Part shown: positions 1-31,392 of the stretch, in pieces
Position numbering within the stretch: position 1 is the first letter of the stretch
Layout: the number at the start of each line of letters is the position of its first letter
Virus record (IMG/VR): IMGVR_UViG_3300007962_000012
Coordinates: 1 to 31,392 of that record
Source: a virus
Taxonomy: Duplodnaviria > Caudoviricetes
Length of the DNA stretch: 31,392 bases
Strand: one strand, 5' to 3'
Translations under genes and position numbers: made by a program
Notes under the pieces: generated by a model
What the model was told of the DNA's origin: nothing
Databases searched by the model: none
Seen by the model: only the letters and a program-made list of their open reading frames with translations

Positions 1-1
1 A

Positions 2-514
2 GAATATATAGCTAGACCGCAAACCGCTGAGATATTTTTTGAAGACGTATTAATGGCTTGTGTATTTTACGGAATGCCAATACTTGCTGAAAATAACAAA
101 CCTAGGTTATTGTATCATTTTAAAAGAAGAGGCTATAGAGGCTTTTCAATGAACAGGCCTGATAGAAGATTAAACAAATTATCTGTAACTGAAAGAGAAA
201 TAGGTGGAATACCTAATTCAAGTGAGGATATAAAACAAGCACACGCTGCAGCTATAGAATCTTATATAGAAACTTGTGTTGGGCAAACAGAAGCTGGTTA
301 TGGAGATATGTATTTCCAAAGAACATTAGAAGATTGGGGTAAATTTAATATAAACAATAGAACAAAGCATGATGCTTCTATAAGTTCAGGACTTGCCATA
401 ATGGCTTGTAATAAAAATTTATATTCACCAGTTAGTCCAGTGCAAAAGAAAGTTTACGATTTAGGAATTAAAAGATATGACAATAGAGGTTCTTCGTCTA
501 AAATATTAAGATAA
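2..514 (+). CDS. terL: Terminase large subunit, C-terminal nuclease part (5' truncated by window)
   Basis: The frame is open from base 2 (EYIARPQTAEIFFEDVLMACVFYGMPILAENNK). It has an ENN motif and a C-terminal HDASISSGLA, typical of the RNase H-like terminase nuclease domain, and lies directly upstream of the portal. Confidence 0.85.
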   Translation, partial: EYIARPQTAEIFFEDVLMACVFYGMPILAENNKPRLLYHFKRRGYRGFSMNRPDRRLNKLSVTEREIGGIPNSSEDIKQAHAAAIESYIETCVGQTEAGYGDMYFQRTLEDWGKFNINNRTKHDASISSGLAIMACNKNLYSPVSPVQKKVYDLGIKRYDNRGSSSKILR

Positions 515-2923
515 ATGAAAATACAAACAAATACCGATAGTTCTTTCCCTAACCAAGTTGTTAGCGACGAAGTAAAAGCTAGTTACGATTATGGCTTACA
601 AGTCTCTAGGGCTATTGAACAAGAGTGGTTCAATCAAGGAAGAGGTAATGGTAATAGATATTTAAACAACTGGAATAGTTTTCACACACTACGGTTATAC
701 GCCAGAGGTGAACAATCAATACAAAAATACAAAGATGAATTATCTATAAATGGTGACTTGTCTTATCTTAATTTAGATTGGAAGCCTATACCAGTAATAT
801 CAAAGTTTGTAGATATTGTTGTAAACGGTATGTCTAATAAGTCTTATGACATAAGTGCTTTTGCACAAGATCCTTTTTCTGTAAAACAAAGAACGGATTA
901 TGCGGCTGCGGTTGAAAGAGACATGAACACTAAAGAAGCTCTTGTTAATATTAAAGAAAACCTAGGTATGGATTTTTCTTTAACAGGAAGCTTAGAAAGT
1001 TTACCCGAAAATCAAGAAGAGTTAGATGTTCATTTACAAATGACCACTAAACAAAATGTTGAAATAGCGGAAGAAGAAGTTATAAATAATGTATTAGCTT
1101 TTAATAAGTACGATCAAACAAAGAAACGTTTAGCTCAAGATTTAACTACTATTGGTATTGGGGCTGTTAAAACATCTTTCAATAAATCAGAAGGAATAGT
1201 AACTGACTATGTTGATCCGGCTAATATGATTTATTCATATACAGAAGATCCAAACTTCGAGGATATATATTATGTAGGAGAAGTGAAGTCTATATCATTA
1301 GCGGAACTTAAAAAACAATTCCCATCATTATCAGCATCAGAGTTAGAAAAAATACAAGATATGCCTGGTAATTCTCAATATGTAACTAATTGGGGAAATT
1401 ATGATGCTAACACAATACAAGTTTTGTACTTTGAATATAAAACATATTCAGATCAAGTATTTAAAATAAAGAAAACAGAACAAGGCTTAGAAAAAACATT
1501 AGAAAAGTCAGATACATTCAACCCACCTGAAAACGATAACTTTGAAAGAGTATCAAGAACAATAGAAGTTTTATATTCAGGAGCTAAGGTTTTAGGTACA
1601 AATACAATGTTAAAGTGGGAGATGGCTGAAAATATGACCAGACCTACAGCGGATACTACAAAAGTAATGATGAATTACTGTATATCAGCTCCTAGAATGT
1701 ATAAAGGACGTATAGAATCTATAGTTAGTAAAATTACTAGCTTTGCTGATATGATCCAAATAACACACCTTAAACTACAACAAGTAATGTCTAGAATAGT
1801 ACCAGATGGTGTATTTTTAGATATGGATGGGTTAGCTGAAGTTGATTTAGGTAACGGTACTACATACAATCCAGCAGAGGCATTGAATATGTATTTTCAA
1901 ACAGGTTCTGTTGTAGGTAGATCATTAACACAAGACGGAGAATTAAATAGAGGTAAAATACCAGTACAAGAATTATCATCTTCAAGCGGGCAAGCTAAAA
2001 TACAAAGCTTAATAGGTACGTATCAATATTATCTACAAATGATAAGAGACGTAACCGGATTAAACGAAGCAAGAGATGGAAGTGCTCCGAGTAAAGATGC
2101 ATTAGTGGGTTTACAAAAAATAGCAGCTAATGCTTCTAATATTGCAACCAAGCATGTATTAGACTCTTTATTATACTTAACCGTTAGAACTTGTGAAAAC
2201 ATTAGTTTAAAAGTTGCTGATGTTATTGAAAATCCTTTAACTGAAAACGCTTTAACAAATGCTATAAGTACATTTAATACAAAAACTCTTGAAGAGTTAA
2301 TGAATTTACAGCTACATGACTTCGGTATTTATTTAGAATTAGAACCAGAAGAAGAAGAAAAAGCTTTATTAGAACAAAATATACAAGTTGCTTTACAAAC
2401 ACAAGCTATTCAATTATCTGACGCTATTGATATTAGGCAAATTAAAAATATAAAATTAGCTAATCAATTCTTAAAGCTTAGACAAACTCAAAAGATTAAG
2501 AGAGAACAAGAGCAACAACAAAGAAATATACAAGCTCAAGCTCAAGCAAATGCAGAGTCTGCTGAGAAAGCTGCTATGTATGAAGTTCAAAAACAACAAG
2601 CATTAACTGCTGAAAAAGTTAGCATTGAACAAGCTAAGTCTCAGTTTGAAATAGAAAGAATGCAAACAGAAGCTCAAATAAAAAGAGAGTTGATGGCTGA
2701 AGAATTTCAATACAACATACAGTTAGCTCAAGCTCAAATAGGTGCAGCTCAAGCAAAAGAGCAAGAAATAGAAGATAGAAAAGATAAAAGAATTAAAATG
2801 CAAGGTACCCAACAATCTGAATTAATAAATCAAAGACAGACAGATGGTTTACCTAAGGACTTTGAATCATCAGGAAATGATGTATTAGGCGGGTTTGGAT
2901 TAGAACAGTTTGGGCCTAGGTAA
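515..2923 (+). CDS. Portal protein (crAss-related type)
   Basis: 802 aa, located between terminase and head genes. The MIRDVTGLNEARDG segment and the long Q/E/A-rich C-terminal coiled coil resemble podovirus portals with a barrel. Confidence 0.8.
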   Translation: MKIQTNTDSSFPNQVVSDEVKASYDYGLQVSRAIEQEWFNQGRGNGNRYLNNWNSFHTLRLYARGEQSIQKYKDELSINGDLSYLNLDWKPIPVISKFVDIVVNGMSNKSYDISAFAQDPFSVKQRTDYAAAVERDMNTKEALVNIKENLGMDFSLTGSLESLPENQEELDVHLQMTTKQNVEIAEEEVINNVLAFNKYDQTKKRLAQDLTTIGIGAVKTSFNKSEGIVTDYVDPANMIYSYTEDPNFEDIYYVGEVKSISLAELKKQFPSLSASELEKIQDMPGNSQYVTNWGNYDANTIQVLYFEYKTYSDQVFKIKKTEQGLEKTLEKSDTFNPPENDNFERVSRTIEVLYSGAKVLGTNTMLKWEMAENMTRPTADTTKVMMNYCISAPRMYKGRIESIVSKITSFADMIQITHLKLQQVMSRIVPDGVFLDMDGLAEVDLGNGTTYNPAEALNMYFQTGSVVGRSLTQDGELNRGKIPVQELSSSSGQAKIQSLIGTYQYYLQMIRDVTGLNEARDGSAPSKDALVGLQKIAANASNIATKHVLDSLLYLTVRTCENISLKVADVIENPLTENALTNAISTFNTKTLEELMNLQLHDFGIYLELEPEEEEKALLEQNIQVALQTQAIQLSDAIDIRQIKNIKLANQFLKLRQTQKIKREQEQQQRNIQAQAQANAESAEKAAMYEVQKQQALTAEKVSIEQAKSQFEIERMQTEAQIKRELMAEEFQYNIQLAQAQIGAAQAKEQEIEDRKDKRIKMQGTQQSELINQRQTDGLPKDFESSGNDVLGGFGLEQFGPR

Positions 2924-2955
2924 GATTACAAACAATTATTTAATTATATTATATT

Positions 2956-4068
2956 ATGTCAGAAGTAAAACAAGAAGGGGATTTTAAAATTAAATCCAAG
3001 AAAAAAAGCCCTAAAAAATTAGGCAACCAATCTAATGAGCCTATAAAGGTTAATATAGATGAGGTTAAAGAAAATACAACCGAAGATACTGCTAAGGTAA
3101 TAATACCTGAAGTAAAAGAAGAAGTTGTTATAGTTAGTGAAACTAAAACAGAAGAACAAGCTCAAGATGGTTTGATTGAGGTTATTGAAGAAGATGAAGA
3201 TGATACTGAAGAAGTTATCGAACAGCAAGCTCAACCAGTAGTTGATCAAAGAGTATTACCGGAAAACATTGAAAAGCTTGTTAGCTTTATGGAAGATACT
3301 GGCGGTACCGTAGAAGATTATGTTAGATTAAACGCTGACTATTCTAGCATCGATGATAAAGCATTGTTAAAAGAATATTATAAAAAAACAAAACCATATT
3401 TAGAATCTGATGACGTAAGTCTTCTTTTAGAAGATTATGATTACGACGAAGATATAGATGAGGAAAGAGATATACGCAAAAAGAAAATTGCGTTTAAAGA
3501 AGAAGTTGCAAAAGCAAAAGGCTTTTTGGAGAACACTAAGAGTAAATATTACGACGAGATCAAGTTGAGACCCGGCGCTACTCAAGAACAACAAAAAGCA
3601 ACAGAGTTTTTCAACCGATACCAAGAGGATCAAAGAGTAGCTGATCAACAGCACGCGGATTTTAAATCAAAAACAAACGATTATTTTACAAAGGAGTTCA
3701 AAGGTTTTGAATTCAATGTAGGTGAAAAGAAGTTTAGATATGGTTTACAAGATCCGTCGAAAGTTGCAGAAAACCAATCCAGTATTAATAACTTCGTAGG
3801 AAAGTTTCTTGACGATAGTGGTAATATAAAGGATACTAAAGGTTATCACAAAGCTATTTATTTAGCTTCTAATGCTGACAAGATTATTAATCATTTTTAT
3901 GAACAAGGTAAAACAGATGCTACTAAAGAAATAATTAGTAAATCTAAAAACCCAAGCACAGAACCTAGACAAACTGGGACAGGTGAGTTTGTAAATGGAA
4001 TAAAAGTCAAATCGATTAGTGGCTACGATAACTCTAAACTTAGAATTAAAACAAAAAAATTTAACTAA
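2956..4068 (+). CDS. Putative capsid scaffolding/assembly protein
   Basis: 370 aa with a very acidic, low-complexity N-terminal half and a helical C-terminal half, placed between portal and major capsid. The call rests on synteny and composition. Confidence 0.55.
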   Translation: MSEVKQEGDFKIKSKKKSPKKLGNQSNEPIKVNIDEVKENTTEDTAKVIIPEVKEEVVIVSETKTEEQAQDGLIEVIEEDEDDTEEVIEQQAQPVVDQRVLPENIEKLVSFMEDTGGTVEDYVRLNADYSSIDDKALLKEYYKKTKPYLESDDVSLLLEDYDYDEDIDEERDIRKKKIAFKEEVAKAKGFLENTKSKYYDEIKLRPGATQEQQKATEFFNRYQEDQRVADQQHADFKSKTNDYFTKEFKGFEFNVGEKKFRYGLQDPSKVAENQSSINNFVGKFLDDSGNIKDTKGYHKAIYLASNADKIINHFYEQGKTDATKEIISKSKNPSTEPRQTGTGEFVNGIKVKSISGYDNSKLRIKTKKFN

Positions 4069-4082
4069 AAAAATTAAAAATT

Positions 4083-5561
4083 ATGGCAAATGTAAGTCCA
4101 GCGTTCGGGAGTTTAATCCCAACGCAAAAAAAGCAAGCCTTAGAGGGCAATTATTTAAACTTTACTGATGGGACGAATGATTTCGCACAACAGTACTTAC
4201 CAGAAATCTATGAAGCTGAAGTAGAGCGTTATGGAAATAGAACCTTAAGTGGTTTCTTAAGAATGGTAGGAGCTGAAATGCCAATGACTTCTGATCAAGT
4301 AGTATGGTCTGAGCAAAATAGATTACACATCTCTTATGAGAATGTAATAGCAACTAATGCAGGTGCTGTAGGAGCAAAAGTTTCTACTTTAACTATACCT
4401 GTTGGCGGTGCTGGTGCAACTCTTATTCAAAATGTTGTATCCCCTGGTTCTACTATTGTAGTGATGAATCCAGCAACTGGAGCAGAATTAAACTGTTACG
4501 TTGTTGCTTCTGGAGCTACTCCTGGAAGTGCTTTAGGTGCTGGTGTATTAACTGTTGCTCCTTATTCTCAAGAAGCATTAGATGGAACTGGAGCTGGAGC
4601 TGCTGAAATAGATTTAGTGACTGGTGGACCAGCACTTAAGATCTTTGTATATGGATCTGAATACGGAAAAGGAACTGGAGACGCTAACAGAATTTCTGTA
4701 ACGCCTTCTTTCACTCAGTATTCTAACTCTCCTATTATCATCAAAGACAAGTATGCAATCAACGGATCTGACACTGCTCAGATTGGATGGGTTGAAGTAG
4801 CTACTGAGTCTGGTCAAGGAGGTTTCTTATGGTACTTAAAAGCTGAATCTGAAACAAGATTACGTTTTGAAGACTACTTAGAAATGTCTATGGTAGAAGG
4901 TGAATTAAAATCTGGAACCTCAACTACAACTGCTAAAGGTACTGAAGGTCTTTTTGCTGCTGTTAAAAGCCGTGGAAATGTATTAGTAGACTTTACTGCA
5001 GCAACTGGTTTAGCTCAGTTTGATTCAATTCTTAAAAACTTAGATACTCAAGGAGCTATCGAAGAAAACATGTTATTCTTAAATAGAGAAACTTCTCTAG
5101 ATTTTGATGATATGTTAGCTACTGTTGGTCAACAAGGTGGGACTGGTATATACCAAGGAGGTAGTTCTTATGGTGTATTTGAAAATTCTGAAGAAATGGC
5201 ATTGAACTTAGGTTTCTCTGGTTTCAGAAGAGGTTCTTATGACTTCTACAAAACTGACTGGAAATACTTAAACGACGCTTCTACTCGTGGTGGTGTTGCT
5301 GATGCTGGTATCGAAGGAGTATTAGTACCTGCTGGAACTTCTACAGTTTACGATCAAATATTAGGAACTAACATCAGAAGACCTTTCTTACACGTAAGAT
5401 ATAGAGCTTCTCAAGCTGATGATAGAAGAATGAAAAACTGGATCACTGGATCTGTAGGTGGCGCTGCTACTTCTGATTTAGATGCTATGGAAGTTCACTT
5501 CTTATCTGAAAGATGTTTAGTAACTCAAGCGGCTAACAACTTTGTGTTATTCACAGACTAG
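4083..5561 (+). CDS. Major capsid protein
   Basis: 492 aa following the scaffold-like gene, with a G/A-rich insertion domain. C-ending codons (TTC, AAC, ATC, TAC) are visibly frequent, as expected for high expression, and a strong hairpin follows the stop. Confidence 0.85.
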   Translation: MANVSPAFGSLIPTQKKQALEGNYLNFTDGTNDFAQQYLPEIYEAEVERYGNRTLSGFLRMVGAEMPMTSDQVVWSEQNRLHISYENVIATNAGAVGAKVSTLTIPVGGAGATLIQNVVSPGSTIVVMNPATGAELNCYVVASGATPGSALGAGVLTVAPYSQEALDGTGAGAAEIDLVTGGPALKIFVYGSEYGKGTGDANRISVTPSFTQYSNSPIIIKDKYAINGSDTAQIGWVEVATESGQGGFLWYLKAESETRLRFEDYLEMSMVEGELKSGTSTTTAKGTEGLFAAVKSRGNVLVDFTAATGLAQFDSILKNLDTQGAIEENMLFLNRETSLDFDDMLATVGQQGGTGIYQGGSSYGVFENSEEMALNLGFSGFRRGSYDFYKTDWKYLNDASTRGGVADAGIEGVLVPAGTSTVYDQILGTNIRRPFLHVRYRASQADDRRMKNWITGSVGGAATSDLDAMEVHFLSERCLVTQAANNFVLFTD

Positions 5562-5577
5562 TACCGATTAAATTAAT

Positions 5578-5618
5578 GTAGTAGTTACCCTCGTTGAACT
5601 GACGGGGGTGATTATTAC
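5578..5618 (+). terminator. 18-bp RNA hairpin after the capsid gene (attenuator, stabiliser or processing site)
   Basis: GTAGTAGTTACCCTCGTT-GAACT-GACGGGGGTGATTATTAC pairs fully on the + strand using 5 G-U pairs. Only an interrupted U-rich tail follows. Confidence 0.7.
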
Positions 5619-5647
5619 TCTTATTCACATTTTTATTATATTATATT

Positions 5648-6481
5648 ATGGCTGCAAAAAAAGCACCAGCAAAGACAGTTGAGGTTGCTCCTCAGCAAGA
5701 AGTAGTAGCAAAAGTAGCTACACCAAAAAAACAAGAACCAGTAAAACCAACCTGGGAAATTAAAGATAGAATGTATATAGTTGTAGGTCAAGCACCTTTA
5801 ACGTTAACTATTTCATCTAAACATACATCAAGGCACCCACTTCTTTGGTTTGATAAGGAAAAAGGTATCCAAAGAGAAATCAGATACGCAACCAATCAAA
5901 ACTCACCTTTAATAGATGAGCAAAAAGGAGAAGCAACACTAGGACATATAATGTTCAAAGACGGAGTGCTTTATGTTAAAAAAGAAAAACAAAACTTACA
6001 AAAACTATTATCTTTATATCATCCACTATTAGGCAATAAATACTACGAACACAATCCAGTAGCTATTGCAGAAGATGAATTAGAAGATTTAGAGATTGAA
6101 GTAGATGCAATGATTGCTGCAAGAACAATGGAAGTAGATCAAGCCGAAGCAATACTTCGTGTTGAGATAGGTTCTAAAGTTTCAAGCATGACATCTAAAG
6201 AATTAAAAAGAGATCTTATGTTGTTTGCTAAAAGAAATCCACATTTATTTATGGAATTAGCAAATGATGATAATGTACACTTAAGGAACATAGCTATAAA
6301 AGCTTCTGAAATGAATATCATTAAATTATCACAAGATCAAAGAACCTTTACTTGGGGATCAAACGGTAGAAAATTAATGACTGTACCTTTTGATGAAAAC
6401 CCTTACTCTGCAATGGCAGCTTACTTTAAAACCGATGAAGGTGTAGAAGTTTTTAGGTCAGTAGAGAAAAACTTAGAATAA
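5648..6481 (+). CDS. Head-module protein of unknown function
   Basis: 277 aa with a K/P/A-rich N-terminal tail. It sits in the structural operon and has an AT-rich initiation region. Confidence 0.6.
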   Translation: MAAKKAPAKTVEVAPQQEVVAKVATPKKQEPVKPTWEIKDRMYIVVGQAPLTLTISSKHTSRHPLLWFDKEKGIQREIRYATNQNSPLIDEQKGEATLGHIMFKDGVLYVKKEKQNLQKLLSLYHPLLGNKYYEHNPVAIAEDELEDLEIEVDAMIAARTMEVDQAEAILRVEIGSKVSSMTSKELKRDLMLFAKRNPHLFMELANDDNVHLRNIAIKASEMNIIKLSQDQRTFTWGSNGRKLMTVPFDENPYSAMAAYFKTDEGVEVFRSVEKNLE

Positions 6482-6491
6482 CATGTAATAT

Positions 6492-6530
6492 TAATATTAG
6501 CTGGTCACTTCTCGTGACTGGCTGGTATTA
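6492..6530 (+). other. 17-bp RNA hairpin without U-tract
   Basis: TAATATTAGCTGGTCAC-TTCTC-GTGACTGGCTGGTATTA pairs fully on the + strand with 4 G-U pairs and is followed by A-rich sequence. Confidence 0.7.
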
Positions 6531-6547
6531 TAATAAAAAAATAAATA

Positions 6548-7243
6548 ATGGCTATAAATGTAGATTTAGTTTATAAAACTGTCTTATTAATACTTAACCA
6601 ACAACAAAGAGGTTATATAACTCCAGACGAGTTTAATAAAGTAGGTAATCAAGTTCAGCAAGGTATATTTGAAAAATATATGAGCGACTTGAATCAACAA
6701 TTACGTATACCTGAAAATGATAACGAGTATGCTAATAGAGTTAAAAACCTAGAAGAAAAACTAGATATATTTAAAAGAATAGCCGCACCTACTTTTTCAA
6801 CAGATCACTTCACAACTGCTTCACTGCCAAACTTTTATAGACTAGGTACCGTTATATACAACGATACTATTGAAGCCCAAATGGTAGAAAGAAACGAATG
6901 GTACAAAATTAAAAAAGCACCATTAGTTGCACCTACAAAAAAACAACCTGTATTTTTATACGAAGAAAATAAAATATACTTATACCCTACAACTATAACT
7001 ACAGATGTTCAAGTATCTTATTTGAAACAACCAGCTATGATAAACTGGGCATATACAATTGGAGGATTAGGACAATACACATATGATGCTAGTAATTCAG
7101 TAAACTTCGATTTACACCCTTCAGAACAAGTAGATGTAGTAACTGGTATATTATTATACTCTGGAGTTATTATTCAAGACCCTACTATAATACAAGTAGC
7201 ATCTCAAAAAATACAACAAGAAGACATAAACGAAAAATCTTAA
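6548..7243 (+). CDS. Putative tail ring/head-tail adaptor protein
   Basis: 231 aa with a helix, beta, helix layout (GYITPDEFN...IYLYP...VSYLKQP) like podovirus adaptor/ring proteins, supported by synteny. Confidence 0.55.
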   Translation: MAINVDLVYKTVLLILNQQQRGYITPDEFNKVGNQVQQGIFEKYMSDLNQQLRIPENDNEYANRVKNLEEKLDIFKRIAAPTFSTDHFTTASLPNFYRLGTVIYNDTIEAQMVERNEWYKIKKAPLVAPTKKQPVFLYEENKIYLYPTTITTDVQVSYLKQPAMINWAYTIGGLGQYTYDASNSVNFDLHPSEQVDVVTGILLYSGVIIQDPTIIQVASQKIQQEDINEKS

Positions 7244-7249
7244 TAATAC

Positions 7250-8452
7250 ATGGGCTTAATTACAGAAAATAATCAGCAATATTACGCAGGAGTTCAAAAA
7301 TATCTATCTGCAGCTGGTGCTGGCCAAGCCTTCACTACTACATTTGATACTGAATTAGTATTTGGTAGTTATGATCCTCTTCAGCAAAACTACGCTTTAA
7401 ACAACTTCAAGCTTTACACCGCAAACGCCGGTGTTTTGACATATACAGAGTATACGTCAGCTTACACTGTTAGCGGAAATACAATTACTTTTACTGGTAA
7501 CTTAGCGGCAAACACAAGTGTTGTTGTTCAATTAAAAATACTAAGCGGTGGTGAATATGGAAACAGAGATGCTTACGGTAATACTGTTGAAGAAAACTAT
7601 GGTAGCTACGGCTACATATCTTTAGAAGACATAATAAACAACTTTCAAGTAGCTTATGTTGGAACTGGTAAACTAATACCGAGTTGTAACAGAACCGATA
7701 TAATATTTCACGCTAAACGTGGACTACAAGAGTTTAGTTACGATACACTCAAAAGTATTAAATCTCAAGAATTAAATATACCCCCTGAACTAAGTGTTGT
7801 GATACCACAGGACTATGTAAACTACACGGCGGTATCCTGGATAGATCAACTAGGTGTTAAAAGACCTATATATCCTGCAAACAACCTAACTACAAACCCG
7901 TTTGAAAACCCTATACAAGATTCTAAAGGTGTACCAACTCAAGATAATTTTGGTAACAACGTTGAAGGAACATCGATAACAGAAGAACGTTGGAGAACAG
8001 CTAATGATTCTTTAATAAATCAAGATGTAACAGATGCGCTTTATAACCAAGGTTATGATAGCTGGGGATGGAACGAACAGATATTAGGTCAAAATTACGG
8101 ATTAGATCCTCAATATGCTCAAGTAAATGGATGGTTTACTATAAATCACAGAGAAGGTAAAATGTCTTTCTCAAGTAATTTAGCGGGATCATTAATAGTT
8201 TTAGAGTATATTTCTGATGGTTTAGCTTCCGATATGGATACTAAAGTTCCTAAGATGGCAGAAGAGGCTCTGTATGCCCATATAAGCCACGCTGTGATAG
8301 CTTCTAGGATTAACCAACCTGAATATGTAGTTAGAAGATTAAAGCAAGAGAGAAGTGCTAAATTAAGAAATGCTAAAATAAGATTATCTAACATTAAACT
8401 TGATGAAATTGTTCAAGTAATGAGAGGTAAATCTAAATGGATAAAATCATAA
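7250..8452 (+). CDS. Putative tail ring/structural protein with N-terminal beta insert
   Basis: 400 aa containing IPQDYVNY and IVLEYISDG segments typical of ring/adaptor proteins, plus a T-rich beta module (YTVSGNTITFTG). Confidence 0.55.
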   Translation: MGLITENNQQYYAGVQKYLSAAGAGQAFTTTFDTELVFGSYDPLQQNYALNNFKLYTANAGVLTYTEYTSAYTVSGNTITFTGNLAANTSVVVQLKILSGGEYGNRDAYGNTVEENYGSYGYISLEDIINNFQVAYVGTGKLIPSCNRTDIIFHAKRGLQEFSYDTLKSIKSQELNIPPELSVVIPQDYVNYTAVSWIDQLGVKRPIYPANNLTTNPFENPIQDSKGVPTQDNFGNNVEGTSITEERWRTANDSLINQDVTDALYNQGYDSWGWNEQILGQNYGLDPQYAQVNGWFTINHREGKMSFSSNLAGSLIVLEYISDGLASDMDTKVPKMAEEALYAHISHAVIASRINQPEYVVRRLKQERSAKLRNAKIRLSNIKLDEIVQVMRGKSKWIKS

Positions 8453-8457
8453 ATTAA

Positions 8458-11400
8458 ATGGCTGAGATTAAAAATACCTTTCTTAAAGGGAAAATGAATC
8501 AAGATCTTGACTCTCGTATATTACCAAATGGTGAATATAGAGAAGCTAGAAACTTATCTATAAGTAGATCAGAAAGTTCTACAGTAGGTGAGTTTGAAAA
8601 TGTTTTAGGTAATACAGCTATATCTAGTTTAACAGCCATTGGGGCATCCGCTACAACTGAAATAATTGGACAGCTAATTGATGAAAATAGCAATGTAGCA
8701 TACTTTTTAGCAACAGACTATGATTCTCCAACCGAGGTTAGAGCTACTGCGGCAGATAATTGTTACATAGTTAAAGTAGATTTATCTGTAACCGTAAACA
8801 CTAATCCTATAATTTTAGTTCAAGGATTCTTTTTAAATTTTAACAAAAGCTTTCCGGTAACAGGTATAAACTTAGTTGAAGATTTATTATTTTGGACTGA
8901 TAATCTTAATCAACCTAGAAAAATAAATATTGCAAGAGCTCTTGCTGATGCAACTCATTACACAAATGAAGATCAAATATCTGTGGCTAAATATGCTCCT
9001 TATGAGCCAATATTAGTAATGGATAGAGTCAATGCTGTAATTACTTCACCTGACCCAGCTGTTAGCACTACTACTATAATTATAGATGATGATGCTGATT
9101 ATGCTTTAATAAAAGTAGGTGATATAGTTACTGACAAAAACAAAATAACAAACCAACAAATAACTGGATTAGTTACTGTTATAGGAAAACCGGATCCTGC
9201 CGCAACTCGTGCATTAACATTGTCTAGTGCTATTACTGTAACAAACGGCACTGCAATTGACTTCAGTAGACCGAGTATGACTAATAAAAGGGATTTTGAA
9301 ATGGCTAACCATTCGTCTGGAGCCGTTACAATTGATCCTATACCAGCAGTAGGCGCGACTAATCCGATAACGGCTACATACACTATAGGTCAAGGCTTAG
9401 GTGATAATGACACTAGTAATTTTATATATGGAGGAGACAACGGTATACCTAGAATAGGAGACTTAGTTAGCGGTGATGGTATTAGCCCAGACACAAGGGT
9501 AGCAAGTGTTAGCGTAGTTAATCAATATTCAAACCCCCCAAATTCATCAGCCCCTGAAAGATTTCGTACTTGGCAAGATATAACTTTTACTCTAAACAAG
9601 ACAACTACATTAGCAAGTGCCGGTGTTATATCTATAAGTGATAATCCAAATTATGACGCTGCCTGGCAAGGTGATGAGAAACTACTAGAAGATAAGTTTA
9701 TAAGATTTAGCTATAGATTTAAGTTTGAAGATAACGAGTATTCATTAATGGCACCATTTAGCCAAGTAATGTTTATACCTAAGCAATATAGTCAGTTTGG
9801 TGGAGGTGCTTTTTCAGACGAGCAAGATATGGACAATACTTATAAATCAACTATTGTTAATTGGTTTGAAAATAATATAAATAATATATTATTAAAAATA
9901 CCAATACCTAGTACAAGTGTTGCTAATACGATTTCTGAATTAAAAATAACTGATGTTGATATACTTTATAAGGAGTCTGATGCGCTGGCTGTTAAAGTTT
10001 TAGAAACTGTTAATTTATTAACTCCCACACCTATTGAATCCTCAATAGACTTTTACGATGCTGTTAACGGAAATAATACAAAGCATTTCATAGATTATGA
10101 CTACAGCTCAACAAAACCATATAAAACATTACCTAACAACCAAATAACTAGAGTGTCTGATAAAGTGCCTATTAGAGCATTAGCTCAAGAAATAATAGGT
10201 AACCGCATTGTTTATGGTAATTATTTAGATAGACACACCGGTCCTAATTCGATAGCTTTTAGTGCTTTTGCCTCTAACAAGTCTACAAATTTTGACAACT
10301 ATACTCAATTTCCGAAACATCAATTAAAACAGGATAGAACTTATCAAGTTGGTTTTGTGCTGTCAGATAAATACGGAAGACAATCAGACGTTATATTATC
10401 ATCCTATGATGGAGTGGCTAATATACCTGGATCTACTGTCTTTAATCCTTATAATGACATAACAACACAGCAGCAGTCGCCAATACTTGATTGGCTTGGT
10501 AATGCTTTAAACGTAACTTTATACGAAGCAATAAATCCAGCCTACGATCCTATCACGGGTTCACCTGGAGTTTACAATGCAACAACTAATCCTTTAGGAT
10601 GGTATTCCTATAAAATAGTTGTAAAACAAACACAACAAGAGTATTATAATGTTTATTTACCAGGTTTTGTAAATGGCTATCCTGTTATACAAAACTTAAG
10701 TGCTGAAAGAGACACTAGCTTTTTCACAACATTATTAGGTGATAATATAAATAAAATACCTAGAGATTTATCAGAAGTAGGGCCTAATGATATAGACTTT
10801 ACTAGTAGTGAGAACATAATGATAAGGGTTAATAACCCTAGAATAAATAACAAAACAGAGGCTAATCCTCCGTATCTTCAAGACAGAGCGTGGAATGCTC
10901 AATACTATCCTGGTAATATAGAACAAGAAATAATACAAATAGGTACAGTTAGAGATTTAGAAATACAAGCAATTCCTTTTAAAGCAAACGCTATAGAGGG
11001 AGAGTATGGTGAGTCTAGCATATTACAAGCGTATAATTACTTTACTGCAGGAGACCCCAGTACTGGAATAGAAAGTGTTAACGAAATTCCAGAACCTACA
11101 GGCGCAATACCATGGGGTACAACAGGACCAGACGCTACTTTTTACAATGGAGACTCAAACCCATTTATTATTAAAGGTAGTCAATCGCAAAATAAAAATA
11201 ATCCAATAGGAGCCTATGTAACAACTCTTTCTGTAAATGAAGACAATCCTGCTCAATCAGTGTTATCAATGGTACCGTTTTTATCCGTAGCGGAAACGAA
11301 ACCCGTAGAATCATTGTTAGATATATATTGGGAAACATCGTTATCAGGTAATTTAGCAACGCTTAATTCACTGGTAAGTTCACAAGATAGCGGTTTGATA

Positions 11401-12681
11401 GGTTCTAATTTTCAAGCAACAACTTTTCCAGAAAGCATAACTAGCAATGATATTATAGGCTTTGGTTTTAACTTTTTAAAAGGAGATGGGCAAATTGCTC
11501 CAGCTTCTGCGGTTACATTGAACTCTATAACTATAACCGATGGAGCGGGTACTGCTTTATCTTCTACACTTTTTACAATAACGAAAAACGCAAGCCAGAC
11601 TTCTTTTCAAATAAAACCGACAAATACCGATTTCTTTTATAGTGATAGTATTTTACAATCACCTCTAACAGGTGTTTATAATATAACAGCAAATGTTACC
11701 TATGCTTCTAATCCAGCGGATAATATTGTTTTACCAAGCATAACATTAACAAATGTTGCTCCGGTAATAGACAACTTTCAACAGCCAACAGTTAGCGCAG
11801 CTGTAGGAACTATAATAACATTAGCTGGTAAAAACGGTAGTGCCGACGCAACAGTTAATACAACAGAGCTTAATTGGTCAATAGTTTCAATTAGTCCTGT
11901 AGAAACTCCTGCTAAAATTCAAATAAATGCAACAACAGGTGAATTATCTAATGATGCTATTTTAACAGACGCTACTGCTTACGACGTGACTGTTAAGACT
12001 ACTGATGCTGATGGAAACGGATTAGATAGCTTATCTGCTTCTGTGCAATTTCAAATTGGATCAGCAGCAGGTAATCGCGTAAATAAAGCCTTGTGTCAAG
12101 GATGGCAAGGATCAGCGTTTACAGGCTGTAATGAAAGTTTAGGTGTTGTTTTTGCAGGGTATAGTACACCTACATCAGTTCCTACAAGCTCAGTTACCGT
12201 TTTTAATAGCGGTACTAGCGGCACAAGTGTTGCATATACTGCTAATAATACATCCAATAGCTATAATGTTCTTGCAAAAAATCCTAGTTCGCCTGGAGAT
12301 TTTGGCCAACCTACAGTAACACATACTACAGGGGCTTTAGAACAAGGTACGTTATATATAACACCAACATTGACAAATAATGGCGGTACTACTTCGGATG
12401 ATGATACTGTTACTTTTACAATACAATTTAAAGGCGCTACAGGTGGATGGGTTCAAGCTGTTGACTCAAGTAGTAATGAAATTAGAAATATAACATTACA
12501 AGTAGGAAGTAACGCAACGGTAAGTAGCAAAAAAGTATTTGATACTCCTGGAGAATATAGGGTTTTAACAACTACTATAACAGGAGGTATGTGTAGTTTG
12601 GGTCAGACAGGTACATCATTGATAGTTAATTTTGGAGATGAAAACTATACTGGCCAATCTTGCTTTCCAGCTCCAGCGTAG
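8458..12681 (+). CDS. Tail nozzle/stabilisation-like protein with inserted beta domains and C-terminal Ig/cadherin-like extension
   Basis: 1407 aa. The N-terminus FLKGKMNQDLDSRILPNGEYREARN, together with LLFWTDNLNQPRKINI and GNRIVYGNY, resembles crAss-related stabilisation proteins. The C-terminus is T/S/G-rich and includes VTVKTTDADG. Confidence 0.65.
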   Translation: MAEIKNTFLKGKMNQDLDSRILPNGEYREARNLSISRSESSTVGEFENVLGNTAISSLTAIGASATTEIIGQLIDENSNVAYFLATDYDSPTEVRATAADNCYIVKVDLSVTVNTNPIILVQGFFLNFNKSFPVTGINLVEDLLFWTDNLNQPRKINIARALADATHYTNEDQISVAKYAPYEPILVMDRVNAVITSPDPAVSTTTIIIDDDADYALIKVGDIVTDKNKITNQQITGLVTVIGKPDPAATRALTLSSAITVTNGTAIDFSRPSMTNKRDFEMANHSSGAVTIDPIPAVGATNPITATYTIGQGLGDNDTSNFIYGGDNGIPRIGDLVSGDGISPDTRVASVSVVNQYSNPPNSSAPERFRTWQDITFTLNKTTTLASAGVISISDNPNYDAAWQGDEKLLEDKFIRFSYRFKFEDNEYSLMAPFSQVMFIPKQYSQFGGGAFSDEQDMDNTYKSTIVNWFENNINNILLKIPIPSTSVANTISELKITDVDILYKESDALAVKVLETVNLLTPTPIESSIDFYDAVNGNNTKHFIDYDYSSTKPYKTLPNNQITRVSDKVPIRALAQEIIGNRIVYGNYLDRHTGPNSIAFSAFASNKSTNFDNYTQFPKHQLKQDRTYQVGFVLSDKYGRQSDVILSSYDGVANIPGSTVFNPYNDITTQQQSPILDWLGNALNVTLYEAINPAYDPITGSPGVYNATTNPLGWYSYKIVVKQTQQEYYNVYLPGFVNGYPVIQNLSAERDTSFFTTLLGDNINKIPRDLSEVGPNDIDFTSSENIMIRVNNPRINNKTEANPPYLQDRAWNAQYYPGNIEQEIIQIGTVRDLEIQAIPFKANAIEGEYGESSILQAYNYFTAGDPSTGIESVNEIPEPTGAIPWGTTGPDATFYNGDSNPFIIKGSQSQNKNNPIGAYVTTLSVNEDNPAQSVLSMVPFLSVAETKPVESLLDIYWETSLSGNLATLNSLVSSQDSGLIGSNFQATTFPESITSNDIIGFGFNFLKGDGQIAPASAVTLNSITITDGAGTALSSTLFTITKNASQTSFQIKPTNTDFFYSDSILQSPLTGVYNITANVTYASNPADNIVLPSITLTNVAPVIDNFQQPTVSAAVGTIITLAGKNGSADATVNTTELNWSIVSISPVETPAKIQINATTGELSNDAILTDATAYDVTVKTTDADGNGLDSLSASVQFQIGSAAGNRVNKALCQGWQGSAFTGCNESLGVVFAGYSTPTSVPTSSVTVFNSGTSGTSVAYTANNTSNSYNVLAKNPSSPGDFGQPTVTHTTGALEQGTLYITPTLTNNGGTTSDDDTVTFTIQFKGATGGWVQAVDSSSNEIRNITLQVGSNATVSSKKVFDTPGEYRVLTTTITGGMCSLGQTGTSLIVNFGDENYTGQSCFPAPA

Positions 12682-12715
12682 GTAATAAATAGAAAAAACA
12701 AGTAATTAATATAAT

Positions 12716-14128
12716 ATGTCAATAACACTAGAAGTAGGGTACTTTAACTCATTTTATTTGAAGAGAATAGCTGATATACCGGTACCAGTGGGACCAACTA
12801 ATGTAGTTTCTTTACCTGATACTAGCTTAGTTCCATATCCTTGGGTGGCTCCATCTACTTCTATAGTAGAGGAAGATTGGTATATTGAAGAATCAAGAAT
12901 ACGGGGTGGTTATAACAATACTTCAACTGATCTAGGCGTAAAAGCATATATAGTAGAAGATAACGATGCACAACAACGAAGATCAAGTTCATTAATATAT
13001 TCTGGAATATTTAACTCTAGAACAGGTGTAAATCAATCTAATCAATTTAGCATTGCTGAGCAAATAACTAGAAGTGTTGATCCTATTAGCGGAAGCATAC
13101 AAAAGCTTTATGCTGAAGATACTAACTTAATTGTATTTCAAGAAGACAAAGTAAATAGAGCTTTAATAGATAAAGACGCTATATACTCTGCAGAAGGCGG
13201 AGCTATTACCACAAGTGCTAATTTAGTTATTGGTCAAATAATACCTTATGCTGGTGAATACGGTATATCTACAAACCCAGAATCATTTGCTGTTTACGGA
13301 TACCAAAAATACTTTACAGATAGAAACAGAAATGCTGTACTTAGGTTATCAATGGATGGCATTACTGAAATATCTAGCTACGGTATGGTTGATTTCTTTA
13401 GAGATAAGTTAGCAACTGTTAGTTCTACTGGTAAAATAGTAGGTGCTTACGATATATATAATAAAAACTATGTACTATCATTGCAATATGCAGGAGTTGA
13501 TTTACCAGATACATTAAGCTTTGAAGAAGCTACTAATGGTTGGGTGAGTTTTTATGATTACAAACCAACAACTGGATTTAGTTCTCAAGGTAAATTTTTT
13601 ACAACAAACGGAACATCTATTTGGGAACATTATGTTTTGCAAACAAAAGCTGCACCGCCTGCTCCAGTGCTTAGAAATTCATTCTATGGTGCTGCTAGCT
13701 TACCTTCAACATTGAAGTTTGTTATTAATCCAGATCCAACAAGGGTTAAAACGTTTAATACTGTTAATTACGAAGGAACAAACGGTTGGGAGATTACATC
13801 ATTAGTTTCTGATGCTACTGGATTTGATGCAAGAGGAGCTGGATGGGATGAAACAATAGATACTTCATCGAGAATATGGAGTTATGATGAAGGTCTTTAC
13901 ACAGAAAACGGTATACCTTATAGAGCTGGTTTTGATAGAAAACAAAACAGATATGTAGCCGCTATTAAAAATAATTCAACTCAACCTATAGATGGTCAAG
14001 TTTTGATTGGACCTGATAGCTCAGGTATAAAAGCTTACTACGCTACAGTAACCATAAAGACCGACACAACAACAGACCCGGGTAAATTAAAAGAGTTGTT
14101 TGCAGTAGGTGCAACATACGGAAGATAA
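12716..14128 (+). CDS. Second nozzle/stabilisation-like beta-propeller protein
   Basis: 470 aa. GSIQKL, YGISTNPESFA, YFTDRNRNAVLRLSMDG and GWVSFYDY resemble the C-terminal part of P22 gp10-like/crAss stabilisation proteins. Confidence 0.6.
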   Translation: MSITLEVGYFNSFYLKRIADIPVPVGPTNVVSLPDTSLVPYPWVAPSTSIVEEDWYIEESRIRGGYNNTSTDLGVKAYIVEDNDAQQRRSSSLIYSGIFNSRTGVNQSNQFSIAEQITRSVDPISGSIQKLYAEDTNLIVFQEDKVNRALIDKDAIYSAEGGAITTSANLVIGQIIPYAGEYGISTNPESFAVYGYQKYFTDRNRNAVLRLSMDGITEISSYGMVDFFRDKLATVSSTGKIVGAYDIYNKNYVLSLQYAGVDLPDTLSFEEATNGWVSFYDYKPTTGFSSQGKFFTTNGTSIWEHYVLQTKAAPPAPVLRNSFYGAASLPSTLKFVINPDPTRVKTFNTVNYEGTNGWEITSLVSDATGFDARGAGWDETIDTSSRIWSYDEGLYTENGIPYRAGFDRKQNRYVAAIKNNSTQPIDGQVLIGPDSSGIKAYYATVTIKTDTTTDPGKLKELFAVGATYGR

Positions 14129-14140
14129 AAAACAAACAAT

Positions 14141-15076
14141 ATGATAGAATTTTTAGAAATATTTTTCTTTGGACGAGGTGATGTTCAAATAGCTATAGCT
14201 CCTGTAGTTGGGGCTGCTTTAATATCTGGAGGAATTCAGGTTATAGGGTCTATATTTGGAAGCGGTCGAAGGAGAAGAGCTGAAAGAGCGGCACAGCAAA
14301 AACAAGCTAGGTTACAGAGAAAATTAAGTTCATTGGAAGCTAATAGGCAAGCTATAACTAATCCATATTCTGGTGTTAGTAATTTAAGCGGACTAGCTCA
14401 AGATCTTAGTTCAAACTTAACAAACCCTTATGCTAACTTAAGTGTAGCCACGCAGGCAGCTGAAATACAAATAGAGCAAGCTGATATATCTTTAGCAAAT
14501 ACATTAGACACCTTAAGGTCTACTGGCTCAGGCGCTGGAGGAGCAACTGCTTTAGCACAAGCCGCATTACAAAGTAAAAAAGGGGTTTCTGCTAGCATTG
14601 AACAACAAGAAGCAAATAATGAAAAGTTAAGAGCTCAAGGAGAACAGCAATTAGATAGAATGAGAATGCAAGAAGCAGCAAGGGTTCAAGGTATTCAAAT
14701 TTCCGAAGGGGGTAGAGTGCAAGGTTTAGAAGCAGCTGGAAAACAATTCATGTTTGGAGCTCAAGAAGAAAGAGAAATGCAACAGTTAGATAGGGTATCA
14801 GCGCAACTATCAGGTGCTCAAGCTAGTGGAATGCAAGCATCTGCTGATAGAAGAGCGAATCAAGCCGGATTAATAGGTGGTTTAGCTTCTCTTGGAGGTA
14901 GCTTAGTAACTGGCTTAGCGTCTCAACAAGCAAATCCATATAATAATTCTGCTTCATTAGATACTGGAAGTACAGCTTTTACAGATAGTTTAAGTGGAGG
15001 AATGTTTGACGTAAACACTGGTGGTGGTTTTAATAGTAATGTTGGTCAAATAGATTTTTCTAACTTGCCAAACTGA
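14141..15076 (+). CDS. Putative ejection (pilot) protein
   Basis: 311 aa with hydrophobic G/A-rich segments near both ends (IAPVVGAALISGGIQVIGSIFG; AGLIGGLASLGGSLVTGLA) flanking a Q/A-rich coiled coil. It is the first of three genes after the tail. Confidence 0.6.
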   Translation: MIEFLEIFFFGRGDVQIAIAPVVGAALISGGIQVIGSIFGSGRRRRAERAAQQKQARLQRKLSSLEANRQAITNPYSGVSNLSGLAQDLSSNLTNPYANLSVATQAAEIQIEQADISLANTLDTLRSTGSGAGGATALAQAALQSKKGVSASIEQQEANNEKLRAQGEQQLDRMRMQEAARVQGIQISEGGRVQGLEAAGKQFMFGAQEEREMQQLDRVSAQLSGAQASGMQASADRRANQAGLIGGLASLGGSLVTGLASQQANPYNNSASLDTGSTAFTDSLSGGMFDVNTGGGFNSNVGQIDFSNLPN

Positions 15077-15095
15077 TAAATAAAAAATACAAGAA

Positions 15096-16508
15096 ATGAG
15101 TTATAGAAATCCAACACAACATATAGACAGACAATCTGGGCAGATTGAGCAAAACTTGCAAAAAACCTTAGCTGGTATTGGAACAGGTGTTGTATCTAGC
15201 ATAAATAAAATACATGCTGATAACGCCGCTAAAACTGCTGCAATTAGAGCTGAAGCTGATAAAAGAGTTGCGGATGCTCAAAACTCTATAATGCAAACGC
15301 AGTCTAAAAATCCAACTGCAGATTTTGGTGATTTAGATGAACAATTAAATTTGATGAATCGTCTTTTAATGAAGGATCCAGCTAAAAGAACAGCTGAAGA
15401 AAAAACCTTTATTAACGGTATGGAAAACATAGGAGACAATATGGCTAACATGTTAAAGAATACTGCCATGTCTCAAGAAGCTATGATGGAGCAGATTAAT
15501 AAGATACCTGGTACTATGGGGGCTGTTGACCCTAAAGCTAACCCTGAGCAATATGCAAAGCTTTCAGTGTTAGCAAATCAAACAGAAGGAAGAACTAAAG
15601 CTAGGTATAAAACCAATAAAAACGGACAGATTGTTTTTTCTTTAGATGTTTATCAAAAAACAAAAGACGGGGAGAAGTTTGTAGGAAGTGTTATAAATGA
15701 CAATGTTGCAACCACTCAGATGCCTACTGTTGTGCCTAATATATCAAAAGATATTGCTCAAAATATACAAAACACTATTAATTTATTAGATCCAACAAGC
15801 GAATTATCGCCTGTTTTAAGTGAGGATAGAAAAGAAATACTATATCACCAAGACAAATTTGGTAGAAGAGTTGATCCTAAAAAATTTAGAAATCAATTAG
15901 AGGCGCAATCAGGAAGTACTTTATCACAGTTTACAGATAGAAAGATAGCATCGTTATACAATAACGTATTAAATCCAGGTGATACAGATTTTAGCTATGA
16001 CGCACCGTTGTCTAATGATCAAAAATTAAAAGCAAAAAAAGCTCTAGTAGATTATATGATGAAGCAACCTTCAGTTACTAAAGTCTTAGGTAACATTGTG
16101 GAATCAAAAATACCTACAAAGAAAGGTTCTACATATAAGCCTAGTGAACTAGAAAAAATGGCTACCAAAGTGAGCAAACAGTTTAATAAACTGCAAGAGT
16201 GGGACGGTAAAGGAAACCCAACCCCTACTGTTGTGCCTTCTTCTATAGTAAAAGGAATACAAGCTAGGTGGTTTGCTGGCGATGATACAGAAAGCAAAGG
16301 ATGGATGATAGAGCAAAAAAATGGAAACAAATGGGAACCTATAAGTAAAATTACAAATCCTACAGATTACGAAACTCTAGCTCTTGAGTTAGGGTATGAC
16401 TTTGCAGGGGGAAAAAATAAAAATGCTAAACCCGAAAGAACAGGACCAGTACAAATAGGATTTGCAGGACCTTCTCCTGAAATGGATTATTCACAATTTG
16501 AAGAGTAA
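15096..16508 (+). CDS. Putative ejection/internal virion protein
   Basis: 470 aa, mainly helical N-terminus, middle gene of the post-tail triad. Confidence 0.5.
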   Translation: MSYRNPTQHIDRQSGQIEQNLQKTLAGIGTGVVSSINKIHADNAAKTAAIRAEADKRVADAQNSIMQTQSKNPTADFGDLDEQLNLMNRLLMKDPAKRTAEEKTFINGMENIGDNMANMLKNTAMSQEAMMEQINKIPGTMGAVDPKANPEQYAKLSVLANQTEGRTKARYKTNKNGQIVFSLDVYQKTKDGEKFVGSVINDNVATTQMPTVVPNISKDIAQNIQNTINLLDPTSELSPVLSEDRKEILYHQDKFGRRVDPKKFRNQLEAQSGSTLSQFTDRKIASLYNNVLNPGDTDFSYDAPLSNDQKLKAKKALVDYMMKQPSVTKVLGNIVESKIPTKKGSTYKPSELEKMATKVSKQFNKLQEWDGKGNPTPTVVPSSIVKGIQARWFAGDDTESKGWMIEQKNGNKWEPISKITNPTDYETLALELGYDFAGGKNKNAKPERTGPVQIGFAGPSPEMDYSQFEE

Positions 16509-16530
16509 GATAATTAAATAAAATAAAATT

Positions 16531-19500
16531 ATGCCAAGATATAAAGTAAACGAAAAGACTTATAATTTACCTGAAGATAAAGTCGAAGGGTTTTTGCAAA
16601 AATTTCCAGATGCTATAGCTATTGAAGACGAAGCGCAGGATTTTCCAACAAGTACTGTAGAGGATGCGGATGCAGTACAACAACCAATGACAGCATCACA
16701 AGCCGGGTATGTGGATCCAAAAGATACGGAATCTTCATCGGTAGTTGGTTTATCGGACTCTCGAATTGAAGACATAGAAAAAAACTTTAAAGTAGGATAT
16801 TATCATCCTGAGCAAAGAGAAGCTTATAAAAACTGGGAAGAAACAGGTGAGGTTGATGGTGCGTTATTACCTGATTTTGATGTAGATGATTATAAAAAAA
16901 CCGAAAGAGTTATAAATGACGATTTTAGAAAAGAAGTTGAAAGTATATATCAAGAATCCGCTAAAGGAGTTAAATTAGATAAATTTGGCTCTTTTGATTA
17001 TGATGATAAAGAGTCTATAGCTAATTTTAGAGATAGAGCAATAAATAAGCTTATAAAGGAAAATAAAACTATTCAAGATAAAATCCTACCACAAGCTGCA
17101 AGCCAAGCTAAATTTGAATTTGATTCTGTAAATGATAAGCTTAAAGAAAAATATGGAATAAACAGTAAAAACGTTAGTCAAGAAAATATAGACAATTATA
17201 CTAAGGAAGCTACCACACAATTCAACGCGTTGGTTAATTCGAAAGTAAACTCTACTCCTGAGTTTAAACAGATTATAACAGATTTTAATTCTGTAATGGA
17301 CGAAACAGGTAGAGTAAGTCTTGACGCTTTTACTAGGGGTAAAGACTGGGAATCTGGTATGATTCTTGAAAAAGCTATGGCAGGATCGCCAAACTCTATA
17401 GGTAATCTTGCTTTTAAATTTATACAGCAGACTTATGCTGGAGGAAAAGGAATAAAAGATGGACTAGACGAAGCGGGAGTGTATGGAGCTATACAAATGA
17501 ATGAAAGATTCATTTCTCAATTAGATTCTACAAAAGAAAAAGCAAAAAAACAAAAGTGGGATACTAATACGCAAGGTTGGTGGAGGCAATCAGATAATGA
17601 TCTTGCTAATGCCTTTAAATTTGTTAAAATAACTAATGAAAATCAAATAATTCCATCCGGTGTTACAAAAGGAAGTTTAAGTGACTACGAAAATAGCGTA
17701 AATAAAAAGACTGAAGCAGAAGATTTATCTATTAGAAAAAAATTAATAGACGTTGCTGATCAACAATTAGTCACGGCAGCTTATGGCGCTGATGAGTTTA
17801 AAAATTTTATGAAGGGAGACAACATGCTGGAAAATAGTGTCAGCATGATTGGAAAACAATTATTACCTCAAATGGCTATTGCGATTACTACCGCAGGGGT
17901 TGGTAATGCTATTCAAATGGGTAGCGGAATGTATGTTGACGGTATAAATAATAAAATTAGAGAAAAGTATGGGTTAACTGACGGAGAAGAAATAACTCAA
18001 GACATGCTTAAAAATGTTATTAGTGATGATAAATTTATTGATACTTTAGTTGCAAAATCTGTTGCTGGAGGGCTTTTAGCTGGTCAATTAGAAAGATTAG
18101 GGGCTGGTAAACTTTTAAGCAATCTTACAAACAAAGGAGCTGCTTCTATATTAAGAATGGGTGTTAAAAGATATGCTCAAAGAGTTGGCGGTCAAGTTAT
18201 AAGAAACTTTTCTAGCGGGGCTACCGAAGCTATAACGGAAGTTTTACAAGAAGTTATTTCAGTGGGAGTAGCTGACGGAAAGTTAGACAAAGAACAATTG
18301 TTTGAAGCAGGCGGTACAGGCTTTTTAGTATCAGCAATGACTGGTTTAGGCGGTAATGTTGTTACTCAAACTGTGCAGGAGGTTAAAACTTTAAATAGAG
18401 TGGTAGCCGGAAAGTTAAACCCTAAAAGTGCAGAAGCTTTTTTCAATACAAAAACAGCGGAAATAAACGATTTGCTTAAAAATGAAACTAAGCCGTCTAA
18501 AATAGAAGAACTTCAAGAAAAAAAGCAAGCCATACTAAATGCTAGAAATGCTAATTTAAAAATACCTTCTAACTTTTCAATTGTAACTAAAGAAAAAATA
18601 TTTGATTTAATTGAAGAAAAACAAGGTATTGAAAAAGAAATAGAAAATAAAGATACTGAATTAGTTAGAAATCAAACAAATAGGATTAAAGAGATCAACA
18701 CTGAATTAAACGTTATATCTAGTCTAGAAACGCAAATAAAAACAGTAGAAAAGCTAACTAAAGATGTAAAAGGGCTAACAATTGAATCTTTAGATAACGC
18801 TGAAGCTATAACTAATTTTATTGAAGAAAACAATATTGATGTAGATAGCAAAAAAGCATCTAATGAACAGGGCTTTATATATCAAAATCCTAAAACAGGT
18901 GAACAAACAATTGTAATAAACAAAGAAATTGCAGCAAAAGACCGAGCTGTTAATGTTGCTGCTCATGAATTTTTACATGGACTGATATTTCAAACGGTTA
19001 AGAACTCGCCTGAAACACAAATCGCTTTAGGTAAATCTTTAAATGAGTATATAAACAAAATAGATGTTAACCAAATTAAAGATAGCAACTTTGCAAAAAG
19101 ATTAGAAAGCTACAAAGATATGGATGAAGCTACTCAATCTGAGGAAGTTTTAACTTTATTTTCTGATGCTATTGCTACTGGAGATATACAGTTTAACGAA
19201 AGTGTTTTTACAAAAATTGGCGATGTAATTCGTAGAACTTTGCAGAACTTAGGTGTAAAGGTTAAATTTAATAACGGTAAAGATGTTTATAATTTTGTAA
19301 AAGATTATAATAAAAGCATTGAAAAAGGAAAATTAACTAAAGCTCAAAAAGCAGTTGGTAAAAAAGGCGCAAAAGGTGCATTAGTTTTAGAAAAAACAGT
19401 AGAAGCTGAGCCTGGTATTAAAGAAAGCAAACAATTAACACCAGAGCAAGATACTCAACTTAGATCTGATGTTGCTGAAATAAAAAAAGAAGCATCTGAA

Positions 19501-22500
19501 AGTGAAGCTTTGGCTAAAAAATTTAATAAAGATTTTATTAAAGGGGCTAAGCAAACAAGATTAGAGAATAAAGTACTAAATGAAATTAAACCTGTAGTAG
19601 AAAGAGTTATTACTAATAGAACAAAAGCATTATATGATCCTATTGTTGAAGATGCTAAAAAACTAGTTAGTAGAGAAATGTTTCAGGAATCTATGCGCTC
19701 TGATATTGAGACTATGGTTCTTAATGAATTTACAGGAAAACAAGATATTGAAAAATTTATAGTTAACAGAGGTTTTTTAAGAGCAAATAATTTAGCAGAA
19801 AGACTAGGTATTAAAAATGCTGAAGAAGGTATTGATAAAAATCTTGATACTGCTAAAACAATTCTTGTTGAAGAAACTGAACAACCAAAAACAGACAGGC
19901 CTAGATATAGAAATATATTAAAAAGTAATGTATTACCTACAGAAACAACGGCTAAAGTAAAAGATAAAGTATTAAAAACAGTTAGAACTTTAAAATCTAA
20001 ACTTAATACTAAAATATCTATAAATAAAACTGTAACTCCTTTAATTGCTGAAATTAAAGAAAATATGGGTAAACAAGCCGACATTGATTTTAAAAAAGCA
20101 ATGGGTGGTAAAAAAGATGGTCAGCTAAAAAGATTTCTAATAAAGAACAAAAAAGCTATATTAGAAAACATGACCACTACTTGGTTAGTAAAAGCTATGC
20201 CTGGAGCAATTCAAAAACAAGTTGATGGAAACTTCATTTCTGATTGGCAAGGTAAAAAGATTGATCGTGAAAAAACAACAACACAACAAGCTGGAAGAAC
20301 ATCGGGAGCAGAAATCGTTAGAAGACTTCCTAACGCATTTAAAAACTTAGATGATAAAACATACTTAGGATATGTAGTTGACGAGTCTGGAGCGCCTATA
20401 AGAGGCCGTAAAGAGTCATTAGCAAAAGCTATGGCTGAAGAATTATCTTTTGATATATTTGCAGCGGAAATACAAGACGAAAATTCAGAAATAAGCAGAG
20501 CGTTTGAAAGTAATCAAGAGGCTTTAGGGGAGGTTTTAAAAGATAATTTTGTAGCTGTATTAGAAAAGGATTTAGATAGAGGCACTGTAAAATTCTCTAT
20601 GTCCCTAAAAGAACGTAAAAACCTAATAAATGTAGCTATTTCTGAAGGTATAAATTCTCAGAAAATTAAAGATATAGCTATTAAAAACGGTATTCCAGAA
20701 AAAGAATTTAGTGCAGTATTGGAAAATATTATACACGAAGGTATATTGCAGAAAATGCAAGACGCTGAAGCCTCAAATCAAGGTCTTAAATACGAAGAGG
20801 CTTTAGAAGTTGTTTTAAATACATTTACTAGCTCTGATATAAAAGTAGAAAAAATTAAACGTAGAAAAGGAGATATTAGTATTAAAGGCGGAGGAAAAAC
20901 ATATAAAGTAGAAGTAAAACTTAATGATAAAGCTCAAATAGGTAGTATATCTACAGGTCTTTTTACAATAAAAGATGGTGTTATATCTTTAAAAGATTCT
21001 AATAATTTAAAAATAAATAGCAAATTAAGCGAAGAAAACAAAAAAGTATTTGTAGATTTTTTAAATAATAATAAAAAGTATTTAAATAATTTAGCTAAAG
21101 CTATTAATGAAGCAAACACTGAGTCTAGCGAAAAAGCTATTATAAATAAAAATGGTCATTTAAAATTACCTTACAGTGAATTTTGGGAAAACATAAAAGA
21201 TAAAATGCCTAATAATCAAGCTGGGCATGTTAGCTATGAAGGAAATCAATCTATAATAGAAGACTTTTACAAAGGTATAGACTTAATGCAAATAGGGGAT
21301 TATGGAGCTTATGCTATTGGTAATCAAAGTAAGCTTGCTGGATTTTATCAAAAATTAGAAGCCACTACAAACAATGTACTAAGGCCCGTAAGATCTGGTA
21401 CTACAGTTTATATGAGATTATTTCCTAACTTTAAGGAAATTAAAAATGAACGTAAAGATTCTTTAAGTACAGCTAAAGGTATATCTACATTAGCTAAAAC
21501 AATTAGAGCAGCAGTTGAATTGGATTACATTGAAACTGGGCAAAAAGCAATAAATAATGCAAATTCTAATACATATTCCAAGTTAAGCAAACGTTTAGAT
21601 GTTAAAGCAGAAGATATATCAGAATTAATAACTAGCAAAGCTAAAGCTGATTGGTTAATCAATAAAATAGCTGAAGGTTATAATGATTTTTATTTCATTG
21701 ACAATAAAATGAATGAAGTAAAAGCCGTTAAGGATGTTCTTAACACTTTCGATGTTAAAGGTAGGGTTCAACAAGCCAAAGTTAAATTTAGCAAATCCAT
21801 GAACACTACGTTTAATGAAATGCTGCAACGAAGTACAGGGATTGAAGCCGGTGAAACTATTGAAAGATCTATAGCTAGAAGACGAGGAGCTACTAAAGGT
21901 AAATTTAAGGTATGGATGCCATCATCATTGGATGATTTTAAAGGTTTAACTTCATATACGTTTGCAGGTAAAGGAAAACAAGGTGAGGCTGATCAAAAGT
22001 TTTTCCAGGATGCATTAATAACACCATACTTTAGAGGCATAAGAGCAATTGAGCAGTCTAGACAAGCGTTTAAGGACGACTTTAAGACACTTAATAAACA
22101 AATGAGGCCTGTATTAAAAAAGCTTGGTAAAATTGTGCCAGGGACTGAATTTACACATGATCAAGCAATAAGAGTCGCTCTTTGGACTGCGTCTGGATAT
22201 GATATACCAGGAATATCTGAAAGTGATATTAAAACTTTAGTTGATTTTGTGAATGACAATGCTGATTTAAGTGAATACGCTAGAAAACTACAATTAATAT
22301 CTAAAAGAAAAGAATGGAGCAAGCCTGGGGATTTTTGGGATGCAGAAACTATACTTTCAGATCTTAATAACTTAACTGAAAAAGTTGGTAGAAAAGAATA
22401 CTTAACAGAATTTATTGAAAATGTAGATATAATATTTAGCGAAGATAACTTAAATAAAGTAGAAGCTGGATACGGTGAAGCTCAAAAAGAGGCTTTAAAA

Positions 22501-24000
22501 GATATTATATACAGAATGAAAAATGGCACTAACAGACCATCAGGTGCTAATAAAAATGAAAATAGATTTAACAATTGGGTTAATAATTCAATTGGAGCTA
22601 TCATGTTTTTTAACAGAAGATCTGCATTACTTCAAACGTTATCTATTGCTAACTTTATTAACTGGGGTGATAATAATGTTTTAAAAGCAGGGGCAGCTTT
22701 TGCTAACCAGCCTCAGTACTGGAAAGACTTTGCAACACTATTCAATTCTTCTAAGCTAAAACAAAGAAGGTCTGGTTTAAAAAGCGATGTTAACGAAGCT
22801 GAAATTGCAAATGCGGTTAAAGGTTCTAGGAACAAAGCGGTATCTGCATTAAGCTATTTATTAAAGATTGGTTTTACACCAACACAATTAGCGGATAGTT
22901 TTGCTATTGCTTCAGGAGGTGCTACTTTCTATAGAAACAGAGCTAACAGCTACTTAAAAGAAGTAAATGCTGAAGGTGAAAAAATTTATACACAAAAACA
23001 AGCAGAAGAAAAAGCTTTTGAAGATTTCAGTCAAATATCCGAAGAGACTCAACAATCTGGGGATCCCGCATTAATATCTTCTGACCAAGCAAGTACGCTA
23101 GGTAGAATGATATTAGCTTTTCAAAATACACCTATACAGTTAAATAGATCCATAAAGAAAGCTGCATTAGATATAAAGAACAGAAGAAGAACTCCTGGAC
23201 AAACAATGTTGCAAAGTGATTTTTCAAACATAAGTAAAATAATTTACTACGGAACAGTTCAAAATATTATATTTTCAGCTTTACAAAATGCTTTATTCGC
23301 GTTAATACCTGGATTTGAGGATGAAGACGATGCACTAACTGAGGAAGAACAATTAGAAAAGTACGGTAAAATTTACAGTACAAAGCAAAGTAGAATAGTA
23401 AATGGAATGGTTGACACTACTTTAAAAGGAGGTTTTGGAGTTCCTGGAGCATTCATATCTACTATTAAAAATGCTTACTTAGAATATGCAAAGCAAAAAG
23501 AAAAAGGTTTTATTGGTGATCAAGGGTATACTATATTGGCAGCAGCAAATTTATCTCCGCCAGTTGGATCTAAGCTTAGAAAAATATATAGCGCAATAAA
23601 AACCGAAGAATTTGACAAAGATGTTATTGCAAAAAGAGGATGGGATATTACTATTGACGGAAAATTTAATTTAAGTCCAAAGTATAAAGTACTTGGATCT
23701 GTGACTGAAGGTCTTACAAATTTACCATTAGATAGAATGGTAGCTGAAGTAAGTTCTATTGCAGAAGCTTTAGATGCTAGAAACTCAAAATGGCAAAGAA
23801 TAGCTTTGGCTTTAGGGTGGAAAACTTGGGATGTTAATGTTAAAAACGAAGAGCACGAGCTTATAAAAACAGAAGCTAAAACTAAAAGAAAAGAAGAAGG
23901 TAAAATAAAAGCCAAAGAAACTAGAGCAAAAAATAAAAAAGAAAAAGATAAAAAAGCTAAATTAGAAAGAATTAAGAAAATTAATAAAATGAGTAAATAA
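16531..24000 (+). CDS. Giant putative ejection/polyvalent protein (HExxH peptidase, PD-(D/E)xK-like domain, HAD relic)
   Basis: 2489 aa. It has a G/A-rich hydrophobic region at about aa 440-620, HEFLH at aa 812-816 with EE at 871-872, E1422...D1448...E1461-V-K1463, and a helical C-terminal region. Confidence 0.7.
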   Translation: MPRYKVNEKTYNLPEDKVEGFLQKFPDAIAIEDEAQDFPTSTVEDADAVQQPMTASQAGYVDPKDTESSSVVGLSDSRIEDIEKNFKVGYYHPEQREAYKNWEETGEVDGALLPDFDVDDYKKTERVINDDFRKEVESIYQESAKGVKLDKFGSFDYDDKESIANFRDRAINKLIKENKTIQDKILPQAASQAKFEFDSVNDKLKEKYGINSKNVSQENIDNYTKEATTQFNALVNSKVNSTPEFKQIITDFNSVMDETGRVSLDAFTRGKDWESGMILEKAMAGSPNSIGNLAFKFIQQTYAGGKGIKDGLDEAGVYGAIQMNERFISQLDSTKEKAKKQKWDTNTQGWWRQSDNDLANAFKFVKITNENQIIPSGVTKGSLSDYENSVNKKTEAEDLSIRKKLIDVADQQLVTAAYGADEFKNFMKGDNMLENSVSMIGKQLLPQMAIAITTAGVGNAIQMGSGMYVDGINNKIREKYGLTDGEEITQDMLKNVISDDKFIDTLVAKSVAGGLLAGQLERLGAGKLLSNLTNKGAASILRMGVKRYAQRVGGQVIRNFSSGATEAITEVLQEVISVGVADGKLDKEQLFEAGGTGFLVSAMTGLGGNVVTQTVQEVKTLNRVVAGKLNPKSAEAFFNTKTAEINDLLKNETKPSKIEELQEKKQAILNARNANLKIPSNFSIVTKEKIFDLIEEKQGIEKEIENKDTELVRNQTNRIKEINTELNVISSLETQIKTVEKLTKDVKGLTIESLDNAEAITNFIEENNIDVDSKKASNEQGFIYQNPKTGEQTIVINKEIAAKDRAVNVAAHEFLHGLIFQTVKNSPETQIALGKSLNEYINKIDVNQIKDSNFAKRLESYKDMDEATQSEEVLTLFSDAIATGDIQFNESVFTKIGDVIRRTLQNLGVKVKFNNGKDVYNFVKDYNKSIEKGKLTKAQKAVGKKGAKGALVLEKTVEAEPGIKESKQLTPEQDTQLRSDVAEIKKEASESEALAKKFNKDFIKGAKQTRLENKVLNEIKPVVERVITNRTKALYDPIVEDAKKLVSREMFQESMRSDIETMVLNEFTGKQDIEKFIVNRGFLRANNLAERLGIKNAEEGIDKNLDTAKTILVEETEQPKTDRPRYRNILKSNVLPTETTAKVKDKVLKTVRTLKSKLNTKISINKTVTPLIAEIKENMGKQADIDFKKAMGGKKDGQLKRFLIKNKKAILENMTTTWLVKAMPGAIQKQVDGNFISDWQGKKIDREKTTTQQAGRTSGAEIVRRLPNAFKNLDDKTYLGYVVDESGAPIRGRKESLAKAMAEELSFDIFAAEIQDENSEISRAFESNQEALGEVLKDNFVAVLEKDLDRGTVKFSMSLKERKNLINVAISEGINSQKIKDIAIKNGIPEKEFSAVLENIIHEGILQKMQDAEASNQGLKYEEALEVVLNTFTSSDIKVEKIKRRKGDISIKGGGKTYKVEVKLNDKAQIGSISTGLFTIKDGVISLKDSNNLKINSKLSEENKKVFVDFLNNNKKYLNNLAKAINEANTESSEKAIINKNGHLKLPYSEFWENIKDKMPNNQAGHVSYEGNQSIIEDFYKGIDLMQIGDYGAYAIGNQSKLAGFYQKLEATTNNVLRPVRSGTTVYMRLFPNFKEIKNERKDSLSTAKGISTLAKTIRAAVELDYIETGQKAINNANSNTYSKLSKRLDVKAEDISELITSKAKADWLINKIAEGYNDFYFIDNKMNEVKAVKDVLNTFDVKGRVQQAKVKFSKSMNTTFNEMLQRSTGIEAGETIERSIARRRGATKGKFKVWMPSSLDDFKGLTSYTFAGKGKQGEADQKFFQDALITPYFRGIRAIEQSRQAFKDDFKTLNKQMRPVLKKLGKIVPGTEFTHDQAIRVALWTASGYDIPGISESDIKTLVDFVNDNADLSEYARKLQLISKRKEWSKPGDFWDAETILSDLNNLTEKVGRKEYLTEFIENVDIIFSEDNLNKVEAGYGEAQKEALKDIIYRMKNGTNRPSGANKNENRFNNWVNNSIGAIMFFNRRSALLQTLSIANFINWGDNNVLKAGAAFANQPQYWKDFATLFNSSKLKQRRSGLKSDVNEAEIANAVKGSRNKAVSALSYLLKIGFTPTQLADSFAIASGGATFYRNRANSYLKEVNAEGEKIYTQKQAEEKAFEDFSQISEETQQSGDPALISSDQASTLGRMILAFQNTPIQLNRSIKKAALDIKNRRRTPGQTMLQSDFSNISKIIYYGTVQNIIFSALQNALFALIPGFEDEDDALTEEEQLEKYGKIYSTKQSRIVNGMVDTTLKGGFGVPGAFISTIKNAYLEYAKQKEKGFIGDQGYTILAAANLSPPVGSKLRKIYSAIKTEEFDKDVIAKRGWDITIDGKFNLSPKYKVLGSVTEGLTNLPLDRMVAEVSSIAEALDARNSKWQRIALALGWKTWDVNVKNEEHELIKTEAKTKRKEEGKIKAKETRAKNKKEKDKKAKLERIKKINKMSK

Positions 24001-24359
24001 TGAAGTTTAAATATTTTGAATATGAGCATTTTGATTCGCCTGATATGCCAGGTAGTGGTAAACTAGTCAGTGATGAACTAATAAGTATGCTAGATGTTGC
24101 TAGAAAAAAGTATGGTAAACCTATAATACCAAACTCTGGCTATAGAACAATTGAACACAATGCCGAGGTTGGTGGTAAACCCACCTCATCTCATTTAAAA
24201 GGATTAGCCGCAGATATAAAGTGTACAAATTCAACTGATAGATTTTTACTAGAAGGTATATTAAGAGAAGTTGGATTTACAAGGATAGGTATAGGCAATT
24301 CGTTTATACACGTAGACATTGATAAAGACAAGGCTCAAAAAGTATTATGGACTTATTAA
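24000..24359 (+). CDS. Peptidase M15 family (D-Ala-D-Ala Zn peptidase fold), probable endolysin-type enzyme
   Basis: SGYR...HN..VGG...SSHLKGLAAD...FIHVD gives the H-x6-D and HxD/H Zn ligands. It is coupled to the upstream gene by a TAATG overlap. Confidence 0.85.
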   Translation: MKFKYFEYEHFDSPDMPGSGKLVSDELISMLDVARKKYGKPIIPNSGYRTIEHNAEVGGKPTSSHLKGLAADIKCTNSTDRFLLEGILREVGFTRIGIGNSFIHVDIDKDKAQKVLWTY

Positions 24360-24369
24360 AAATAAAATT

Positions 24370-24477
24370 ATGAAAAAAAAGAAAACATGTTGGAAAGGTT
24401 ACCAGATGAAAGGCTTAAAAAAGAAAGGTAAACGAATGGTGCCAAATTGCGTGCCTGTAGGAAAAAATAAAAAATAG
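24370..24477 (+). CDS. Small basic Cys-pair peptide (35 aa), absent from the ORF track
   Basis: Translated manually as MKKKKTCWKGYQMKGLKKKGKRMVPNCVPVGKNKK, with an A-rich initiation region (aaataaaattATG). I recall the CWKGY...VPNCVP motif from aquatic phage proteins. Confidence 0.7.
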   Translation: MKKKKTCWKGYQMKGLKKKGKRMVPNCVPVGKNKK

Positions 24478-24517
24478 GAGTAAAGATTATCAGGCGTACC
24501 ATACCTGCAATTCCTAT
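24474..24517 (+). ncRNA. Candidate structured RNA element (two stems with an asymmetric internal loop)
   Basis: P1 is ATAGGAGT/ATTCCTAT (8 bp, one G-U). The internal loop is AAAGATTAT/CA. P2 is CAGG/CCTG closing CGTACCATA. No family recognised. Confidence 0.45.
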
Positions 24518-24550
24518 AAAAAAAGGGGTCTCATATTGAGGCCCCTTTTA
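24518..24550. terminator. Bidirectional intrinsic terminator between the convergent arms
   Basis: AAAAGGGGTCTCA-TAT-TGAGGCCCCTTTT, with an A-run before and a T-run after, lies at the strand switch. Confidence 0.9.
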
Positions 24551-24586
24551 ATATTATGTATAGCATAAAGTTATAACTTTTAGCCT

Positions 24587-26305
24587 TTAGCCGTCACACG
24601 CTAAACAGTCTTCATTCATAGCGCTTGCAGCTATATCACCTCGTAAAACAGATTCAGTTCTAGTATAATATAAAGTTTTAATACCTTGCTTCCATGCATT
24701 AAAATGAACTTTGTTCAACCATTTTGGTGTTGCCTCAGAAGGAAACGCTAAGTTTAAACTAACAGACTGATCTATATACTGTTGTCTTAACCCTGCTTGA
24801 TTAACTAATTCTAGTTGATTAATTTCCTTAAACGTTTTAAACACTTCCTTAGCAGGTATGTCATGGCCCATAGTAATATTATCAAGCTCACTGATATCTT
24901 GGACCGAACCTCCATCAGCCAGTATTTTACCCCATATCTTTTCATTATTTAATTTATGTTTTCTTAATAGTTTAACTAACGTAGGATTTTTTCTAATGAA
25001 AGTTCCATTAGCTCCTTGCTCCGCGAATACATTAGCGGCCCAGGGTTCTATTCCTGGAGAAACATTACCACTAAGCTTACTATTGGAAACAGTAGGAGCT
25101 ACAGCACGAAGGTGAGTATTGCGCATACCAGTACCAACACACCATAAAGGCTCGCCATAAATTTCAGCAAGATCCATAGAAGCTCTTTCGCTTTCAATTT
25201 TAATCTGAGAAAATATTTTCCTAGTTTCAAACTGAGCAAGTAAACCTTCAAAAGGAATACCTTTGTTTTGGATATAGGTATGCCATCCGAGGACACCCAA
25301 CCCAAGAGCTCTTCCCTTCTGAGCACTACGAACGGCATTTTCAAAACCTCTAAGTCCTTTTGCTCTTTGAATAAATTCCTCCATAACACCGTCAAGAAAC
25401 CAAGTGGCGTCGTATATAAGATTAGTATCCTTCCATTCTTCATATTTTGATAAATTTAATGATGATAAACAACATACAAAACTGTGATTTTCATCGGTGT
25501 GTAACGTTATTTCTGAACATATATTAGTCATATGAACTTTTAATCCGTTGTGCTTATATGCTTCTGGATTTGCTTTATTAACATTTCCTTTAAACATAAT
25601 ATACGGCTCTCCAGTTGCTTTTCGCTTTCTAAGTAATTTACTCCATTTACCCCTTGCTTCAGCATCTCCTTGTTTAAGCTTACGCATAAACTTATCGCCA
25701 ATAATTGCGCACTGATGTAAGTTAAGCGATTGTCTGTTAACATCTCCTTTAGGTTCCCTGATCTCAAGCCACTCCTCAAAGTCCTCGTGTTCGATGTTGA
25801 TATTAACTGAGGCAGCTCCTCTACGGACACTCCCTTGATTAGTTGCAAGAATTGTTGAGTCATATATTTTGCAGAAAGGTACGACTCCGTCTGATGTTCC
25901 ATTACCTGTAATTTTAGCGCCCGCAGGCCTTATTTGATTAATACCAATACCAACACCACCACCTTGCTTAGCAAGCAGCATCATCTCTAGGTTTTTCTGT
26001 CCGATATCCTGAATCGAATCAGCAACATCGATACCAAAGCAACTAATAGGTAAGCCCCTGTCAGTCCCTGTGTTTGAGAGTACCGGGCTAGCAAGGCACA
26101 GCCAACCATTCCAAATATAATTAAAAAAAGTTTCAGCCATCTCTGGTTTATATAATCTACGAGCAACCGTTTTAGAGACCCTATGGTATGCTTCTCTAGG
26201 TGTTTCTCCGTTATATAAGTATCCCCCGGATATTGTCTTCTTGTATACGTTCGTATCACCCCACGCAGGATAATCTTCTCCTTTGACCCAATCATTGTTC
26301 CACAT
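24587..26305 (-). CDS. nrdA: Ribonucleotide reductase class I alpha subunit, short form without ATP-cone
   Basis: Contains ISCF, TNICSE (N-x-C-x-E), CCLSSLNL, APTVS, KTLYY and a C-terminal CLACDG redox pair; 572 aa. Confidence 0.95.
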   Translation of the reverse strand: MWNNDWVKGEDYPAWGDTNVYKKTISGGYLYNGETPREAYHRVSKTVARRLYKPEMAETFFNYIWNGWLCLASPVLSNTGTDRGLPISCFGIDVADSIQDIGQKNLEMMLLAKQGGGVGIGINQIRPAGAKITGNGTSDGVVPFCKIYDSTILATNQGSVRRGAASVNINIEHEDFEEWLEIREPKGDVNRQSLNLHQCAIIGDKFMRKLKQGDAEARGKWSKLLRKRKATGEPYIMFKGNVNKANPEAYKHNGLKVHMTNICSEITLHTDENHSFVCCLSSLNLSKYEEWKDTNLIYDATWFLDGVMEEFIQRAKGLRGFENAVRSAQKGRALGLGVLGWHTYIQNKGIPFEGLLAQFETRKIFSQIKIESERASMDLAEIYGEPLWCVGTGMRNTHLRAVAPTVSNSKLSGNVSPGIEPWAANVFAEQGANGTFIRKNPTLVKLLRKHKLNNEKIWGKILADGGSVQDISELDNITMGHDIPAKEVFKTFKEINQLELVNQAGLRQQYIDQSVSLNLAFPSEATPKWLNKVHFNAWKQGIKTLYYTRTESVLRGDIAASAMNEDCLACDG

Positions 26306-26306
26306 A

Positions 26307-26519
26307 TTATAATTCTAGTTTTTTATCTTCAACTTTTTCTTCACCAGCTTTTTCCTTAAGTTTTTCAATTGCTTCATCATAACCTGGCATATATTTAATT
26401 GCTTCCAAGGTTCCTAAAGCTATTGTAGTTAGCTGATTTAATTCTCTTATTACTTTTTGATTGATCATTCCTAATGTCTCAATCTTGTTCTTCATTTCAA
26501 TTAGTGTCTGTTCTTTCAT
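26307..26519 (-). CDS. Hypothetical small coiled-coil protein
   Basis: 70-aa ORF packed in the - strand operon directly upstream of nrdA. Confidence 0.65.
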   Translation of the reverse strand: MKEQTLIEMKNKIETLGMINQKVIRELNQLTTIALGTLEAIKYMPGYDEAIEKLKEKAGEEKVEDKKLEL

Positions 26520-26913
26520 ATAATTGTTTATCTATTTCTTGTTGTGTTATATTTACTCTACCAACTTTGTTTGGTATTAAATGACATCCACTATATCCGA
26601 GCAAATGATATATGGCTTCATGTATTATGGCCCATTCAACTCTTTTATATTTGGCTAATATTTTAAAGTCATCTACATTTTTTCCTAACGATTTATGGGA
26701 GTTCATTCTAGGTTTTAAATCACTGGTTATTCCTACATAGTCTTCATTAGGTAATTTATATACTCTCCAATACCCATCAAGAGATTCTTTTCTTTTAGAT
26801 GTTCTATAAGAGATACTACATTTTTTACATTCTGGTCTTTCACCTTTGTCTTTGCCTCGCTTATAATAATCTGATAGAGGTTTTGGTAGTTTACATTTTG
26901 TACACTTTTTCAT
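26497..26913 (-). CDS. Zn-finger plus GIY-YIG-like endonuclease (putative homing endonuclease)
   Basis: N-terminal CTKC...CKKC, then WRVYKL-x4-YVGIT-x5-R-x3-H and a distal helix Glu (AIIHEA), fitting a GIY-YIG fold. Confidence 0.7.
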   Translation of the reverse strand: MKKCTKCKLPKPLSDYYKRGKDKGERPECKKCSISYRTSKRKESLDGYWRVYKLPNEDYVGITSDLKPRMNSHKSLGKNVDDFKILAKYKRVEWAIIHEAIYHLLGYSGCHLIPNKVGRVNITQQEIDKQLYERTDTN

Positions 26914-26914
26914 A

Positions 26915-27346
26915 TTATAAATGTCTATGAACAGCTTGCCTACTTATTTTTAATACGTCAGCTACATACTGTACGGTTTGTTTAGGCATTAGCTCTCTGA
27001 TTAATCTAATTTTAACTTTTGTTTTTAACTTCTTGTTATTACTTATAGACACAACTTCTTTAGTTCTTTCTAAATCTTGTTTCATCTGATAAAAATAACT
27101 TGATGCTGATTTTACTTTACGATCAGTTAATTCTTTAGACCATCTATATAGTGCAGCTTGCAACCAACTATAGGGTTTTTTCCAGTCTTCAAATCCAAAA
27201 ATTACGTGAAGATCCCATGTGTTTCCGTGTAACTTATGATACCACCAATATTCAAACCCATCAAAGGTTATCTTATGATTCTCAGGAAGACATAGAGATT
27301 CAAGGTCTTGATCTGACCAACTCGTTATATTCATATCTATTTCCAT
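26915..27346 (-). CDS. Protein with C-terminal helix-turn-helix
   Basis: The C-terminus TVQYVADVLKISRQAVHRHL is a clear HTH. The N-terminal domain is Trp-rich and unrecognised. Confidence 0.7.
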   Translation of the reverse strand: MEIDMNITSWSDQDLESLCLPENHKITFDGFEYWWYHKLHGNTWDLHVIFGFEDWKKPYSWLQAALYRWSKELTDRKVKSASSYFYQMKQDLERTKEVVSISNNKKLKTKVKIRLIRELMPKQTVQYVADVLKISRQAVHRHL

Positions 27347-27361
27347 TTTGTTTCTTATTAG

Positions 27362-27457
27362 TATTATTACACGTTTACATTTGGTTTTACAGCAGTTGTA
27401 AACATTATTATTATTATTAATTGATTATCAGCAGGTTACCCAGGTGAAAAAAGTTTA
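27362..27457. promoter_or_regulatory. Motif-dense intergenic region upstream of the HTH gene
   Basis: Inverted repeat GTTTACA (27373-79)/TGTAAAC (27397-403), (ATT)5 at 27404-18, quasi-palindrome TGATTATCA at 27422-30, and further GGTTAC/GTTTAC copies. Confidence 0.45.
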
Positions 27458-27464
27458 CTTATGC

Positions 27465-28436
27465 TTATTCCCATATATCCTCATAGTCCTCACCCTCACC
27501 AGCTTTGCTATAATCTGTTGGCCTAATTGCGAAAAAATCAGTATGAGTGACGCCCCCGGTAAGATGATAGAACCAATCAAGATTAGCTGCTGCTTTAGTG
27601 TCATACGCAAAATACGACCCCAGGTCAATGTAACCAAGTTCCACAAGTTTTTCATTTGCTCTCTTTTTTATAAAATGTTTTAAATCGTTTGATTTGAGGC
27701 CCTTTATGTCACCCTTTTCAAACATCTTACTAATATAATTAGTCTCTAGCTTAACCATTGCCTCAGCTGACTTAAGGATATCCTCGCGACACAATTCAAG
27801 CAATTGATTATCCTCTTCACACATATGTCTAAATAATTGACAACCCATTTTACTATGCAATGATTCATCTCTTACTGACCACTTCATTTGTTGTCCGATA
27901 CCCTTAAGTAAATTACGCAGCTGAAAAGAATACAGAACAGCAAAAGCAGAATACAAACTAACTCCTTCAGCGAAGGCTGAAAATACAGCAAGAGATTTAG
28001 CGATGCCAGTACGGCTGTTACCATTATAAGCAACAAGATTATTAAAACGCTCCGCCGTAGCAGGCTCGTGTAAAAATGCTTCATAGTCTTCTAGTTTTAA
28101 TGTTTCATTTAAATAACTGTAAGCAACTGCATGTATAGTTTCTTGTGATCCAAACATCATTGCCATTTGCTGTATTTCGTGCTTAGGAAACCAACCAACA
28201 ACTTTTTGTGTCCAGTAATCTGATACTGCACATTCTGTTTGAGCAAAGCCGAGGAGTATGTTCCCGACTAAGTGCTTTTCTTTTTCATTTAACTTTTCAT
28301 TCCAATCTTTTAAATCGCCTTGCATTGAGATTTCAGTGTGTAACCAAAATGCTTGAGCTTGTTTTAACCAACCTTCTGTGTAGTACTCAGGGTACTCAAA
28401 AGGTTTATACGCTACTCTTTTATCAAATAATCCCAT
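27465..28436 (-). CDS. nrdB: Ribonucleotide reductase class I beta subunit (Glu first ligand, class Id-like)
   Basis: Ferritin-like ligands E68, E99-x-x-H102, AEGVSLY and RDESLH are present, along with radical-site Y106 and a C-terminal DFF. Confidence 0.95.
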   Translation of the reverse strand: MGLFDKRVAYKPFEYPEYYTEGWLKQAQAFWLHTEISMQGDLKDWNEKLNEKEKHLVGNILLGFAQTECAVSDYWTQKVVGWFPKHEIQQMAMMFGSQETIHAVAYSYLNETLKLEDYEAFLHEPATAERFNNLVAYNGNSRTGIAKSLAVFSAFAEGVSLYSAFAVLYSFQLRNLLKGIGQQMKWSVRDESLHSKMGCQLFRHMCEEDNQLLELCREDILKSAEAMVKLETNYISKMFEKGDIKGLKSNDLKHFIKKRANEKLVELGYIDLGSYFAYDTKAAANLDWFYHLTGGVTHTDFFAIRPTDYSKAGEGEDYEDIWE

Positions 28437-28603
28437 TATGTTTGTGTAAAGCTTTTAATTGTTTCTAATTCGTTCTTCCAGGCTTCTATATGAGCCAATA
28501 TAACGGGCTTTGTTGTAGACTTAGATACATTCCTCATATCATATAATATGTTGTCAATAAATAAGCCTACAGAAGCCACTATTAATTTAAGATCCTCATC
28601 CAT
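28436..28603 (-). CDS. Hypothetical 55-aa protein, absent from the ORF track
   Basis: Translated manually as MDEDLKLIVASVGLFIDNILYDMRNVSKSTTKPVILAHIEAWKNELETIKSFTQT. TAATG overlaps occur at both ends and it fills the gap exactly. Confidence 0.75.
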   Translation of the reverse strand: MDEDLKLIVASVGLFIDNILYDMRNVSKSTTKPVILAHIEAWKNELETIKSFTQT

Positions 28604-28998
28604 TAAAGCTCAACTCTTAGAATTACTTTAACAACAATTTTATCTAAATCATCATAAGATATATTAAACTCTTTTGCTGCTTGTAAGTCGATACTCATGC
28701 AACCTTCTTTATTTGTTCTATCTAACCACCCTTCGTGTATCATTTCTGATGATATTACCTTATTTTCTACTTTTTCTATTTTAAAAATTGCTACTTTAAT
28801 TTGATTTTGATTGTTCATTGATTGTGAAATTATTGGGTTATTAATATGTAATTTTGCGCTTGGAGGTGATGTACCTAAGCCTACGTTTCCTGTAAAATTG
28901 TTGTACATTAAGTCGCGTTGGCTGTTAATGTTTGCACAGCCGGTGCTGTTAATGTTTGCACAGCTGGTGCTGTTACCGTTAGTTATAGTGTAATCCAT
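28603..28998 (-). CDS. Hypothetical protein with N-terminal repeat and GNVGLG motif
   Basis: 131 aa, A-rich start context (taaaaaatATG), coupled to the downstream ORF. Confidence 0.65.
   Translation of the reverse strand: MDYTITNGNSTSCANINSTGCANINSQRDLMYNNFTGNVGLGTSPPSAKLHINNPIISQSMNNQNQIKVAIFKIEKVENKVISSEMIHEGWLDRTNKEGCMSIDLQAAKEFNISYDDLDKIVVKVILRVEL
28921..28975. repeat. 24-bp tandem repeat, about 2.3 copies
   Basis: GCTGTTAATGTTTGCACAGC(C/T)GGT twice, then GCTGTTA. It is in frame and encodes NST(S/G)CANI. Confidence 0.9.
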
Positions 28999-29003
28999 AT
29001 TTT

Positions 29004-29156
29004 TTAATTATAAATAGTTAATGCTATGTCTATAAGAGGTAAGTATAAAACGTGTATTTTTGAGTCCTCCATTTCATAACTTCTTATGCCTATTAAAAAT
29101 CCTGGGTAAAAACCTAATTCAATTGACCATGCTGCTTTGTTTTCGTTGTCTTTCAT
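29004..29156 (-). CDS. Hypothetical 50-aa protein, absent from the ORF track
   Basis: Translated manually as MKDNENKAAWSIELGFYPGFLIGIRSYEMEDSKIHVLYLPLIDIALTIYN, with an ATGA overlap with the upstream ORF. Confidence 0.7.
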   Translation of the reverse strand: MKDNENKAAWSIELGFYPGFLIGIRSYEMEDSKIHVLYLPLIDIALTIYN

Positions 29157-29323
29157 GTGCTTGTAATTCCGTATTTTGTTTGTAATTTAACTAAATCTTT
29201 ATATCTAATCCTACCTTTAACTTCCCAACTCCATTTAACCCATTTATCAATCTGTCGCTCGGCATACTTTTGCTTGGCTATGATCTTTGCTTCTCTAGGA
29301 TTATTTGTACCGTTTCGTCGCAT
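29153..29323 (-). CDS. Hypothetical basic protein of about 56 aa, absent from the ORF track
   Basis: Translated manually as MRRNGTNNPREAKIIAKQKYAERQIDKWVKWSWEVKGRIRYKDLVKLQTKYGITST. It fills the gap, but the start is uncertain (46-nt overlap with the endonuclease gene). Confidence 0.55.
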   Translation of the reverse strand: MRRNGTNNPREAKIIAKQKYAERQIDKWVKWSWEVKGRIRYKDLVKLQTKYGITST

Positions 29324-29745
29324 TCCTTTTGGTTTTGTGGTTTATAAAGCGTGTGTCCTGGAAACTGATTAGATACTAATAACTTAAACATCTTCCATCT
29401 CAATGGAAATGACTCATTAGCTCTACCTTTAGTTTCTATTATAAAGTCTTCACCAATAAAATCAGGAGTATATTTTATAGGTAGTATTCTTTTACAACCT
29501 CTATTTTTATAATCCCCTTTGCTATTAGCTTGTCTTTCATATACTTCATTTTCAAAATGAAATCCGTTTAACAAAACAAAAGTTTCACCTTCGTATTTTG
29601 TTTTTATCTTTGCTTTCTGTAAAGCAATATACATATATTTTTCCAGACCTGAAGCAAAGTCAATACCATCATATGATACTTTCTTTGCTCTTACCGGACC
29701 GCGCTTGCCGCTCTTTCTTTTAAATGACTTCCTCATAGTCAACAT
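29278..29745 (-). CDS. T7 endonuclease I-like Holliday junction resolvase
   Basis: FASGLE...KYE...YTPDF...IIETKG matches the T7 gp3 pattern. The true start may be the ATG at 29736. Confidence 0.85.
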   Translation of the reverse strand: MLTMRKSFKRKSGKRGPVRAKKVSYDGIDFASGLEKYMYIALQKAKIKTKYEGETFVLLNGFHFENEVYERQANSKGDYKNRGCKRILPIKYTPDFIGEDFIIETKGRANESFPLRWKMFKLLVSNQFPGHTLYKPQNQKECDETVQIILEKQRS

Positions 29746-29983
29746 CTAAGTCACTTAATAAATCTTCTTGAAGATCTGTAGTATAAACTTCTTTAGCTTT
29801 TTGTAAATACAATACAGCATCCATAAGTTCTTCTTGTAAATGATTAAGCCATTCAAACATCTTTGATGGGTCATCTTGCAGTGTTACACCGTATTTGGCA
29901 AAGCCAACATCTGATCTTGACACGAATTTATCTACAACTCTTTCAACAACTGGGTCTCTAAATTCTATTTGTTTTTTATTCAT
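29720..29983 (-). CDS. Small all-alpha NTP-pyrophosphatase (MazG-like) protein
   Basis: G-x-x-KYGVTL...WLNHLQEELMDAVLY gives an EExxD acidic helix of the MazG/dimeric dUTPase superfamily type. Confidence 0.55.
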   Translation of the reverse strand: MNKKQIEFRDPVVERVVDKFVSRSDVGFAKYGVTLQDDPSKMFEWLNHLQEELMDAVLYLQKAKEVYTTDLQEDLLSDLDVDYEEVI

Positions 29984-30747
29984 TATAAAGTTTGTTTTAC
30001 AAATGTTCCATTAATCATTTTACCTTGACGATCTTTAATAACACCGTAAGCAGATGTTATACAGTCTTCAATGTTATGACCTCTTAGTTTTGCTAAGTTA
30101 GTCAAAACAACGACCATATCACCAATAGCATCAATAACTTCTGTCTCATCATTTTTTAATAAAGCTTGAGCTAGCTCACCTGCTTCTTCCATTAACTTTA
30201 TATATTGAGTTCTAGAATCACCAGACTTGTATATACCTTTTGCTTTAGCCCAAGCTCTTATGTCATCATACACGGTGTTAGAAGGAGCTTTCACTTCGCT
30301 TGCTAAAAACTCCGAAGCGTAAGCTTTATTATAAATGTAACATCTGTTTACATTAAACATAGATACTTTAGCGTTTTTACATATCCAATTAATAGTTTGA
30401 TCGTCTAAGCCAAATGTACCGTGATCAGTCGCCCATTTAAGACCCATGTTATCCATTAAATTGCCTTTTAATTTATTAATCGGCATTGGAAATGTTGTTG
30501 TTTGCTCTGTTGAATTTAATTTCATTTTATTATTTTTATTGATTAAATTTTTATAAGATTGTCTGTCAACTTTATATCTATAAGACTTTTGAAGTTCTAT
30601 TTCACGGCCTGATATATAATCTATATCTGTTGACTGTTCAAGAACTTCATACTCACCCTCCTTATATCCTTGCATAAGGGTAACTCTATTCTTAAGATTA
30701 CGTGTAACACCAATTTTTTTACCCGGAATGTGGTATATATAATACAT
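29983..30747 (-). CDS. GIY-YIG-like N-domain fused to a MazG-like nucleotide pyrophosphohydrolase
   Basis: N-terminus YYIYHIPGKKIGVT...R...E. C-terminus KLMEEAGELAQA...EVIDAIGD (EExxE...DxxxD). Confidence 0.75.
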   Translation of the reverse strand: MYYIYHIPGKKIGVTRNLKNRVTLMQGYKEGEYEVLEQSTDIDYISGREIELQKSYRYKVDRQSYKNLINKNNKMKLNSTEQTTTFPMPINKLKGNLMDNMGLKWATDHGTFGLDDQTINWICKNAKVSMFNVNRCYIYNKAYASEFLASEVKAPSNTVYDDIRAWAKAKGIYKSGDSRTQYIKLMEEAGELAQALLKNDETEVIDAIGDMVVVLTNLAKLRGHNIEDCITSAYGVIKDRQGKMINGTFVKQTL

Positions 30748-30755
30748 ATTTATTT

Positions 30756-31392
30756 TTATTTGCCAACGCTTAACTCTGCTTTGATTGCAGACAAAGGATT
30801 GTAGTTAATTAATTTAATTTTATTTGATTCAGGTATATATAAATCATTACTGATACTTAAAAATATACCGCTATCTAATTCTAATTGAGGAAGCTTTGGA
30901 TTGTGTCTTCTTCTAAACTCCCTAGCCTGATCTAAATGATTGTTGTATAAGTGACAATCGCCTAGTTGACCAATTAATTGACCAGCTTTTAACTCAGCTC
31001 CTTTAGCTAACATTTCTAATAGCAGACCATACATTGCAATATCGTAAGGTAAACCTAAGAATACATCAGCAGATCTTTGTATCCACATTAAATCCATTTT
31101 ACCATCGTTGATATAAACTTGAAAAGCGTAATGACAAGGAGGTAAGGCCATATGTTTTAATTGACCAACATTCCAAGCATTAACCATTAGTCTTCTCGAG
31201 CTAGGATTCTCTTTTATATTCTTAACTAAATTCAATAACTGATCTTCATACCTTGTGTAGTAGCCATCAGTTCTTTTCCAGTTACGCCATTGTGCGCCAT
31301 AAACAGGGCCTAATGTTCCGTCTGTTCTGCCTGATCTTTTATAATCGGCATCCCAATAAGTTACATTATTATCCTGTAAGTATTTCATATCT
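30756..31392 (-). CDS. thyA: Thymidylate synthase-family enzyme (5' truncated) with Asn-to-Asp at the base-specificity position
   Basis: Contains GPVYGAQWR, SSRR, LPPCH, QRSAD, GLPYDI and DCHLYNNH. The frame stays open to the window edge. Confidence 0.9.
   Translation of the reverse strand, partial: DMKYLQDNNVTYWDADYKRSGRTDGTLGPVYGAQWRNWKRTDGYYTRYEDQLLNLVKNIKENPSSRRLMVNAWNVGQLKHMALPPCHYAFQVYINDGKMDLMWIQRSADVFLGLPYDIAMYGLLLEMLAKGAELKAGQLIGQLGDCHLYNNHLDQAREFRRRHNPKLPQLELDSGIFLSISNDLYIPESNKIKLINYNPLSAIKAELSVGK

Follow-up and report, generated by a model that had tools for sequence, protein, structure and literature searches.

The window analysed here (31,392 nucleotides) is a 31.4-kb piece of the genome of a marine tailed phage, and its final ORF, which runs from position 31392 to 30756 on the minus strand, encodes a homologue of thymidylate synthase (PF00303, E 5e-62). 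The product is predicted to be a ThyA-fold dCMP C5-methyltransferase, that is, a 5-methyl-dCMP synthase. The 5' end of the ORF lies beyond the contig end, and approximately 70 N-terminal residues are absent; the sequence QRSADVFLGLPYDIAMY is found in this ORF on the minus strand. Two further minus-strand genes stand beside it. Positions 29983-30747 encode a three-part protein which, as judged from profile matches, has an N-terminal GIY-YIG/T5orf172-like domain, an unassigned middle part and a C-terminal MazG-like NTP pyrophosphatase domain, and positions 29720-29983 encode an 87-residue protein with an invariant QEExxD motif and a predicted two-helix structure.

The original prediction held that a GAT codon at 31041-31043 places Asp at the pyrimidine-specificity position of the enzyme. 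Re-reading of the sequence and alignment with E. coli ThyA confirmed this codon (minus strand) and its correspondence to E. coli Asn177, and the Asp is fixed in the relatives. The Leu143-Pro-Pro-Cys146-His147 motif was read from the sequence at 31131-31145 on the same strand (codons for Leu143 at 31143-31145, for the catalytic Cys146 at 31134-31136 and for His147 at 31131-31133), its residue code being that given in the available parts of PMC13326640 and PMC8670742. In the E. coli ThyA alignment W80, Y94, R126, R127, L143, C146 and H147 are retained, as are R166, S167, D169, H207 and Y209, and the statement that the catalytic residues are intact (R126/R127, C146, R166, S167, D169, H207 and Y209) is thereby borne out. 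The same cannot be said of WDADY in place of WDEW, which had been singled out as unusual: Asn-type relatives show WDAD, WDADLY or WDGDAY there. A two-residue C-terminal extension was likewise rejected as a special feature, being present in Asn-type relatives too.

The window enzyme is 41% identical to E. coli ThyA, 28% to the Xp12 enzyme and 26% to T4 gp42. The predicted structure of a full-length homologue (P0002, 80% identical to the window enzyme) has a pLDDT of 96 and a TM score of 0.89 to E. coli ThyA, so that both the profile match and the fold place the protein in the ThyA superfamily (PF00303). The predicted model is an ordinary ThyA fold and is uninformative on the substrate.

Asp177 is present in all 120 homologues among the matches listed and at all 80 IMG/VR loci, both sets having been picked by likeness to the query; the Asn177 of canonical thymidylate synthase is thus replaced in the window and in 120/120 listed homologues. 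Among 150 more distant representatives, the same position holds Asn in 142, Asp in seven and Ser in one. When IMG/VR was scanned with a 28-base motif, the version with the Asp codon gave at least 119 matches (approximately 190 estimated) and the version with the Asn codon gave none. A single transition separates the two codons, and therefore this contrast points to selection for Asp at position 177. At least 50% of the words of the region are present in 14 DNA runs, and contigs from two runs besides the window's own cover the Asp codon with no alternative letter among the rows listed; one RNA run yielded no contig there and so speaks neither for nor against. An assembly error at the GAT codon was therefore rejected, given the agreement of these contigs with the 120 listed homologues and the 80 loci. 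Other positions are equally constant in the 120 listed homologues: all have Leu143 and Asp169, all have Tyr79 (Ile in 141/142 Asn-type representatives) and all have Met180 (Ser in 131/142). At position 147 the listed homologues invariably have His, Xp12 has Pro and T4 gp42 has Thr. In engineered ThyA enzymes, a His after the catalytic Cys limits dCMP use, and the caveat entered on this point at the outset stands. The fixed I79Y and S180M changes may retune a pocket that retains His147.

A FastTree tree of 163 sequences, from which columns 79, 147, 176, 177 and 180 were left out, grouped ten sampled members of the clade at 0.97, and these together with two further Asp-type proteins at 0.96. The window clade is nested inside Asn-type ThyA and Xp12 falls elsewhere; judged from this tree, the window lineage arose independently of Xp12. 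Membership of the Xp12/PaMx74 lineage was rejected on the basis of 28% identity, a separate branch and the retention of His147. This nesting is also what might be expected if the enzyme were still mainly a thymidylate synthase converting dUMP to dTMP, with a protonated Asp177, His147 and I79Y/S180M together keeping dUMP use and the phage DNA unmodified. Such an enzyme would be in keeping with the retained His147, with a fold and sequence closest to canonical ThyA, with there being no second gene of the ThyA family next to ribonucleotide reductase in this genome of 34% GC, and with the failure to find a kinase or deaminase. The absence of any match in IMG/VR to the Asn version of the motif weighs against it, as do two further lines of evidence given below, and we regard this explanation as rather improbable.

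What the enzyme makes can be predicted from published residue patterns. According to the available part of PMC8670742 (MetaGPA), Asp177 accompanies cytosine-modified contigs and position 147 is the second most discriminating position. The accessible text of PMC13326640 gives a code in which Asp177 denotes dCMP, an acidic residue 143 hydroxymethyl and Asn169 hydroxy, and under that code the Leu143 and Asp169 of the window enzyme predict a methyl product. The window enzyme combines the residues of a 5-methyl-dCMP synthase (Asp177, Cys146, Asp169 and a non-acidic residue 143). The acidic residue 143 of T4 gp42-type hydroxymethylases is replaced by Leu in 120/120 listed homologues (the type C sisters described below have Asp), and the D169N change of 5-hydroxy-dCMP synthases of the RB69 gp48 type is not seen, Asp169 being present in 120/120. 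The proposal had been 5-methyl- or 5-hydroxymethyl-dCMP; Leu143, Asp169 and the full ThyA C-terminus favour the methyl product over hydroxymethyl or hydroxy, so that the first part of the proposal is upheld and the second is disfavoured.

These same three features argue against the idea that the enzyme acts on dCMP but releases 5-hydroxymethyl-dCMP or another product, or that the base is further modified on the DNA. This idea could draw on the fixed I79Y, which could alter the folate pocket or water access, and on position 143 being no strict rule, Xp12 having Asn three residues before its Cys. GATC sites are moreover kept in gene-bearing genomes, although MboI and DpnII cut 5mC DNA in the part of PMC7653180 available. 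An 87-residue protein subtype common to types A and B and different in type C, and the lack of a recognised transferase in the ORF survey of four genomes, add to the case against, and we hold this outcome to be decidedly improbable.

Natural N177D phage enzymes making 5mdCMP have already been published, the class as such being known from Xp12 and MetaGPA. As reported in the available portion of 10.1101/2024.12.05.627091, five of seven phage N177D enzymes gave 5mdC in vivo when T4 gp1 kinase was co-expressed, and the other two of the seven predicted enzymes were not confirmed. Points against the predicted assignment of the window enzyme to this class include the retained His147, the lack of a cultured member (the best ThyA match in a cultured phage is 46% identical) and the failure, described below, to find a phage kinase or dCMP deaminase.

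In order to avoid selection by the synthase itself, the genomic slot was surveyed by way of the upstream primase-helicase (79-100% identical), taking the best 80 of 576 loci found; some of these are almost the same sequence, and a single 129-kb contig contributes two of them. Three lineages occupy the slot. Type A, to which the window belongs, was present at 27 loci, type B at seven and type C at 44, six of which were assigned by hand, and two loci had no synthase. Type B is ThyA-like, 37% identical to type A, with Leu143 and Tyr147. Type C is a T4 gp42-like protein of 213 residues (35% identical to gp42 over 147 residues) with Asp143, Thr147 and no C-terminal tail; one type C gene is truncated where its contig stops, and another carries Ser in place of Arg166. 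All 77 readable slot genes among these best 80 of 576 loci have Asp177, and none has Asn. At least 11 type changes were counted on the primase tree, and therefore closely related phages have exchanged the gene, each time for a different enzyme with Asp. A slot shared with gp42-like enzymes, and never held by an Asn enzyme at the best 80 of 576 loci, is difficult to square with a thymidylate synthase.

Several features of individual slot loci were also recorded. The type C protein, the commonest slot occupant (L306-L377, e.g. L306:11966-12604), has a homologue in gp32 of Bacteroides phage BF486P2 (44%). The type B gene at L313:11966-12772 has Asp177, Tyr147 and a WNEW folate motif. IMGVR_UViG_3300047157_000162 (129,537 bases; L017, L105, L306 and L319) carries two copies of the early region, one of type A and one of type C, and probably represents a join between two genomes. 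The terminase piece of this contig shows 97% identity to that of the window and its type A gene 70%, a disparity which is a sign of module exchange.

The MazG fusion accompanies the synthase closely. It is present at 75 of 78 gene-bearing loci, the remaining three being cut by contig ends, and it is gained and lost together with the ThyA-family gene: the two synthase-less loci (one species) also lack both the MazG fusion and the 87-residue gene, and carry a metallophosphoesterase. The fusion matches PF03819 (E 2e-5) and phrog_1992 (E 2e-33), and is a candidate dCTPase of the cassette; the T5orf172 match is weak (E 0.048, in a relative). In the window the GIY-YIG-like domain, the middle domain and MazG form one ORF, and in G001 and L308 the first two are ORFs of their own; at least 95% of 72 sequences retain Arg21, Glu49 and Glu51 of this region. 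By analogy with T4 endonuclease II, which acts on unmodified host DNA, the GIY-YIG-like domain may possibly be a nuclease of the same kind.

The 87-residue protein is a candidate half-MazG nucleotide enzyme. Its pairwise identity separates type C from type A/B genomes with an AUC of 1.00 (72 sequences). The two domains encoded between the 87-residue gene and the synthase give lower values, the MazG domain 0.52 and the GIY-like domain 0.64. Among the loci caught by the pattern, the second position before QEE holds His in 28/28 A/B and Asp in 40/40 C. This tracking of subtypes suggests a functional pairing with the synthase that is kept across a recombining gene. The predicted structure is a helix pair (pTM 0.39) for which a fold search gave no match, and a Pfam search of the protein returned no family; the best relevant likeness, to the LQEELxD of dCTP pyrophosphatase 1, was not significant (E 1.6). 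Atlas searches with this protein and with the middle domain of the MazG fusion found unnamed or MazG clusters only. In one reading the 87-residue protein clears deaminated nucleotides from the pool (dUTP versus 5hmdUTP), and in another it is a modification-specific activation step. The notion that the His type is specific to 5mC was weakened by His-type homologues in the synthase-less elemoE and MW202828. In addition, elemoE, without a synthase gene, has its own annotated PRA-PH gene, and MazG-type genes are therefore not specific to cytosine modification.

The restriction-site content of genomes with and without the gene bears on whether the phage DNA is modified, since a phage with modified cytosine would be under no pressure to lose C-containing sites. 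Twelve C-containing 4-base palindromes were counted in 30 genomes, taken whole or as their first 60-70 kb, and the counts were set against those expected from a maximal-order Markov model. Of these genomes, 20 carry the gene (11 type A, the window included, three type B and six type C) and ten lack PF00303. The lowest observed/expected ratio was at least 0.43 in 20/20 gene-bearing genomes, whereas at least one palindrome was at zero in 10/10 gene-less genomes, for example CCGG (0 observed, 32 expected) in G051, TCGA (0 and 38) in G052 and GATC (0 and 202) in MW202828. For six of the genomes, five of them gene-less and one of type C, the outcome had been predicted in writing beforehand, and the prediction held in 6/6. 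With GATC and TCGA excluded, purging was seen in 0/20 gene-bearing and 9/10 gene-less genomes (Fisher p 7e-7, uncorrected for kinship), and palindromes of A and T alone showed no purge in either group. The two groups consist of non-independent genomes; the close controls are G051 and G052 (primase 80% identical; 73% and 68% complete), the other eight being more distant and possibly infecting different hosts, and a search by metallophosphoesterase gave L387 as the sole further close control. The signal names neither the responsible base nor the responsible cassette gene. A C5 DNA methylase that might account otherwise for the palindrome pattern was found in none of 40 near-complete genomes. Separately, the non-palindromic CCAG is nearly absent (0-4 seen, 224-294 expected) from the synthase-less L301, G087, G089 and G091.

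The pattern can be compared with enzyme digests of phage DNA. In the part of PMC7653180 available, BfaI, BstUI, HpaII, NlaIII, HaeIII, HhaI, MspI and Sau3AI fail to cut the all-5mC DNA of Xp12, the uncut sites including CTAG, CGCG, CCGG, CATG, GGCC and GCGC, and MboI, DpnII and TaqI do cut it. From these digests, 5mC can account for the retention of GATC sites only where the enzyme faced is Sau3AI-like, since MboI and DpnII cut Xp12 DNA. GATATC is depleted in gene-bearing phages (seen/expected 48/173 in A, 14/46 in B and 56/110 in C, with 143/216 in gene-less genomes; 3/10.7 in the window). The EcoRV digest in the same portion of PMC7653180 covers the 5hmC DNA of T4gt, which is cut, Xp12 being without an EcoRV site. 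As gene-bearing phages avoid GATATC and EcoRV cuts 5hmC DNA, such phages evidently do meet restriction. Overall, the palindrome pattern implies protected DNA in gene-bearing genomes, which is indirect support for 5mC, and the keeping of restriction sites in gene-bearing genomes alone is the other observation that speaks against a thymidylate synthase. Taken with the fixed Asp and the slot common to other Asp-type enzymes, it lends support to two claims of the original prediction, namely that the enzyme uses dCMP and that the genome is cytosine-modified.

The genes that would complete such a pathway were sought in the relatives. dCMP deaminase (PF00383) was found in 0/50 and 0/34 records, dNMP kinase and thymidylate kinase in none of 40 near-complete relatives, and the PF00303 gene is single in 49/50 relatives. 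When the ORFs of four genomes were surveyed, by comparing 85 ORFs with PHROGs and 40 cluster representatives with Pfam and by scanning for Walker A motifs, no polymerase, DHFR, ThyX or kinase was recognised, nor was a transferase. The linked dCMP deaminase and DHFR of Xp12 and PaMx74 thus have no counterpart in the 50 and 34 records (PF00383) or in the four-genome survey (DHFR). As no such pathway genes were recognised, the path must depend on enzymes of the host or on a small protein that escaped recognition, and cytosine substitution may be partial. Among the control genomes, that of Bacteroides thetaiotaomicron alone had no match to the thymidylate kinase family PF02223; a different kinase may serve in Bacteroidota, possibly one relevant to host activation of 5mdCMP.

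As no kinase that might convert 5mdCMP to its triphosphate was found in the phages, it could be argued that dCMP is methylated and then deaminated by a host dCMP deaminase to dTMP, giving a roundabout thymidylate supply and little 5mC in the DNA. For Xp12, the available text of 10.1101/2024.12.05.627091 proposes that 5mdC nucleotides are deaminated to the thymidine forms. The hydroxymethylase-type gene found in the same slot in 44/80 relatives could not yield dTMP in this way, however, and the palindrome pattern implies protected DNA, which together make this route highly improbable.

In our judgement the evidence as a whole probably describes an enzyme that converts dCMP to 5-methyl-dCMP, with the MazG domain as dCTPase, host kinases and polymerase, and 5mC DNA that resists many type II enzymes. 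In ThyA chemistry, Cys146 attacks C6 and methylene-tetrahydrofolate supplies the carbon and the hydride. The ThyA-fold Asp177 enzyme would apply this to dCMP, Asp177 accepting the N3/N4 edge of cytosine, and would form the interchangeable head of a three-gene cassette. The MazG-like domain would remove dCTP and return dCMP as substrate. The remaining steps would fall to the host's own kinases, dihydrofolate reductase and polymerase, which are invoked because no phage versions were recognised; dTMP would be supplied by the host. The cassette would thereby replace much of the cytosine in phage DNA with 5-methylcytosine and so block host restriction enzymes.

If the 5-methyl-dCMP interpretation is correct, many members of a phage family with thousands of IMG/VR records (approximately 15,000 stored stretches match its terminase patterns) would have 5mC or 5hmC DNA and be annotated as plain thyA. 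The enzyme would be a natural, independent counterpart of the classic N177D engineering result, functioning with His147 in place, and the family would offer a natural experiment, closely related phages differing in whether they have a methylase, a hydroxymethylase or no modification, with an effect readable in restriction-site content. It also raises the question of how, with no kinase of the phage's own, the modified nucleotide is converted to its triphosphate. The published status of the basic enzyme class limits the surprise; no literature linking this phage family to cytosine modification was found, most subscription papers being outside coverage. A bolder reading, unlikely in our estimation, is that marine flavobacterial phages rewrite cytosine by a minimal three-gene cassette without phage kinase or polymerase. 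Sister phages would switch between 5mC and 5hmC by swapping the synthase and the 87-residue protein, for which no family is known. That protein would sense the C5 substituent, through His in the methylase phages and Asp in those with a hydroxymethylase, and would be a nucleotide enzyme of a new kind, possibly one that provides the missing activation step by transferring pyrophosphate from dCTP to the modified monophosphate.

The portal (41-43%) and capsid (36-42%) proteins resemble those of Elemovirus (elemoE) and of Cellulophaga phages phi38:1/phi40:1, which makes a flavobacterium the likely host of the window phage; both proteins are 50-51% identical to those of MW202828, and complete relatives are 58-71 kb. 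Elsewhere in the window, an ORF with zinc-finger and GIY-YIG matches (26497-26913) and an HTH ORF (26915-27346) lie between the two ribonucleotide reductase genes and are missing in most relatives; they may be a mobile endonuclease. L024, L041, L344 and L387 have a B12-dependent class II enzyme in place of the class Ia ribonucleotide reductase pair. The late genes of G001 (L083, G001:38001-58000) are split into many short ORFs, which suggests assembly frameshift errors or another code.

By structural genes, the nearest cultured phages are Flavobacterium phage elemoE (Elemovirus) and Cellulophaga phage phi38:1 (Pervagoviridae), which are similar in size and layout but, unlike the window phage, have no PF00303 gene and have several restriction sites purged. 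The T4 pathway (gp42, gp56 and kinase gp1, gp56 being a dCTPase) shares with the window cassette a pyrophosphatase and a GIY-YIG-like partner, and differs in that no kinase or glucosyltransferase was recognised in the window phage. T4 gp42 itself has Asp at the position of residue 177, as the window enzyme does, but has Asp143/Thr147 where the latter has Leu143/His147 and a full C-terminus. The closest functional parallels are the deoxycytidylate C5-methyltransferases of Xanthomonas phage Xp12 (QNN97214.1) and Pseudomonas phage PaMx74 (YP_009199491.1) and the MetaGPA N177D enzymes, which likewise have the ThyA fold, Cys146, Asp169, Asp177 and the GLPYD motif. Xp12 and PaMx74 also share with the window a neighbour of nucleotide pyrophosphatase type, and the predicted product is likewise 5mdCMP. 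The window enzyme differs from them in having His147, Leu143, I79Y and S180M, in having no adjoining dCMP deaminase, DHFR or DNA polymerase A where deaminase and DHFR adjoin the synthase in Xp12 and PaMx74, in the likely Flavobacteriaceae host of its phage, and in that its activity is a predicted one. Canonical ThyA, at 41-44% identity and a TM score of 0.89, shares with it the catalytic and phosphate-binding residues and His147, but has Asn177 (142/150 representatives), whereas the window clade has a natural, fixed Asp177 together with further fixed changes in the pocket.
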